Source of the DNA: a virus
DNA: 64,000 nucleotides
Virus record (IMG/VR): IMGVR_UViG_3300018080_000107
Strand: one strand, 5' to 3'
Position 1 is the stretch's first letter, and every line of letters begins with the position of its first letter. Both the position numbers and the translations under genes were made by a program. The notes beneath the pieces were generated by a model, which was not told the origin of the DNA, did not search any database, and was given only the letters and a program-made list of their open reading frames with translations. This document shows positions 1 through 64,000 of this stretch, in pieces.

Positions 1-2641
1 CAGAAGCTGTTGATATGTTGATTCCAGCAAAACTTGCTTCTCCATTGGCATTTATGTTCCATGCTGGCGCTGTAATTGAATCGGGAGAAATATGAACCGA
101 CCCTTCTCCAACTTGCATCCCATTTAAGAAACGGCCAGATGCAGTAATCATTGTTGCATTGTCGTCACCAATACGAATAATATCATCTTCATCACGATCT
201 ATGTGTGCGCCATAGCCCAAAGCAAGAGAACGAAGGCCATATGAAAAAGCATTGCGCCCAATTGCCATAGCATTTTCTGCTCGTGTTTCAGCGGCATAAC
301 CAATTACAACATTGAAATTTCCACTACCAACAGCATTATTTCCAATGGTCAACACATTGCCTATACCTACATAAGCTGGAGATGTAGCACTATTTCCTAT
401 ATAAATGTTATTTGAACCATTAGTTGGTCCATCTCCTGCTCCATAACCAATTCCAATATTACTACCGCCACCTTGTCCCCAATTGCCAAGTGCTCGACGA
501 CCAACTGCTATATTGTTATCACCATTCCATTGTTGACTCAAAGCATAATAACCAATAGCTATATTATAATCACTACCACGACAATTTTGATGTGCTCTTT
601 GACCTAGTGCAATATTATTAGTCGCGGTATAAACACCTTGACCCTCATACATGGCATAATCACCAATTGCAATATTGTGCTCTGCAGTAACAAAATTAAA
701 CAAGTTGCTTCTACCAGCACAGAAATTGTAATTAGCCGTTGTACAATCTCTTAATGAACGATATCCAAAAACAGTATTGTAGTTACCAGCAACACTGCCA
801 GGTGTCGCAGAATCCAAATTTTCTCTTCCAAGCAGAATGTTGTGACTACCACCGCCAAGTGAAAGACCATTATTTTTTCCAAATATAATATTGTGGTCGC
901 CGCTTGTTAATCCAGATCCAGCACCGTCGCCAAAAACAAAATTATGATCAGCACCTGCTGCAAGTCTATTGAAATTATTTGTACCGATAGCAAAATTATA
1001 TTCACCACTTGACTTCATTATTGTATTGTCAGGAAATCTAATATGTGCCCCGGTTTCAATTCTTGCACCATTCAAAAAGCTACCAGAAGCCATAACAACT
1101 GTAGCGTTATCATCTCCAATGCGAATTTCGTCATCTACATTTGTTGAAGCTTGATAACCTATTGCCGCCGAACGAAGGCCGCCAGCATATGCGTTACGCC
1201 CTATTGCAATACTATCGTCTGCACGAGTTTCTGCATTATTTCCAACAACAAGTGTATAATCTCCACTTGGGGTAGCATTTGTACCAATTCCAATCATACC
1301 CCAATATAGATCATTTGCTGGAACATCACAATTAGCACCAATCAAAACAGAAGTATCAATAGTTGGTGCGCCATTTCCAGCTTGGTATCCAATAGCTACG
1401 TTGTGGTCCCATGCTACGCTCACTAGTGCATCTTGACCAATGGCTATATTGCGGTAAGAATCAATTCCACAGGTTGCCATAGCATTATAACCAATTGCAA
1501 TATGGCTATATCCCGTTCTGTTTTGTTTAGCTGATCTATATCCCAAAGAAATATTTTGATATCCAGTAGTCAAGTCGCTTTGCGCTTCATATCCAATAGC
1601 AATGTTGCTATATGCGCTTGTAGCATTTAAACCAATACTATTACCAATCATATAGTTTTGATAAGCAGTATCTGCAATTGGCATAATTGAATGACCAATA
1701 CAGGTATTATAGTTGCCTGTTAGTGTCGCATCATCCATAATGCTAGTTCCAATTCCGATAACACCTATAGCACCATCACCCTTTGAAAATACATCACGAC
1801 CAAATATAGCACAAGTTGTTCCACTTGCTCTAACAAGCATATTGCCAGGAAGTTTAACACGATCACCATTTATGTGAATAGTTCCACCACCAACACTTAT
1901 GCCGTTTGTAAATCTACCAGATGGAGCTACTATTGTTCCAACATTGTCTATTTCCCAACCACCAGTCTCACTATAAAGGTCTTTACCAGTACCAGAATTT
2001 ACAATATAGACTACATTGGATGCGCCACCAGTCTTTTCCATGCGCAAACAGGACACATCTGCGTCCCAATCCTTAAGCGTCACCTCGTCACCAACCGCAA
2101 CCTGGCTTGAGAAGCTACCAGAGGCTGCTGAGACATGATCTACTGACAACTCCGCATCAAGAGTCACATTGTCACTAAAATGTCCTGAAGTGGCTGACAG
2201 GCCGCCCTGCTGAGTGATGTGCCAATTGAGTCCTGCAGCGTCTATGGATTCATGATCGCCGGTGTTTTCAACAACAATTCCGCTACCACCGGCATATTGC
2301 AACAATAAACCAGCATGAAGTGGATCTGAAAGCCTTTTGATTAATATTCCACGACCATCATAACCTGGATCAACGCGCAAAGCTTCTACGCCTTGATATG
2401 ACGCACCCAAAATCATTAATGGATTAGAACCAGCTACAGACTTATTAATTTCAATTCCAACACCATCAGCACTCAATACGCCATATATTAATTTTCCTAT
2501 TCCATAACTGGTCAAACCCCAACCAACTACAGAATCATATATGTCCATATTGACCGCACTACCAGCCTCACGTTTATTAATATCAAGAACGTTTTTAATT
2601 CCGCTGGCTGATATGTCGAATAGACCGCGCTTTGAACCCAT
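1..2641 (-). CDS. Fibre/adhesin-like virion protein with YadA-like (NxAIGxxA) beta-roll repeats; runs off the window edge
   Basis: Not in ORF track; ATG at 2641 after GGAG; open to position 2 (MGSKRGLFDISASG...WNINANGEASFAGINISTAS); many ~14-aa NIAIGY repeats. Confidence 0.8.
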   Translation of the reverse strand, partial: MGSKRGLFDISASGIKNVLDINKREAGSAVNMDIYDSVVGWGLTSYGIGKLIYGVLSADGVGIEINKSVAGSNPLMILGASYQGVEALRVDPGYDGRGILIKRLSDPLHAGLLLQYAGGSGIVVENTGDHESIDAAGLNWHITQQGGLSATSGHFSDNVTLDAELSVDHVSAASGSFSSQVAVGDEVTLKDWDADVSCLRMEKTGGASNVVYIVNSGTGKDLYSETGGWEIDNVGTIVAPSGRFTNGISVGGGTIHINGDRVKLPGNMLVRASGTTCAIFGRDVFSKGDGAIGVIGIGTSIMDDATLTGNYNTCIGHSIMPIADTAYQNYMIGNSIGLNATSAYSNIAIGYEAQSDLTTGYQNISLGYRSAKQNRTGYSHIAIGYNAMATCGIDSYRNIAIGQDALVSVAWDHNVAIGYQAGNGAPTIDTSVLIGANCDVPANDLYWGMIGIGTNATPSGDYTLVVGNNAETRADDSIAIGRNAYAGGLRSAAIGYQASTNVDDEIRIGDDNATVVMASGSFLNGARIETGAHIRFPDNTIMKSSGEYNFAIGTNNFNRLAAGADHNFVFGDGAGSGLTSGDHNIIFGKNNGLSLGGGSHNILLGRENLDSATPGSVAGNYNTVFGYRSLRDCTTANYNFCAGRSNLFNFVTAEHNIAIGDYAMYEGQGVYTATNNIALGQRAHQNCRGSDYNIAIGYYALSQQWNGDNNIAVGRRALGNWGQGGGSNIGIGYGAGDGPTNGSNNIYIGNSATSPAYVGIGNVLTIGNNAVGSGNFNVVIGYAAETRAENAMAIGRNAFSYGLRSLALGYGAHIDRDEDDIIRIGDDNATMITASGRFLNGMQVGEGSVHISPDSITAPAWNINANGEASFAGINISTAS

Positions 2642-2651
2642 TTTTTACTCC

Positions 2652-3206
2652 TTACAGATTATTAGCCTGATCGTCATCAAAGGCACTGTCGAATGGATGC
2701 TTGTTAGGCTCTGCATATTGCCCGTCATGGTCAACATCCTCATATTTCCTTTGTTCACCGTACCACATAAGCGTTCCATATTCAGACAATGTATCAGACC
2801 GCTCATCCTTTTCTGCTTCCTTAAGATAATCTTTTATAGCTTGCTGCAATTCACCACAAACATTTTTAACAGCGTTTTGATATCCGCCGAACCCAGCAGT
2901 TGTATCTACCTCATCAGAACCGCTCTTAATTCTGATTCCTTTACTAACAGCTTCACCCTGCTGTGTCTTAACAGCAAGACATTCCATTTGAAGCACCATG
3001 ATATCCGCAACGGCATTGTCAGGAAAAGTAATAATACCCGAAGCGTCAATAGTTACTTCGTTTGTTGTCCCTGTGAAGTGCAGCCGTCTATTAATACGTC
3101 TTATTGACTTATTAACATAATCTAAGGCTCCAGAAGCAGTAAGCATCTCACCAAGATCGATAGAAACGTCTTCTGCAATATCATTTTGATCAAATTGAAC
3201 GCTCAT
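2652..3206 (-). CDS. Putative head-tail adaptor/head completion protein
   Basis: 184 aa, helical N-terminus then short beta motif (GIRIKSGSDEVDT); position in structural operon. Confidence 0.45.
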   Translation of the reverse strand: MSVQFDQNDIAEDVSIDLGEMLTASGALDYVNKSIRRINRRLHFTGTTNEVTIDASGIITFPDNAVADIMVLQMECLAVKTQQGEAVSKGIRIKSGSDEVDTTAGFGGYQNAVKNVCGELQQAIKDYLKEAEKDERSDTLSEYGTLMWYGEQRKYEDVDHDGQYAEPNKHPFDSAFDDDQANNL

Positions 3207-3219
3207 TTATTCCCCCGCC

Positions 3220-6200
3220 TTATCCTATTCTATGAATATTGACATTTACATGCTCGAAATTAATCTCGTCACCATTACCGTCGCTTGTCATTTTTAATGT
3301 CACGTTGTCACTTGGACTCAATTGTATAAATCCTGTAAGCGATGCACTTCCTGTGTCACCACCAACTCCAAGCTTTCTCTTTACATGCAAATTGTTCTGC
3401 ATCGTTTCGTTTTTGAATACCATGCCCTCAATTAAGGCACCGCCAGTTCCGCCAAATGACATTTGTGCATTAATAGCATACAGCCCTGCACCATCAGAAC
3501 CTATCAAAAGACCACTTGCTGTGGATGTTACATATCCAGCACCAGCTAAAGATCCATCACTGTATGAAGTTTTAGCGTACCAACTTCCAGCAGTAACAAC
3601 TGTTATTGTTCCTGACTCATGTGCATATATTTCGCCATATGAAGATTTCTGTGCGATAGTTTCACTATCTACATTGATTCCATTTGGTCCAATATGTAAT
3701 GTTGATGTTCCAACCTTAATGCCATTTAGAAATTCTCCAGAAGCAGCAGTGATGGTATTTTCAACCTTAAGATTTTCACATTGAACTTCGGTAAACGAAT
3801 CGCCAAGACGCATTGTGTTGTTGCCACTCGCAACTGCATTGTAGCCAATTGCACTAGCATTATGACACGTGCTAATTGTATCTGCGCCACTGCCGATAAC
3901 CACACAGCCAGATGCTTGAACCGCATCATAAGCTGCGTCTTTCCCGATAATCACATTGCCACCACCAGTAGTTAAACGCTCTGCAGCACGATGTCCTATA
4001 GAAACATTCCAATCACCAAGAGTGACTGCTTGGCCTGCTCTATATCCTATTCCAATACATCCAGATGCATATGTTGCATTGTTTAGTGCGTTAATTCCCA
4101 ACGCTATATTCCAATTTCCATCCCGCAAATAATGTAATGAACTTTGTCCAATTGCTATATTCCAAGAACCAGCATCAAGCCAATTCATTGTAGACGTACC
4201 AATTGCTATATTGCTTGTTCCTTGTCTATCTGTCTGGCCTGCTGCCCAACCCATAGCCTTATATCCAACGGCAACAGAATCTTGTGTTGTCGTGCTAAGA
4301 AATCTTCCAGCTTCTGCACCCAATACTGTATTATAACTTCCATTACGAGTATTGTAAGCATTGTATCCCATAACAGTATTATAATCGCCGCCAGAAATAC
4401 CATAGCCAGCATTTGCACCAACAGCAGTATTGTATTGACCGCCATTAGTTCCCCGCAATGCTTTATATCCGATTCCAACATTGTAATTGCCACCATTGGA
4501 ACCATTATACATTACTTCTTCACCAATTGCAATATTATAACTTCCAGCAGTAGATGCGCCGGTCCAACCCATTGCATCATATCCCATAACAATGTTACGA
4601 GTTCCTTGTGTTAGTGCTCGTCCTGCCTGTTTTCCAATTATAATATTTTCAGCACCAGAATTTACTCTATATCCAGCTTGCTGTCCAATTGCCACATTAC
4701 CGTCACCTTGAACATTGCCTTGCAAAGCTTCATATCCAATTGCAACATTATACTGTGAATCATGACAATCATCCATCGCTCGACATCCGATTGCCACATT
4801 GTAATCTGAAAGGCCAGTCGTATTTTCTCCAGCCTCATATCCAATCGCTACATTGTAATCACCTTGGTCTGAATTTTCTAATGCATAAGCTCCAATACCA
4901 ACATTATATGTGCCAGAAAGTGCCCCATTCATTGCACTTCTACCGATTGCAACATTATTGCCAGCATAAATTGCAGCATCTAAAGCACTAAATCCTATGG
5001 CCACATTATAGTCGCCCAAAGTACCGGCGCTATTTGCATTTGCACCAATTGCTACATTGTATGCACCAGTTGTAATGCCATAACCAGCATCATATCCAAT
5101 CCCGATATTGCTTGAACCAGTTGTTACAGCCCGAAGTGCATTGTAACCAAGTGCTACAGAGTATGCAGCTTCACATGCGCCATTCCCAAGAGCAACATAT
5201 CCAAGAGCAATATTGTTGTGTGCCGACGTAGCATTAGCCATTGCACTTCTACCCAGCGCAATATTTTGGTCCCCATTACAATCTTGCAATGCGGCATTTC
5301 CTATCGCAACATTATAATCTGCAGTTGTAAGATATTGCCCCGCTGCCCTACCAGCAACAAAATTATATGCTCCAGTTGTTAGACCACGCAAAGCATAAAA
5401 TCCCATTGCTACGTTTTCATTACCTTGACAATTTTTTAATGCCTCTTCACCCATTGCAATGTTTGCACTTGCATCATGTGCGTCAATCATAACGTCATGA
5501 CCAAAAGCAATATTGTATTTTGTTTTACCAGTAGCATTTTGTAACGCATACTGCCCGATTGCGACATTACTATCTGCAGTATTATCAGCAAGATATCTAC
5601 CAGCACCTTCTCCAATGGCAACATTGAATGTTCCAGATGCTGCATTTCCAAGAGCATAATATCCGATACCGACATTACTACCCTTTGTAGCATCCTCCGC
5701 TGCATGATGTCCAATTGCAACACTATATTGCCCATTAACATTGTCTTGCAAAGCCTGTGTTCCGATAGCAATGTTTCCTTGTGCCGTTGTTGTAGAACTA
5801 AGAGACTCTTCACCTAATGCTATATTATTTGTTCCAATTGTAATTTTGTAAGCTGAACGATACCCCATTCCTATATTGCCACCACCAGTTGTTATACCTT
5901 GTAATGACTGGTAGCCAAGTCCAATATTGTGTGTACCTGTTATCATAGATTGCATAGATAAAATACCAAGAGCGACATTGTATGAAGCCCCGCTTGCATT
6001 TTGAATAGTGTAATCACCTAGTGCAATATTGCCGTCACTATTGGCTTTAATTCCTTGCATAGAATAGTAGCCCATAGCGATATTACTATCACAATTAGTT
6101 GTTTCAACAGATCCACGAGCAGCCTCGTCACCTATTGCAATGTTCCTATTTCCAGCATGATAACAACCAGCTAAATAACCAAGTGCAACATTATCATCAC

Positions 6201-7920
6201 CATCAGCATTTTGCAATGCTCCATAACCAATGCCAATACTATTTGTTGCATTGACTGAATTATTTAATGCTCCACGTCCCAATGCCACACAAGCTGTTAA
6301 ATTATGTGCGTTGGCAATTGCATATGCACCCATAGCAATATTTTCTACAGATATACCATTTAGATTTTGTCCAGCATATCTTCCAAGAACAACATTGTAA
6401 TCTGATCCAGCATCTTTCAAATCTTCCAATGCATAATAACCAAGCGCAATATTGTACATTCCAGAACCACAAAGTGTGCCAGCATTTTTTCCTACATAAA
6501 TATTATAATCAGCATTGCTAAGACTGTAACCAGCATTTTGACCCAAACAAATATTTCCTTCGCATCCACCAGCGGCTTGGCGCATTGCATCATAGCCCAT
6601 AGCGATATTGTTGTCGCCATTTCCACCACCATTATACAACGAACGAAGACCCATAGCAATATTGTTGCTTCCCCCACCAGTCAATTGCATAGATTGACTA
6701 CCGAGTGCAATATTATTTGCACCACCAGCCTGCAGTGCCAAATTTCCTATTGCTATATTATCATTACCTGTGATTCCATAACCAGCAGAAAGACCAACTA
6801 TAAAGTTGTTTGAAACACCAGCGGCAGTTGTCATTGCCTGATATCCCAAAGCTACATTATTTGCCCCATCTGTATTATCTTCTCCAGCACGATAACCTAT
6901 ACCAATATTTGATGACCCAGTTGTATTTCCTTCAAGAGCCCTAAATCCAATTGCTGTATTGTAAAGACCTTCTGTATTAGCCTCAAGACACTCTTGTCCA
7001 ATTGCCAAATTGTAATCACCAACTGTATTGGCCTTCAAGCAGTCACCACCTATTGCAACATTGTAGTTTGCCGTAGGAGTAAGGTTTCCAAAATTGCTTG
7101 CCCCAATATTAATGTTGTGAATACCACTGGTTTGAATACCCAGCGTAATTGTAGTATCGTCAGGAAAAATTATATTCCCGTATGTTGTTATATTTCCAAG
7201 TTTGTCAATATCCCAATTACCACTTGTTCCAATGATGTCTTTTGCGCCAGCTTCACTTGTGTTGGCTATACGTAGCGCAGCCTGTGAAGACCCTCCTGCT
7301 GTCTTGGCTACATATATTGCATCTTGATTGCCTGCATCAAATACTTGCAGCCCATACCCTGTTCCAGTCTGTTCCATGCGACTTACCGCCGCACTTGTGT
7401 TCGCAGACAAAGACTCAAGGTTAGAGCCACCCGCAGCGTCTTGGTGCATATTTAACCCAACAGCATTAACATCAAGATTAACATCAATTGCAGTACCAGC
7501 TACAAGGTGTGTAATTTTTATTGTTGGGTCAGCAGATGCAGAGCCGATATCACGAGTTACAAGCATACCAATACTTTGACCACCATGTGTAATCGCCAAA
7601 GATTGATGGTTTGCATTTTGTTCAATTGATACTCCAGGTCCATATGCATCTTGTTGGACTTTTAACGCAGCACCAGTTCCATCATTATGGACATCAAGCA
7701 CATTTCCAGCACCTACCGCAGCTTTATGAATAGTAATTCCAGCCACATCATCATTTTGAGTAAATGCTAATGCGCTTCCGCTTGCAGTTATGGTGTTTCC
7801 ATTGTCAAACGCAATTTGCAAATCCGCTTGCACAGGAACGCCCGAAGTTGTGACCAACGGGACACCACTTACTGTCGGGACTCTATCAAAATCACGAGAA
7901 CCTAAAATATCCTGACTCAT
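3220..7920 (-). CDS. Long fibre protein: beta-helix N-terminus, ~1100 aa of YadA-like repeats, C-terminal C1q/BclA-like domain
   Basis: 1566 aa; dozens of NxAIGxxA repeats; C-terminal jelly-roll pattern (GAGLYAINAQMSF...GFIQLSPSDNVTL). Confidence 0.8.
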   Translation of the reverse strand: MSQDILGSRDFDRVPTVSGVPLVTTSGVPVQADLQIAFDNGNTITASGSALAFTQNDDVAGITIHKAAVGAGNVLDVHNDGTGAALKVQQDAYGPGVSIEQNANHQSLAITHGGQSIGMLVTRDIGSASADPTIKITHLVAGTAIDVNLDVNAVGLNMHQDAAGGSNLESLSANTSAAVSRMEQTGTGYGLQVFDAGNQDAIYVAKTAGGSSQAALRIANTSEAGAKDIIGTSGNWDIDKLGNITTYGNIIFPDDTTITLGIQTSGIHNINIGASNFGNLTPTANYNVAIGGDCLKANTVGDYNLAIGQECLEANTEGLYNTAIGFRALEGNTTGSSNIGIGYRAGEDNTDGANNVALGYQAMTTAAGVSNNFIVGLSAGYGITGNDNIAIGNLALQAGGANNIALGSQSMQLTGGGSNNIAMGLRSLYNGGGNGDNNIAMGYDAMRQAAGGCEGNICLGQNAGYSLSNADYNIYVGKNAGTLCGSGMYNIALGYYALEDLKDAGSDYNVVLGRYAGQNLNGISVENIAMGAYAIANAHNLTACVALGRGALNNSVNATNSIGIGYGALQNADGDDNVALGYLAGCYHAGNRNIAIGDEAARGSVETTNCDSNIAMGYYSMQGIKANSDGNIALGDYTIQNASGASYNVALGILSMQSMITGTHNIGLGYQSLQGITTGGGNIGMGYRSAYKITIGTNNIALGEESLSSTTTAQGNIAIGTQALQDNVNGQYSVAIGHHAAEDATKGSNVGIGYYALGNAASGTFNVAIGEGAGRYLADNTADSNVAIGQYALQNATGKTKYNIAFGHDVMIDAHDASANIAMGEEALKNCQGNENVAMGFYALRGLTTGAYNFVAGRAAGQYLTTADYNVAIGNAALQDCNGDQNIALGRSAMANATSAHNNIALGYVALGNGACEAAYSVALGYNALRAVTTGSSNIGIGYDAGYGITTGAYNVAIGANANSAGTLGDYNVAIGFSALDAAIYAGNNVAIGRSAMNGALSGTYNVGIGAYALENSDQGDYNVAIGYEAGENTTGLSDYNVAIGCRAMDDCHDSQYNVAIGYEALQGNVQGDGNVAIGQQAGYRVNSGAENIIIGKQAGRALTQGTRNIVMGYDAMGWTGASTAGSYNIAIGEEVMYNGSNGGNYNVGIGYKALRGTNGGQYNTAVGANAGYGISGGDYNTVMGYNAYNTRNGSYNTVLGAEAGRFLSTTTQDSVAVGYKAMGWAAGQTDRQGTSNIAIGTSTMNWLDAGSWNIAIGQSSLHYLRDGNWNIALGINALNNATYASGCIGIGYRAGQAVTLGDWNVSIGHRAAERLTTGGGNVIIGKDAAYDAVQASGCVVIGSGADTISTCHNASAIGYNAVASGNNTMRLGDSFTEVQCENLKVENTITAASGEFLNGIKVGTSTLHIGPNGINVDSETIAQKSSYGEIYAHESGTITVVTAGSWYAKTSYSDGSLAGAGYVTSTASGLLIGSDGAGLYAINAQMSFGGTGGALIEGMVFKNETMQNNLHVKRKLGVGGDTGSASLTGFIQLSPSDNVTLKMTSDGNGDEINFEHVNVNIHRIG

Positions 7921-8255
7921 TACTGTTCTCCAATACTCTTTAGATAATTACACCATGTTACGAATGTACAAACTTTGCAATCCATATCTTCCGCCAAATC
8001 TTCTGGCATCAAATGATACAAATGATCTGGATGAATAGGCTCTATTAAATTGAAAGGCTCAAGCCTATGACAATGACCGGCATGGATATCTCCGTCAATA
8101 AGACGAAGAAGACAATGTGGCGGAATTTCGACCATACAAGGATGGACTATATTAAGACCACATTCAAGACTGTGTGTCATACGAATATAACGAACCTTAT
8201 CCAATACAGCCTGTTCTATTTCTTCCCTACTGGAAACTGTTCTAACTTCACCCAT
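7920..8255 (-). CDS. Hypothetical Cys/His-rich protein
   Basis: 111 aa ORF abutting neighbours; C-terminal CKVCTFVTWC. Confidence 0.6.
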   Translation of the reverse strand: MGEVRTVSSREEIEQAVLDKVRYIRMTHSLECGLNIVHPCMVEIPPHCLLRLIDGDIHAGHCHRLEPFNLIEPIHPDHLYHLMPEDLAEDMDCKVCTFVTWCNYLKSIGEQ

Positions 8256-8265
8256 TTTTTATACC

Positions 8266-9879
8266 CTATCCTCTGATAATTACGCCAACATTGTCATTGG
8301 TTGAAGACCATACCTTAATCGTATTTGTATCTGTCAATACGTGATGATCAACTTCCACACTATCAAACGTACTTGGATTATAATATTGAACAATGACCAG
8401 ACGATTGCCAAGATTGTGAGATACGTTGGCCCAATAAAGACCTTCGCCAGCATCCCATGTCCAAGATGAAATCGTCGCAGTTACATTTCCACCAACTGGT
8501 TTTCCGCCAATGGTCAGATTGTCAAATGCGCCAGATGCGAAAACTGCATTTCCAAGTGAATCAACAGACCAATTATCGCTATTCCCAGTTATATCATTTC
8601 CATCCCCAGCATTTGTTATGCCAATTACAGGGAAAGATTCGCCAGAAGCAGCAGACAATGCCAATGTATTTAAATTACCAGAAGTAGCATGCAAATTGCT
8701 TGCATATGCGTCTGAAAATCCCTTCGATGCTGTTCCAAGTGTATATATGTCATCTGTATCAGGCTCTACGTTAGCATTCTTCTTGTAGAAATCTCCAGAC
8801 ACGCCTATTACATTAGCCATCTCTTCAACAGTAACAGAATATGTTTCATCTGACAAAGAACCATCTGGTCGCAAATGAAGTGTACTTCCACCTATTTGAA
8901 GGCCGTTTGTAAACCTACCCGACTGTGCAAAAATAGTGCCCTCTGGATTAATCCACCAAAGATCACTTGTGCCTTCAATATCATAACCAGTTCCACTATT
9001 TGCAATCCTAATTACTGGAGATGCGCCGGTTGCCAATTTCTCAAGGTCAAGAGCAATAGCTTCACCACTGTTGCTAATGTCAAAAATTGCCACGTTAGAG
9101 TATGAATCAATTTCAAGTGCTGGTTGTGTGCCATTCTCAGCATTAATATAAACACCCTTAAAATGCCCAGAAACAGTGTGCAGGTCATTAAACTTGGTAG
9201 CTTCCTCGCCAATGTCATAAGTAGAATCAGCAGATGGAATCAAATCCTCGTCTTTTCTGTAGAATATACCAGACTGAGTTGTGAGTATAGAGTGTTGCGC
9301 GTCAGTCAAATGGTAATATTCACTTGTTGCCCCGCCTTGCAATCCCTGCAAATTATTATGCGTGATTACAGAACCAAAAGGCATCCATGAGGTATTAAAA
9401 ACATATGCCGTATCTTCATCTTCTACCCAAGCTGCCATTCCCTCATTGGCAGTTGTGAAATCCCATGCTGCGCCATCCCATTCGGCAATATTATCACCTT
9501 GACCAGCCCAAGCTCCTGTGCCAGAACCATTTACGATATATCTATCGCCTGTAGTTGGACTTGGTGGTGGAGAACCTGAAGTTTGCGTAATCACACTTTC
9601 TTGCCAATCAAGGCTATTGAGAGCATCTATTTGATCCTGGAGGTGTCCAGATGTTTCAATCAAATCTGCTTGTGTTACATCCCCAGTTCCGCCGCCACTA
9701 ATACCAGAGACATTAACAAGTAGTGCTCCAGAGGCATCTACCATTAATGGGCGGCCCTTTGGACCATATCCATAAATATAACCACTTGCTGAAGGATCAG
9801 CATTCATGATAAGTCTATTATTTTCGTCCACATAGATACTTCTACCTTGTGGCCCAAATTCAAACATTCTCCACTCCAT
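8266..9879 (-). CDS. Virion spike/fibre protein with DUF2793-like domain
   Basis: PPPSPTTGDRYIV...GAWAGQ..IAEWDG..W..EG..AWVEDE motif; HNNLQGLQGG..EYYHLT motif. Confidence 0.7.
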   Translation of the reverse strand: MEWRMFEFGPQGRSIYVDENNRLIMNADPSASGYIYGYGPKGRPLMVDASGALLVNVSGISGGGTGDVTQADLIETSGHLQDQIDALNSLDWQESVITQTSGSPPPSPTTGDRYIVNGSGTGAWAGQGDNIAEWDGAAWDFTTANEGMAAWVEDEDTAYVFNTSWMPFGSVITHNNLQGLQGGATSEYYHLTDAQHSILTTQSGIFYRKDEDLIPSADSTYDIGEEATKFNDLHTVSGHFKGVYINAENGTQPALEIDSYSNVAIFDISNSGEAIALDLEKLATGASPVIRIANSGTGYDIEGTSDLWWINPEGTIFAQSGRFTNGLQIGGSTLHLRPDGSLSDETYSVTVEEMANVIGVSGDFYKKNANVEPDTDDIYTLGTASKGFSDAYASNLHATSGNLNTLALSAASGESFPVIGITNAGDGNDITGNSDNWSVDSLGNAVFASGAFDNLTIGGKPVGGNVTATISSWTWDAGEGLYWANVSHNLGNRLVIVQYYNPSTFDSVEVDHHVLTDTNTIKVWSSTNDNVGVIIRG

Positions 9880-9922
9880 TTTAGTTCTCCTGCATTATTA
9901 ATGACTAGAAGTTTACACACTC

Positions 9923-9942
9923 TATACACTATTAAATACGTC
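9923..9942 (-). promoter_or_regulatory. Putative late promoter (CGTATTTAATAGTGTA)
   Basis: Same 16-mer occurs upstream of the portal gene at 15840-15855. Confidence 0.55.
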
Positions 9943-9995
9943 TTCAAAAAAACCCCGGCAAGCCATTAGATTATAGCCAACCGGGGAATTTTATT

Positions 9996-10031
9996 AAAAA
10001 AAAAGAAGCCGGGCGATTAACCCGGCTTCCG
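9996..10031 (-). terminator. Intrinsic terminator after major capsid gene
   Basis: GAAGCCGGG-loop-CCCGGCTTC followed by a T-run on the minus strand; second hairpin plus T7 at 9946-9987. Confidence 0.75.
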
Positions 10032-10061
10032 GCCAACAGAGCGTTAGGAAGGACGTTTATT

Positions 10062-11081
10062 TTATAGTGTCCCGATGAGCGCATAACGCGCATCAAGGCA
10101 CACGAATCCAACTTCAGCCCAGCCATAGACACCAGCGCGAGCACTGCGATGCAGTGTAGGATCATCAAAGACCCGAACATCCTCGCGGATAGGCATCTTG
10201 AATGGGTAGTTAGCCCGACGTTGCAGATCAAGAGCTATACAGAACTCAACATCTGTTCCGCCACCACCTGTGAACCAGCTTGCCCGATTACCACCATCGG
10301 TAGCTTCGATATAAGTCTGGTATGACTGGCCTTCACCAAGTTCCTGAAGCTCATGAAGCTTAACGCCATAAATCTCAGGAATGCCAGCAGGCCCCTTACC
10401 AACCTGAACCTCACGACGAGAAGTCTGATCAAGCTCAGTATCCACCCAATGGCGAATATCAGCAAGTGCTTCTGGTGAAAGATAAAGGTCTGTGACCTTA
10501 CTTGCGCGACCACCTGTTAGACGCTTAATTCCAACCATTAGATTGGTGATTAGGCGCTTTGTTAGGACACCAGCAGTAGCTGCGGTATCAACAACACGAC
10601 CGTTTGTGACAGCGGCCTGAATTACAGTGTGCCAACCGTCATCATTAAACCTACGGACGAATCCATAGCGGAATACATCCAGTGCATCCTGCACAACATC
10701 CCACCGAGCGTCACGTGCATAGCGCAGTGGCCAATCAATGGAGTTAGCAACCACGTAGGTTGGTACATAAATCTCATCGCCTTCGATGAACCGCTGTGGG
10801 ATTGCTCCCTCTTTAGGCATCACGAATGCAATGCGGTCCTCTTCCTCTCCTGGAGCCAGGAAGTGAAGGGGGAACCGTGTATCAGCACCAGCAGGCACAA
10901 CAATCTTCTCGAAAATGCCGTCGAGTGTATCGTCGGCAAGAACAGCAGCCCTGAAAGCACCCTCAAGTGCCTTCGCCAATGCTCGACGTGCCTCTGTCAT
11001 GTCACCTTCGTTTTCACTAGCTGTCATGCGAAGGAGGCCCTTTTGCTTGTCAGTAGGCTCAAAAATTCTTTTCTTACCCAT
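10062..11081 (-). CDS. Major capsid protein
   Basis: 339 aa, follows protease-scaffold and decoration genes, GGAGG SD, terminator downstream, HK97-like pattern. Confidence 0.8.
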   Translation of the reverse strand: MGKKRIFEPTDKQKGLLRMTASENEGDMTEARRALAKALEGAFRAAVLADDTLDGIFEKIVVPAGADTRFPLHFLAPGEEEDRIAFVMPKEGAIPQRFIEGDEIYVPTYVVANSIDWPLRYARDARWDVVQDALDVFRYGFVRRFNDDGWHTVIQAAVTNGRVVDTAATAGVLTKRLITNLMVGIKRLTGGRASKVTDLYLSPEALADIRHWVDTELDQTSRREVQVGKGPAGIPEIYGVKLHELQELGEGQSYQTYIEATDGGNRASWFTGGGGTDVEFCIALDLQRRANYPFKMPIREDVRVFDDPTLHRSARAGVYGWAEVGFVCLDARYALIGTL

Positions 11082-11097
11082 CTTTTTCCTCCTTTAA

Positions 11098-11556
11098 TTA
11101 TCGCAGACAGTTGAAGCGAACTTCAACATAGCCGTCTGTATCGACATCACTCTCAAACACACCTACCTTCTTATAGGTGTAACCATCGGCAGAAGCATTA
11201 TTTGTGAGAATACCACTTTGGTTCACATATGCCAATGCCCCAGCGACTAATGCAGCATCATGATTATGAATAACATTAGTCCGAATACGACCAGCCTCAA
11301 GTACGGGAACCATCCCGCCTTGCCAGACTTCAAAAGCCTTCTGGAAATTGACTGGACGTGAATCGCTGTTGTCAGCGATCATGTCATTTAGGAGACAACC
11401 AATAACCTCTGTCTTGTCACCATCCATGTCATCCACGACCTTGACATAACCGGCAGTACCGGATGACAACATCACGAAATAACCACGAGTAGCGACTTCG
11501 TTAAGACGGAACTTTGCTGTCTCGAAAAGAATCTGGCGATCACCTTTTAGAGCCAT
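11098..11556 (-). CDS. Capsid decoration/cement protein
   Basis: 152 aa between scaffold and capsid genes; GxxAYVxxxGxL...VGxF..DxDGYV beta-rich pattern. Confidence 0.6.
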   Translation of the reverse strand: MALKGDRQILFETAKFRLNEVATRGYFVMLSSGTAGYVKVVDDMDGDKTEVIGCLLNDMIADNSDSRPVNFQKAFEVWQGGMVPVLEAGRIRTNVIHNHDAALVAGALAYVNQSGILTNNASADGYTYKKVGVFESDVDTDGYVEVRFNCLR

Positions 11557-11558
11557 TC

Positions 11559-13199
11559 TTATTCCTCCTTAGTTTCTTCTTTACGAATACCAATATCTAA
11601 ATTATCAATAACTTCACGAAAATCATCAAACAGGCTACTTTCGCCATCGTCGTCAGCAGTGAAGTCTACCACTTCTTCTTCCTTGTCCGCTTTTTCCAAT
11701 GCATCCTCTACAGCATCCTCGATAGCCTCTTCCTCACTGACGGGTTCCTCTTTGGGTTCCTCAGCTTTATCCTCAGCAGGCTTCTGCTCTGCAGGAGGCT
11801 CCTCAACAGGTTTAGGCTCTTCCTTTGGTTCCTCTTTGGGCTCCTCTGGAGTTTCCTCTTCCTGTACTGGCTCCTCCGCAGGCTCTTCGACTGGTTCCTC
11901 CGCTGGAGATTCTTCTACAGGAGGCTCCTCTTCTGCTGGTACTTCCTCTGCAGCAGGCTCCTCTACGGGTGCCTCCTCAGTGGGTTCCTCTACAGGTGGT
12001 TCCTCTTTTGTAGGTTCCTCTACGGGTTCCTCAGTCTCCTCTGCTTCGGGCGTAGCCTCTTCTGCTGAAGTTTTGCCCATTTGCTCAGTAAGTTCCGAAA
12101 TCCTAGCCTCGGCTTCCTCAAACTGCTTCTTATAGGCAGCAATTCTCTCGTCTCGCTTGACTAGCTCTTCCTTCAACTCGGCTATTTGTGCCTCAAGCTC
12201 AGCTAAACGATTATCCACCTCAGACTCAGATGCCTCTACCTCTACGTCAGTGCTGTCAGACTCTAAAGATTCTTCAACTTTCGGTGTTTCCTCTTCGGAC
12301 TCATTCAATGTGGGAGTTTCCTCCTCAGTCCCTTCTGGAGTCGCCTCAAGCTGCTCATCCTTAAGCTGCTCTTCCTGAGATGCATTCGCCTGCGTCTTAT
12401 CAAGTTTTTCCCCAGCCATCAATACCTCCTCTGGGTCTGCGGAGAACAAAAATCCCTTAGTGTTCTCCTCAAGTAAACGTTGAAGCTCATCCGATACTAC
12501 AGTAGTACCAACATGCTCATCGCAAACAGAACGTATCACACTGTCCTTATTGGCAGGTTTTTCGACCAGGCCGATTCCGGCAATAGTCAAATTCCTTAAC
12601 ACTCTGCCAACTTTTTGGCCTTCAATAAGACCATCCCCTCCGTTCATCCTCAACTTCGGCTCAATGTAAGCAGACGTAATGGCATTTCTTTCTACGATTC
12701 TACTACCTACAGCATAATCATAGTCCGAATACCAAGCTTCAACACTAACAAAAAGCTCGCCAGTTTGCGCATACTCCCTAATTGTGCGTGCCTCTCCTGG
12801 AAAAACATGCGCGTACATAACGGACTCACTGATAATATCAAAGAACGTCGGAACACTGTCCGGGTCGCTAAGAATTTGTTCCTCTTCTATCCTCTTGCCA
12901 TCTTTTTTAGCAGGATATGTTGCAGTAATATGCCCCACGATCCTGTCATCATCATGTTCAATATTCATTGGTTTGTGACGACCAGTATCCCTGGCTTCCA
13001 ATAACTCAGAACCAAGAAAAACATCGTCGTTACGATTCATACCAACTGAAACCAAAACTGCGTCAATGCGCATAAGGTCTATTTGAGCATCAATATACTC
13101 TCCGTCGCAAGCCTCTTCTTTTTCTTCATGATGCGTCTCTAATGCAGTAGGCATCACGCTGGCTTTGGCAATAAATCGTGTCTTATGCAACTTGCTCAT
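11559..13199 (-). CDS. Prohead protease fused to acidic scaffold
   Basis: N-terminal protease motifs (NRNDDVF, KPMNIEHD, VSVE, GIGLVEKPAN); C-terminal coiled coil and E/P-rich region. Confidence 0.75.
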   Translation of the reverse strand: MSKLHKTRFIAKASVMPTALETHHEEKEEACDGEYIDAQIDLMRIDAVLVSVGMNRNDDVFLGSELLEARDTGRHKPMNIEHDDDRIVGHITATYPAKKDGKRIEEEQILSDPDSVPTFFDIISESVMYAHVFPGEARTIREYAQTGELFVSVEAWYSDYDYAVGSRIVERNAITSAYIEPKLRMNGGDGLIEGQKVGRVLRNLTIAGIGLVEKPANKDSVIRSVCDEHVGTTVVSDELQRLLEENTKGFLFSADPEEVLMAGEKLDKTQANASQEEQLKDEQLEATPEGTEEETPTLNESEEETPKVEESLESDSTDVEVEASESEVDNRLAELEAQIAELKEELVKRDERIAAYKKQFEEAEARISELTEQMGKTSAEEATPEAEETEEPVEEPTKEEPPVEEPTEEAPVEEPAAEEVPAEEEPPVEESPAEEPVEEPAEEPVQEEETPEEPKEEPKEEPKPVEEPPAEQKPAEDKAEEPKEEPVSEEEAIEDAVEDALEKADKEEEVVDFTADDDGESSLFDDFREVIDNLDIGIRKEETKEE

Positions 13200-13477
13200 T
13201 ACTTCAAACCCTTAACATACTTCATTATATCGTCCCAGGCTTCCAAACTATGGGCACCCTCAACAATAACACTCGTAACCTCATTTTTGGAGTCACGGTG
13301 AATAATAATATATACTCCGTCCATATAAATAGGACCGTCACTATCAGACTTATTCTCAAGCTCCAGCCAAATCTCCTGCATAGTATGCATTGTTTCCTCG
13401 TTTACGATTTTAGCTGTTGCTTTACCTTCACTCATGACTTTCTCTACTTCGCTCAAAATATCAAGATTCTTTTTCAT
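13199..13477 (-). CDS. Hypothetical protein
   Basis: 92 aa, coupled to neighbours. Confidence 0.6.
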   Translation of the reverse strand: MKKNLDILSEVEKVMSEGKATAKIVNEETMHTMQEIWLELENKSDSDGPIYMDGVYIIIHRDSKNEVTSVIVEGAHSLEAWDDIMKYVKGLK

Positions 13478-13480
13478 TTC

Positions 13481-13771
13481 CTAACCCTCTCTATTTATAC
13501 GGTTTAATGCATCAACGATCCTCTGGTGTTGATTACTATTATTAGAATCATGGGTATTGATGCAAGAGGTAAGTCCTTGGACTGCTTCTGTAAGCTTTAG
13601 GATGTTGGCTTGATTAACTCCGCTTTGCTTATCAATCACTTCTTTCCACACAGTCCTATCTTTTTCGTGGTCTGACAATATTCGCTTCAACAAAAACCAA
13701 CATGCAAAGCCTAGTGCGAAGACGCATACAACGGCTAAGCCATTTTCTTGAAGTAGCGAAACCCAGTCCAT
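13481..13771 (-). CDS. Small single-TM protein, BhlA/holin-like
   Basis: N-terminal TM (GLAVVCVFALGFACWFLL) then coiled coil. Confidence 0.45.
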   Translation of the reverse strand: MDWVSLLQENGLAVVCVFALGFACWFLLKRILSDHEKDRTVWKEVIDKQSGVNQANILKLTEAVQGLTSCINTHDSNNSNQHQRIVDALNRINREG

Positions 13772-15796
13772 TTATTCTCCTAACTGCTTCCGGCAAATTG
13801 CCCAAGCAGAACTTCTTAGTTTATCCTTCGCCTTTTCAGACGGAGCCTTGCCATTCTTCTCTTTATACTTCTTAACAAGTTTCTTATAAACTTGCTTGAC
13901 GCACCTGTCTAACTTAGCAGGCGCTTCCACTTTATAGAATACGGCATTAATAATATTTTCGCTATTAATACTTTCTATATTACTAAACCGCGACATTACA
14001 TCCATAGCAATTTCGCCTATTTCTGCCAAATCGGCAGCATTTAACGCACTTGCCTTAACATTACGCGATTCAGCAACTTGTTCTGCTACAACCTGCTTAA
14101 TATTTTTGAAAGCCTGATAAGCAGCAACTTTATATTTTTTATCTACAGCCATGCCCTTTGGTTTGGTGTCACGTTGAACTTCCTGCTTTTGTTCTGGTGC
14201 AGGATTTTCTCCCTTTTCAGGTCTACCGCCTGCCTCACCTGCTGGACCCTGTGCTGATGGAGCACTACTTGCTTCATTATCATTATCCTGTTGACCTTGA
14301 TCGTGAGGACCAAATTTACCCAATTTCTTAAGTGTGTTAGGTGACTTTTCCTCAAGAGATTTGCGCAACTTATCTTCTCTGCGCATTCTATTAACTTCAA
14401 TATCAAGGTCTTCGCCAAATCGCTCCAGTAAAGTCTTATAAGATATAATGTTACGATCAACAAGCTCAAGAAGCATTTTCTTTTCTGCATTCTCGTCACG
14501 CAATGACATATGTGCAAATTTGACAACGGGTGGCTTTCTAAGCCCCAAAGCCTTGCTAATATTCATCAAATGACAAGACAGCCACTCAAGAACCTGATAG
14601 CGGCCCGTCTCAAGCCTCTCTAATAGCGTCCTACAGCTTAGGAATGAATTTGAATACTTGCCCCCAGGTCCACCAATCAAGACCTCAGAAATGCCCAGAC
14701 CGGCCAATATATCAGCATTAACCTGGGTATACTTATCCGCACCAAGGATCTTCCCGGTATCAGGATAATCACTTTCAATAGAAACAAGGTCATCCCACAC
14801 AATTTGTTTTGATTTTGAGGGATTTCTAAGCATATCAGCAAATTTTTGGAACATCGCTGGCGAAGGTGGATAACCACTCTTAATATCGCCAAGCTTAAAA
14901 ATCTGAACCGCATTCTGAATACTCTCAGCAATAGAAATATCCATACTTCGCAGTGTATGCTTGAATTTTAGATCATCTACGACTCTCCACAGCATAGGAA
15001 TGGCCCAATCAGTATATGAATCCTTTTTGTAATAGATCATATATAGATCAGTAAGTGGAAATTCTCCAGTCGTAATAAATCTTTCCCACTGCTTTGGAGT
15101 CATGCCCTTCTTCATTTGGGCAACGAGTTCTTTTGTTTCTTGATCTGTGCGCCTAAGAGTTGCCTTGACCTCATCAAGATTGAACTCATAATAATAAGAT
15201 GGTCTTCCAAATAGATCCTTGCCCCTGCTCTTGACATGTAAAACATCTAAAACCCTAAACTTATAGGGAATTACCATTGGCTCTACATCATCTTTACAAA
15301 ATAGGTCTGATCCACCAACTGCAGCCACAGCACGCTTCATACGTCGTACAGAGTCCTCAGAAATTTTAGCATCATAATGTACTATGGGCACATTACCATC
15401 TCTATAGATGTCTTTTAATATTTCTTCTGCAACCCTATGAACCTGAACCTTTTTCGCCCATTTATTAAAAAATCTTTCTGCGGCTAATGATTCATGAACA
15501 ATAGTTAGTCCTTCAAGGGCAAAGTCAGTCATAATATCTACAACATTGCCAATTAGACCAATATTAAAATATGCACTTCTACAAGTTTTTATTTTTTCTG
15601 TTATGGGCTTAGACTTTGAGCGAGAAAATAAATCATAATTGGTTCCATTGGTAGTGGAAGACAACCGACGACTAATAACACGCTCTGACATCGGGGCATT
15701 CTCTTCACTATGACTTTCATGCCAAGCAGCAATTGCCTTGTCTCTGTTGGTATTATTCAAGCCCTCAAGTCCATTCTGCTTATTATCTGTACTCAT
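13772..15796 (-). CDS. Portal protein
   Basis: 674 aa directly after terminase; YRDGNV, YYKKD..WAIP and C-terminal GGRP motifs. Confidence 0.8.
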   Translation of the reverse strand: MSTDNKQNGLEGLNNTNRDKAIAAWHESHSEENAPMSERVISRRLSSTTNGTNYDLFSRSKSKPITEKIKTCRSAYFNIGLIGNVVDIMTDFALEGLTIVHESLAAERFFNKWAKKVQVHRVAEEILKDIYRDGNVPIVHYDAKISEDSVRRMKRAVAAVGGSDLFCKDDVEPMVIPYKFRVLDVLHVKSRGKDLFGRPSYYYEFNLDEVKATLRRTDQETKELVAQMKKGMTPKQWERFITTGEFPLTDLYMIYYKKDSYTDWAIPMLWRVVDDLKFKHTLRSMDISIAESIQNAVQIFKLGDIKSGYPPSPAMFQKFADMLRNPSKSKQIVWDDLVSIESDYPDTGKILGADKYTQVNADILAGLGISEVLIGGPGGKYSNSFLSCRTLLERLETGRYQVLEWLSCHLMNISKALGLRKPPVVKFAHMSLRDENAEKKMLLELVDRNIISYKTLLERFGEDLDIEVNRMRREDKLRKSLEEKSPNTLKKLGKFGPHDQGQQDNDNEASSAPSAQGPAGEAGGRPEKGENPAPEQKQEVQRDTKPKGMAVDKKYKVAAYQAFKNIKQVVAEQVAESRNVKASALNAADLAEIGEIAMDVMSRFSNIESINSENIINAVFYKVEAPAKLDRCVKQVYKKLVKKYKEKNGKAPSEKAKDKLRSSAWAICRKQLGE

Positions 15797-15837
15797 ATTT
15801 GAATCCCTGTTCGATAAACTGCTAAAAAAATACAGTG

Positions 15838-15857
15838 TCTACACTATTAAATACGAC
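15838..15857 (-). promoter_or_regulatory. Putative late promoter (CGTATTTAATAGTGTA)
   Basis: Second copy of the 16-mer, upstream of the portal gene. Confidence 0.55.
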
Positions 15858-17655
15858 TGAAATCTTCTGACCATCCACCATACGCACCTGGGTCAGCCCA
15901 ATTCCGATATGAATCCTTCTGTGGGTTCTTATAATCAGCCATTTCATGCGCAATAAAATTTGCTATTAAAAGCGCACTATATCTATCTTTACGTGGTTTT
16001 ATCTTACGTTTTTTATCCTCCAAAGAAGGCTGAATATCGAAATGCCTCTTGCCAGTAATAGTTTGAGTTACTGAGATTTGAGCCAACTCTTTTTTGCACG
16101 CCTCGATCTCATTATGGATCTCCTCCATAACATCAATATTCTCCCCTTTGTATTTCTTGCCGGATAAAGTCTGACTTGGAAATAAAATTTCACGATCTTC
16201 AATATTTTTCTGAAGTTGGAAATTAGCATCCTCAATCCACCGTGTTTCAAAATTAATCATATTAAGGATATATTTTCCAGGTCGTGACTTATTATCTTCA
16301 TCAAAACGATAAATGGGTGAGCGTCCGTCCAGCATTTGTGGATCTTGTAAAAAGTCTTCTACCGCCAATCCACCACCACCAAGGTCCATGCCGACCCGAA
16401 CAATATTAAACTTTTCCATCAACTCAAGCATATGGCGAGCATTTTTAGTAAACGGCTCATTAATAGATGTATAACAATAAACCACCTTTCGAGGATTGCC
16501 AAGCTCAACTATTACTATTCCAAATGCGTCACTTGTACGCGCAGGGTCAACCCCCATCACATATTCACGACCAAGAGTGCCATTAGGCTTAACAACAAAT
16601 CCATTCTGACCACTCGATGTTGCACGCATAATATCTTGGTGTTTAAAGAATCCATGAGATGTGTCAGCAAAGATACAATTATATTCCATATTGAACAACA
16701 TTGTACTCATGGTCATCTTGGCATTGGAAATCATATCTCTATCCAACATACCCTCTGGAACAAAGAACCAAGGCAGTGCTATCATCCCATAATCACGATA
16801 ATCAACCCACATATCTCCAAGGTCTTGGCCAAGTTTGTCCGCGACTTCATAGCCATAACCGATAGCTTCGCTCGCAACAATGGTTTCATACTGCTGATAT
16901 AACTTGTGGAAATTGCCACCAGTAAACCCAGCCGTACCGGCGATAACAATCTGGTTGCCCTCTCCAACTTTTCTAACCTTCTTCAGCCCCTCACGCTTTC
17001 TACGTGCAGCCTCTTTAATCTTCGCCATAGGATTAAGCTGTGTGGCTGCGAAACCACGTACAACAACATGCATTGTTTCTGGATCTACCGAATCCACTTC
17101 GTCCACAATAATGTGTGATGCACGTTGACCACGAATACCATCTCCATTACCCATAGGTAGCGCAGTGATTGTACTATCGCCTACCTTGAATATACAATGA
17201 TCAACACTTTTTCTTGGTTTCTCTCTAACACATGCCCTAAGCAAAGGGGCTCGCTTATATATGTTTTCTATTTCAGTGAAAATGTGTTTAGCTTGACGGA
17301 AGGTGGCTGATACGATAACAACCTTACTACCTTGATCAAACAAAGCACGTAAGGTTGCATAAACTGCCAGCGTGAATGTTTTAGAAGCACCACGAGATGC
17401 AAGCAGCAGTGGATATTTTTTAGTCCACAACATATATAGGAATGCTGTCTGATATGCCGCAAGTTCTGTATTGAGAATATATTTACACGCCCAACCTAAA
17501 CTATAATATGACAACCCGGCAATTTCAAAAAATGGTTCTTCAATTTTTGTAGTCCACTCACCTTGCGTAAGCGGATTAATAAGAAGTTCTGGATCAACCT
17601 CATTTTCCCAGTAATAATCTGGATTTATAATTGTACCTTCTGGCATTAGTCCCAA
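15847..17655 (-). CDS. terL: Terminase large subunit
   Basis: Walker A ASRGASKT, GDGIRGQRA, Walker B IIVDE, nuclease GVDPAR..D and KDRYSA. Confidence 0.9.
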   Translation of the reverse strand: MGLMPEGTIINPDYYWENEVDPELLINPLTQGEWTTKIEEPFFEIAGLSYYSLGWACKYILNTELAAYQTAFLYMLWTKKYPLLLASRGASKTFTLAVYATLRALFDQGSKVVIVSATFRQAKHIFTEIENIYKRAPLLRACVREKPRKSVDHCIFKVGDSTITALPMGNGDGIRGQRASHIIVDEVDSVDPETMHVVVRGFAATQLNPMAKIKEAARRKREGLKKVRKVGEGNQIVIAGTAGFTGGNFHKLYQQYETIVASEAIGYGYEVADKLGQDLGDMWVDYRDYGMIALPWFFVPEGMLDRDMISNAKMTMSTMLFNMEYNCIFADTSHGFFKHQDIMRATSSGQNGFVVKPNGTLGREYVMGVDPARTSDAFGIVIVELGNPRKVVYCYTSINEPFTKNARHMLELMEKFNIVRVGMDLGGGGLAVEDFLQDPQMLDGRSPIYRFDEDNKSRPGKYILNMINFETRWIEDANFQLQKNIEDREILFPSQTLSGKKYKGENIDVMEEIHNEIEACKKELAQISVTQTITGKRHFDIQPSLEDKKRKIKPRKDRYSALLIANFIAHEMADYKNPQKDSYRNWADPGAYGGWSEDFSRI

Positions 17656-18158
17656 TCTCCTCGTTCCGCTTTTTCCTCTTCGGCTTGATACTCAAGAAAG
17701 TATTGATACGCCTTAATCAAAATCTTCCTCGAAATGTCCTGTGCATTTTTGTGTGTACCAGCGAATATAACCTGAATATCATGTTTCAACATCAGGCTTA
17801 CAATTGAGCCAAGAATTGCGCTCGCACTCATACGTGTGTACCGCTGATTATGAATAGCAGACAGATAATCCTCAACCACAATAAACTTATGATCCACATG
17901 GTCCATTCTCTCAATCTCACGGTAGAATCTTGCACGATGCTTGCCGAGATTGTTGCATAATTCAGTAATCGTCTGCTTTCTTTCTATGATTACAAAATGC
18001 TCAAGCCCCTTAATGGAATAATCTCCATAATCAAGCTTCTGTACAATCATCCCAGCACAGTTCTTACTCTTCTTAAAATGAAATCCCTTTTTCTCCCTGG
18101 TGTCGCAGATAATCCAAGGTAGTTCAGGACTTTTCTTCGCCTTTTGCTTTTTTGGCAT
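17646..18158 (-). CDS. ERCC4/XPF-family nuclease
   Basis: CDTRE, LDYGDY, IERK motifs; start moved to MPKKQ. Confidence 0.85.
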   Translation of the reverse strand: MPKKQKAKKSPELPWIICDTREKKGFHFKKSKNCAGMIVQKLDYGDYSIKGLEHFVIIERKQTITELCNNLGKHRARFYREIERMDHVDHKFIVVEDYLSAIHNQRYTRMSASAILGSIVSLMLKHDIQVIFAGTHKNAQDISRKILIKAYQYFLEYQAEEEKAERGDWD

Positions 18159-18978
18159 CCTTGTCCACCCTTTCCTCAAGTTTAGGTGGCTCATAGTCTG
18201 CAGGTAGCTTCCCGTCTATAAAATTCTTAGCCAAATCAACGGGTTCTACTCCTAGAGCCAAATCGTTGTCTACCAACAAATTGACAGCTTCCTCCATCCT
18301 AAATTTCAACATTGTAGCCTCTTCACCGGCCAAAACGCGAGTGTGCCTTTCATTGATTTCTCTAATTAAGTTTGTAAAGTTTGTAGCACTATCCTCTTGT
18401 TTCTTTAGTCGCTGTCCACGTTCAATATCCAAACTATGTTTGAACTTCAAAATAAGCTCAGTTGCTTCCTTGATCTGCTTACTATTATCTACAAGTGTTT
18501 GACCACTCTGCCTCGATTCAAATTCTTCTTTTCGCAACCTAAGAATTGTTATTTGAAGCATTGTTAATTCATGCAGATCATCTTCCTCATGAGATGTCAA
18601 AGTCTCTATGTCAGGAGAAGAAAAATACTCCACATACTTTTCCTCGTACAGCCTTAGTTCATCTACGCTCAACCCCTGTCTCATCAAATGATATCGTGGC
18701 CTTTGCCTCAACTGATGTAAAAAGAACTCACGCCTTTCCTCTTCAGACATGCGTTTTAGACTTACGGCTTTGACAGGAGCCTTTATTATTTCATTATCAC
18801 TCGTCTTAGACTGAACGCCTCTTTTGGTTAAACCAAGTCTCTGCGTCCTCCACTTCAACACCGTACCACGAGGAACATGCAAAATTTTGCCCATCTCCTC
18901 ATCAGTCATTTTGAGATAGTTTTCTTTAATAAACCTCTCTTTTTTAGGCGTCAAAACATATTTCTTACGAATGCCCAT
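18124..18978 (-). CDS. HTH protein, candidate terminase small subunit
   Basis: N-terminal HTH (MTDEEMGKILHVPRGTVLKWR), helical body, upstream of terL. Confidence 0.45.
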   Translation of the reverse strand: MGIRKKYVLTPKKERFIKENYLKMTDEEMGKILHVPRGTVLKWRTQRLGLTKRGVQSKTSDNEIIKAPVKAVSLKRMSEEERREFFLHQLRQRPRYHLMRQGLSVDELRLYEEKYVEYFSSPDIETLTSHEEDDLHELTMLQITILRLRKEEFESRQSGQTLVDNSKQIKEATELILKFKHSLDIERGQRLKKQEDSATNFTNLIREINERHTRVLAGEEATMLKFRMEEAVNLLVDNDLALGVEPVDLAKNFIDGKLPADYEPPKLEERVDKDAKKAKGEEKS

Positions 18979-18980
18979 TT

Positions 18981-19502
18981 TTACCTCTTTCCACCACCGA
19001 TCAAACTACTCATACAACTTTTGCACTTGCTACCAAATGCCATCATATCCTGTGTTCCAACATCGAACTCTTTGCCGCATTGCGAACACTTTGCTTTTTG
19101 CTGCGGTAGCCTATTAACGCTTGCCTCGATGTCTATTGTGCCATCCTCTGCTCTTTTAACACGAGGATTTTTGGCAATGCCAGTTTCTTCTATTCCTTTG
19201 TCTTCAACAACTGGTTGCTTATCGGCATTCGCTGTCTTTTTGTTCCTCCGACGCCTACGCTTCTTCACTACCGGCTTTGCTTCTTCTTCAGCACTCTCTT
19301 CTTCTTCTGCGACAAAGCCAAGAAACATACTTGTTTTACACTCAGGACAAGCAAACGTCTGAAAAAATGCACCACGTGCCTTAATATCTTCTGGCACATC
19401 TTCCATTTCACTAACGTCAAGTATGGCCAACTTATCAAGGTCAACCTTTTTACCACACTTTAGGCAAACAACCTTTGAAATATACGCATCTTTATACAAC
19501 AT
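18981..19502 (-). CDS. Zn-ribbon protein
   Basis: Four CxxC motifs; AGGAGG before MLYKD. Confidence 0.6.
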   Translation of the reverse strand: MLYKDAYISKVVCLKCGKKVDLDKLAILDVSEMEDVPEDIKARGAFFQTFACPECKTSMFLGFVAEEEESAEEEAKPVVKKRRRRRNKKTANADKQPVVEDKGIEETGIAKNPRVKRAEDGTIDIEASVNRLPQQKAKCSQCGKEFDVGTQDMMAFGSKCKSCMSSLIGGGKR

Positions 19503-19510
19503 AAATCCTC

Positions 19511-20164
19511 CTACCAATCAAGTGTATTATACACTACGTCCTTCACTGCATCAAACAATCTTTCCTCGTCTTCGGGTGATATTCCAGAATTAGCAAGCAT
19601 CATTCTATATGGCACTATCAAACCACTTGGAAGCATGACGCCTATATCATCTATCGCCCGTTCATAATATTCTTCTTGATCAAAAATAAACCCATTGCTC
19701 TGCTGTGTATTCCACGAGAACTCAGGATCACATCTCATATGCGCAATCCCCTCTTTTTTCCTTTTGTTCTCTAGGTAGTCCTTATATCTATCACATTTTT
19801 CTAAATCTTCCCCATGAAGAAAGCATTCACCATTTCTATAAAACACACAGCGAGCGCACACATTTGTTCTACGCAATGTATGACGACGCCTTAAATCTCT
19901 AAGGCAATTGTCAACACATCTTCCAAAAAAATTGAATGCAGAATGTGTTCCCGGCCTGAATTTCGCAATAATCTTCGAGCATTTAAGCCGAATTTCTTGT
20001 GCAACATCATCAATAGCATACACACCAATAGAACCAAATTGTTTGCTTTTAACAGCAGCAATATACTCTACGATTGGCTCTATATCAGAATAAACTAATG
20101 GGCGCTTTGTTGCTATATCTATGATTTGTTTTTCAATGCCGGTGATTTCCGACTTACTCACCAT
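19511..20164 (-). CDS. Phage sigma70-like factor (region 2) with Cys-rich insert
   Basis: DDVAQEIRL...FFGRCVDNCLRDLRR resembles sigma region 2; CARC..C..C insert. Confidence 0.6.
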   Translation of the reverse strand: MVSKSEITGIEKQIIDIATKRPLVYSDIEPIVEYIAAVKSKQFGSIGVYAIDDVAQEIRLKCSKIIAKFRPGTHSAFNFFGRCVDNCLRDLRRRHTLRRTNVCARCVFYRNGECFLHGEDLEKCDRYKDYLENKRKKEGIAHMRCDPEFSWNTQQSNGFIFDQEEYYERAIDDIGVMLPSGLIVPYRMMLANSGISPEDEERLFDAVKDVVYNTLDW

Positions 20165-20333
20165 CTATTGTTCCTATCTGGTTATCAGTAATGATGTCCT
20201 GGATTTCTCCCGCTATCACACCACTTGGTGTCACTTCTCTAAATGCCCTGCTCTTTTTCAAAACAGGGTCTGCAGAGTTGGCCTTAACTGGTTTGTCACC
20301 CCAGTTGATCCTATTTTCTTCTCGATCACTCAT
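20154..20333 (-). CDS. Hypothetical protein (59 aa)
   Basis: GGAGG SD; MSDREENRINWG...; fills the gap between genes. Confidence 0.55.
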   Translation of the reverse strand: MSDREENRINWGDKPVKANSADPVLKKSRAFREVTPSGVIAGEIQDIITDNQIGTIDGE

Positions 20334-20655
20334 GTTTTACCTCCCGCAGACACGAACAAAGCTGCAGCAATGGCAATCCACCATACTGCTCCTCATTAGA
20401 CTCAAACAGCCCAACGTAACCCATGCCATAACACTTTCGACAATTGTTCTTGGCACGATACCGCTTAACAGACACACCATCTTTTGCACTTGCATCTGCC
20501 TCCCTAACATGGAAAACACGCCTTGCCCCCATCTCGACATCCTCAATGGGCATAAGAGGCATCTCACCATACCTTTCCACGACCTCCTGAATAAGCTCCT
20601 TCAGGTCTGTCGATTCCTTCTTCTCTTCTACCTTTTCGGCTCTCTGTTCTTCCAT
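20326..20655 (-). CDS. Hypothetical Zn-binding protein
   Basis: CRKCYGMG and CSC motifs. Confidence 0.6.
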   Translation of the reverse strand: MEEQRAEKVEEKKESTDLKELIQEVVERYGEMPLMPIEDVEMGARRVFHVREADASAKDGVSVKRYRAKNNCRKCYGMGYVGLFESNEEQYGGLPLLQLCSCLREVKHE

Positions 20656-20664
20656 TACGTCCTC

Positions 20665-23283
20665 CTACACTGAACAAGCACCCCATCCACACGATGGGCA
20701 AGTTTTACACTTTTCTGTTATGGCCAATTCGCTACCACACTCTGGGCAAATCAATTTCTTCTTAGATGCCGTCGCTTCTATTGTGGTATCGTCTTCAATA
20801 AACGTATAAAAATCTTCAACAGCAGACTTAGGTATATAAACACGCTCATCTGTTATCTTAACTTCAATCTCTGTCTTTTCCGAGAACACCTCCATAAACT
20901 TTTTCAACACACCAATATTTCTACTGTTGGACTTAAACTTGATACCACCGTGTTTAGTTTGAATACCACCAACAAGATATAAATGTCTTACAAAATACGG
21001 AGTAACAAACTCCCGCAATTCTCGCTTAGTGGAAATATCAATAACGGAATCATAATCAATTGGAGTATCATACAAATCTTTCAAAAAGTGTGTGTCAAAG
21101 TAATAATAAGTCTTATCCGTCACAATGCTCTCGATGGGGCCACATACAATCCCATGATCTAAAAATTGCTTGCGAACATCATGAGCATAGACCAAATGAT
21201 CGGCAACCTGTCGATATGATGATTGATGGTCAACAGTAGTAAGCTTAGAGTGGCCAACTAATATATTGGCCATTATGATTTCTGTTAATGAACGTGTAAG
21301 CTTTTGCATACTCGCCTGGCGTGCTGTTTCATGCTCTTCTTTGCGAATACCATATCGCTTAAGTTTAGCGAATACCTTTTGTTCTGACACACCAAGAAGA
21401 TCGGCAATCTCTTTTGCTGTTAGTCCCTCTCGACAATATTTCTGGAATAGGAAGTCACGAAGTTCCTCGTGATATTTATCATCTTTTGACCCAACACTTA
21501 GCACACCAGCCTTACTACCTTCACGAAATATAGTGGTGCCCTTACACTTAAGTCTGTGTGCCAATTTGTATGCTCCAGCAACATGATGTACGGTCGCATC
21601 TGGTGGCATATTGATTGTTTTTGAAATACCAGAATCCACATTCTCTTGTGCTGCTGCTTGCATCTTGATATGATCTTCAACCGAAATATCAGCCGCACAC
21701 TTAAACAACCTCCTAATGTCTGCTGGAATTTCTTCTATCTTTTGAATAGACCCAACCTTCTCAAGCTTCTTAATGATTGCATTGATGTCAAGACCTGCAG
21801 CTTCAATACAAGCCTTAAACTTTGGATTCAATTCAATATAGATGTCACCATCATATGTGCGCCTTCGATAGAATACATTGAAATATGGCTCAATGGAATG
21901 ACTTGCCCCAGCTACCATAGCAACACTACCTGTTGGCTGCAATGTTGTATGCCAAAGGTTGCGAATTTTGATTCCCTTCTTTTCCCAAACTGAACCTTTC
22001 CAATTTTCAGGTAGTCCACGTTCTTTCGCCAACTCTATGGACTCCATAATAGCATATTCCTTTACTGATTCTCCGATGTGGCGCAAAAGATCACGTGCCT
22101 CTTCAGAATCATATGGAATGCCCAAATCAATTAGGATGTCGGCAAAACCCATTAGGCCAATGCCAACTCCACGTGTCTTCTTGACACACTCTTCAATCTG
22201 CTTCAGTGGATATGAACTTACATCAATTGCATTTTCTGCAATCCTCACTGCTGTACGCACCATATCCTCAAGTAGAGAATGAAGAAACTCACCACCTTTA
22301 AAACACTTATTAAGATTTACAGCAACCAAATTGCACGCATGATATGGGTGCATATACAATTCACCACACGGATTGGAAGCTTCTATCCTGCCAAGGTGTG
22401 GCATAGTGTTGCCTTCATTTACAGTATCAATAAAACAAACACCCGGATCTCCACTCTTCCAAGCATATTCACACACCATATTAAAAAGTCGCCTCGCCTT
22501 AACGGTTTTTACAACCTTGCCATTTTGGCGCGACACTAAGTTCCAATCAGAATTTTCCTCAACCGCCTTCATAAACCTGTCTGTCAATTTGACAGATAGA
22601 TTAAATTTGGTTAATCTTTGAAGTTTTTCCATCTCCATCTCGGCAAACTTCTTGAGAGTCTTATCTGTAGAACTTAGTACAATCCTCATTAGTCGATTAA
22701 TCTCTTGCAGATTCTGCGACTTTACAGTAATAAATTCTTCGATGTCTGGATGATCCATATCCATAAACGCAATCGACGCTGCACGCCTAACACCACCTTG
22801 CGTCACAACGTTTGAGGAGGCGTCAAACACCTCCAAAAAGGATAGTGGCCCAGAGGACTTACCCTTAGACGTTTTGACGATAGAGCCCTTCTCACGCAGC
22901 ACAGAGATATCAATACCAATACCTCCACCAGCTTGATAGACCCTGGCACAATTACCCATAGTATCATATATACCATCTATAGAATCTGCAAGTGGTAAAA
23001 CGAAACATGAAAAAAGCCCACCAGGAGTATCGACTGATGGATCACGAGAATTAAACAAATATGGCGATGCTGGCATAACATTAAGATTCAGTAGGTGCTC
23101 CAATACCCTATTATACCAATATTCTCTTGCTTCTGGAGTTCTTTCGGCATAAGTGACACATTTCGCCACTCTTTCAAACATTTGTCTTGGTGTTTCTACT
23201 ACTTTTCCCTCATTATTTTTCAACAGATAGCGCGATTCAACTAGACGCCTGCTGTTCTCGGTCAAATAAGGCCGACGATCCAT
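20665..23283 (-). CDS. nrdJ: Class II (B12-dependent) ribonucleotide reductase with internal HTH + LAGLIDADG-like insert and C-terminal Zn ribbon
   Basis: FSCFV, QGGVRRAA, SNPCGE, ACNL, QPTGS, SKTINM, KGTTIFR motifs; C-terminal CPECG...CPSCGWGAC. Confidence 0.9.
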   Translation of the reverse strand: MDRRPYLTENSRRLVESRYLLKNNEGKVVETPRQMFERVAKCVTYAERTPEAREYWYNRVLEHLLNLNVMPASPYLFNSRDPSVDTPGGLFSCFVLPLADSIDGIYDTMGNCARVYQAGGGIGIDISVLREKGSIVKTSKGKSSGPLSFLEVFDASSNVVTQGGVRRAASIAFMDMDHPDIEEFITVKSQNLQEINRLMRIVLSSTDKTLKKFAEMEMEKLQRLTKFNLSVKLTDRFMKAVEENSDWNLVSRQNGKVVKTVKARRLFNMVCEYAWKSGDPGVCFIDTVNEGNTMPHLGRIEASNPCGELYMHPYHACNLVAVNLNKCFKGGEFLHSLLEDMVRTAVRIAENAIDVSSYPLKQIEECVKKTRGVGIGLMGFADILIDLGIPYDSEEARDLLRHIGESVKEYAIMESIELAKERGLPENWKGSVWEKKGIKIRNLWHTTLQPTGSVAMVAGASHSIEPYFNVFYRRRTYDGDIYIELNPKFKACIEAAGLDINAIIKKLEKVGSIQKIEEIPADIRRLFKCAADISVEDHIKMQAAAQENVDSGISKTINMPPDATVHHVAGAYKLAHRLKCKGTTIFREGSKAGVLSVGSKDDKYHEELRDFLFQKYCREGLTAKEIADLLGVSEQKVFAKLKRYGIRKEEHETARQASMQKLTRSLTEIIMANILVGHSKLTTVDHQSSYRQVADHLVYAHDVRKQFLDHGIVCGPIESIVTDKTYYYFDTHFLKDLYDTPIDYDSVIDISTKRELREFVTPYFVRHLYLVGGIQTKHGGIKFKSNSRNIGVLKKFMEVFSEKTEIEVKITDERVYIPKSAVEDFYTFIEDDTTIEATASKKKLICPECGSELAITEKCKTCPSCGWGACSV

Positions 23284-23405
23284 AATATCTCCCAACGCTC
23301 TTTATATTTGAAGTCGAATTGACATAAATGCCTACCACGAATATACTTATACAAAAAAACCACCATTAAAAGCATAATGGTAGCATATGTAATAGTATTA
23401 TACGT

Positions 23406-24428
23406 CTATAGGTCTTTTGTTCCGACTGAAACTGTATATCTAAGTGGAGTATACTCCGCAACAAACAAATCGGTTGCCACGCTGACATCTTTTATCATTT
23501 GCAACTGGATATCCTTCTCTTGAGGACTCATACAGGCAAAATCATAATTAACACAACGATGTTTCATCTCTCTAGTTTGTGTGAACTTATAATGGTCGTC
23601 CAACCTCCTGTGATTCATCGAATTTCCTAAATCTTGCGCATCACGCATGTTGTCAGAAATAATATCAAAACACCCGTGCCGAATTTCACATCCATAACTA
23701 TTCCGCCCGTTAATAAGCGCCGCCTTCATTGTTGTGCCAGCACCAAGAAACGGATCAAGTACCAAATCGCCTTGCATTGAAAACATATTAATCAATCTAT
23801 GTGGAATTTCAAGTGGAAAGGCGGCAGTTCGTATTCCCTTTTTATTCTGTCTAACACCTGTGACATCCCACAAATCAGAAAACCACTTATTACGCTCTTC
23901 CCAAAAATACGCACTACGTCTACGTATCTTCTTTTCTCTTTCAGAATGCTTCCTTGGATTACCCTTTCTAAAGATTAGGATGTGTTCATGTTCAAGCGTC
24001 ATATATGCGCCACAAGGCAACATCCCAGATCCCATAAATTTTGTAGGTGAGTTTGTAGGCTTTCTCCAAATAACTCCTGGCAACAATGTCATACCCATAG
24101 AAGTCAAATACTCTATAATCTTAGAGTGATTGGGATATAGTGCAAAATGTCCCTCAAGCGTCCTTACTGCATCTCCTATATTGATGCACATAAAGCCACC
24201 TTTTCTAAGAACATGGACGCACTGATGTAAAACATTGCGCAATTGCATATGTTGATGATTATACACGCCCCAAGGATCGTGCTTAAAGTCGCCACCCAGC
24301 ATTTCATCCCACATCTTGACCATAGGATATGGAGGCGATGTTACAATCAAATCCACTGTACCAGAAGCATGACTACTCAATACATCCCTTGCATCTTCCC
24401 TGTATACTCTATGTGATGTCCAAAGCAT
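23406..24428 (-). CDS. Beta-class N4-cytosine/N6-adenine DNA methyltransferase
   Basis: TSPPY precedes VLDPFLGAGTT. Confidence 0.9.
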   Translation of the reverse strand: MLWTSHRVYREDARDVLSSHASGTVDLIVTSPPYPMVKMWDEMLGGDFKHDPWGVYNHQHMQLRNVLHQCVHVLRKGGFMCINIGDAVRTLEGHFALYPNHSKIIEYLTSMGMTLLPGVIWRKPTNSPTKFMGSGMLPCGAYMTLEHEHILIFRKGNPRKHSEREKKIRRRSAYFWEERNKWFSDLWDVTGVRQNKKGIRTAAFPLEIPHRLINMFSMQGDLVLDPFLGAGTTMKAALINGRNSYGCEIRHGCFDIISDNMRDAQDLGNSMNHRRLDDHYKFTQTREMKHRCVNYDFACMSPQEKDIQLQMIKDVSVATDLFVAEYTPLRYTVSVGTKDL

Positions 24429-25423
24429 TATCTAATCGACCTTTTTGAAACTCTATTTAGCCAAAATTTACACATCCTATCAACCATACCCTGAAATGAC
24501 ACTTCTCTTTCCCAACCAAGTATTGACAAAGCCTTAGTCGAATTACCAAGAAGATAATTTACATCCGATGGGCGAACAAATTGTTGATCAATAACAACGT
24601 GCTTTTCATAATCAAGTCCAAAAAATCCAAACGCCCGATCACACAAATCTCTAATAGAATGTGCCTCACCAGTAGACAGCACAAAATCATCCGGCTTATC
24701 ATGCTGTAACATTAAGTGCATCCCACGTACATAATCTGGCGCATAACCCCAATCACGCCTTGCCTCAAGATTGCCGAGAGCCAATTCATGCCGCATCCCC
24801 AAATAAACCTCAACGGCACCTCTGCATATTTTCGCAGTTACAAACTCTTCTCCACGCAACTCACTTTCATGATTAAAAAGAAGTCCCACACTTCCAAAAA
24901 TCCCATATGCTTCTCTGTAATTCTGCACCACATGATGTGCAAATGTTTTAGCACACCCATATGGCGACCTTGGATGGAATGGAGTCCGCTCGTCCATTGG
25001 TTTGCCAGCAGGCCATTCATCATATCCAAACTGTTCTGAAGATCCGGCTTGGTACACCTTTGTCTCTGGGCTATGAACACGAATGGCTTCTACAAGATTA
25101 AGTACACCCATTCCAGTCACATCACATGTAGCAATCGGACTGTTGAATGACTCTCCAACAAAACTTTGCGCTCCAAGATTATAACATTCATCTGGATGAT
25201 ACTTAGACATTAGCGTACCAAGTGAAGCATGATCTATTAAATCGCCGCTTACCAAATGAAAATTTGGATTGCCGATAGCCCCAACATGTCTTAGTCGCCA
25301 CAACTTGTCTGTAGCACCACGCCGAATCATTCCATATACTTCATAACCCAATTCAAGCAAATGCTTAGAAAGCCATGCTCCATCTTGCCCATTGCAGCCA
25401 GTTATCAATGCTGTTTTAGACAT
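24428..25423 (-). CDS. gmd: GDP-mannose 4,6-dehydratase
   Basis: ALITGCNGQDG, YNLGAQSFV, PRSPYGCAK, LFNHES, RDWGYA. Confidence 0.95.
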   Translation of the reverse strand: MSKTALITGCNGQDGAWLSKHLLELGYEVYGMIRRGATDKLWRLRHVGAIGNPNFHLVSGDLIDHASLGTLMSKYHPDECYNLGAQSFVGESFNSPIATCDVTGMGVLNLVEAIRVHSPETKVYQAGSSEQFGYDEWPAGKPMDERTPFHPRSPYGCAKTFAHHVVQNYREAYGIFGSVGLLFNHESELRGEEFVTAKICRGAVEVYLGMRHELALGNLEARRDWGYAPDYVRGMHLMLQHDKPDDFVLSTGEAHSIRDLCDRAFGFFGLDYEKHVVIDQQFVRPSDVNYLLGNSTKALSILGWEREVSFQGMVDRMCKFWLNRVSKRSIR

Positions 25424-26415
25424 TATTGCAACCTTTCTCTTTTGTAATCCCACTCACCCTTATATACCAGCCTCTGAACACACAAATAATCATCATCATC
25501 AATAAATATATTGCCTTCTTTAACTCCACATTTTCTACACGTATGTTTATCAGGCATGGCAATAACATCCCAAGGTATTTGCCATTTTTTGCCATCTTCA
25601 AAAGAAAACTTTTGCCTATTGATTTGCAGACTATTTACTTTTTCTGTTGTAATAGATCCTACAAATGCTGTTTTGCCAGCATTGGAATCAACAATAAAAA
25701 ACGCAGCCTCATCTATATATTTTAATTCTTCCTTACTAAGTATTAATGAACATTTAAATGAAGGAATTGAAACACCTTTTTTACCAGCCTCCAATTTATC
25801 CATTCCACTACGCCATCTAGCAACATAATCTTCATGCGGAGGGCGTCTATCGAAAGTACACCGGACAGCCACCTTTCTACCATCTGGATGTATAAAATCA
25901 ACCAACCCATCACCTCTTCCCAATAATACATATGAATTTGGATAAATTCCAAACATTTGGCAATGTGCCAATTCTGCCATCAAGCTCTTAACACGCTTAA
26001 TAAATTCCTTGCTATCAACACCACGCTCTTTATTGTTATTTGCTTTTCTGTTTATCAACTCCAAAGCAAAACTCTCCATTTTTTCTTTCCAATATGCTGG
26101 AGTAGATTCCCACTGTAATTCATTATTAGAACGTGGCATATGTCCCTTTATAAAATGAACATCATCAGAACCCATAGCAGTATATGAGCCATAAACATGA
26201 ATGCACTTCGGCCTACATTTAACCAGTTCCAACATTGAATAAATACAATTATTTTCTGTGCTAAAATTTTCTATATATCTATATTGTACCCAACCACTTA
26301 TTCCATATTTAAGCAACAAAGCCTTATAAACCTCTGAACTATATGGAAATACAAATGATCTAATAACAACATCTTCAACAGGCGTAGGAACTAAAATAGT
26401 TTGCGAATTATTCAT
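25423..26415 (-). CDS. Hypothetical protein, possible degenerate PD-(D/E)XK-like domain
   Basis: 330 aa AT-rich ORF; AELA...GDGLVDF..GRKVAVR. Confidence 0.5.
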   Translation of the reverse strand: MNNSQTILVPTPVEDVVIRSFVFPYSSEVYKALLLKYGISGWVQYRYIENFSTENNCIYSMLELVKCRPKCIHVYGSYTAMGSDDVHFIKGHMPRSNNELQWESTPAYWKEKMESFALELINRKANNNKERGVDSKEFIKRVKSLMAELAHCQMFGIYPNSYVLLGRGDGLVDFIHPDGRKVAVRCTFDRRPPHEDYVARWRSGMDKLEAGKKGVSIPSFKCSLILSKEELKYIDEAAFFIVDSNAGKTAFVGSITTEKVNSLQINRQKFSFEDGKKWQIPWDVIAMPDKHTCRKCGVKEGNIFIDDDDYLCVQRLVYKGEWDYKRERLQ

Positions 26416-26890
26416 TTTCTATGCTTTCTTCAAAACGCTCTGCCGCCATTACTGCCAATTTATCAACCCTTTCATTCCCAGGTTGGCCATTGTGACCTCG
26501 CACCCATTGAAATTTTGGATTCACACGATTCAATAAATTATTGATTTTCTCCCACAAATCTCGATTTTTAACTTCCTTATCTTGTGAGTTAATAAATCCT
26601 CGCTTAATCCAACCATGAATCCACTTTGTACAACCATTTACACAATACTGTGAATCACTAATAATGGTAATGTCTTCAGCCAGTAGATTGGAAGTCCATA
26701 AAAACTTCATGGCCTCTATAATAGCTGTTATCTCCATGCGATTAGACGTTGTGTCCTTCTCTGCTCCATACCGCCAAAATTCTAACGGAGCAGAATTGTG
26801 ATGATACGTTACCCGACAATAAAACGCCCACCCACCAACCTTACTCGTATGGACCTTTGCGGAGCCATCAGTGTAAATTTCTACCTTCAT
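26408..26890 (-). CDS. rnhA: Ribonuclease HI
   Basis: YTDGS, TSNRME, SDSQY, KNRDLW, WVRGH, NERVD. Confidence 0.95.
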   Translation of the reverse strand: MKVEIYTDGSAKVHTSKVGGWAFYCRVTYHHNSAPLEFWRYGAEKDTTSNRMEITAIIEAMKFLWTSNLLAEDITIISDSQYCVNGCTKWIHGWIKRGFINSQDKEVKNRDLWEKINNLLNRVNPKFQWVRGHNGQPGNERVDKLAVMAAERFEESIENE

Positions 26891-27143
26891 GCTGTTTAAG
26901 CTCTCTTCCTAACATTAAAGTACATTTTCTCCAAGAATACATACGAAACAACTCTTTTGGAATAAGCGGGATATCTCGTTTTATCTTCCAACCCTCACGC
27001 TTAATCCATGAGCAAAATGAAAAGCTGGCGAAAAAACGAAACAACTTAAACTCAGCACCAAAATACCAGCCCTTTTGCCGACTCCGCTTCCTTTTCTGGA
27101 TAGAACATCCGATTCTAAACCAATTACCGATTGTGAGTTTCAT
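26868..27143 (-). CDS. Hypothetical basic protein
   Basis: MKLTIGNWF...; overlaps neighbours. Confidence 0.4.
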   Translation of the reverse strand: MKLTIGNWFRIGCSIQKRKRSRQKGWYFGAEFKLFRFFASFSFCSWIKREGWKIKRDIPLIPKELFRMYSWRKCTLMLGRELKQHEGRNLH

Positions 27144-27351
27144 GCCGATGCACCTTTCCCCACTTGATATAGCGAGTCCATAACTGCTCATGTCCAAAAA
27201 ACATAAAAAAACGAATGCCATAAAATAGAAATGTCATCTTACTTACTTCTGCTTGATTTTTAACAGTTAGCATTCCCACTATCAACATAGTCATTATGCC
27301 AGTAAGTTCCCAAATAACAGCTTTTGCAAACGAACGCCTAGGTGTATCCAT
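27124..27351 (-). CDS. Small membrane protein, DUF2061-like
   Basis: RSFAKAVIW...FFGHEQLW..IKWG pattern. Confidence 0.65.
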   Translation of the reverse strand: MDTPRRSFAKAVIWELTGIMTMLIVGMLTVKNQAEVSKMTFLFYGIRFFMFFGHEQLWTRYIKWGKVHRHETHNR

Positions 27352-27362
27352 AACACCCTCCT

Positions 27363-28310
27363 TTACAGATGCTTCCTTAGAATATCGACAATCATCTTCG
27401 CTGTTCCTGCAAAGACGTGCTTCTTTTCCTTCTTCTCAAGTTCCTGTAATTGGTCGCCGAAATCCTTCTCGAAGTCCTGTTGAGCATCCTTCATTACAAA
27501 TCCAATATAACGACCGATACTCTTTGGATCATCTATTTCACCCTCTTTTGAAAACACATTCTGAACCCTATTCTCAGTAATGTATGATATAAACTCAGCC
27601 CTAAGCCGCTCTACTTGCTCAAAATAAACCACCGCTTCCTTTGGCTTACCCGTCTGCTTTTTCTCAGAAAACTTCGCATTCTTCTTCTTAAGATAAAAAG
27701 TCTTCCCATCCCAATGGCGAAACACCTTCTTGAACGGCTTAATAACAATGCCTTCACAAATATTGTCTTCATTTGAACTAAGCAAAGAATCAAACTCTAT
27801 ATTGAAAGCCAAAGCCTTCTCTAATCCATCCACAACTGTAATAATTGGTACAAGATAACTCAAAAGTCCATGATGTGCCATTATGTCAATCAAGGTTGAC
27901 TGAGGCATAAGTTCGCTGTCAATTCTAATATCAAAGATAAGAAAGCGTTTACGCTTCCCGTAGTCAATGCCCTTTTGAATCCCCGGCCCAAAGAACTCGC
28001 CATGCAGTGTGATTGTGCTGTTCTGGCTCTCAGCATATTCTTTCATCTTGCTAACAAGCTCTGTAAGCTCTGCATCTACATAGTCCCAAATGCCAAAGTG
28101 CTTATCGTCTCGTGAACCAAGTCTTCGATTTCGAGAACAAATGTGCATATCCCCATTAGGCTCAAATACAAACATTGTATGAGTGCCGTGAATTTTCTCT
28201 GTGATTATAAACTGGATGTTCTGAAGCTCTGGGAACTCCATCAACATTCGATCTATAAATTTCTCCCTATAGGAGTTTTCTATACTAACGTACTTCGTAA
28301 ATTCCATCAT
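27363..28310 (-). CDS. RNA ligase, Rnl2 family
   Basis: FTKYVSIEN, TEKIHG, GEFFG, FDI, EGIVIK, KKKN..FSE; GGAGG SD. Confidence 0.9.
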   Translation of the reverse strand: MMEFTKYVSIENSYREKFIDRMLMEFPELQNIQFIITEKIHGTHTMFVFEPNGDMHICSRNRRLGSRDDKHFGIWDYVDAELTELVSKMKEYAESQNSTITLHGEFFGPGIQKGIDYGKRKRFLIFDIRIDSELMPQSTLIDIMAHHGLLSYLVPIITVVDGLEKALAFNIEFDSLLSSNEDNICEGIVIKPFKKVFRHWDGKTFYLKKKNAKFSEKKQTGKPKEAVVYFEQVERLRAEFISYITENRVQNVFSKEGEIDDPKSIGRYIGFVMKDAQQDFEKDFGDQLQELEKKEKKHVFAGTAKMIVDILRKHL

Positions 28311-28455
28311 CTTCCTCCAAGAACCAATCGAGTTCTTCTTCCGCTTCAAGCTCCTCAATACGAAGCTTGTCACGCTTCTTGCGCTTCTTACCAGCATTAA
28401 CTTCCTGATCCGCTAACCGACGATTACGACTCTTGCCGCGCTTATCAACAGACAC
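28285..28455 (-). CDS. Hypothetical 56-aa protein, basic N-half and acidic C-half
   Basis: GTG start; VSVDKRGKSR...EEELDWFLEEDDG. Confidence 0.5.
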   Translation of the reverse strand: MSVDKRGKSRNRRLADQEVNAGKKRKKRDKLRIEELEAEEELDWFLEEDDGIYEVR

Positions 28456-28497
28456 CTTACTTTCTCCTATAAAACACTTTCAAAAAAACAATCCTCT

Positions 28498-28532
28498 ACT
28501 ATAATAGACGTTAAATTCGCACAAAAATTACC
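28498..28532 (-). promoter_or_regulatory. Putative ECF-like promoter GGTAA-N17-CGTCTATTATA
   Basis: One of six copies of a bipartite intergenic motif. Confidence 0.6.
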
Positions 28533-28536
28533 ATAT

Positions 28537-29622
28537 TTATTGAATAATTTCTTCAATAGTGCGCTTTTCTACAGCCTTCCAAACAACTTCTTCTATTGGC
28601 TTGCCCCTCATTCGAGCGAACAAAATACTTCTGACTTCCTCACTGGCATTCTCTGCAAATAATAGCGCACATGCCTTATAGTTTTCTGGATCTTCTACCA
28701 GTCTCCATACAGCCTCAACCTCATCAAGCACTTCGCTCTTTATGCCATTGATTGCTGCAAACAAATCATCAAACTGTTCGAGCATATGAACCGGCAAACT
28801 ATCCAGCAAATCATCATAATCTGTATGCGAACGCATAAACTCTATAATGCGCTTCGGTCTAATAAAGCCCATAAATCTATGCAAACGCACATAGCGCAAA
28901 GACTTAAGCTTTGTCCTGGTTCCATCTGCAAGCTGAATAACATAGCCCTCAGCATCATCATCTATATGATCTCCAGACAGAACTTCATCTGGATCAAAAT
29001 CAAACATAACAGGACGACCAAAACCACAATGACTCGCCACAGCATCCAAAACCTCATCTGAACACTCTCTTAAGTCCCACTCATTCCACATCATAGCAAG
29101 CAAAACAAGCTTCTCTTCCTTGTAATGCACAACCTTCCTATCCCAATCCACACCGATCATCTCAAACAAATAAGTTTGGTTCGGACTTAACTCTTGATAT
29201 TGTGGATACTTAGATTCCAAAAGACCCATTGCATGTTCAGAATGCTTAGAGTTGATAGCGCCAGTTGTAGAAGTGTGCCATCTACCGTCATAATACCACA
29301 AAGCTATCATAGATCCATCAAGCTTATCATAGACTTTAAACTTGCGCATCTTCATACGATGTAAGATTGCCTTGCGCTTAGTGCCTGGCATTTCATCAAT
29401 ATTGAAGAATTTATCAAAAGGACGACAAACTATTGCCCCAGTTCTGTTATCAAGAATAATACCACGGGCTTTTTTCGCCGTTTTTGACCATCGTTTCTTG
29501 AATGCGCAATCTTGAGTGTATTTGAAAAGAGATAAATGGCCTTCCTGCCGCTCTGTCACCAATCCGTTCTCTTCTGCCTGCCTAAGTCTATGTAGATGGT
29601 CCAATAATTCCATCTTGTCCAT
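28537..29622 (-). CDS. RNA ligase, T4 Rnl1 family
   Basis: ARGIILD, RPFDKFFN, DKLDGS, YLFE, EGYV, KLKS motifs. Confidence 0.9.
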   Translation of the reverse strand: MDKMELLDHLHRLRQAEENGLVTERQEGHLSLFKYTQDCAFKKRWSKTAKKARGIILDNRTGAIVCRPFDKFFNIDEMPGTKRKAILHRMKMRKFKVYDKLDGSMIALWYYDGRWHTSTTGAINSKHSEHAMGLLESKYPQYQELSPNQTYLFEMIGVDWDRKVVHYKEEKLVLLAMMWNEWDLRECSDEVLDAVASHCGFGRPVMFDFDPDEVLSGDHIDDDAEGYVIQLADGTRTKLKSLRYVRLHRFMGFIRPKRIIEFMRSHTDYDDLLDSLPVHMLEQFDDLFAAINGIKSEVLDEVEAVWRLVEDPENYKACALLFAENASEEVRSILFARMRGKPIEEVVWKAVEKRTIEEIIQ

Positions 29623-29625
29623 ATG

Positions 29626-29871
29626 TTAAACCTCATGTATAGTGTTTTCCGTCAAAGTAAATTCTACAATCTCATATGTATCTTCTGGTATGCGCATATT
29701 GGCCGTACACGCCTTCAACATACCACGGATAGCATTTTTTGCAGAACCAAGTGAATAATATAACTTATTGGTCCTTGAACGTTGTGTCCCAGGACGGGCA
29801 CAATCAATCCAATTTCCAGTCTCCTTTAGCCTTATTCTGAAAACTTTCAACTCTCTTAACCCTTTTGTCAA
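29626..29871 (-). CDS. Hypothetical protein
   Basis: ORF in gene-dense run; start uncertain. Confidence 0.5.
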   Translation of the reverse strand: MTKGLRELKVFRIRLKETGNWIDCARPGTQRSRTNKLYYSLGSAKNAIRGMLKACTANMRIPEDTYEIVEFTLTENTIHEV

Positions 29872-30055
29872 GTTGGTCTGTAATTTCCGAAGTTAGAAAC
29901 TCCTCGCCACAATTCGTACACTGTTCCCACGTAACATTATCGACCACCACTATGGCCGGTGTGCAATTATCTGGCGTATTATAAACAAAACTACCATGTA
30001 CCGTATGTAGTGTCAAATCACCACAAATTGGGCACCTATCTGGTTTTTCACTCAC
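29804..30055 (-). CDS. YgiT/MqsA-type zinc finger protein
   Basis: CPICG...VDNV..EQCTNCGEEF; GTG start after GGAG. Confidence 0.65.
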   Translation of the reverse strand: MSEKPDRCPICGDLTLHTVHGSFVYNTPDNCTPAIVVVDNVTWEQCTNCGEEFLTSEITDQLDKRVKRVESFQNKAKGDWKLD

Positions 30056-30212
30056 TCTCCTCATCTTCCTCCTCGTCACAATCCCAACACAAGGGATTTT
30101 TTTCATCCGGCATAGCGAGCATCTTCTGCCCACAATTTGAACACTCCACCTCAACTGCCTCGGCCATCTTCTTTGATAGCGCATCAGCAAACAAATCGTC
30201 AAATCCACCCAT
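30048..30212 (-). CDS. Small Zn-ribbon protein (54 aa)
   Basis: MGGFDDLF...CSNCG...CWDC. Confidence 0.5.
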   Translation of the reverse strand: MGGFDDLFADALSKKMAEAVEVECSNCGQKMLAMPDEKNPLCWDCDEEEDEESE

Positions 30213-30214
30213 AA

Positions 30215-30652
30215 TTACTTCCCTTCAAATTTAGCCTTAAGTCTCTCGTACTCTTTACGCTCTTTTTCTTCTTTATTTTTCTTACGTCTTGCAGCCGACT
30301 TTTTGGCGCTCAACGATTTTTTTAGACGCTTCTGTACCTCTTCTTGGGTTTCATACCGAGAACCCTCTATATTGATATCGACCTCCTCACAATGACAATC
30401 TATATATGTATGAATGTCCACATAGATATCAAAAAATCCCTTGGCTTCTGCCTCTGCCTTGATATCTTGAAGCATCTTAATAACGTCCTCAATTGGACCT
30501 TCTATGTAAATCTCAGATTTAATTCTTTGACGCCTTAACACCTTCGGCTCATTTGGATCTGGCCTCTTTGTTTTAACTGGTTCCATTTTGCTCATATCTG
30601 GCATTCCATTCAACATTCTTTGTACTGCCGCTAAGTGTCTCTTGTCCTTCAT
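30215..30652 (-). CDS. Hypothetical protein
   Basis: Start trimmed to MKDKR because the longer ORF overlaps tRNA-His. Confidence 0.65.
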   Translation of the reverse strand: MKDKRHLAAVQRMLNGMPDMSKMEPVKTKRPDPNEPKVLRRQRIKSEIYIEGPIEDVIKMLQDIKAEAEAKGFFDIYVDIHTYIDCHCEEVDINIEGSRYETQEEVQKRLKKSLSAKKSAARRKKNKEEKERKEYERLKAKFEGK

Positions 30653-30681
30653 AACGCTTCTCCAAAAAAATAGGTGCCCTT

Positions 30682-30756
30682 GGGAGCGAGTGTCGGAAAT
30701 CGAATCCGAGTCACCTGGGCCACAACCAGGAGTTCTAACCACTAAACTACACCCGC
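30682..30756 (-). tRNA. tRNA-His(GTG)
   Basis: Cloverleaf; CCTGG-TTGTGGC-CCAGG; T-loop TTCGATT. Confidence 0.85.
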
Positions 30757-30771
30757 GCCCTAAGACACCCC

Positions 30772-30806
30772 AATATAATAGACGTTTAATTCGCCCATTT
30801 GTTACA
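30772..30806 (-). promoter_or_regulatory. Putative ECF-like promoter TGTAA-N17-CGTCTATTATA
   Basis: Immediately upstream of tRNA-His. Confidence 0.65.
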
Positions 30807-30813
30807 TGAAAAA

Positions 30814-30978
30814 TTATTCACCAAATACAGAAGGCTCTTGCATAAGCTTCCTTAGAGCCTCATTTGGCTCTGCTGGCTTACCTAAATCCTCTATAAACTT
30901 TGAAAATGCACCAGATGACATAACAATAACGTTTTCTGGCAACACCCTAAGATTAATCAAGTCATCTTTTTGTTCCAT
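30814..30978 (-). CDS. Small protein resembling the C-terminal part of DUF1778/TacA antitoxins
   Basis: IVMSSGAFSKFIEDLGKPAEPNEALRKLM. Confidence 0.5.
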   Translation of the reverse strand: MEQKDDLINLRVLPENVIVMSSGAFSKFIEDLGKPAEPNEALRKLMQEPSVFGE

Positions 30979-30979
30979 T

Positions 30980-31525
30980 CTAATCCCACCAATTCTGTGC
31001 CCATTTACCAACCATCTTCATTACATAATCAATAGCTCTCTGCTTTTGTCGGGCAGCATGTTTACAGCCCTTTAGAAACTCCCTACGACACCTCTCCTTC
31101 TCTTCGTCTGTCACAGCATGCTTCCGGTCGAAATGCAATGTGCTGTATCCTGGACGGTCCTCACATGGCTCAAATCGCCACTTGGCCTTACCCCACTTCT
31201 TATCGTGCGCCTCAGCAAAATCATCTTCGTACTTGTCTGTAATAATCCTATTAAGAAGCTCGATACAAATTTTTATCTTACGCCTATCCTCATCTGCATT
31301 CACATGATGAACAAGTTCTGGCTTAAGGCGTTCAAGCTTTTTCTTCATAAGCTCAAATATGCCAGGCTCACAATTGAAATCCCAATCGTGCCAAATTATA
31401 GGAATATAGTCAATAACTCGCCAAAACCTATGCCAACAAACACGAATATCTTGTGGAATCTCGTCTCCAAGAACCAAAAAACGCCTATCTATCCAACGAC
31501 AAAAAGCGTCAATCTTATCAAACAT
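30980..31525 (-). CDS. Hypothetical protein
   Basis: MFDKIDAF...WWD. Confidence 0.65.
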   Translation of the reverse strand: MFDKIDAFCRWIDRRFLVLGDEIPQDIRVCWHRFWRVIDYIPIIWHDWDFNCEPGIFELMKKKLERLKPELVHHVNADEDRRKIKICIELLNRIITDKYEDDFAEAHDKKWGKAKWRFEPCEDRPGYSTLHFDRKHAVTDEEKERCRREFLKGCKHAARQKQRAIDYVMKMVGKWAQNWWD

Positions 31526-31973
31526 CGTCCAAATAATCTTCATCTTCATCATCACTGTAATACCTTGGACTTTCTTCAGTAAGAAAATTGCGTGTTTTAA
31601 GAATAATTGACTCTGGCATTCCAGCCTCACGCATTTCCCTTTCCCAGCCTCCACGCTCAATTATACCATAGCCACATGCATTATGGTCGCCAAGATAGAA
31701 TCTAACTGGAGAACTATATACTCTTTTACCCTCCACCATTAAAAATGGCAAAGCATACATTGGGGCATCTGAACAACACCCACAATCCGCCACAAAATCC
31801 ACATCTTCCACATGTTTATTAGCAAGTGCAGATGATATTCGCTCAGTTCCCCAACGACTCACCTCAATGGTTATATCATGAAATTTAGAGTGTATAGCGT
31901 CAATTTGTTTTAGTTGCTCTCCCAATTCCGAAACCTGCTTTGCCAACTTTTGTGTGTAATCTGTGTATTCCAT
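31518..31973 (-). CDS. Hypothetical protein
   Basis: GGAGG SD; CGCCSD motif. Confidence 0.7.
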   Translation of the reverse strand: MEYTDYTQKLAKQVSELGEQLKQIDAIHSKFHDITIEVSRWGTERISSALANKHVEDVDFVADCGCCSDAPMYALPFLMVEGKRVYSSPVRFYLGDHNACGYGIIERGGWEREMREAGMPESIILKTRNFLTEESPRYYSDDEDEDYLDDV

Positions 31974-31990
31974 TATTCCTCCGTTGTTTT

Positions 31991-32065
31991 TGGTAGGTCT
32001 GTCCGGTAATGCTCCGAATTCCCCAGGTTAAAAGCCTGGTGCTTCACTATTAAAGCTTCAGACCC
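31991..32065 (-). tRNA. tRNA-Lys(TTT), non-canonical T-loop AGCATTA
   Basis: GGGTCTG/CAGACCT acceptor, CCAGG-CTTTTAA-CCTGG, encoded CCA. Confidence 0.8.
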
Positions 32066-32067
32066 GC

Positions 32068-32144
32068 TGGTTGGAGTGGTAGGATTTGCACCTACGACCT
32101 CCCGCTTATAAGGCGGATGCTGCTAACTCCTGAGCTACACTCCA
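32068..32144 (-). tRNA. tRNA-Ile(TAT), T-loop TGCAAAT
   Basis: TGGAGTG/CACTCCA acceptor, TCCGC-CTTATAA-GCGGG, CCA. Confidence 0.85.
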
Positions 32145-32329
32145 TCTATAAAACATCCTGGCACCCAATCTTGTGTGTAATCACATTCTGGGCATACCAA
32201 TCCATTCTCTGTCATCTCTAACACGGCTCTACATTTTGCATTGCCACATGTTAAGGGATGAACATACATATTTTTTTGATATTCATTAATAATTTCTATT
32301 TGTTCTTTTGTAAAAGGCCCCTTATTCAT
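32135..32329 (-). CDS. Small Zn-ribbon protein
   Basis: HPLTCG..C...CPEC..Q.W. Confidence 0.6.
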   Translation of the reverse strand: MNKGPFTKEQIEIINEYQKNMYVHPLTCGNAKCRAVLEMTENGLVCPECDYTQDWVPGCFIDGV

Positions 32330-32600
32330 CGCTCTTTTCCTCTATGATTCTTTCTGGACTATGTAGATAAAAACTATAATCAATCTCTATCCCAATCTCA
32401 AATTCATAGTCACACTTAGGACATTCTACATCGTGCTCAGTCTCCCCCTCATAGTCACATACCTCATAATCAAATCTGTGACCACACTTAGGACAACGCA
32501 CTTCATCTTTATACGAACTTCCAACACAATCTAAATAACATCGACCTGTATCATCTAAAAGTCTATCGCTTTCACCACAAGCCTTACAAATACCTCGCAT
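32322..32600 (-). CDS. Zn-ribbon protein
   Basis: Three CxxC motifs. Confidence 0.6.
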   Translation of the reverse strand: MRGICKACGESDRLLDDTGRCYLDCVGSSYKDEVRCPKCGHRFDYEVCDYEGETEHDVECPKCDYEFEIGIEIDYSFYLHSPERIIEEKSDE

Positions 32601-32619
32601 AAATACCCCTATAAAAAAA

Positions 32620-32705
32620 TGGTGCCCCCAGAGGGATTTGAACCCTCACTCCCTTTCGGGAACGAGATTTTGAATCTCGCGTGTCTGCCGTTCCACCACA
32701 GGGGC
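32620..32705 (-). tRNA. tRNA-Leu(CAA)
   Basis: Canonical type II cloverleaf with CCA. Confidence 0.95.
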
Positions 32706-32711
32706 ATTAAT

Positions 32712-33101
32712 CTATCGCTTAGCCTGACATTTATCACAAAGACACAATATCCAACTTCCACCTCTAAGCTCGCCAGGCTCACCACATAATTCACAAACAA
32801 ATTGAGAATTTTTTTCTGCTTCCTCAATAACCTTCCACATTTCCCCAGTACCTGAAGTCATATAGAAAGATAGTGTACCCCACTTTTCCTTTACTTGTGC
32901 GGCTCGATATTGTTCACGCTCTTCTTCTGGGCAGTCTAAAATCAATGCCTCCAGCTTTACAGAAAGATCGTAAATAAGCTGAAACCATCCATCACCACAC
33001 TGAAACCCCCAACACATACAGGTGTCTGTCATTGAAGTATTTCTATCCCCATAAAGATTGGGGAATTCCTTACAAAGTTTTTTGTCTAAATCTTCTCTCA
33101 T
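32712..33101 (-). CDS. Conserved-looking phage hypothetical protein
   Basis: CGDGW, QVKEKWGTL.FY, CELCG motifs; GAGG SD. Confidence 0.7.
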   Translation of the reverse strand: MREDLDKKLCKEFPNLYGDRNTSMTDTCMCWGFQCGDGWFQLIYDLSVKLEALILDCPEEEREQYRAAQVKEKWGTLSFYMTSGTGEMWKVIEEAEKNSQFVCELCGEPGELRGGSWILCLCDKCQAKR

Positions 33102-33119
33102 TGTTGACCTCTAAAAAAA

Positions 33120-33195
33120 TGGAGCGGCTGGTGGGACTCGAACCCACACCCTCGGTTTGGAAGACCGACATGCTACCATTGAACACCACAGCCGC
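33120..33195 (-). tRNA. tRNA-Gly(TCC)
   Basis: Canonical cloverleaf, U73, CCA. Confidence 0.95.
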
Positions 33196-33196
33196 A

Positions 33197-33273
33197 TGGT
33201 CTAGCTAGCTGGCTCTGCCCCAGCGATCTCCTGGCCCCAAACCAGGCGGGTTACTAAACTCCCCCATAGCTAG
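33197..33273 (-). tRNA. tRNA-Pro(TGG), T-loop GGCAGAG
   Basis: CTAGCTA/TAGCTAG acceptor, CCTGG-TTTGGGG-CCAGG, CCA. Confidence 0.8.
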
Positions 33274-33275
33274 AT

Positions 33276-33350
33276 TGGTGGACGGAACCCGACTTGCACA
33301 GGTATGACTGGTTCTTCAGACCAGGGCTTTACTTCTTAAGCTATCCGTCC
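33276..33350 (-). tRNA. tRNA-Phe(GAA), T-loop TGCAAGT
   Basis: GGACGGA/TCCGTCC acceptor, CTGGT-CTGAAGA-ACCAG, CCA. Confidence 0.85.
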
Positions 33351-33351
33351 G

Positions 33352-33430
33352 TGGTAGCGGGGGGGAGAGTCGAACTCCCGACTTCCAGCTTATGAGACTG
33401 GCGTGCTAACCACAACTGCACTACCCCGCT
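33352..33430 (-). tRNA. tRNA with CAT anticodon (Met; fMet/Ile2 identity unresolved)
   Basis: AGCGGGG/CCCCGCT acceptor, CCAGT-CTCATAA-GCTGG, CCA. Confidence 0.9.
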
Positions 33431-33866
33431 ATCGATATAAACTAATCCAAACTTCTTTCTCTATGTCCCAAATAAGCCAATCTCGTTTATCAACAAGACG
33501 AGCATAGGACTGTACCTTCTTTTCCTTCGTTCCCTCCCAAAACCAAATAACATCATATGTATAATATCGTCCGACTTCAGGATTCCAAAACCAACTCTTT
33601 TTAGTTGTTTGCCTCATTCGCCGAGGGTTAAGATGCCCACGAAACTTGCCGCCCTTCTTTTCTTTGACGACTTTTTCTTTCCACTGGGTCTTTCTATAAC
33701 TCTTCCAGCTTCTACTTCGTTTACTCCACACATCATCCCATTCTGTTGGGATGTGCCGCCTTTTGCGCCTTGGACGAGGAAAATCATCTTCGTATTGACA
33801 ATCTACATCGTCCGCATGAAACTGAACTAATTCCTGTCGAGTCTTTGGTTTCCGAAAATAACCCAT
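33429..33866 (-). CDS. Hypothetical basic, Trp-rich protein
   Basis: AGGAGG SD; YFRKPKT.QE, IPTEWDD, RSWK..RKTQW. Confidence 0.65.
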   Translation of the reverse strand: MGYFRKPKTRQELVQFHADDVDCQYEDDFPRPRRKRRHIPTEWDDVWSKRSRSWKSYRKTQWKEKVVKEKKGGKFRGHLNPRRMRQTTKKSWFWNPEVGRYYTYDVIWFWEGTKEKKVQSYARLVDKRDWLIWDIEKEVWISLYR

Positions 33867-33890
33867 AATTTCCTCCTTTGGTTAAATACC

Positions 33891-34034
33891 TCAGAAGGAA
33901 TCACTCTCATACTCTCCCATTAGTCCCATGTTAAACTTCCTTTCACACTCGTCACAACAAAAAGCTTCATTGGGTGGGCATGAATCAAAACACTCCTGAC
34001 ACACGCCCTCATCCTCAAACTTTTCTTCAGCCAT
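33891..34034 (-). CDS. Small Cys-rich protein (47 aa)
   Basis: MAEEKF...CQEC...CCDEC. Confidence 0.45.
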   Translation of the reverse strand: MAEEKFEDEGVCQECFDSCPPNEAFCCDECERKFNMGLMGEYESDSF

Positions 34035-34057
34035 AATATATCAATCCCTTTATTTTC

Positions 34058-34132
34058 TGGTACTGCTGGATAGAGTTGAACTACCGCCTCGACCTTATCA
34101 GGATCACGTGCTAACCATTACACCACAGCAGC
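34058..34132 (-). tRNA. tRNA-Ile(GAT)
   Basis: Cloverleaf, loop CTGATAA, CCA. Confidence 0.9.
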
Positions 34133-34336
34133 TTAGATAAACTTACTCTTAACCAAGCTTGTAAAAACTTCCTGACACTTACCAGAACGATTCAGTATCT
34201 TGGCAATGTGCTGAGAGTCCATACGTGACACACGACTTAAAACCTCCCAACAATTATCGCAAAGCTTGGTGCCCCTCATTATCGTAGGTTCACCACAAAT
34301 CGTACATGGTACTGTCTGTTCAATCAAATCAATCAT
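34133..34336 (-). CDS. Small Zn-finger protein
   Basis: CTICG...CDNC. Confidence 0.55.
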   Translation of the reverse strand: MIDLIEQTVPCTICGEPTIMRGTKLCDNCWEVLSRVSRMDSQHIAKILNRSGKCQEVFTSLVKSKFI

Positions 34337-34357
34337 ATATTAACCTTCCTTTATTTT

Positions 34358-34433
34358 TGGCTGAAGGGATGGGAGTCGAACCCATAACCACCCGGTTAAC
34401 AGCCGGGGGCTCTACCAATTGAGCTACCCTCCA
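34358..34433 (-). tRNA. tRNA-Asn(GTT)
   Basis: Canonical cloverleaf, G73, CCA. Confidence 0.95.
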
Positions 34434-34440
34434 ATTAAAA

Positions 34441-34658
34441 AGTGCCTCGTCAGGCCCTACTTCCCGTTTGCAACCGAGGCAGGTCTTGACTTTCCGTCTT
34501 CCTAACGAGGCTACTGCCGCAGTCAAATTATCTAAAAAGCCCTTGGTCAGCCACACGCATCCCATCCCGGCTTGTCACTCATGTTGTGGTAAATGAATTA
34601 CTTCTCCCACTCAACTCGCTTCTCACGGGCCAAAGCCTTGTCCGCTGTAGGGCTTTCT
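34441..34658 (-). ncRNA. Candidate two-domain structured RNA within the tRNA cluster
   Basis: Closing stems AAAGCCCT/AGGGCTTT and GCCTCGTTAGG/CCTGACGAGGC with nested hairpins. Confidence 0.45.
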
Positions 34659-34660
34659 TT

Positions 34661-35164
34661 CTAGTCTTTATAATACTTTCTATTGATTATATCTGATATT
34701 GTGCTCTTAGAACACTTAAACTTCTTGGCCAGTCTTGGATATGTCCATCCTGCTGTCCTTAAAGTTCGTATTTCAACAATCTGTTCGTCTGAAAACCGTC
34801 GTCTTGCCCTACCAGCAATTCTAACAGTCCTTAAAATTGTCTCTCTATCTTTATCTCCAGAATTATCTATTCCAGTCCCAAGTTCAATATTGACACGAGA
34901 ATTATCAAACTCATTCCCATTCAAATGCCGAACCTGCAAACCAGAATACAAAAATCTATCGCCAAACTTCTGCAACGCCATTAAATGATGAACCTTCACA
35001 TTCTCAGACCTACCCCCAATCTTTATACTAAAACGCAAATATCCATCAGTGCTTACTGTAGGATGCAACTGTTGCTTTTTCGACCAAACAGTACCATCAT
35101 CGGCAACATAATATCCTTTCGCCTTAGCCTTAAGTGTCATCTGCTTATATTTAGAAAGTTCCAT
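34661..35164 (-). CDS. HNH homing endonuclease with C-terminal HTH
   Basis: DGYL, VHHL, QVRHLNGN..DN...N; HTH WTYPRLAKKFKCSKSTISDI. Confidence 0.85.
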   Translation of the reverse strand: MELSKYKQMTLKAKAKGYYVADDGTVWSKKQQLHPTVSTDGYLRFSIKIGGRSENVKVHHLMALQKFGDRFLYSGLQVRHLNGNEFDNSRVNIELGTGIDNSGDKDRETILRTVRIAGRARRRFSDEQIVEIRTLRTAGWTYPRLAKKFKCSKSTISDIINRKYYKD

Positions 35165-35178
35165 AATGCTCCAAAAAA

Positions 35179-35263
35179 TGGTGGGGGCAGGAGTGCTCGC
35201 ACCTCCCATGTGTAACACATCTGGTTTACAGCCAGATCCAATGCTATCTCTGGTCATACCCCC
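35179..35263 (-). tRNA. tRNA-Tyr(GTA), T-loop TGCGAGC
   Basis: GGGGGTA/TGCCCCC acceptor, TCTGG-CTGTAAA-CCAGA, variable arm, CCA. Confidence 0.85.
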
Positions 35264-35417
35264 ATTACTTCTTATTATTTAATTTATCAGCTATTTTCTG
35301 TAACTCCTGAAAAGCCACATCTACCTTACTACACTCTTTCCAAAGAGCATAAAACAAACCGGATATTATTAATCCACCAACAATTAAAAGTGTTATATTC
35401 AACCACATATTATCTCC

Positions 35418-35509
35418 TGGCGGAAGTAGATGGATTTGAACCACCGTGCCCTTTTACAGACAGCCTTGGATTAGCAATCCAGCACCTTGCCAAACTCGGT
35501 CATACTTCC
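35418..35509 (-). tRNA. tRNA-Ser(GCT)
   Basis: Type II cloverleaf, G73, CCA. Confidence 0.9.
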
Positions 35510-35519
35510 AATTATTTTC

Positions 35520-35603
35520 TGGCAGAGGACAGAGGTAACGCTCCCCGACCCGTTAAGATCCCCAGGGGTTCAAACCCTGTTTGCAGCTTCTGCGGTGTCC
35601 TCT
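35520..35603 (-). tRNA. tRNA-Ser(TGA) with 8/4 acceptor/T-stem fold
   Basis: AGAGGACA/TGTCCTCT (8 bp), T-stem GGGG/CCTC, CAGGG-TTTGAAC-CCCTG, long variable arm, G73-CCA. Confidence 0.75.
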
Positions 35604-35604
35604 A

Positions 35605-35681
35605 TGGAGCCAGGAGTGAGAATCGAACTCACAACCTCTCGCTTACAAGGCGAAGGCTCTACCTAATTGAGCTACCCCGGC
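35605..35681 (-). tRNA. tRNA-Thr(TGT)
   Basis: Canonical cloverleaf, CCA. Confidence 0.95.
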
Positions 35682-35923
35682 TTTACTTCAACATTAATTA
35701 TAAGCTTAACAGTATCTTCATGACCACATTCCCAACACACAACCATTTCGTCATACTTGCAACCAACTGGTGGATCAGAAATATAATCATGCTCCAAATT
35801 CAACTCATTTTTGTGTCCGCACTGTGGACATTGCCAAAGAATCGTAAAAGGAAGATAGAGTCTCTTTATACTTAATTCACAATTAGCAAGAGTATCGTTT
35901 TTAAATACTTTGCAATCTATCAT
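35672..35923 (-). CDS. Zn-ribbon protein
   Basis: AGGAGG SD; CPQCG and CWECG. Confidence 0.6.
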   Translation of the reverse strand: MIDCKVFKNDTLANCELSIKRLYLPFTILWQCPQCGHKNELNLEHDYISDPPVGCKYDEMVVCWECGHEDTVKLIINVEVKPG

Positions 35924-35941
35924 TATGCCTCCTACAATTTT

Positions 35942-36017
35942 TGGCAGGGACGAGAGGATTTGAACCTCTAACATCCAGATTCAAAGTCTGGCGCTCTACC
36001 AATTGAACTACGTCCCT
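35942..36017 (-). tRNA. tRNA-Gln(TTG)
   Basis: CCAGA-CTTTGAA-TCTGG, canonical T-loop, CCA. Confidence 0.9.
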
Positions 36018-36018
36018 A

Positions 36019-36092
36019 TGGCACCCGGTGAAGGGATCGAACCCCCAGCCGCTGGTTTGGAGCCAGCGATGTTTCCATTACACCAACCGGGC
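36019..36092 (-). tRNA. tRNA-Trp(CCA)
   Basis: GCTGG-CTCCAAA-CCAGC, G73, CCA. Confidence 0.95.
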
Positions 36093-36096
36093 AATA

Positions 36097-36324
36097 TTAC
36101 ATTAACCAATACTGGTCCCTACACCACTCGTATCGCATCCAACTTGGTCGTGGACAAGTGGCCTGACTCAATAAACCCTCACGATTCATAAAGCCAAAAC
36201 AAATCTGAACCTCTCTTTGTGTTAAATTAAGCCTTTTGGCTGTTCCCTCAACTGTTATAGGACTCTTCCTATTTAAAAGAACAAATTGCTTTAATCTCTC
36301 ATAACACTTAGGAGGATTTTTCAT
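36097..36324 (-). CDS. Small winged-HTH-like protein
   Basis: ITVEGTAKRLNLTQREVQICFGFMNREGLL. Confidence 0.5.
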   Translation of the reverse strand: MKNPPKCYERLKQFVLLNRKSPITVEGTAKRLNLTQREVQICFGFMNREGLLSQATCPRPSWMRYEWCRDQYWLM

Positions 36325-36353
36325 ATCTATAAACTTCCTTAATTAGTAACAAT

Positions 36354-36472
36354 GGGGCATTTTAATGACATACCCCAGGTCTGATTTCACACTCTACGGT
36401 GCGCTTATCATCGCCCTTGTACTGCATACTGCAGCCCGTGATGCACGGTTAAAAGAGGTGGACTATAACCCC
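36354..36472 (-). ncRNA. Candidate small structured RNA ending in an H-type pseudoknot
   Basis: Three short hairpins plus GAC-CT-GGGGTAT-GTC-ATTAAA-ATGCCCC. Confidence 0.45.
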
Positions 36473-36481
36473 TATAATATT

Positions 36482-36846
36482 TGGTGGACCTAGAGGGAAT
36501 CGAACCCTCGTCCTGTACAGCTTCTTTAATAGCCTTCTACGTGTGTAGTCCTAATTCTTTTTCTCACTCACCCCATCCGTTCAGGACAAACGCTGTGATG
36601 AGCCAGTCGCAGTAATGTCGATGTGTGCCTCACGACTCTACACACACCCAAGCATTTTCTTTAACTCCGTTTAGCCCGAAATGCCAAAGCTAAAGGAGAC
36701 TGCCGTGCTTATGCGCAGCAGAGTTCGAGTTCTTCAGTTTCTTCAACTGTGTCGGTTAAATTTTAGTTACGGGTTGATAACGCAGCCTCCCGTACTGCGA
36801 CACGCTTACTATTACCTCCACTACCAGTCGATACCGTTGTAGGCCC
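36482..36846 (-). ncRNA. ssrA: tmRNA; tag (A)DTVEETEELELCCA
   Basis: 5' GGGCCTA...TCGAC and 3' GACGAGGGTTCGATTCCCTCTAGGTCCACCA with G3.U70; 365 nt; tag ORF 36709-36753. Confidence 0.92.
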
Positions 36847-36860
36847 ATTTATTCTCTCGC

Positions 36861-36895
36861 ACTATAATAGACGTTCAAAACAAGGCATCTTTACA
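36861..36895 (-). promoter_or_regulatory. Putative ECF-like promoter TGTAA-N17-CGTCTATTATA, abutted by motif B
   Basis: Directly upstream of the tmRNA. Confidence 0.65.
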
Positions 36896-36905
36896 TTAAA
36901 GTGCG

Positions 36906-37079
36906 TTAATCTTTCATACTTCCTTTCAACAACCATGCAGTAGTCTTAGAAAGTTCGTTCATCGCTCTATTAAGACAATCCTCTTTTCCTTCGCCCAAAA
37001 GCGTATGCGGAATCTTAATAACCTGCTCTCGCTCTCTACCTTCATTGTTGACTGAAATCTTAACTTCTATATATTTCAT
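36906..37079 (-). CDS. Hypothetical protein (57 aa)
   Basis: MKYIEVKISV...; ATGA overlap with upstream gene. Confidence 0.5.
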   Translation of the reverse strand: MKYIEVKISVNNEGREREQVIKIPHTLLGEGKEDCLNRAMNELSKTTAWLLKGSMKD

Positions 37080-37345
37080 GTTTTACGTCCCTTGAATTTT
37101 TTATACGACTTCTCTCTGGTTATACATAATATTACTGATGTAAGAAGCAAATCAAGCGTAAACACCATAGAAGTCTCCCTGCCACCATAAAAATCGAGAT
37201 TTATAGCCCTAAATAAAGGGTTTTCAGAATTTATCCAATTTTTTTTCAAAAAACTTAAAGAAATATTAAAATTATTAACCCTAATATAAAAGTCTATTTG
37301 CCTATTTTTGAAAAATTCTGTTAAAATTGTAAAGGAAAATCTCAT
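37076..37345 (-). CDS. Hypothetical AT-rich protein
   Basis: ATGA overlap with the DHH gene. Confidence 0.45.
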   Translation of the reverse strand: MRFSFTILTEFFKNRQIDFYIRVNNFNISLSFLKKNWINSENPLFRAINLDFYGGRETSMVFTLDLLLTSVILCITREKSYKKFKGRKT

Positions 37346-38196
37346 TCCACCCTCAAGAAAGGTATCTCGGTTGTCTGAAAGCCAGCGGCCTTTGGATGTC
37401 CACCACCACCTCGTGCAACACAAATATTGCCAACATGGATATCATCCCTGGCAGTATAAAGCGACACTGTGAATAGTGCTCCATCATACACAAAGCAAGC
37501 ACAAATTGGGTATTCGTCCATTTTCTTATCGAAAGCAAGCGAACTAACTCGTGCCTTATTCATGACATACACCAAGTGTCCATCTATAGAAGATTCAAAA
37601 CCATATGCCTTCATATAATCAAGATTGGCCTGATTCTCATACTTCATAGCAATCAAACCCTCTTCCACAAGACGCTCAATCCAAGCTTTTCCACCATAAC
37701 CAAGCATTTCTGGCCATATTAATGCCTCTGGTCCGTGGTCCTGCATTTCGAGCCCATACTTAAATGGTTTGGTCCGCTCATCCGAATGAACCCACCTGTC
37801 CCAATCGTCTACCAGTCTGAGGGCCTCTGGGGCTTGCTCAGGCGCTTCCGAAATGACATCCTGACCCTTGATATACATCCATGTCAAAAGGGCTCCACAG
37901 CCGTCTGTGCGCCTTAGACCGGGCAGCCTATTTTGAATGCCTTCCTTCTCAATTGCAGTCGCATGATGATCAATCCAATGAACGTCTCCAGTGATTGAAA
38001 GTAAAGTTTCCCAATCTCCTGGGTTCTGCAAACTGAAATCAACAATAAAAACAGTCTCCCCCGCCTCAATCTGCTCAAAAGGAACCTTCTTATTATAGTT
38101 CATCTCGACAAACTTAATATTCTCGTTTGGGTACTGTAGCCTAATAATAGCTCCAGCGGCCCTTCCGTCAATATCATTATGATGTAGGACTATCAT
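37342..38196 (-). CDS. DHH/DHHA1 phosphoesterase (NrnB-like)
   Basis: HHNDIDG, VDFS, IDHH, GGGGHPKAAGF. Confidence 0.9.
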   Translation of the reverse strand: MIVLHHNDIDGRAAGAIIRLQYPNENIKFVEMNYNKKVPFEQIEAGETVFIVDFSLQNPGDWETLLSITGDVHWIDHHATAIEKEGIQNRLPGLRRTDGCGALLTWMYIKGQDVISEAPEQAPEALRLVDDWDRWVHSDERTKPFKYGLEMQDHGPEALIWPEMLGYGGKAWIERLVEEGLIAMKYENQANLDYMKAYGFESSIDGHLVYVMNKARVSSLAFDKKMDEYPICACFVYDGALFTVSLYTARDDIHVGNICVARGGGGHPKAAGFQTTEIPFLRVE

Positions 38197-38782
38197 TCTC
38201 TTCTCCGTCAATATCAAGAACCACACAACGCTTATCATCATTAAACTGTACTGGTACAATATCCACATGCTTAGCCTCTGTCATTCGACCGGCCAGATAT
38301 CCAAGAGTGTCGCTTGTCCGCATAGTGACAATATTATACACCTCAGCAATCTTCTGTGCCACTGGTGAATCCTCCACCTTGCCTGCCGAAACAATGGCCT
38401 GAACCATTTCGGTAACTGGTGGGAAATTGTGACCAGCCTTGAATGCCAACTTGCGCATTAATGGCTCATTGTAACTATCCACCATCACGACAAAAGTTCC
38501 ATTCTCCTGATCATGACGAGCAACACGTCCGGTACACTCAACCATAAACTTAATCATGATATCAGCAGCAGCAATTTCTGAAATCTTCTCAACGATATGT
38601 GTTGGTGTCTCATTTTCCCAACCTGCGACAAGAAACCACTCAAAAGTCTTCTCGCCCTTAAGAATATCATGCTTTGCACACTTGACAACCGTAGCCTTGT
38701 AAATACTATCTGCACGCCAAAAAGCTACCTGGATGGTGTCTTCAATCATCTCTGGATTAATCTTATCCATAATCAACTCCAA
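38177..38782 (-). CDS. Hypothetical protein
   Basis: 201 aa ORF coupled to neighbours. Confidence 0.65.
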   Translation of the reverse strand: MELIMDKINPEMIEDTIQVAFWRADSIYKATVVKCAKHDILKGEKTFEWFLVAGWENETPTHIVEKISEIAAADIMIKFMVECTGRVARHDQENGTFVVMVDSYNEPLMRKLAFKAGHNFPPVTEMVQAIVSAGKVEDSPVAQKIAEVYNIVTMRTSDTLGYLAGRMTEAKHVDIVPVQFNDDKRCVVLDIDGEENDSPTS

Positions 38783-39123
38783 TCTTCTTCAATTTGTTCA
38801 GCCTCAGTTTTAGGCTTATCTTCCATAACTTTACCAACTCGCTGCGTGGGTGACAGTGGTGTAATCAATTGCGGGTATCTTTGCTCACGTACCGTAATAT
38901 ATTTAAATGCAGCATCGTAAACATTGTCACTTACACTCGATTCACCATTGTAATACTGCCACGACCACAGAACACAGCATGAACGCAACCCTGCCACAGC
39001 TTCTATAACATCCTTTGGAACCTCAGACACATTAAATATGTCTTCAGCCGCCTCCCTACCAGCATCACGAACATACTGAGGGATACTTTCGTCCTCAAGC
39101 CATAATGGTAAACTTACTCTCAT
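38773..39123 (-). CDS. Stand-alone NAD-dependent DNA ligase domain Ia-like protein
   Basis: QYY.GES.VSD.VYD...YPQL..PLSPTQRVG. Confidence 0.7.
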   Translation of the reverse strand: MRVSLPLWLEDESIPQYVRDAGREAAEDIFNVSEVPKDVIEAVAGLRSCCVLWSWQYYNGESSVSDNVYDAAFKYITVREQRYPQLITPLSPTQRVGKVMEDKPKTEAEQIEEDWS

Positions 39124-39662
39124 TTTGGCGGCAACTTTCCACCAGGAACTGGCTCACCAAAACTTTCAATCTTATAACGCCAACCACCACGTCCATTCCC
39201 ATTACCGGGCCGACCCTTACCATTTCCTTGACCTTGACCACGACCTTTGCCGTTGCCTTGTCCACCTTTACCATTACCCTTGCCTTTGCCTCCACGCTTA
39301 TAAGTAACAGGTATACCCTTGCCCATCTTAGGACGACCTTGTTCAAGTCCCTCCTCTGCAGGCTTTACGTATGGTACTGTCACGATGCGTGTGGTATCCT
39401 TATCAAAAAGCCAAAGCGTAATCTTTTCTTTAGATTGGATTCTAAAATATATTACTGTAATTTTCTCTGGCAATTTATTCCACTCTGTCTCTACCGGATA
39501 GCCGAGAACCGACACATAAGAAAAATATGCGCCAGATCCACATAGTGCGATTAGAGGAACAAATAATGCCAAAGGCCATGACTTATTCTTTAGTGCTACC
39601 ACAAACGCAGCTACGGCAGCAACACATAGCCCAACTAAACTCAATACAAAAAGTTCAAACAT
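39120..39662 (-). CDS. Two-TM membrane protein with Gly/Lys-rich tail
   Basis: Two N-terminal hydrophobic helices, LGYP motif; third gene of the ExbB/D-like trio. Confidence 0.7.
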   Translation of the reverse strand: MFELFVLSLVGLCVAAVAAFVVALKNKSWPLALFVPLIALCGSGAYFSYVSVLGYPVETEWNKLPEKITVIYFRIQSKEKITLWLFDKDTTRIVTVPYVKPAEEGLEQGRPKMGKGIPVTYKRGGKGKGNGKGGQGNGKGRGQGQGNGKGRPGNGNGRGGWRYKIESFGEPVPGGKLPPK

Positions 39663-40258
39663 TATTCCTTCCCCACAAAATATTCCGGCCTATTAGTTCT
39701 AACCTGATTAACAGTATAGCCCTTACCCCTCTTTTCAACGGTAAACTTAACAAAGTGTGTCTCACTACGAGGAACAGAAATGATTTGCTTACCAGCATAA
39801 AGCATATTCTTCTTCTTTACATCCTGAATAAGAATCTCAACCTCAGTATCTGTTCCAGGCTCAACCTGCTGCGGATTGAAATAATGAACATTAACAATAT
39901 ATTCACCCTCCAAAATAGACCGAATTGTAATAATCTCTTCATTGTCCTTGATTACATATTCTGACCCATCAGGATTATGATACTTCCGCCAGTTTACAAC
40001 GTCAACGTCCAAGTGCGCAGGGGGCTCATCCCGCTTATTATATCCAACATGACGACCATCCGGCAACTTTAACCACAGGTCCATATCATTGTTGGCCTTC
40101 CAGCGCATTGTGATAAGAATGTTGTTTGCATTCTTTGCCTGCTCATCGTCCTTCTTCTTTGTCACCATCCAAAACGCAAGAACAAATAGTACGACAAAAG
40201 ATAAAAGCAAGTTGAACAGCAGGTCAATAATTACATTTCTTCCTGCTTTTCCAAACAT
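39662..40258 (-). CDS. ExbD/MotB-like single-TM protein with YfaP-like soluble domain
   Basis: IDLLFNLLLSF TM with Asp; W...DMDLW..PDG...LDVD...NEE...GEY.VNVHY. Confidence 0.6.
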   Translation of the reverse strand: MFGKAGRNVIIDLLFNLLLSFVVLFVLAFWMVTKKKDDEQAKNANNILITMRWKANNDMDLWLKLPDGRHVGYNKRDEPPAHLDVDVVNWRKYHNPDGSEYVIKDNEEIITIRSILEGEYIVNVHYFNPQQVEPGTDTEVEILIQDVKKKNMLYAGKQIISVPRSETHFVKFTVEKRGKGYTVNQVRTNRPEYFVGKE

Positions 40259-40726
40259 TTACTCACTCCACTTCTCTCGCACTACAGCGAGTTGAACAAT
40301 AAGCATGATTGCACACACAAGCCCAACAAGCGTTGTAACAAGCGCAGTGCCAACTCCAGACGAAATAGAAACCAATGCCTCCTTAAGAGACTCATGATTT
40401 GAAACATCGACTTCTGTAAACGCACCAGTTATTGCCATAATCAATCCAATAATAGTGCCCAAAAGCCCAAGTGTTGTGCAAAGCTCTGTAGCTTTGTCTG
40501 TTACACCAAAATCTGCGTCCCTGCCGCGCTTAAACACCTTGTAATTAAGATGAATAGAAGTAGCAACAAAAATGCCCAAGATCACCCATGACAAATGAGT
40601 CTGATCACTTGCCGCAATAAACTTACCAAGTCCCGCAATAAGTGCTGACGCCAAAGCCACCATCATTACAGAAAACGCAACCCACCACCTAACAAGTGGT
40701 GAGGACATTCCTTTGCTATTATCCAT
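40259..40726 (-). CDS. MotA/TolQ/ExbB proton-channel family protein
   Basis: LGLLGTIIGL and GVGTALVTTLVGL signatures. Confidence 0.85.
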   Translation of the reverse strand: MDNSKGMSSPLVRWWVAFSVMMVALASALIAGLGKFIAASDQTHLSWVILGIFVATSIHLNYKVFKRGRDADFGVTDKATELCTTLGLLGTIIGLIMAITGAFTEVDVSNHESLKEALVSISSGVGTALVTTLVGLVCAIMLIVQLAVVREKWSE

Positions 40727-41099
40727 CAGATTCTCCTATATCTTCTTCTTTCCATTTGCCGTTCTCATCACGACATTCTATTTTTAGATTTTTTGCCTGC
40801 ATTGATTCGTCTACAATCTCATCTATTGTTTTTCCAGACAGAATCTCTTTTACAGCCCTTGCATGCCACACCTTAAATTTAGCACTGCCAACCAAGTTGC
40901 GTAACGCTTCTTTAATGTTAGATTTGCGCTCACGATGTGATTGACCAGTCACTATAGCACCAGAGGCAGGGTGATGAAGGCGTACACAGTTTTGATGTCG
41001 ATTCCTGTGTTGGCCCCCAGCACCGCTGCCACTGAAATACTCAATTCGCAGGTCTTTTTTTGTGATGCTAAAAAGCAGTCTGCGATTAGATTTTGCCAT
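40719..41099 (-). CDS. Minimal GGQ peptidyl-tRNA hydrolase (RF-1 domain, ArfB/PrfH-like)
   Basis: GSGAGGQHRN...VRLHH..SG...QSHR...N...AL. Confidence 0.9.
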   Translation of the reverse strand: MAKSNRRLLFSITKKDLRIEYFSGSGAGGQHRNRHQNCVRLHHPASGAIVTGQSHRERKSNIKEALRNLVGSAKFKVWHARAVKEILSGKTIDEIVDESMQAKNLKIECRDENGKWKEEDIGESDG

Positions 41100-41458
41100 T
41101 AGTCCTCTACTGACAGCTTCTCGCCTGCAAGAAGAAAACGACTACGCTTATTACCCTCTCGGTCCTCCCAAGAATTTTCCTTGAGTTCGCCTTCGACTGT
41201 AACGACAACGCTATCATTCTCCTGAATGCGCTCGCCATCCTCAACATCGGGCAGGAAGTTAGCAAGCTGGCGGTTAATAGCCTTTGCTCGATCACCCCAA
41301 AACTCTACACCAATGCCGAAGAAACTTCCACGACTTGTCTTTGTGCGAACATAAACATTCAACACATCCTTACCTGTCGCGGTACTGCGAAGCTGCTTGT
41401 TGCTAACTACGCCTGTCAACATAATACGATTACCAAACTGTTCTGTCTTATCAGCCAT
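41099..41458 (-). CDS. ssb: Single-stranded DNA-binding protein (short)
   Basis: NRIMLTG, FWG..A, VEGEL...SWEDREG.KRS. Confidence 0.8.
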   Translation of the reverse strand: MADKTEQFGNRIMLTGVVSNKQLRSTATGKDVLNVYVRTKTSRGSFFGIGVEFWGDRAKAINRQLANFLPDVEDGERIQENDSVVVTVEGELKENSWEDREGNKRSRFLLAGEKLSVED

Positions 41459-41535
41459 TTGTTACCTCCAAAAAATACCTTGGCTGTCAAAATATTGAGC
41501 AAAAATACATTTTCCCGCTCTTACACCAAATAACC

Positions 41536-42780
41536 TTACTCACTTTTTACTGATGAGTCAAGCCCCATAAGCAAATTGCTACCCTGTGGCAGTATCGAGT
41601 TAGGTAGATTACCACTCCACTTCTTCGCCATTTCAAGACGCGCCTCGGCTTCCATCCTGTCAATTTCGAGCCGAATCTTTGCAGTCTGGGCCTCAAGAGC
41701 CTTATTGAACTCCTCGGCACACAGACGGTTATTCACTTCGATAGAAAGCAGTCGTTCGTTTTCCTGCTTTTGAGCCATCTTAAGGTTTTCCTTACGCTCA
41801 ATTTCCATCTCAGCTTCATAGTTCTTATCAATGGCATCCTGAATACGCTTATTCTCATAACTAAGACCACCTGAATGTCCAAGCATTCTAATAGTCACGC
41901 CAAACTTCTTCCAATACTTACTTGATTCAGCAAATGCGATGTCAAAAATAGCAGCCTTATCTGTCTTACAAGCAGCCAAATCACGAGCACCGAACTCACG
42001 AGCAAGAATCTTGGTAATAGATGCCCTAATGTCCTTGTCAATTACATCAGCAAGTGGTCTACCCTGCGGAAAATTGTAAAGATACGTAGCAGTGTTGGGC
42101 TCTTCGATTGCAGCAGTAATAGTACATCCAATACCAAACCCAATCGAATCCTTAGACTCTACATAAATTAGATCATCATTCTTAGAAGTTCCTGTTTCAT
42201 GCTCTGCGGTCCACTCACGCGATACCGGCGAACGATCTACAGTAATAACACGCACTGTCTCTACAATCTCTACATCATACCACATACGCCCAGTTGACTT
42301 ATAACGACGTGGAATATTGATACGCTTTGCAGCGACCTTACGCTCCTCAAGAAATGCAACCGAATCGAACTTTCCCTGGCTGGTCTTATTTGCACCCTCA
42401 AGAGGTACTACGAAACCAGTCTCACTTGGCCCGATATCCTTATACATTTCACCCATATAGGGCTTACATCCAACAACGCCAAAACATAGCGCCGCAAACA
42501 AAAACAACGACACAGACTTTCTCACTACATCCTCCTTAAATAACTTGCACAGTGGACCAATCCACAACAGAAATAAAAATACACAAAGTACAACTCCAAC
42601 AACCTTTAAGATGGCAGTATCTACAATCGCAGTCCTGGCAACATTATAAGCGACATCATCATCTTTTAGTTGCTCGACCGCCAACTGCCCCTCAATGGTG
42701 CCACGAGACACATCATATGCCCCATAAAGAAAAACACCAACAATAACAACAAGTAAACTAAGTACAACTCTAAGCTTCAT
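41536..42780 (-). CDS. SPFH/band-7-like membrane protein
   Basis: N-terminal TMs, lipobox-like VVGC, coiled coil, KWSGNLP end. Confidence 0.65.
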   Translation of the reverse strand: MKLRVVLSLLVVIVGVFLYGAYDVSRGTIEGQLAVEQLKDDDVAYNVARTAIVDTAILKVVGVVLCVFLFLLWIGPLCKLFKEDVVRKSVSLFLFAALCFGVVGCKPYMGEMYKDIGPSETGFVVPLEGANKTSQGKFDSVAFLEERKVAAKRINIPRRYKSTGRMWYDVEIVETVRVITVDRSPVSREWTAEHETGTSKNDDLIYVESKDSIGFGIGCTITAAIEEPNTATYLYNFPQGRPLADVIDKDIRASITKILAREFGARDLAACKTDKAAIFDIAFAESSKYWKKFGVTIRMLGHSGGLSYENKRIQDAIDKNYEAEMEIERKENLKMAQKQENERLLSIEVNNRLCAEEFNKALEAQTAKIRLEIDRMEAEARLEMAKKWSGNLPNSILPQGSNLLMGLDSSVKSE

Positions 42781-42810
42781 AAAATAAACCTCCTAAATAC
42801 CAAATAAAAA

Positions 42811-43236
42811 TTACTTGCGCAAACCCTTTGATGGGTCTATTGAAACAGCATTACTACCGTTGGGCAACTTAGTAACATTGATTCTAATATCCCCGCCTTC
42901 ATTTAGTTCGTCAGAAATATCAATACCCGTGTCCAGCGCCCATTTTCGTGCCTTATGCATAAAGGCGTCATACATTCCCTTAAGCGCCGCATTCTGAGCC
43001 TTAAGATCACAAACTTCTGATTCCAGTAAATCTGCTCGCTCTGTCTGGTCAACAAACTTCTGCTGCCACTCCTGGCATTTGGTACGCAATGCATTCGTTT
43101 CTTTATTTCTATGCCCCAACCTTGTTGTCAATTCTGAAATGCGCATACGTAATTTAAACTTCGTCTGGATAAAAATAATACCAAGTATCGCAATAGTAAT
43201 ACATGAAAAAATACCCACAACTGAAACCGCTGTCAT
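42811..43236 (-). CDS. TM + coiled-coil protein
   Basis: GAGGAG SD before MTAVS. Confidence 0.6.
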   Translation of the reverse strand: MTAVSVVGIFSCITIAILGIIFIQTKFKLRMRISELTTRLGHRNKETNALRTKCQEWQQKFVDQTERADLLESEVCDLKAQNAALKGMYDAFMHKARKWALDTGIDISDELNEGGDIRINVTKLPNGSNAVSIDPSKGLRK

Positions 43237-43341
43237 TTTAACTCCTCTGGGCCGCGCCCTCACTATTATGTATGTAGTTTGACCGAAGGTCTGTCGAGTC
43301 CTTTTTGTTGCGTTGGGGAGGGATACAATTTCACTCCCCTC

Positions 43342-43375
43342 AATATAATAGACGATTAAATCACCCGAAATTACA
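43342..43375 (-). promoter_or_regulatory. Putative ECF-like promoter TGTAA-N16-CGTCTATTATA
   Basis: Intergenic; followed by a hairpin-containing leader. Confidence 0.6.
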
Positions 43376-43385
43376 TGAAAATTTA

Positions 43386-43643
43386 TCAATTTTCCTTCGG
43401 GTGGTTGCAGCGATAATGAACTATCGCAACATTCGTTAGGCGCACTACCTTATTTTTGCCTACTCCATGCACCCGTACAGACTTTGGCGTATGCTCTTGG
43501 AAAGATTCGCCACAAAAATGACACTTCTTAGTTAATAGATACAATAGAATAAATGAAGACTGATTTATTTCAACAGAATAGCCTTTTTCTTTAAGCATTC
43601 GGCATAATTTCGCATATATTCGTCTCGCTGTACCCCTTGCCAC
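43386..43643 (-). CDS. HNH-like Zn protein, paralogue of 44939..45268
   Basis: KGY.V.I, CHFCG, IVHYRCN. Confidence 0.55.
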   Translation of the reverse strand: MARGTARRIYAKLCRMLKEKGYSVEINQSSFILLYLLTKKCHFCGESFQEHTPKSVRVHGVGKNKVVRLTNVAIVHYRCNHPKEN

Positions 43644-43657
43644 GATGCCCCCATATG

Positions 43658-43897
43658 CTATTGTCTGTTATAAGCCTCACAATCTGAACATTCTTCATCC
43701 TCACCAATGTCATGATGCCACTTTCCACACATCCTACAAAACTCACCCTCTGGCTCTTCATAATAAACATTAAGCGCATCCAATAAGCTGCCAATATGAC
43801 AGCCAACAAAACTATGCCCTTCGTGAATGCAGTCACCATCTACAAAAACCTGAATCCAATCATCTCCTCGTAGAATCTTGACCTCATGATGCTCCAT
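43658..43897 (-). CDS. Hypothetical Zn-finger protein
   Basis: GGAG SD; CRMCG, CSDC. Confidence 0.6.
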   Translation of the reverse strand: MEHHEVKILRGDDWIQVFVDGDCIHEGHSFVGCHIGSLLDALNVYYEEPEGEFCRMCGKWHHDIGEDEECSDCEAYNRQ

Positions 43898-44516
43898 ACT
43901 GGCACTCCCTCCTAAACAAAGCGTATAGTTGATGGCTCATATCTTTATACTGCGGATATGACAAAAATACTGTAGGCATAGCATTTCTAATGTTTTTCTT
44001 CTTATATGGCGCATGTCCTGGCTTATTCCAAGCTCTCAACCATCGAACCACAATATAATGATACATATAAGCGTTGGCTTTTTGTATATAACTATCTATA
44101 TCTATTGGAAGATGAAATTTGTGTATAAGTGCAACTGTTCTTTTTTCACAATCCAACTCAACCTCAATTGTCCGTCTAATCGCATCATCTATAAAAGAAG
44201 GCTCTAACTCTCTCCCATTCAACCACTCATCTATAAGAACAGAAGAATCCTCTCCGTCCATGTCACAATTTGTCCACGCATAACATTGAGACTTCCACTG
44301 AAGCATATGACAAAACTCATGTGCAAGAACTTCAATCCACTCTTCTTCTGGGCAGCCTATCGCAACCGCCAATTCCAATGGACTCTCTTCAAAGTAGCCA
44401 GCTATCCCAATTCCATCATATAAAATATGCGGCTCATCTACAAATTGAACATCAACCCCTTGGAGCCAACATCTCATTTCTACATATCGCTTAAATAACC
44501 TGGCAGACCACTTCAT
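43884..44516 (-). CDS. Putative zinc metallopeptidase
   Basis: LAHEFCHMLQ and downstream ELDCE. Confidence 0.65.
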   Translation of the reverse strand: MKWSARLFKRYVEMRCWLQGVDVQFVDEPHILYDGIGIAGYFEESPLELAVAIGCPEEEWIEVLAHEFCHMLQWKSQCYAWTNCDMDGEDSSVLIDEWLNGRELEPSFIDDAIRRTIEVELDCEKRTVALIHKFHLPIDIDSYIQKANAYMYHYIVVRWLRAWNKPGHAPYKKKNIRNAMPTVFLSYPQYKDMSHQLYALFRRECQYGAS

Positions 44517-44893
44517 TAATCCCCCTCATCTGACCTCATCTCCTCCTGACAGTCGTTGCAAATCCCACGCTCCTCTTCATCTTCACAAAGTTCACAACCA
44601 CATTCACCACATCGAGGCTCATAATAATCAAATGGATTAAATCCACTAATAGTTCCAGTTCCAAGAACTCTTGTTAAAACTTCAATATCATTCGGGTCAT
44701 CTGTTACAAGCTCGACATCTTTCTCTTCCAAAGTCCCATAAATTTCTGAATGTTTGCCAAGGACTTCGCCAAAATATATTTGATTGCCATACATTTCGAG
44801 CATTTGAGACTCAGTAGCAAAAAACATACCATCAAGACTACCCATGCGTCCACAATCCCAGAAAAACTTCCATAGACACAATTTATTACTCAT
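44516..44893 (-). CDS. Hypothetical phage protein
   Basis: WDCGRMG.L.G.F, YFGEVLGKHSE motifs. Confidence 0.7.
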   Translation of the reverse strand: MSNKLCLWKFFWDCGRMGSLDGMFFATESQMLEMYGNQIYFGEVLGKHSEIYGTLEEKDVELVTDDPNDIEVLTRVLGTGTISGFNPFDYYEPRCGECGCELCEDEEERGICNDCQEEMRSDEGD

Positions 44894-44938
44894 AATACCT
44901 CACTCTTTTCCTATACATCACTTTGACAGTGAAGTATT

Positions 44939-45268
44939 CTAATAAGGCTCTGGCTCTTTATGCGAACCGGCATTAGTGTTGCCAAGCATATTACAAGAAA
45001 GATGCACAATAGTAATATCCTTAATCGTAATTACTTTACAATCTTCTTCAACATCTACCTTAATAGACTTGACATGACTACGCTCATCTGCTCCGGTTCC
45101 AAAACCTCCACCACAAACTCCACATCGAAGTGCCTTGAGATAAACAGGATAAAACTGTTTCGTTGTGATGTCTACCTCATAGCCCTTCTTCTGCCAACGA
45201 TACTTGAACTTATAGAACACCTTTGAAGCATGTCCTTTGTCCGTGTGTGCCCATTCTCCATTAGGCAT
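44939..45268 (-). CDS. HNH-like Zn protein, paralogue of 43386..43643
   Basis: KGY.V.I, CGVCG, IVHLSCN. Confidence 0.55.
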   Translation of the reverse strand: MPNGEWAHTDKGHASKVFYKFKYRWQKKGYEVDITTKQFYPVYLKALRCGVCGGGFGTGADERSHVKSIKVDVEEDCKVITIKDITIVHLSCNMLGNTNAGSHKEPEPY

Positions 45269-45270
45269 AA

Positions 45271-45696
45271 CTATTCCCCCTTTTTAAACTTTTCTACCCA
45301 TTCTGGTAACACATACAGCGCACTGTTGTCAATAGTTCCCTCTTCCCACTTACTACTGTCATTACCAGGCGCATATAGATATTCCACGTTCCCATTTTGC
45401 AAAAACTCAAATTCGAGGACCGAACTTTCGCTATGTATCTCAAGCTGCACCCCTCCATCCACAAGAGGCACTATTTGCCATTCAACATCGAGCAATTGCG
45501 GAAATTCCTTTATTGCCTCGTTTATGTCCATTACGATTGATGGATTAATAAATTCGGCACTATAACCATCCCAGCCTTTTTCAAGCTGTATTAATCGCTG
45601 CAGGGCTTTATTAATACGTATATAGCTTATAAGACGGGCTCGGTTGCCTCGAATTCCGGCTCCCTCTCCCGCCGATACTCTATCGGGCCGTTTCAT
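45271..45696 (-). CDS. Hypothetical protein
   Basis: L..GWDGY.A...P..DGGVQLE motif. Confidence 0.6.
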   Translation of the reverse strand: MKRPDRVSAGEGAGIRGNRARLISYIRINKALQRLIQLEKGWDGYSAEFINPSIVMDINEAIKEFPQLLDVEWQIVPLVDGGVQLEIHSESSVLEFEFLQNGNVEYLYAPGNDSSKWEEGTIDNSALYVLPEWVEKFKKGE

Positions 45697-45922
45697 TTTC
45701 CAAGAACTCCTTAATTGGTAAAAGAATGGAAGTCCACAATTGTTTCTGTCCACCTTCAAACCCAAATTCCTCTATGTCCTTAGTCGCGGCGATAGAAAGA
45801 TGCGTATCTGCGTGCTCTAATAGTTTGAGCGCCTTTTTATATTTCTCTTCTAATGCGTCATAACAATCCTGGCAGACATTATTCTCGTATCTCTCTTGTT
45901 CACATTCGCTGCAGCAGTTCAT
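45680..45922 (-). CDS. Hypothetical protein
   Basis: Coupled ORF; CSEC/CQDC. Confidence 0.55.
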   Translation of the reverse strand: MNCCSECEQERYENNVCQDCYDALEEKYKKALKLLEHADTHLSIAATKDIEEFGFEGGQKQLWTSILLPIKEFLENETAR

Positions 45923-46218
45923 TACTCAGCCGCCATCTTTTCCGCAACTTCCCACAGATAATTTTCATCGAGCACTTCAAAACCGAGGACCACACCGAGG
46001 CTATCAAGTTCCTCCTCGTCAAGAAAGAAATCGCCAACTTGCGAAAGGTCCGTCACCATACACTCCTCTGGCCGAAATCCCATAAGTGATAAAAGCGTAT
46101 AAACCTGTTCCCCGTACTGGACCATCTTATCTTGCGCGGCAAACTCTATCTTACCTTCGCGTGCCAATCGGGCGATTAACTCACGGTCTTCCTGACTTGC
46201 TTCTTTACGCTCCATCAA
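45922..46218 (-). CDS. Hypothetical acidic protein
   Basis: GGAGG SD. Confidence 0.6.
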   Translation of the reverse strand: MMERKEASQEDRELIARLAREGKIEFAAQDKMVQYGEQVYTLLSLMGFRPEECMVTDLSQVGDFFLDEEELDSLGVVLGFEVLDENYLWEVAEKMAAE

Positions 46219-46448
46219 AATCCTCCACTAATATGTTGCTGGAATAACATTCCGAACACCCATGCTAAAAAACCAAATATAAGGGCACCCACTCCACTGC
46301 CGATCATTTCTATCCACAGTATTACAGTTTCGACCCTATCTTCACCTTCACCGTCTTTAATCGCACGTGCCTTCTTTCCACACCCACAACCAAACATGAA
46401 TGCAAAAAACAAGTATACGATAAACATCACTGCGTATTCCATTGTCAC
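46215..46448 (-). CDS. Small two-TM membrane protein
   Basis: Two hydrophobic segments. Confidence 0.55.
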   Translation of the reverse strand: MTMEYAVMFIVYLFFAFMFGCGCGKKARAIKDGEGEDRVETVILWIEMIGSGVGALIFGFLAWVFGMLFQQHISGGF

Positions 46449-46708
46449 CTCGGTATTATTTCAAATTCATCTAAACCACACAATTCCCCATCATCTGGAT
46501 TCCCGTCTATTGGCCCACGAAATAATCCGGCAATTTTATTTTGATTTGCGATTAAAAATTCGTGCGTCCAAGTTTCATCGGGCTTCTGATGACCAAGCCA
46601 TATACAATCACCGTCCTCTATCTCACATTCCGAACCAGCCAGAAACCAAGTCCCATCTGATATAAACCTATATAGTGCATTAAAATCAAGCTTCATATTG
46701 CTCCGCAT
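46445..46708 (-). CDS. Hypothetical protein
   Basis: ORF in coupled run. Confidence 0.55.
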   Translation of the reverse strand: MRSNMKLDFNALYRFISDGTWFLAGSECEIEDGDCIWLGHQKPDETWTHEFLIANQNKIAGLFRGPIDGNPDDGELCGLDEFEIIPR

Positions 46709-46746
46709 ATCATGAAATATTATTAGCGCAATAATCCCAGCCGCAA

Positions 46747-46950
46747 CTAAGCAGCCCCTTCATTATCAAGCTCATGTAAAAGTCTCTCGGCCATTTCTCC
46801 TATGCAGCCACATGGGTAAAAGTGTTTAAAGTGCTTCCATTTCTTTTTACACTCCGTGCAGGACTCATACCGCTTGGTACAGTCGCGCTCATTATGCAGC
46901 ACCGTCAACAACCCGCCTATTATTTGTCGAATGCGTTTTGTATTCGCCAT
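46747..46950 (-). CDS. Hypothetical Cys-containing protein
   Basis: AAGGAGG SD. Confidence 0.6.
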   Translation of the reverse strand: MANTKRIRQIIGGLLTVLHNERDCTKRYESCTECKKKWKHFKHFYPCGCIGEMAERLLHELDNEGAA

Positions 46951-46968
46951 GTTCGCCTCCTTAATAAA

Positions 46969-47076
46969 TGGGCGACCCTGGTAGCCGGTGCGTCCACTAC
47001 TGTCGCCCCGATCTCACGTTACAGTATCCTTACGGTCAAGCCGCCTCGAACGAACTACCAGGAATCTTACCGCCCA
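46969..47076 (-). ncRNA. Candidate ~108-nt structured RNA
   Basis: Ends pair (TGGGCGG/TCGCCCA; CCTGGTAGT/GCTACCAGG); inner CC-GTAA-GG and TACTGT/ACAGTA stems. Confidence 0.5.
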
Positions 47077-47112
47077 CATTATTATTATACGTCTTCTATA
47101 GGGAGGGTTTGT

Positions 47113-47709
47113 TTACTTCATGCGACTTTCCCAACCTCCATTTTGGTTTTTAACCTTTCCCTGTGAAATATTAGCTATTACTATGTCCATTTCCTTAATT
47201 CTCTCTTCGAGCACTTCAATACGCCGATTCGCAACCTTTACGCTCTGGACTATTTCAGCAAGGTCGAAATTATTAATTACTGGCTGTCGAGATGCTTTGC
47301 TTTCAACTTCGCTTGCTACCTCTGCAACAGTGACCAGTAACTTATCCTGTTCTGTAACATCAGGAATATTACTCTCGATTCGTGCTTCTGCGAGTATTCG
47401 CTGTTTCTTTCTTTCCTCAAGCTTCTCATTGCTATCGGCCTTTTGTTGTCGCCGCCTATCCAAATAACACGATCTACGCTTACAATACTTCTGGTTGCCA
47501 CTATCTGGTGTAAACCAACATCCGCAAGATAAACACTTTCGCGCATCTCCATCCTCAATGAATTTTGTCTTTGGCTTGCCCTTATTAAGTTTCTTTACCT
47601 CTGCGTTGCGTTTGCGCTGACAATCGATGTCACCACATGTGATTTGATCACGACGCTTCTTAACAAATTCCCGATCACAATAAGGACACACTACCTTATC
47701 TTCTAACAT
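47113..47709 (-). CDS. Tandem Zn-finger + coiled-coil protein
   Basis: CPYC...Q.TC..C and CLSC...QKYC..C; AGGAG SD. Confidence 0.65.
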   Translation of the reverse strand: MLEDKVVCPYCDREFVKKRRDQITCGDIDCQRKRNAEVKKLNKGKPKTKFIEDGDARKCLSCGCWFTPDSGNQKYCKRRSCYLDRRRQQKADSNEKLEERKKQRILAEARIESNIPDVTEQDKLLVTVAEVASEVESKASRQPVINNFDLAEIVQSVKVANRRIEVLEERIKEMDIVIANISQGKVKNQNGGWESRMK

Positions 47710-47789
47710 GACCACTCCTTCTTTTAAATAAACCTTACCTATAAGTAAACATGAGGGCCTTTTTTTACCCCCCCACTCTTTTCTCCTCA

Positions 47790-47823
47790 TTCTTATAGAC
47801 GCTACATTTGTATAGTTATTACG
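47790..47823 (-). promoter_or_regulatory. Putative ECF-like promoter CGTAA-N17-CGTCTATAAG
   Basis: Variant copy of the bipartite motif. Confidence 0.45.
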
Positions 47824-47839
47824 TAATAATTTCAAAAAA

Positions 47840-48955
47840 ATACATAAGTCTTTTATTCACCCCCACTTAACAATAGGGAGGGAATTAATATTTCGGTTTA
47901 TTTTATGCCTGGTGGACCCCCCGCCCGTTCATGAAAATCCGTTAATATTTTTCCAAAAACCCTACCGGGGTATCTGTCAAGAAACTTGACACCCCAAAAT
48001 CACCCAGGAAATAATAGGTCGCCCGTTCTTTCCCTGTCTCTATTCTGTACATAGCCCTTACCTTATCTACTATTTGGACAATATCTAAGCAATCGAAAGT
48101 ATATTATTTTTCTTTCATATTCACCCTCATTGGCATGAAAACGCATTAATAATCATAATCATTAACAATCTTTCATAATAGGCTGATGTCAGGATTAAAA
48201 TATATTCATAGCGCCGATTCGCCCAATCATTAAAAATCGTTAATACTTCTCTCCCTGGCATGAAATTGCATTCATACTCTACATATAGCAAATATCTATT
48301 TAATTGACGAAAAAAGGGGATTTTATCTTTTTCTTGATACTTGCCAAATAGGCAATGTGCCCCATTCTTACCTGGCCCACTACCCTATTTCTACCCTATG
48401 CCAAATAGGCAATCGCGGGAAAAGATTAAAAACCTTTCATATCCTGCCATAGTGACATATGCCCTAAACATTAACGCCCATTCATTTTGCGCCATTCTGG
48501 CAGGTAGGTAAAAATGCCCTATAGGAATTTTTTGAGTATGGAAAAATGCCATAGTGTGGCCCACAGTAGAAACCCGGAATTATTAACGTTCCTTAATATT
48601 TCTATACCTTGCTATACTGTATAGGTATATCTTACATGGGGGATTCTTACATATATGGAATAATGGGAAAGGTTTATTCTCTTTTGTCGTAAGGCTTTAC
48701 GACGATATGAGGGATTTTCTATTAGACGCCCTATAAGGCACCATCAACGGCTTTCATGGTCGATATATGCTTAGGTATTCGCCCTATAGTGATTTGCTCT
48801 TGTGTGCTATCTCACGGCTTGCTATTTTGCTTAGTACCGAAAATGTACCATGATTAGACAGTTTTTAGATTCTCCCCGGAAGTAATAAGATGAATACCCT
48901 TTAATGTGATGTCAAGAAAGTAGACAGTTTATATTTATAAAGTATTGCGCCCAAA
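47840..48955. other. 1.1 kb non-coding repeat-rich region (candidate genome terminus/origin)
   Basis: No ORF of 60 aa or more; about 10 motif B copies; C/G tracts; TGCCAAATAGGCAAT twice; TGTCAAGAAA twice. Confidence 0.5.
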
Positions 48956-48958
48956 AGA

Positions 48959-49489
48959 TTAAGGAAAGTTAATATTGCCCTTTCTTGCCCTTCTACTATT
49001 ACAAGATTTACATATAATCCTTACGTTACTTAGTTCATAATGTCCTTTACTATCTATTCGGTCTATAGTTGGTTTATCAGTTTTTGAATCCCGCATCATA
49101 GGCTTTCCGCATATAGGGCAATCATGAATATTCTTTAACAATCCTTCTATATCCGATAATGAAAGAAGGTTAATAATACCCTTTGCGCCATAATACCTAT
49201 ATGATTTATGGGTTTTATCATAACACCTTCTATTAATATCCTTTAATATAAACTTTGCCCTATTAGCCTTCATGTATTGTTTGTAATATTTAGGATTTTT
49301 ATTCTTATTCTGTCTACTGTAATTAATGCGTGATTCTCTATTCCGCTCATAATAGGCTTTTTGCCATTCTTTCCTTTTGTCTTGATTCTTTACATAGTGT
49401 GCCCTTTGTGTGCATTTATCACTACAATATTTCCTTTGCTTTCCCGTCAATTCTTGCCCACAAACTATACACTTTTTCCCATTGCCCAT
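48959..49489 (-). CDS. HNH-type endonuclease with N-terminal Zn finger
   Basis: CIVCG...YCSDKC; YYGAKGI; CPICG...TIDRID..GHY..SNV..IC..CN. Confidence 0.8.
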   Translation of the reverse strand: MGNGKKCIVCGQELTGKQRKYCSDKCTQRAHYVKNQDKRKEWQKAYYERNRESRINYSRQNKNKNPKYYKQYMKANRAKFILKDINRRCYDKTHKSYRYYGAKGIINLLSLSDIEGLLKNIHDCPICGKPMMRDSKTDKPTIDRIDSKGHYELSNVRIICKSCNSRRARKGNINFP

Positions 49490-49534
49490 TATTAAAATTC
49501 CTTCATAATTAATACCAGAAATAGACACATCCTC

Positions 49535-49570
49535 TATATTACTAGACTATCATTTTAGCCCATCTTTACA
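49535..49570 (-). promoter_or_regulatory. Putative ECF-like promoter TGTAA-N17-AGTCTAGTAA, abutted by motif B
   Basis: Variant copy upstream of the HNH gene. Confidence 0.45.
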
Positions 49571-49599
49571 TTAAAAGACTTTCATAATTCTAAGCCTAC

Positions 49600-49626
49600 A
49601 AAAAAAGCCTACCAAAAAGGTAGGCT
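49600..49626 (-). terminator. Intrinsic terminator
   Basis: AGCCTACC-TTTT-TGGTAGGCT hairpin plus T-run. Confidence 0.7.
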
Positions 49627-49648
49627 ATATAGGAAATGAAACGAAGAT

Positions 49649-49978
49649 TTAACAATCGGTAAACTCAGGAATAGCACCTAGAACTTGATAGATTAATGCG
49701 TGTTTATACATCGATGTATTTTCGGCAAGGCTATATCCTTTGTATCCGTTCTTTCTAGCATTGCGCAACATCACATAGTACAGAAAATCGAAAACTTGCA
49801 GCGGGACATTGTTTAGATGTTCGTCAACCTTGAAACGTTCCCGCAAATCGTCAACGCCCGATAATCCAAACATCGATAAATCGTCAGGATTCAGACAAAC
49901 GCCCATCTTTTTGACAAGATTTCTGTATTTTTCGTAATGCTCTTTTGTCGTCTTTTTTGTCAATTGTGTAGTCATCAT
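49649..49978 (-). CDS. Hypothetical protein
   Basis: GAAAGG SD; DEHLNNVPL motif. Confidence 0.65.
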   Translation of the reverse strand: MMTTQLTKKTTKEHYEKYRNLVKKMGVCLNPDDLSMFGLSGVDDLRERFKVDEHLNNVPLQVFDFLYYVMLRNARKNGYKGYSLAENTSMYKHALIYQVLGAIPEFTDC

Positions 49979-49990
49979 ATTAACGCCCTT

Positions 49991-50224
49991 TCATTCTGAA
50001 AAATCGTATTCATAAAGACTTTTCATAACTTCATAAACTGTATCGAAAGTAACACTATAGCCATCAAACTTGCTATCGCCATAATAGCGCAAGAAAGTAT
50101 CAACGGCTTCCGATAGGCTATCGGCTTGCCTGATACAATCTAAGGCAAAATGGTATAGTTCATAATCGTTATTTATCCAAAGGCTTATAGCCCAATGATG
50201 ACGGGTTTGATGTCCGTTATACAT
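49991..50224 (-). CDS. Hypothetical phage early-type protein
   Basis: YNGH...W..SLWINND..LY motif. Confidence 0.7.
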   Translation of the reverse strand: MYNGHQTRHHWAISLWINNDYELYHFALDCIRQADSLSEAVDTFLRYYGDSKFDGYSVTFDTVYEVMKSLYEYDFSE

Positions 50225-50239
50225 AGTTCAACCTTTCAT

Positions 50240-50395
50240 TTACTGATTATTTGCGATTCTTTCGGCTTCCGTAACCAGATGTGCATTTTCGCCCATTTTG
50301 GCCAATTCGGCCATTCTTTCGGCTTTCGTCGCGCCAAAATTCACAAGGCGATAGGCTTCCGCGAAAAATTCGATTCTTTCATTTTCGTTCATCAT
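50240..50395 (-). CDS. Hypothetical protein (51 aa)
   Basis: GAAAGGGG SD before MMNENE. Confidence 0.6.
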   Translation of the reverse strand: MMNENERIEFFAEAYRLVNFGATKAERMAELAKMGENAHLVTEAERIANNQ

Positions 50396-50408
50396 TTTCC
50401 CCTTTCGA

Positions 50409-50504
50409 TTAAAAAGAAAAGGCTTCAAGCATACTGAAACCGACATAAGCAAAGTAAACGGCTTTGATTGTCAAGATGATGCAAACGGCTTTAAACTTAC
50501 TCAT
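50409..50504 (-). CDS. 31-aa hydrophobic peptide, copy 1
   Basis: MSKFKAVCIILTIKAVYFAYVGFSMLEAFSF; GAAAGG SD; motif A upstream. Confidence 0.7.
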   Translation of the reverse strand: MSKFKAVCIILTIKAVYFAYVGFSMLEAFSF

Positions 50505-50594
50505 TGTTTTTTACCTTTCGTTTTTATTGCCCTCTATAGGTAGCCTTGAAAACAAGGCATATACAGATTAAAATCAATTAATCTTTTTTGCTTC

Positions 50595-50690
50595 CTAAAA
50601 ATCGAAGGCTTCAATCATACTGATGGCCACATAACCGAAATAGATAGCCTTGATAGTCAAGATGGCGATGACGGCTTTAAACTTACTCAT
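50595..50690 (-). CDS. 31-aa hydrophobic peptide, copy 2
   Basis: MSKFKAVIAILTIKAIYFGYVAISMIEAFDF; GAAAGG SD. Confidence 0.7.
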   Translation of the reverse strand: MSKFKAVIAILTIKAIYFGYVAISMIEAFDF

Positions 50691-50735
50691 TTTGTTACCT
50701 TTCGTTTTTCGGCTTGTTTGTTACTCGACTATCTA

Positions 50736-50763
50736 AGTATACGATGGTATGCAGGATGCGCAA
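50736..50763 (-). promoter_or_regulatory. sigma70-like promoter TTGCGC-N16-TATACT
   Basis: Shares the leader TAGATAGTCGAGTAACAA with 51874-51902. Confidence 0.5.
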
Positions 50764-50805
50764 GGTTTATTTTCCCCGATTCTCGGTTTTTCCTAAACCC
50801 TTTAT

Positions 50806-51381
50806 TTATACAATCTTATCGGATTTTCGCCGATTACATTTTGCACAAAGTAATTGAACGTTTTCGGGATTGTCGTTTCCACCTTTGCTATACGGTAAGA
50901 TGTGGTCATATTGTAGGCTTTCATTTGTGCCACATTTTACACATCGACCATTAGAACGGACAAAAGCTATTTTTTTAGACAATTCCGGGATTTCTCGCCT
51001 ATCCTCTTGTGTTTTATGATTAAATGAACGATGATTAATATTTAGCCATTCTATAGCTTCTTGCAATTCTGTTTTATCGGTTTCAGGTTTTATCGATTGT
51101 CTGATTTCCCTTAATACCCTTTCGGATTCCTCTTGTGTCTCATAAATTAAACCATCTTCATTTTTCGGCCTTTCGGCTTTTTCCTTGTCTTTATCGTATG
51201 CAAGGGAAACAAGGATAGATGTCAGTATTCCCCACAATAACCAAAACATCAGATGTGATATATCAAAGCATACTGATGCAAACCCAACCCAAAAGATAGA
51301 TATTAAACCGAACCATAGAAAACGCCATGCAAGCTTTACGGCTTGCCCTATAGCCTTGATAGTATTAATAGTGTTTTCCAT
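50806..51381 (-). CDS. Membrane-anchored HNH endonuclease
   Basis: Two N-terminal TM segments; CVKCG...YDHILP.SKGG...NVQLLCAKCN..K. Confidence 0.85.
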   Translation of the reverse strand: MENTINTIKAIGQAVKLAWRFLWFGLISIFWVGFASVCFDISHLMFWLLWGILTSILVSLAYDKDKEKAERPKNEDGLIYETQEESERVLREIRQSIKPETDKTELQEAIEWLNINHRSFNHKTQEDRREIPELSKKIAFVRSNGRCVKCGTNESLQYDHILPYSKGGNDNPENVQLLCAKCNRRKSDKIV

Positions 51382-51510
51382 TTTTTGCCTTTCGTTTTTA
51401 CCCTTCTATTAATACCCTTCAAAACAAGGCTATACAGATGAAAACTTATTAATCTTTCTCGGCTTGCCCATAGGGGAAAGGCTTAGCGCCCTTCCCCCTT
51501 TGCCCTTGTT

Positions 51511-51828
51511 TTAGCTTGCAACCTTGCCAATGCTTGCCCTTGCCCTTTTAAGGCTATCCGAAACGGCTTGTTGTGTTGTATTCAAGGCTTCCGCGATAGC
51601 CTTCTGATTCAATCCTTCCCGATAGTACAATTGAACGATGGTTTTTTGCTTTTCGGTAAGGGTATCGGAATAGTCCAGAATGATGGCCGTTTCAATCCTT
51701 CCCGTCATCAATTTCCTGATGTCTTCATCGTCTACCCTTCCCGATTCCATCGACGGGATAAGGCTTTCGACGGCTTCACAAAGGCTTTTGCAATTGTTTC
51801 TCTTTTCGCATGTTTCACAGTTAGTCAT
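51511..51828 (-). CDS. Sigma70 region-4-like HTH protein with Cys-rich N-terminus
   Basis: LTEKQKTIVQLYYREGLNQKAIAEALNTTQQAVS...RA; CETC..C..C. Confidence 0.8.
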   Translation of the reverse strand: MTNCETCEKRNNCKSLCEAVESLIPSMESGRVDDEDIRKLMTGRIETAIILDYSDTLTEKQKTIVQLYYREGLNQKAIAEALNTTQQAVSDSLKRARASIGKVAS

Positions 51829-51873
51829 GATTCGCCCTTTCGTTTTTGTTTCGGCTTGTTACTCGACTATCTA

Positions 51874-51902
51874 ATACTACGATGCTATGCTCATATCGTC
51901 AA
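51874..51902 (-). promoter_or_regulatory. sigma70-like promoter TTGACG-N17-TAGTAT
   Basis: Upstream of the region-4 gene; motif B lies just upstream of -35. Confidence 0.6.
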
Positions 51903-51936
51903 GGAAGATTAAAGACTTTTAATAATTGCCCTTTCC

Positions 51937-52452
51937 CTATGCTGGCGCATAGGTATAATCGGGAGAAAAATCGATACAGTAAACGGCTTTGATTTCCCCA
52001 TCATTGTCAACGTCAAGGGTAATGTTTCCCCCGTGTCTATCGCCGATGTCGATTCCTACGGCGTCCATCTTTTCCTGGCAGTATCGGGAAAGATTAAAAC
52101 CCTTAAATCTAACGTCCATACTAGAAATGCCCTTATCATAGCAATAATCGGTAAGTGTAGTATTGCCACAATGTGACATCACGATGCCGAACCTTTCCAC
52201 GTTTTCGCCGGAAACCTTTACGATAACCTTAAAAACGCCAATAGGTTTAGGGGAAACGCCCGATGGTTCTGCTTGTTTCAAAAGCTTATATTCGGCCATT
52301 GCTTCACAGTATGCAGCGGAAAGGGTTTTCTGTTTCAATACCTTGACGCCAATAGAATCAGTAAGCTTGAAATACATAGAATAAAGACCACTACCCATCA
52401 TCGGCTTATGAGTAACAATAAATTCGGCTTTCATGTTTTCGTAATTAGTCAT
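51937..52452 (-). CDS. Minimal protein-kinase-fold protein
   Basis: GSGLYS, GVKVL, conserved E, DRHGGNI, IDFS. Confidence 0.75.
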   Translation of the reverse strand: MTNYENMKAEFIVTHKPMMGSGLYSMYFKLTDSIGVKVLKQKTLSAAYCEAMAEYKLLKQAEPSGVSPKPIGVFKVIVKVSGENVERFGIVMSHCGNTTLTDYCYDKGISSMDVRFKGFNLSRYCQEKMDAVGIDIGDRHGGNITLDVDNDGEIKAVYCIDFSPDYTYAPA

Positions 52453-52793
52453 GATTCAACCTTTCGTTATTGTTTTTGTTTCGCCCTTCATAGGTAGCCT
52501 TGAATACAAGGCTATACAGAAAATTAAATCGTTTTAATATTTCTCTCATATCACGCATCTATATATAATAGTATAGGCTTTTCCCCTATGCAAATATCGT
52601 TCCCGACACCATCCGATTGTCCAAATAATAGACAAAAAAACCTGAAATAATAGCTTTCTCTGTGAAGCCTTCTAAGCCGTTTTAACGGCTTTAAGCCTTT
52701 ATATGTATATCTACCCTCATTTGTCGCGCATCGACGTTATCCGTCTAAACCCTTACTATATATAGACTTATGACGACGTATTTTGAAAACCCG

Positions 52794-52809
52794 TGCAAGA
52801 ATCGTGCCA
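52794..52809 (-). promoter_or_regulatory. sigma54 -24/-12 consensus TGGCACG-ATTC-TTGCA
   Basis: Exact GG-N10-GC consensus in non-coding DNA. Confidence 0.45.
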
Positions 52810-52963
52810 GACGCCCTTTTATTAAACCTTTTTAATATTTCAAGCCGATTTATTAAATTGCTTTCATTTTCAATCTATACTATTGCTATAGACTTTTTTA
52901 TTAAATTGCCTTCATAATTGTAGACTTGGATTATTAAGATTCTTTCATAATTCGGACACCATC

Positions 52964-52992
52964 AAAAAAAGCCTACCGAATAGATAGGCTTT
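52964..52992 (-). terminator. Intrinsic terminator
   Basis: AAAGCCTA/TAGGCTTT stem plus T-run. Confidence 0.6.
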
Positions 52993-53083
52993 GTAGTTAA
53001 TTAGTTTTCTACTATTACTGATTTTTAATCATTGCTGGAACGGTTTTTGCTACCCCATAGGCTTTCCCCTTTATGAAAATTGT

Positions 53084-53362
53084 TTAACTTACTAATTCAA
53101 GCCTTTCAGATTCTTCATTGTAATCGATTCCCAATATGCGCATAATATCGCATGATACATCTAGGTCACTACCCAAAACATCGATGCCGTATTTATCGCC
53201 ATCTAACGGCCAAGCCGTAACATCGATGGTTACACAAGGAAAAGGATAGATAGCCTTCATTTTGTAGGCTTCAAGGCGATACTTTCGCCCTTCATACTCG
53301 AAAACCTTGCCATTAACAGATAGAAAAACTTCATTGTAATCGGAAAGAAGATTAAAAGACAT
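53084..53362 (-). CDS. Hypothetical protein
   Basis: GAAAGG SD. Confidence 0.65.
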   Translation of the reverse strand: MSFNLLSDYNEVFLSVNGKVFEYEGRKYRLEAYKMKAIYPFPCVTIDVTAWPLDGDKYGIDVLGSDLDVSCDIMRILGIDYNEESERLELVS

Positions 53363-53377
53363 TAATTTTACCTTTCG

Positions 53378-53512
53378 TTACTGCCAAGTTTTGATGGCGT
53401 TTCTGTTGTTTTCTTTTCGTCCGATATCGGATACTTTAGCAAAGCCGATTCGGATACCTTCCGCCACTATAGCAAAGGTAAACAGGATACCGATAGTTGC
53501 AAATATTGTCAT
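53378..53512 (-). CDS. 44-aa single-TM peptide
   Basis: MTIFATIGILFTFAIVAEG...; GAAAGG SD; motif A upstream. Confidence 0.6.
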   Translation of the reverse strand: MTIFATIGILFTFAIVAEGIRIGFAKVSDIGRKENNRNAIKTWQ

Positions 53513-53580
53513 GATTCAGCCTTTCAGTTATCGCCCTCTATAGATAGCCTTCAATACAAGGCGATACAGATGAAAAAGCT

Positions 53581-53808
53581 TTAATATTTCATGATTCCAG
53601 TAAAAAGCCTTTGTCCAATAAGATGACAATCTTCGGGCAATGGCGTAAACGTCCAATTAGCGCCAGGAAGCCGAAAAGCTTGCCCATCGATGTATGCTGT
53701 ACAATGCTTTGTAGTAAGCTTTATTTGTCCTTCCCTGCCCATTGCGCCATCATTCTTGGCCGTTACTACCCTTCCGATTATCGCATCGATTCTTACGGTT
53801 TTAAGCAT
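53581..53808 (-). CDS. Hypothetical protein
   Basis: Motif A upstream. Confidence 0.6.
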   Translation of the reverse strand: MLKTVRIDAIIGRVVTAKNDGAMGREGQIKLTTKHCTAYIDGQAFRLPGANWTFTPLPEDCHLIGQRLFTGIMKY

Positions 53809-54131
53809 TATTTAGCCTTTCAGTTATCGCCCTTCATTGTAAGCCTTCAATACAAGGCGATACAGATGAAAATGGTTTAATCTTTCTATGTTTTGCCCTT
53901 CTAATATAGATAGTATAGAAGCCTATTCAAATGGTATGCCAGATTTTCAATTATGAAAGAAATTTAATCTGCATAGGCTTTGTTTTCAAGGTTACTGATG
54001 ACGGGAAAAAATAAAGGGTAAAAAAAGGTAGTTTGAAAAAGAAACATGTAAAATTTCCCTATGGGTAAAAAATCCCTATATGGAAAAATAGGTCGGTAAG
54101 AAATACCTGTTTGAAATCCATACATGGGAAA

Positions 54132-54253
54132 ATGAAGATTCTTTAATGATTAAGATTCTTTCATTATGAATAGATTTTAATGTGAAAGGATTTTCATGAA
54201 AAAAAGTTAATGAAGAAATTTTCATGAAAGAAATTTCATGAAGGGATTTTAAT
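54132..54253. repeat. Tandem array of 8 motif B palindromes (ATKAA-N6-TTMAT)
   Basis: Copies at 54132, 54149, 54166, 54182, 54196, 54210, 54224, 54238; last five overlap with a 14-bp period. Confidence 0.9.
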
Positions 54254-54401
54254 CCTTAGAGCAGAAAAAAACCGGCGTCGGAGTCATTTTCCTTAGAGCC
54301 GGTTAATATTGGCGTCGGAGTCATTTTTTGATTCCGGCGTTTTTTTGTTTAGCAAGTAGGGGAACGGCTTTTCAGCCGCCCCCCTCAAACCTGGAGAGTT
54401 T

Positions 54402-54590
54402 TCAAATTTTCACAATATAAAGGTCGTTTCCGTTCTTTTGAATCCTAAAGCCATTCTGGCTTGCGAATGCCCGATGTGCTGGCGACACGTCAAAGAACCT
54501 TGAAAGCTTCTCGAAACGCTTGCTGCCTATCTTGTCCATTGCTTCCGTCAATGCGTCCATTACATTACTCGTCAGTTCTGAAGTCAACAT
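54402..54590 (-). CDS. Hypothetical protein
   Basis: GAAAGG SD; motif A upstream. Confidence 0.6.
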   Translation of the reverse strand: MLTSELTSNVMDALTEAMDKIGSKRFEKLSRFFDVSPAHRAFASQNGFRIQKNGNDLYIVKI

Positions 54591-54679
54591 TGCTTTGCCT
54601 TTCTGTTTTAGGTTTTTACTTTCGTCTCTCATAAGTAGCCTTCTATACAAGGTCTGAATTATTAATCTTCTTTAATCTA

Positions 54680-55108
54680 TCAACACTTTTCCAAAAGTGA
54701 ATCTTCTTTCATCTTTCGGATTTTCGCCTTATACTTTCGTGTTGCCTTGCGAACCTTTTGCCGCCCCTTATCGGTCTTATGATAGTCCCTAACGGCTTTT
54801 CGTTGCCTATCCGCACCACAAGCCTTACAATACTTCTTTCGTCCGTCACGCGCCCACATAGGCTCCCCACATTGCAAACAATCCTTGATGACGCCCCCTC
54901 TTTTCCTTTGCACCATCAAAACCTCTACAATGCCCCGTAAAGCCTTTAGACGCTCAATAGGTCTTAGGGTACACGCACGCCACGCATCAAGCTCATGCGT
55001 TCTTGTATAGGCGCTACAGGCAAGCTTAGGTCGTGCTTCGATATCGATACCAAAAAGTAGCCCATTTTTTTGTGCCGTTACTCCACCGTTCAATTTAACA
55101 GTCTTCAT
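54680..55108 (-). CDS. Zn-finger basic protein
   Basis: CLQCG...KYCKAC; GAGG SD. Confidence 0.6.
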   Translation of the reverse strand: MKTVKLNGGVTAQKNGLLFGIDIEARPKLACSAYTRTHELDAWRACTLRPIERLKALRGIVEVLMVQRKRGGVIKDCLQCGEPMWARDGRKKYCKACGADRQRKAVRDYHKTDKGRQKVRKATRKYKAKIRKMKEDSLLEKC

Positions 55109-55169
55109 CTTTATAAACCTCTTTTTTGTTGTCAGGAAAATTATTAACCGCCATTAATGTGAACGCTTG

Positions 55170-55343
55170 TTAATCGTCGGCAAGCTTAACCAGTATAGCC
55201 GTCCAAATAATCGCCCAAGGAATTGACACCGCAAACATTGCAAGCCGTTGCCAAAAGGTGTCTGGCTCAAGCAAAAGCCAAGGTGCCATGATTCCACCGA
55301 TAAGCAAACACAAAAAGATAATCACTCTAAGCAAATCAGACAT
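55170..55343 (-). CDS. 57-aa two-TM protein
   Basis: PWLLLEPDTFWQ motif resembles PWTLMGPETFWE in 63380..63670. Confidence 0.55.
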   Translation of the reverse strand: MSDLLRVIIFLCLLIGGIMAPWLLLEPDTFWQRLAMFAVSIPWAIIWTAILVKLADD

Positions 55344-55357
55344 TTTATTAATCCTTA

Positions 55358-55534
55358 TTAATTTTTCTTTTCAACCTTGTACCAAGCCAACTGAATGCCG
55401 CCCGTCTTAGTACAATAGCGGACTTCATCAGCACTCTTAAGCTTATTGGTTATAGTTCTACTGTCAACAATCTTGATGGCTTCCGCAAGCACTTCCTCAG
55501 CGAATGCTTTCACTTTCAGTTCTTTTTTAGTCAT
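55358..55534 (-). CDS. Hypothetical protein (58 aa)
   Basis: AAAGGA SD; motif A upstream. Confidence 0.6.
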   Translation of the reverse strand: MTKKELKVKAFAEEVLAEAIKIVDSRTITNKLKSADEVRYCTKTGGIQLAWYKVEKKN

Positions 55535-55597
55535 GATGTTTCCTTTGTTAAAGTTTTTTGCTCTCTATAAGTAACCTCAAATACAAGGCCATATAGA

Positions 55598-56137
55598 TTA
55601 ATCTTCTCTCACACAACAGTATGATGGTGAAAAGTCGATACACCAAACCTTTGATATTGCCCCAAAAGCGTCAGTTTCTACGATGATGTTTCCGGCGTGT
55701 CTATCCCTAAGATTCAATCCGCAAGCCTTCATTTTGTCGTAAATATAATCGCAAAGCTCAGTTTCAGCAAACTCGATATCATCAATGCTGTAATCATCTT
55801 CATCCCAATAACCTGAATCAAATTCTTCATTTTCCCTTTTCCACTGATAAAGCGACATCCCCGGACAATGCGTCATCAAGATGCCGATACGCACTATCGG
55901 CGTGCCATCAAGATGTGCCCCGTCTTTAACCTTGACAATGCCAATGCCCTTTGGAGTGATTCCGCTAGATTCAGCCTGCTTAATATAACTGTACTCTTCA
56001 ACGGCTTCATCAAAAGCCTCATCAAGTTCTTCATTCTTCAGAACCTTGATTCCGATAGTTTCAGACACCATATAATAGGTGCTATAAAGACCACTACCAA
56101 CCGATGTTTTGTGAGTTACATTAAGAGTTACTTCCAT
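55598..56137 (-). CDS. Minimal protein-kinase-fold protein, paralogue of 51937..52452
   Basis: GSGLYS, GIKVL, DRHAGNI, IDFS. Confidence 0.75.
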   Translation of the reverse strand: MEVTLNVTHKTSVGSGLYSTYYMVSETIGIKVLKNEELDEAFDEAVEEYSYIKQAESSGITPKGIGIVKVKDGAHLDGTPIVRIGILMTHCPGMSLYQWKRENEEFDSGYWDEDDYSIDDIEFAETELCDYIYDKMKACGLNLRDRHAGNIIVETDAFGAISKVWCIDFSPSYCCVRED

Positions 56138-56278
56138 TCTTTCCTCCATTAATATCACCCTCATCAGTAGCCTTTAATACAAGGTCATCTATATGAAAAT
56201 TCTTTAATCTTGGGTCCAAAAAAAAGGCGCACCAACAAGGCACGCCACAAAACGAAAGGTCATAACGATGAATTCTGT

Positions 56279-56659
56279 TTAATCTTCCTCTACTTCAATC
56301 TCCATAAGGTTAGTAGTATCTACACCGAAAGCTTCAAGATGTTCTTTAAGGTCTGCAAGCTCATCGGCAAGTATCGTGCCGTTTATATAGTCTTCATCAC
56401 TATCGCACTCGATGCCCCACAATCCGCCAGAACGTAAGGTTTCTATCCGCCTATCGCCCCGTTCATTAGTGGGATAAGATACGGTAGCCTCTACCCACAT
56501 ACCAAGCATCCACACGTCGCCATTATGAAATTGCTTTAATCTTTCTTCGTTGCTCGCATTGTGCTCATCCGTGAAAGTCTCGTCATACTCCAGATAAGAC
56601 AAGTCGGGAAATTCGTCAACAACCTTCACAAACTTCAGTTTATCAATCGTCGGTTTCAT
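56279..56659 (-). CDS. Hypothetical acidic protein
   Basis: GAAAGG SD; GLWGIE.D motif. Confidence 0.7.
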   Translation of the reverse strand: MKPTIDKLKFVKVVDEFPDLSYLEYDETFTDEHNASNEERLKQFHNGDVWMLGMWVEATVSYPTNERGDRRIETLRSGGLWGIECDSDEDYINGTILADELADLKEHLEAFGVDTTNLMEIEVEED

Positions 56660-56726
56660 TGCTTCGCCTTTCTTTATTAGCCTCTATAGTTAGCCTCTAA
56701 TACAAGGTCAGAAGTATTAAAATCCC

Positions 56727-57197
56727 TTAATCTACGCACTGTCCGATGAAAACGTCACAAGCATCCCCTTCCCCGCAAGTAATCCAACATCCAATACTTT
56801 CAGCTTCTTTATCTAATGCTTCCCGAAATATCTCATCAAGCTCAGCTTCCCATTCTTCCACATTACTACACGCCCACGGCATGTAAAATTTACCCGATGG
56901 ATACAAGGAAAATACCGTGCCCAAGAAAACCATTTTAGACTTATTTCCGTCATAGTCTTCTATTACTTCTGATTCATCCAAAGCCTCTACGATTTTTTCC
57001 TTATACAGTATCCCATTATTAATAAGCTCTAATACCTCTACTCTTTTTTGGTACTCATCTGTTTCTTGCACATCATAAAGCTTATCACCGATTGCCTTTA
57101 GATTCTGTACAATATCCACCGTCCGCCCATAGCGCACGGCATAAAGTCCCGTGCTTACCACAATACTGTTTCTGTTAAGTTCTTCACTTGTAATCAT
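56727..57197 (-). CDS. Hypothetical acidic protein
   Basis: GAAAGG SD; PSGKFYMPWA and GEGD..D motifs. Confidence 0.7.
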   Translation of the reverse strand: MITSEELNRNSIVVSTGLYAVRYGRTVDIVQNLKAIGDKLYDVQETDEYQKRVEVLELINNGILYKEKIVEALDESEVIEDYDGNKSKMVFLGTVFSLYPSGKFYMPWACSNVEEWEAELDEIFREALDKEAESIGCWITCGEGDACDVFIGQCVD

Positions 57198-57263
57198 GTT
57201 TCACCTTTCAGTTATCGCCCTCATCAGTAACCTTCAAAACAAGGTGATATACATTAAAATTCT

Positions 57264-57749
57264 TTAAGGAATCGGGACAACATCCCCGCCGCAATTGTGC
57301 CTATACTTGCCGCCACGACGATAAGCCTTAACCATATTGGTATGTTTACGCTTTGTAATCGGCATTACAGTTTCGCACTTCATACAAACAGCCCTATAAT
57401 CCCTTGCATTGTGCTTACAAGCCATACTATGGCACCTTTCGGCATTGCCGCCTATCCGCCTATGCATAGCCTTCCATCGCCTGTTGTGACCGTTTCCAGG
57501 ACCAACAAGAAGATGTGCTATTTCGTGCAGAACCGTGTTTCTGAAATTGCTTTCATTTTCCGCCCTTCTGAAAATCTCATTGCTCAGTTGAACCATAAAC
57601 AGTTTATGCTTTGCTTTACCGGCAGTAGTCCGAAGTCTCGTATTGACACTAAAAACGATACGCCCAAGCTCCCCTTGATAGATGGGAAACCGCATCATAA
57701 GTTCCGTTCTAATTTCCTTTGCCCTTGTAATCATTTCTCTTGCGTTCAT
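57264..57749 (-). CDS. SprT-like zinc metalloprotease
   Basis: RLRTTAGKA, HEIAH, GH...WK, C..C. Confidence 0.85.
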   Translation of the reverse strand: MNAREMITRAKEIRTELMMRFPIYQGELGRIVFSVNTRLRTTAGKAKHKLFMVQLSNEIFRRAENESNFRNTVLHEIAHLLVGPGNGHNRRWKAMHRRIGGNAERCHSMACKHNARDYRAVCMKCETVMPITKRKHTNMVKAYRRGGKYRHNCGGDVVPIP

Positions 57750-57814
57750 AGTTTGCCCTTTCAGTTATTGCTCTCTATAGGACACCTTGAATACAAGGTC
57801 ATACATATTAAAAC

Positions 57815-58039
57815 TTATTCATAATCAATCTCAGCACCAAAGACGGAAGCCGGTATATTATCGGGATTCTGACGTTTCATCCATGATGGCGGATTGTCAA
57901 GCTTCACCTTAACACCGAGATAACCATCTTCCTCAAAATAACTTACAACCTTTCCCGTGCCAAGTCCGTTTAGTAGAACCTTAACAATTGAACCGATAGC
58001 CGGTACGCCACTTTTGCCAGACCATTTAATATCTTTCAT
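57815..58039 (-). CDS. Small SH3-like beta-barrel protein
   Basis: PAIGS.V.V..NGLG.GKV..YF.E.GYLGV. Confidence 0.6.
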   Translation of the reverse strand: MKDIKWSGKSGVPAIGSIVKVLLNGLGTGKVVSYFEEDGYLGVKVKLDNPPSWMKRQNPDNIPASVFGAEIDYE

Positions 58040-58052
58040 GATAAACCTTTCA

Positions 58053-58214
58053 TTAAATAGGATTGAACGTAGGATTAACTTGCGTCAATGGCGCTATCGT
58101 CCATTCTGAATCAATATTCATTTCAGCCCACATTGATGCAACCTCCATACAATCCCAAGGTCCATAAAAAGTTGCACCGTCAACCATATTCCCAACAATC
58201 AAAACGTAAACCAT
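58053..58214 (-). CDS. Hypothetical protein (53 aa)
   Basis: GGAG SD; GN.VDG..FYGP motif. Confidence 0.55.
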   Translation of the reverse strand: MVYVLIVGNMVDGATFYGPWDCMEVASMWAEMNIDSEWTIAPLTQVNPTFNPI

Positions 58215-58225
58215 ATTAATCTCCA

Positions 58226-58630
58226 TTAACCTATGACGTTATCAATGCTTCCATTCTCACAATGCCACGTTTCACAATCATCAATCTCCATTCCGATTTT
58301 TGTGAAAGTTCTTTCAGTAATCAGCCCATCCCTTTCGCAAGCCTTCAAGGCTTCCCGCCAAAGCTCGATAATTTCCCAATGGGTACGCCCTTCCCCGCCA
58401 CACTCGGCAGCCTCATGAATGCGATTACACATTTCACGCTTTTCAGGACAAGCCGAGTAGCCCAAGCCACTTATGAAAGATTCTTCATAAGCCTGAAAGT
58501 ATTCTGAATTATAGAAGTCCTCAAGATTATGAATCCCTTCATCATTCTGCTTGCGTACAAGCTTCAGCCTTTCGGCTTTCTCGTCAATCGTCACGTCAAC
58601 AGGACAAAATTCAATCGTTACAGTTTTCAT
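58226..58630 (-). CDS. Hypothetical protein
   Basis: GAAAGG SD; motif A upstream. Confidence 0.65.
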   Translation of the reverse strand: MKTVTIEFCPVDVTIDEKAERLKLVRKQNDEGIHNLEDFYNSEYFQAYEESFISGLGYSACPEKREMCNRIHEAAECGGEGRTHWEIIELWREALKACERDGLITERTFTKIGMEIDDCETWHCENGSIDNVIG

Positions 58631-58691
58631 TGTTTCACCTTTCGTTATTGCCGCCCTCATCTATAGCCTGCAATACAAGGCGACATACAGA

Positions 58692-59126
58692 TTAATCTTT
58701 CTTAATTTTGTATATGATGTAAGCGCCCTTCTTTTCCGCCACAACCTCAAAAGGCAGTACACGATTTACTTGATAAGTTCCGGTTTTCGTCCATCCTTCT
58801 TTCTTGATGTCTCGCCTAACTGTAATGTATGCAGTTCCACCAACAACAAGGTAATCATGAATGCCCTTTAATACACCGTGAACCTCATCGTCAGTTATGA
58901 CATTCAATACATAATTACAAACAACTGTATCAAATTGCCCTTCCGGCTTCTCAGGACGATGGAACGGGTCAAAGCCTGCAATACCAAGCTCATCGGCGTC
59001 AAAGCCTTTCCCACAACCATAGTCCAATACACGCCCCGTCAGAAGTCCTCTATCCCTTAGAAGTCGCATAGGGACACTAAGGGTTTTTCTCGTGATTGCT
59101 GTTTTGTGTGCTTTGTCATTCTTCAT
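58692..59126 (-). CDS. Class I SAM-dependent methyltransferase
   Basis: VLDYGCGKG.D, FDP, CNYVLNVI. Confidence 0.85.
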   Translation of the reverse strand: MKNDKAHKTAITRKTLSVPMRLLRDRGLLTGRVLDYGCGKGFDADELGIAGFDPFHRPEKPEGQFDTVVCNYVLNVITDDEVHGVLKGIHDYLVVGGTAYITVRRDIKKEGWTKTGTYQVNRVLPFEVVAEKKGAYIIYKIKKD

Positions 59127-59297
59127 TAGTTTGCCTTTCATTTGTTTTCCGCCCTCATTGGTAGCCTGAAATACAAGGTATTGTGAAAAAAGATTAACTG
59201 TATATCCTAAGTCTTGTATTTGAGGCTACTTATGAACGGGGAGTTATCCCCACCTATTCTATCTTATATAACAAGCGAAAATAGGAGGATTTGCCAG

Positions 59298-59409
59298 ACG
59301 AAAATGAGTTAATGATTACGAAAGTTTAATGATTAATGTTTTTTAATGAATGAATTTTAATGAAGATTCTTTAATGTGAAAATCGCTTAATGTATGATGT
59401 GATTTTCAT
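59298..59409. repeat. Tandem array of about 7 motif B palindromes
   Basis: Copies at 59298, 59315, 59332, 59346, 59360, 59376, 59394; outer copies have one mismatch. Confidence 0.85.
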
Positions 59410-59512
59410 AGAGCCAGAAGGTTTCGGCGTCGAAGGCTAAGAGCGGCCAATATCCGGCGTCGAAGCCTTTTTTTGTTGACCCGACATTAAGAAATTTTAA
59501 TCTAATGTGCAT

Positions 59513-59542
59513 AAAAAAACCCACCGCAACAAGCGATGGGTT
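59513..59542 (-). terminator. Intrinsic terminator after the MazG-like gene
   Basis: AACCCA-CGC..GCG-TGGGTT hairpin plus T-run. Confidence 0.6.
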
Positions 59543-59593
59543 CTGGTTTGTCCCTGGTCGGGTCGCTACGCTGCGACCCGCCATGCTTGAGTG

Positions 59594-59923
59594 TTACCTA
59601 TCATCCCCACTTCCATGAAGCTTCCCCCTGCGCTTCCTATCATAAAGCTTATCAATATTTGTTTGTGCAATATCGGCAAGGTCAAGATTAAGTTCTTCCG
59701 CCAAAGCTGCGAGATACCATAGCACGTCTCCCAGTTCCTTCTTTAGCGCCCGTCTAAGCTCGTCTGACAGCACTCCACCACTGTCGCGTATCATCTTCTT
59801 AATCTTCTCTGCTATCTCTCCAGCCTCGCCACAAAGCCCCAGTGTTGGATAAATAATATTGTTTCCCTTATTCGGATAAACAGCAGTCTCCATCGCCCTT
59901 TGCTGATACATATTAAAGTCCAT
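59594..59923 (-). CDS. MazG-like nucleotide pyrophosphohydrolase
   Basis: GLCGEAGE..EK.KK, ELGDVLWY, N..KL..R...G.GD.R. Confidence 0.9.
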   Translation of the reverse strand: MDFNMYQQRAMETAVYPNKGNNIIYPTLGLCGEAGEIAEKIKKMIRDSGGVLSDELRRALKKELGDVLWYLAALAEELNLDLADIAQTNIDKLYDRKRRGKLHGSGDDR

Positions 59924-60363
59924 TAATTTCCCCCTTTGTTCCCATACTTTTCCTGCATTTCAATCTTGCGCTGCAAAACTCTAATGTCTCTTTGTGCCTT
60001 TTCCCTTACTGGCTTGACAACGCAACGCTCATATATAGCATTGATTTCTTTTACATCGCCACGCATTGCTCCCTTTGCTCGTGCAAAAGCAATTTGACGC
60101 CCCATCCTTTTGCTGAAAGTATCGTCACACTGACAAAACGCATGGCCGATAGATACAGTTGCCCACGCCTTCAAGTCGCCATCACGCAAACGCTTCTTGA
60201 TGATTGCCGTAGTCATAAACTCTACATCTTCAACAGCACGCTCAGTCATTTCATCGATAAAACCGCCCTCAACAGTCCTATCTACCGCACGCCTAAGCTC
60301 GTCGTTAGTGAAAAACACATCCTTGTGCTCGAAAAATACCTGATAGTCGCCTTCTTTCCACAT
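59923..60363 (-). CDS. Hypothetical phage protein
   Basis: G.A.C...D.FS...GR.IA..RA motif. Confidence 0.7.
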   Translation of the reverse strand: MWKEGDYQVFFEHKDVFFTNDELRRAVDRTVEGGFIDEMTERAVEDVEFMTTAIIKKRLRDGDLKAWATVSIGHAFCQCDDTFSKRMGRQIAFARAKGAMRGDVKEINAIYERCVVKPVREKAQRDIRVLQRKIEMQEKYGNKGGN

Positions 60364-60366
60364 AAT

Positions 60367-60603
60367 TTACTCCTGTACAAAACCAAGCCAAATAATTTTC
60401 TCTGATTTTAACAGAAAAGTATTCAACAATTCTGACACTGCATCAATATGTCCTTTGACAAACCGAGTATGATGAATACCCGCAATGCTCGTGAATGTTA
60501 TTAAGGTTTTTTCACCGTCCACAAACTTGATGGAACAAGCATACTGACACAACGGGAAATACTCTGTCCGACATTCATTATCAATCGCTATTACTTTGTT
60601 CAT
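60367..60603 (-). CDS. Hypothetical protein
   Basis: TAATG coupling. Confidence 0.5.
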   Translation of the reverse strand: MNKVIAIDNECRTEYFPLCQYACSIKFVDGEKTLITFTSIAGIHHTRFVKGHIDAVSELLNTFLLKSEKIIWLGFVQE

Positions 60604-60773
60604 TACCAATGCTTCCAAAAACTCTTATGGTATCCACACTTTGTACACAGAAGCGACACCCTATCGCCAGTCCGCTTGTCACCAAAACAACCCTTCACTT
60701 GTGCCCACTCCTCATGCTTTTCAAATTCATGTTTACAAAAACACTGTCTTAGATAATTTATAAACCAACGCAC
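60603..60773 (-). CDS. Small Zn-ribbon protein
   Basis: FCKHEF...CTKCG; GTG start after GAGG. Confidence 0.5.
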   Translation of the reverse strand: MRWFINYLRQCFCKHEFEKHEEWAQVKGCFGDKRTGDRVSLLCTKCGYHKSFWKHW

Positions 60774-60775
60774 TA

Positions 60776-61453
60776 TTAAACCTCTACCTTTTCTGCATAT
60801 TTCTTATGATAATTCTTTAAGAAAGTCGGTGCCTTATTGAATTGGTCAGGAGAAAAATAAACTCTCCGGTCAAGAAATCCCATAAAATAAAACGTCACAT
60901 AGCTCGACAAAAACATGTCGTTATTATGTTCAAGATCCACAATATGGTCGAATAGCACTACCGCCGCCTTAATATCCGCCACTGTGAAAAGAGGCATCAT
61001 AGCCTCCAACTTACCGGCTTCCCTTGCGATGATGGCCCAGTTATCGCCACCATACATTCTATCCCAATGCAGTTGATTGAATGCCCTTTCACACTCCTCA
61101 AATGAAATTATCCTATTGTCACGTATGCTTATGAAAACATATTCATTTTTGTAGTTTCTTTTCAGCCAAGCCTCATTATGTTCCTTCCTCCTATTCTGCT
61201 TGGCAAGTGCTTCCTCTGGACTATTTGAATACCAGTCTACCGTATGTTGATTTTCAGAACTACCATGCCGCCAATGGCGCAATTCCTTACAGCACGCATT
61301 CTTACAAACTGTTAAAAGCTTCCCAATCTTCCCTTCAAGCTCACTGATTACCCTGCGCAACTCAGCCTCACGCATTTTATGCAGATGTGGAAGCATATGT
61401 GAAATCAAATAAACAGAATGAAAATCGCCAATCTTCATCTTCATACGCATCAT
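60776..61453 (-). CDS. Hypothetical protein
   Basis: ELRH, W...YGG..W..IA, DH..DL.HN motifs. Confidence 0.7.
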   Translation of the reverse strand: MMRMKMKIGDFHSVYLISHMLPHLHKMREAELRRVISELEGKIGKLLTVCKNACCKELRHWRHGSSENQHTVDWYSNSPEEALAKQNRRKEHNEAWLKRNYKNEYVFISIRDNRIISFEECERAFNQLHWDRMYGGDNWAIIAREAGKLEAMMPLFTVADIKAAVVLFDHIVDLEHNNDMFLSSYVTFYFMGFLDRRVYFSPDQFNKAPTFLKNYHKKYAEKVEV

Positions 61454-61659
61454 CAGTTCTCCAACACGTCAACCTCATTAGCCTTAACAATATGAATACG
61501 CCTTGTCTTATCAAGCAAAACAGTATAAGCCTCTGTATGTGGATGTACATACGTCACCGTACCAACCTTACCACGAATAAGCGGACTAATATAGTTCAGT
61601 CGCTTGATGCAAACCCTGTCACCCTTTTCAAGATAAACATGTCCTTTAATCTTCTTCAT
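61453..61659 (-). CDS. Small SH3/KOW-like protein
   Basis: KGDRV...GKVGTV; AGGAGG SD (alternative start at 61698). Confidence 0.55.
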   Translation of the reverse strand: MKKIKGHVYLEKGDRVCIKRLNYISPLIRGKVGTVTYVHPHTEAYTVLLDKTRRIHIVKANEVDVLEN

Positions 61660-61697
61660 ATCAAACCTCCTATAATAAGCCCCAGAAACAAGGCTCA

Positions 61698-61970
61698 TTA
61701 AGATTTTTTCACGCACTTAACAAATGTCTCACAATCTTCAGGAATTATAAAAGCCGTGAAAGGCTTCCCCCTGCCAAACGGTGGCTGGTTCTTAATCGCA
61801 TATACCAATGAAGGATTGCTAAACCCCATAGGCACCGCTTCATCGCCCCAATATACTGCATTAACTTCGTCAGTATAGAAACCGCCACAACGCCCACATC
61901 GGCACTCTCGCCTATGTTCGGAAACCAACCGAACCACATCTTGACAATGCGTACATAAAACTAATTTCAT
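61698..61970 (-). CDS. Hypothetical Zn-binding protein
   Basis: MKL..C..C.D...C.CG...G. Confidence 0.65.
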   Translation of the reverse strand: MKLVLCTHCQDVVRLVSEHRRECRCGRCGGFYTDEVNAVYWGDEAVPMGFSNPSLVYAIKNQPPFGRGKPFTAFIIPEDCETFVKCVKKS

Positions 61971-62164
61971 ACTTTCTTCCTCTGAAACATTACCTTATAG
62001 TAATATTTCGTGTAAGAACCTTCTTCATAATCATAAGATACTTCTTCTGAATCTTCTTTCATCCATACGACAAACCAACCAAGCTTGCCTTCTTCGTCAA
62101 GAACCTTGATTAAGTCTTTTTCACTAATCAACGTTATTAACTGTGATTCATATTCATCGTACAT
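61967..62164 (-). CDS. DUF4177-like small protein
   Basis: LDEEGKLGW.V...FQR. Confidence 0.5.
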   Translation of the reverse strand: MYDEYESQLITLISEKDLIKVLDEEGKLGWFVVWMKEDSEEVSYDYEEGSYTKYYYKVMFQRKKV

Positions 62165-62442
62165 TAATCGTCATCCTCATCCTTAAGCTTAAGTAGTCGC
62201 TTAATAGATTCAATATCAGCCTCAATCTCATCGCGTTCTTCTTTTACTTCCGCAAGGCGATTGCGACAATGGCTCAAATCAATATTCAAATTCTTGATTT
62301 TTCGTTCCAAGTCACATTTCTGATTATATGCACTACTACACTTAGCACAATACAAACTAAAAAAAACAATTGTTCCAACAAACAACAATCCTGCGCCAAT
62401 GGATAGTGCCAACAATCCACCAAGATGCATTTCAACAATCAT
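62164..62442 (-). CDS. TM + coiled-coil protein
   Basis: GGAG SD. Confidence 0.55.
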   Translation of the reverse strand: MIVEMHLGGLLALSIGAGLLFVGTIVFFSLYCAKCSSAYNQKCDLERKIKNLNIDLSHCRNRLAEVKEERDEIEADIESIKRLLKLKDEDDD

Positions 62443-62452
62443 TATTACTCCA

Positions 62453-62725
62453 TCATAATCTTCCAAATTTACCGGGTGGCTCCATAGCACCCAAAGGCAA
62501 ACCATAACGTTCTTTAACAAGGTTCAACAGACGCCAAATTGCAATAAGCTCATCGATGTCTCGATAGTCTGTCTTCCAAGCCCAATCAAGTTCTTCCCAA
62601 CAAATCCGAACAGATTCCTTATCAAACTCTTCTAACTCTTCAAGGAAAAGTTCAGGATTGTAATACCTAATATCAACAACGCCCCAACCCTTTTCCCACC
62701 TTAGCCATTTTCCAGAATTACTCAT
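62453..62725 (-). CDS. Hypothetical protein
   Basis: Coupled ORF. Confidence 0.55.
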   Translation of the reverse strand: MSNSGKWLRWEKGWGVVDIRYYNPELFLEELEEFDKESVRICWEELDWAWKTDYRDIDELIAIWRLLNLVKERYGLPLGAMEPPGKFGRL

Positions 62726-62963
62726 ACCATCTTCCTTCCGGTTCAACATCTGCCCAGTCTAACTTATACGCACGCCTAATAAGTATTAGCTCGTACCAAA
62801 TCACTCTCAGTCTCATGCTAAGTGCTTCAGACCAACCCTCAGTTCTGTGAACTCGATTAAGTCTCCGCAACTCCAAGTGATGGTCATATACAAGCTCATA
62901 ATCACGTGCAGTCATAACAGGCACCAAGTGCCGTATGTAACGCCAATATTCCGTCATATCCAT
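62718..62963 (-). CDS. Hypothetical protein
   Basis: GGAG SD; motif A upstream. Confidence 0.55.
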   Translation of the reverse strand: MDMTEYWRYIRHLVPVMTARDYELVYDHHLELRRLNRVHRTEGWSEALSMRLRVIWYELILIRRAYKLDWADVEPEGRWYE

Positions 62964-63023
62964 TTTAAAGCTCCCTTCTATAGTAAGCCTTAAAAACAAG
63001 GTGTCAGGAAAATTAATATGCGC

Positions 63024-63383
63024 TCATACAAAATGAAGATGACACTCGTTTCTTCCCTGCCTCCACTTTGCTATTGTGTCCTCAGTGCCTCCCGTCCTAT
63101 CAGAAGCCACACAAGCTATCAAGACGTGCGAACGTTTAGCAATATGTGTGTTGCGTGCTAATCCTGCCCGACGCCCTTCAGCAGACCAATTAGGATAGAA
63201 TATCAAGATGGGCATTCCATATTCTTTTGCTATTTCCTCTGCAAAATGGTCAGCCCCCTTTGGACAACCGCCAGACACAAGGATGTCGCCGGGTTCATAT
63301 AGTTCAAGTATTTTACTTTCGACCTTGATTTTATCAACCTGCGAATCCCTGCGCCTGCTTCCTACTACTCCAATATATTTCAT
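63024..63383 (-). CDS. SLOG (YspA/DprA-like) family protein
   Basis: GVVGSR, VSGGC.KGAD, AG..RN..I, GGT..T. Confidence 0.85.
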   Translation of the reverse strand: MKYIGVVGSRRRDSQVDKIKVESKILELYEPGDILVSGGCPKGADHFAEEIAKEYGMPILIFYPNWSAEGRRAGLARNTHIAKRSHVLIACVASDRTGGTEDTIAKWRQGRNECHLHFV

Positions 63384-63670
63384 CGATTTCTGCGCCTAAA
63401 ATCAAGCATAGCCTTACGCGCATTGGCTATACGCCGCTTATTACTCGGCACCATCAACACCTGAAGAATGCCAAGTCCAGCCATACAGACAAGAACCTCA
63501 AGCCAGAACACAATCGCACCAGCCCAAATTGTACCAGCCACAATGGCAAACTTCTCCCAGAAAGTTTCTGGTCCCATCAGCGTCCAAGGCAAAGTACAAA
63601 GATAACAAAACAGCGCGATAAACGCAACCACCCACACGATAGCCAAACCTACATGAATCAAAGTTCTCAT
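63380..63670 (-). CDS. Two-TM membrane protein
   Basis: Hydrophobic segments flanking PWTLMGPETFW. Confidence 0.6.
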   Translation of the reverse strand: MRTLIHVGLAIVWVVAFIALFCYLCTLPWTLMGPETFWEKFAIVAGTIWAGAIVFWLEVLVCMAGLGILQVLMVPSNKRRIANARKAMLDFRRRNR

Positions 63671-63695
63671 TACTCTTTCCTTAAAAACAACTCTA

Positions 63696-63723
63696 AAAAA
63701 ATGGGCGGGTAACATCCCCGCCC
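63696..63723 (-). terminator. Intrinsic terminator
   Basis: GGGCGGG-GATGTTA-CCCGCCC-ATTTTTT. Confidence 0.65.
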
Positions 63724-64000
63724 GTCCATACGAAAGGAGTCGGGCAAACGCCCGTTGTGAACACCTCCAAAAATCCCCCAGTTGGCGTTCTTTATTTATG
63801 AACGCTTTCCTCTGGCAAGGCGGACGATTTGCTCTGGCAATACAGTTCTACGGTGGCCAGACCTCCCCATATTAGCCTCAACTTAAAGCTACCAGACCTT
63901 AAGCGATTTGTCGCCCCTAATAAACAACCGGGTTCTACAATAAACTATATTTTTAAAATTAATAATGTTGCGAAGGTATCAGCCCCGCATTGCCGCTGGT

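Follow-up and report, generated by a model that had tools for sequence, protein, structure and literature searches.

Repeated decoy sites can sequester a transcription factor and turn a graded response into a threshold one (PMC3322331), and they can also sharpen the timing of intracellular events (PMC11549397). Here we describe two non-coding modules in an uncultured phage of about 166 kb, analyzed in one part of its genome, a 64-kb stretch of DNA referred to below as the window. The modules resemble the described decoy arrays, synthetic and natural (PMC3322331, PMC8599769, PMC11549397), in that the putative operator of the target promoters is set in dense tandem, with no regulated gene behind it. 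Unlike the described arrays, those of the modules sit inside a predicted promoter-terminator unit of their own, in a phage context, and the factor that binds them is only putative.

Another related system is provided by the T4-type phages, whose promoter-early stem-loop (PeSL) cassettes are composed of a sigma70-like promoter and a stem-loop that acts as a terminator (PMC2839356, PMC4122927). In the phage considered here, similar composite cassettes are found between small orphan early genes; each carries a predicted promoter of its own, and all may be substrates for modular shuffling. The difference concerns both elements of the cassette. The predicted promoter, motif A, does not have the sigma70 spacing, and the accompanying palindrome, motif B, lacks the arm covariation expected of a stem-loop, while flank counts reveal no U-run after it; it is thus not a stem-loop.

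The third comparison is with replication origins. T4 oriE contains a cluster of 12-nt repeats that are direct, local and of unproven role (PMC3016281). As in oriE and in oriF/oriG of T4 (PMC3016281), an early promoter is predicted to read into a repeat cluster or an easily melted stretch, and several copies are present per genome. In contrast to oriE, the module repeats are dyads of a type that also occurs at about 40 promoter-proximal sites, and neither a strand switch, nor a skew turn, nor adjoining replication genes are seen. Finally, omega of pSM19035 and ParR-parC of R1 represent small dimeric repressors that bind centromere or operator arrays of 7-10 head-to-tail or inverted sites with a period of 7-20 bp and regulate several promoters. 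Their arrays and the modules are alike in the number of sites and in the tandem order; no gene for a partition ATPase or a ParR/omega-like protein was found in the window.

Large virulent phages may have dozens of early genes, each with its own promoter, and outside T4, T7 and SPO1 the timing of their shut-off is poorly understood. In this phage, one 16-bp putative operator is wired to nearly every predicted early promoter, and two gene-free arrays that are predicted to be transcribed lie in the same block. If these arrays titrate or load a regulator, they would show that timing by decoy sites, so far demonstrated mainly in synthetic systems, also exists in nature. If the modules are origins, a global early regulator would be tied to the start of replication, a link known for EBNA1 and E2 in animal viruses. 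In either case, the system is easily accessible to experiment, through a single palindrome and a small set of early proteins.

Motifs of the early gene block

The window encodes terminase, portal and tail proteins, a class II ribonucleotide reductase, RNA ligases, 12 tRNAs and a tmRNA, and all its convincing genes are located on the minus strand. The TerL protein shows only 26% identity to those of cultured Bacillus phages. The DNA beyond about 48 kb is occupied, up to the window end, by a block of small, mostly orphan genes of the early type. They are separated by near-identical cassettes of about 75 nt, each consisting of motif B, a spacer, motif A, a leader and an SD sequence. Both modules are situated in this block, next to small orphan genes, a methyltransferase-like gene and MazG.

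Motif A, 27 nt in length, has the consensus CTTGTATTNNAGGCTACNNATGANGGG. The window contains 11 matches with at most three mismatches, compared with 0.00 in shuffled sequences, and 13 matches with at most five. Eleven of these 13 copies lie on the minus strand, co-oriented with the genes, and all but one of the 11 are followed by an SD sequence and a start codon 7-34 nt to the 3' side. The remaining two, at 53979-54005 and 59213-59239, are the only plus-strand sites; they are preceded by motif B and the spacer as usual, but neither an SD sequence nor an ORF is found downstream. The cassette order around most copies is motif B, a spacer of 9-12 nt (usually CTGTAT), motif A and the leader, the latter often being CGATAACTGAAAGG. 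Motif A cannot be fitted to the TTGACA-N17-TATAAT layout, and the scan for sigma70-like sites shows no excess of them in the block (50 versus 46 in shuffles). Based on its position and orientation, motif A is predicted to be a phage-specific promoter. Its interpretation as an RNA hairpin was rejected, the dyad CCTTG-N4-CAAGG being present in only three copies.

Motif B is a 16-bp palindrome, ATKAA-N6-TTMAT, with 57 copies in the 64-kb window against 1.08 expected, 55 of them between 47.9 and 62.2 kb. Because the counts of both motifs are far above the shuffled or expected values, their chance origin is excluded. About 40 motif B sites are single; they are scattered across the early block, where they occupy promoters and the junctions between genes. 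Many copies overlap, in a fixed register, the TAA stop codon of the gene before them. The variable third bases of the two arms are TA in 19 copies, GA in 19, TC in 14 and GC in 5, which gives 24 Watson-Crick pairs versus 30 expected under independence. This absence of covariation points to a protein site in duplex DNA rather than to a hairpin, and the protein would be a dimeric DNA-binding one. The half-sites ATKAA and TTMAT are one helical turn apart, and the 5-N6-5 geometry is that of sites for HTH or winged-helix dimers, for example, CRP or ArgR boxes. A role at the DNA level is also suggested by the terminator at 56226-56246, which is flanked by motif B on both sides, with one copy before it and another after it, beside a promoter.

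Among the early proteins of the window, DNA binding is recognisable for only one, a 105-aa protein with a sigma-region-4 HTH (51511-51828), which is the sole recognisable candidate there for the motif B binder. The motif matches no host regulator that we could name. Several other interpretations of the palindrome were considered and rejected. The attC sites of integrons do not fit, since motif B is not a hairpin and the window contains no integrase, and a CRISPR-like array would have spacers, which are absent here. Phages normally avoid restriction sites; no evidence was found for motif B copies being restriction-site decoys.

Organization and comparison of the two modules

The elements of module 1 and its borders fall within 53830-54384. 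At the left border, motif A on the minus strand (53830-53856, two mismatches) is the predicted early promoter of the gene at 53581-53808, with an SD sequence and ATG 21 nt downstream; an exact motif B (53866-53881) is located 9 nt upstream of it. This promoter is the divergent partner of module 1, which begins on the plus strand with an exact motif B at 53953-53968, the position of which agrees with an earlier note on this DNA. The reversed motif A follows after 10 nt that include a CTGCAT/CTGTAT spacer. It occupies 53979-54005, being present, like all other elements listed in that note, within 1-2 nt of the coordinates claimed before, matches 24 of 27 consensus positions, and is predicted to be the early promoter of the module. 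The two divergent motif A copies are 122 bp apart.

The leader of module 1 (54006-54131, plus strand) is 126 nt long and has 29% GC. It had been noted as a region of A-tracts and CCCTAT, and we also observe an A-rich sequence with three repeats of the CCMTAYRKGG type, at 54048-54064, 54065-54089 and 54114-54133. The CCCTAT element, motif C, is only mildly enriched, and the fold of this leader is not specific for the plus strand. It is followed at 54132-54253 by the tandem array, with 21% GC and a GC skew of +0.54. The eight motif B copies reported there are all present, seven of them exact and one with a single mismatch. The units start at 54132, 54149, 54166, 54182, 54196, 54210, 54224 and 54238, that is, with a spacing of 17, 17, 16, 14, 14, 14 and 14, and the array sequence shows 14- and 28-nt periodicity.

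Downstream of the array, a repeat search identifies a 37-nt direct repeat on the plus strand with 2.0 copies (54253-54326), each of the form TCCTTAGAGC...GGCGTCGGAGTCATTT. It contains the element GGCGTCGGAG at 54274 and 54311, so that the reported order of a twice-repeated element followed by CCGGCG and T7 is correct; the latter two occupy 54334-54346. Folding yields a first 3' hairpin, CCGGC...GCCGG, on the plus strand at 54270-54304. An intrinsic terminator on the same strand at 54311-54346 is given by both the terminator scan and folding, and consists of a 13-pair stem, including four G·U pairs, followed by T7. In this stem, the second GGCGUCGGAGUCA pairs with UGAUUCCGGCGUU, and positions 54311-54341 with the T-run are among the strongest plus-strand sites in the terminator scan. 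The GGCGTCG repeats, which had been regarded as a separate repeat class, are the arms of the terminator hairpins. A GC-rich hairpin without a U-tract, read from the sequence at 54359-54384 on the minus strand and unlisted by the terminator scan, marks the end of the upstream gene 54402-54650 and is convergent with module 1.

The same order was stated to recur at a second locus, and we find it at 59184-59477: a degenerate motif B, motif A, seven motif B units, repeats and T7. The elements of module 2 and its borders fall within 59151-59537. Motif search places a minus-strand motif A at 59151-59177, as the predicted promoter of the methyltransferase-like gene 58692-59141 and the divergent partner of the module. 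The degenerate motif B (59184-59199), read from the sequence as GTGAA-N6-TTAAC, lies between the two divergent promoters, whose motif A copies are 35 bp apart. The reversed motif A at 59213-59239, the predicted early promoter of module 2, matches 26 of 27 positions, with one mismatch. The plus-strand leader (59240-59297) is 58 nt long and contains two short hairpins. The array at 59298-59409 has 22% GC and a GC skew of +0.57; three of its seven units are exact and four have one mismatch, and the spacing is 17, 17, 14, 14, 16 and 18. The element GGCGTCGAAG is found at 59426 and 59456, followed by T7, and folding predicts a plus-strand intrinsic terminator at 59416-59475 with a 17-pair stem and then T7, where two copies of CGGCGUCG pair mutually via G·U. 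The convergent neighbour is the intrinsic terminator of the MazG-like gene 59594-59923, read from the sequence at 59510-59537 on the minus strand.

The earlier note held that the two loci differ in primary sequence and that only their architecture is conserved. This is not the case. The modules align colinearly with 71% column identity, although their leaders cannot be aligned, and have in common an identical 17-mer, ATGAAGATTCTTTAATG, and the TAGAGC...CGGCGTCGRAG units; four of the five exact GGCGTCGRAG copies in the 64 kb lie inside the two modules. Judging from this alignment, modules 1 and 2 are diverged paralogues, so that finding the layout twice does not count as independent evidence. 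More informative is what has survived the divergence: the promoter, the arms of the operators, and a terminator, the topology of which differs between the modules. The ten fixed arm positions are intact in 7/8 units of module 1 and in 3/7 units of module 2, all others being one mismatch off, and the cores vary. Since the arms are kept while the cores vary and the leaders are unalignable, we conclude that the arms are under selection.

Several characteristics of the modules depend on the strand. The terminator of module 1 folds with a z-score of -5.8 on the plus strand and -2.6 on the minus strand, and that of module 2 with -3.1 and -1.1, respectively. The terminators are strand-specific because their G·U pairs become C·A mismatches on the opposite strand. 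The array region folds at -33.0 kcal/mol as plus-strand RNA versus -20.9 as minus-strand RNA in module 1, and at -22.5 versus -6.5 in module 2; the advantage comes from G·U pairs, some of which are formed where the cores of units 1-2 pair with those of units 3-4. The GC skew inside the modules is +0.30 and +0.21, i.e., plus-sense, whereas it varies from -0.14 to -0.31 in the flanking genes and equals -0.13 and -0.21 in two other non-coding stretches. The flip is confined to the units of 240-340 nt. On the plus strand, the modules have the base composition of the sense strand elsewhere in the phage.

The coding potential of the modules is negligible. There are no plus-strand ORFs of 40 aa or longer, and the minus-strand ORFs that overlap the modules (49-65 aa) have neither an SD sequence nor a PHROG match. 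The Rfam search of the modules gave nothing at the gathering score, and only sub-threshold, terminator-driven hits to Spot 42 and EF3314 in E-value mode. An oriented predicted promoter, an intrinsic terminator on the same strand and the absence of coding potential are features of terminator-bounded RNA genes, and all three are present here. Taken together, the strand-specific terminators, the array folds and the GC skew make a discrete ORF-free plus-strand transcription unit the best reading of each module, with predicted RNAs of about 340 and 240 nt. The alternative of a type III toxin-antitoxin system with a pseudo-ToxI RNA was rejected: it would call for tandem repeats of about 34-45 nt between promoter and terminator and for a toxin endoribonuclease, adjacent or from the host, while the array period is 14-18 nt and the 37- and 30-nt repeats are terminator arms. 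No plus-strand gene follows, and no Rfam match exists.

Relatives of the phage and distribution of the motifs

The layout was not found in related phages, and the only relative with an early region, G001, has no array. With the module as a query, blastn in the distant mode produced no match among 50,697 phage records. IMG/VR was scanned with exact patterns for the 3' element and for motif A, likewise with no match. In the JGI metagenome contigs, the motif A scan gave five single matches, none accompanied by motif B, and because of the absence of motif B we consider them to be chance matches. No relatives with the SprT-like early protein were found. One further contig encodes an identical MazG protein; MazG-like homologues are too widespread to serve as a marker of relatives.

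The TerL alignment yields four relatives, G001-G004, among which motif B is not enriched. The alignment of one shared early protein again retrieves only G001. This IMG/VR contig has 53% identity in TerL, and its structural genes are syntenic with those of the window. The small genes of G001 are preceded by a promoter class, TTTTCAATCC-N3-GTGCAGTAGATGTGAGGG, recognisably related to motif A, which supports a lineage-wide distribution of the predicted motif A-type promoter. The early region of G001 contains only the TTTTMAT half-site, with no motif B palindrome. At the same time, G001 carries an array of 21-nt iterons in 7.6 copies beside an AT-rich stretch, a candidate origin.

A further search concerned the array itself. 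In IMG/VR and GTDB genomes, the pattern of three units with a 14-nt period matched perfect microsatellites of giant-virus contigs, which are unrelated, and some scattered sites. One of the latter, an actinomycete site with three copies of TTCATGAAC, was dismissed, its neighbouring genes being inconsistent.

Possible functions of the modules

The modules probably help control early transcription. We tentatively consider them as ORF-free early transcription units, the body of which forms a dense landing pad or sink for a motif B-binding regulator, with a probability of about 40%. This reading is suggested by the density of sites, because the two arrays concentrate 15 operators in about 230 bp, compared with about 40 dispersed single sites. 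Each unit would start with a complete early-promoter cassette, placed on the strand opposite to all genes. Transcription would run through the leader and then through 7-8 head-to-tail operators, and would halt at the strong Rho-independent terminator composed of the GGCGTCG-containing repeats. As the body of each unit consists of the putative operator found beside the early promoters, with conserved arms and free cores, the simplest account is that the arrays recruit the early-promoter regulator at high density. They would buffer its free concentration, thereby sharpening or timing its action on the motif A promoters. The promoter and terminator of the unit would confine plus-strand transcription to the array. 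Such transcription could report or reset the occupancy of the array, and would yield the ncRNAs of about 340 and 240 nt.

A more specific scenario, which we regard as speculative, is that of transcription-coupled operator sinks, where a master regulator of some 40 early promoters is taken up by the two arrays, the firing of the early promoter on the otherwise unused strand reads out or clears the occupancy, and the module acts as a timer for the early-to-middle switch. In a variant of this scenario, the transcribed array would be a duplex-RNA mimic of the operator.

Several points count against the sink reading. If DNA alone acted as the sink, a promoter and a terminator would be superfluous. 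With 14-18 bp from unit to unit, the arrays are irregularly spaced for a cooperative protein filament. The array sites constitute only about one quarter of all motif B sites, and no relative with an array is present among those searched.

Three options had been proposed for module 1 in the earlier note: an iteron origin primed by transcription, an array for titration or loading of the motif B protein, and a repeat-containing ncRNA. Our data favour titration or loading and an ncRNA over an origin, because the unit is free of ORFs, its cassette is like the gene-proximal ones, the terminator is strand-specific, the skew is inverted, and motif B does not covary.

That the predicted RNA is itself the functional product seems unlikely. 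Here, AUKAA...UUMAU hairpins would sponge an RNA-binding protein, mimic the operator as duplex RNA, or pair with read-through minus-strand transcripts. The bounded, ORF-free organization agrees with this proposal, as do the sense-like plus-strand skew and the folding of the whole units, with z-scores of -5.3 and -3.5. The much better fold of the arrays on the plus strand is also in line with it, but the positive skew alone would produce more G·U pairs on that strand, and hairpins between neighbouring units arise automatically from tandem palindromes. The motif B arms show no covariation, the leaders fold no better as the plus strand, and, as noted above, Rfam offers no match. A duplex search against 36 early start regions revealed no consistent target, with module 2 performing no better than shuffles.

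Another scenario, which we consider unlikely, is that of transcription-activated replication origins, perhaps acting as a pair. The motif B protein would double as an initiator, with the very AT-rich array melting and the early transcript of the plus strand either opening the duplex or priming synthesis via an R-loop. P4 ori/crr and SPP1 oriL/oriR are examples of paired origins. In favour of this scenario are a tandem dyad array beside an A-rich leader (21-29% GC), a predicted promoter that reads into the array, and two copies 5.2 kb apart. T4 provides a parallel, in that the repeats of oriE, which are evenly spaced, accompany an early-mode promoter, and oriF/oriG rely on R-loops (PMC3016281); the iterons of G001 indicate that the lineage carries iteron-like arrays. 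However, an origin is disfavoured because no initiator gene is adjacent, the skew does not turn, and DnaA boxes are not in excess (22 versus 22.2 expected by chance). Genes for a helicase loader or a primase do not adjoin the modules either, and no replication domains are seen in the neighbouring genes. The cumulative GC skew is monotonic across the 64-kb window and all genes are on one strand, whereas T4 origins tend toward strand switches (PMC3016281); in this phage, a strand switch is placed about 12 kb past the window end. Motif B, with its 57 copies, is not specific to an origin, its presence at about 40 gene junctions and promoters is unusual for iterons, and a strong terminator immediately after the array is not needed for priming.

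The modules could also be a by-product of cassette recombination and slippage, a history that we judge quite unlikely. An inverted cassette copy with slipped motif B units would have been duplicated later, and would be kept since the terminator makes it harmless; at most, convergent transcription would insulate the neighbouring early genes. The early block of near-identical 75-nt cassettes does resemble the PeSLs that drive shuffling in T4-type phages (PMC2839356, PMC4122927), the 14- and 28-nt periodicity fits slippage, and the modules are related by paralogy. Looser motif B clusters without a reversed promoter, at 48135-48275 and 52821-52948, are a further point in favour. Against such an origin, the near-consensus promoter, the operator arms, the ORF-free body and the terminator have been kept despite the divergence, while neutral decay would erase the arms. 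The base composition is, moreover, adapted to the plus strand.

A chain of mini-ORFs, in which each unit reads as AUG, 3-5 codons and UAA or UGA with UAAUG or AUGA overlaps and acts by ribosome trapping or peptidyl-tRNA release, as the bar minigenes of lambda do, is very improbable: almost every plus-strand array unit can be read so, AGGAGG precedes the initial AUG of module 2 by 15 nt, and the phage encodes its own tmRNA, but module 1 has no SD sequence, that of module 2 is badly spaced, and most of the 57 motif B copies are placed where such translation is impossible. In the forward-oriented cluster 52821-52948, three of four units are also ATG...TAATAA on the gene strand, and the remaining one begins with ATT. 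Any palindrome with these arms and an N6 spacer will place ATG and TAA in frame, and we regard the array mini-ORFs as a by-product of motif B.

Motif B copies at gene ends and in ORF-poor or intergenic stretches

At many sites between 47931 and 59927, the 16-bp palindrome motif B overlaps the TAA that ends the gene upstream of it. The register is constant, with the stop codon occupying positions 3-5 of the first arm of the palindrome; thus, operators and gene ends are fused.

Motif B copies are also grouped in two ORF-poor or intergenic regions. One is a 1.1-kb stretch with few ORFs that borders the early block (47836-48958). Its GC content is 37%, with 35% for the 48-50 kb region. Motif B occurs ten times in this stretch, and five of these copies are spaced by 26-35 bp (48135-48275). 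Several CCCTAT-type repeats are present as well, along with sigma70-like sites of good quality at 47986 and 48130. It may be a control region or a further candidate origin.

The other is the intergenic region 52559-53083, whose features are read on the gene strand. Here, a terminator (52968-52992) is followed by four motif B copies 31-48 bp apart, each with AA directly after it. Three of the four have the form ATGAA-N6-TTAAT, and the remaining copy begins with ATTAA. Beyond them, we observe words that contain CGTC, as well as a hairpin and a T-run. The cluster looks like a loose cousin of the two plus-strand modules, in forward orientation and without a motif A of its own.

Only one of the early proteins in the window is recognizable as DNA-binding (51511-51828, minus strand). 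It is 105 aa long and has an HTH domain of the sigma-70 region 4/YlxM type (Pfam E-value 8e-10). It is a candidate for the motif B binder or a partner of motif A. No homolog of this protein was found in the fragment of the distantly related phage G001.

Mini-ORFs in the arrays and the phage tmRNA

On the plus strand, nearly all units of the arrays of module 1 (54132-54253) and module 2 (59304-59409) can be read as an AUG, 3-5 codons, and UAA or UGA. In both modules, adjacent mini-ORFs have stop-start overlaps, UAAUG or AUGA; in module 2, AGGAGG is located 15 nt upstream of the first AUG. The mini-ORFs are probably a by-product of the palindrome, but the same phage also has a tmRNA (36482-36846, minus strand; Rfam score 133 bits), for which ARAGORN predicts an unusual tag peptide, its end differing from the usual ALAA.

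Repeats in other genomes

Three types of repeats are observed in G001. The first is a 21-nt iteron array of 7.6 copies (G001 33306-33468; 13306-13468 in its stretch L004), whose units contain GTCATATGAC and which adjoins a very AT-rich stretch. This array is a classical candidate origin; its sequence is unrelated to motif B. The second is a 15-nt GC-rich repeat of 21.5 copies (G001 30270-30592; L004 10270-10592) in a phage of 34% GC; the opposite strand reads as a pentapeptide-repeat coding region of the A-D-L-x-x type. The third comprises three ACCTATGTAA-type repeats with a 15-nt period (G001 43110-43272, minus strand, within stretch L005), located in a short ORF-free stretch 3' of a motif A-like promoter and recalling the CCCTATGG repeats found in the module 1 leader.

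The site geometry of motif B also occurs in three TTCATGAAC palindromes with a 14-bp period in a Streptosporangiaceae genome (stretch L043, 3663-3700), an unrelated example, with an ABC-transporter fragment downstream and a TetR gene nearby.
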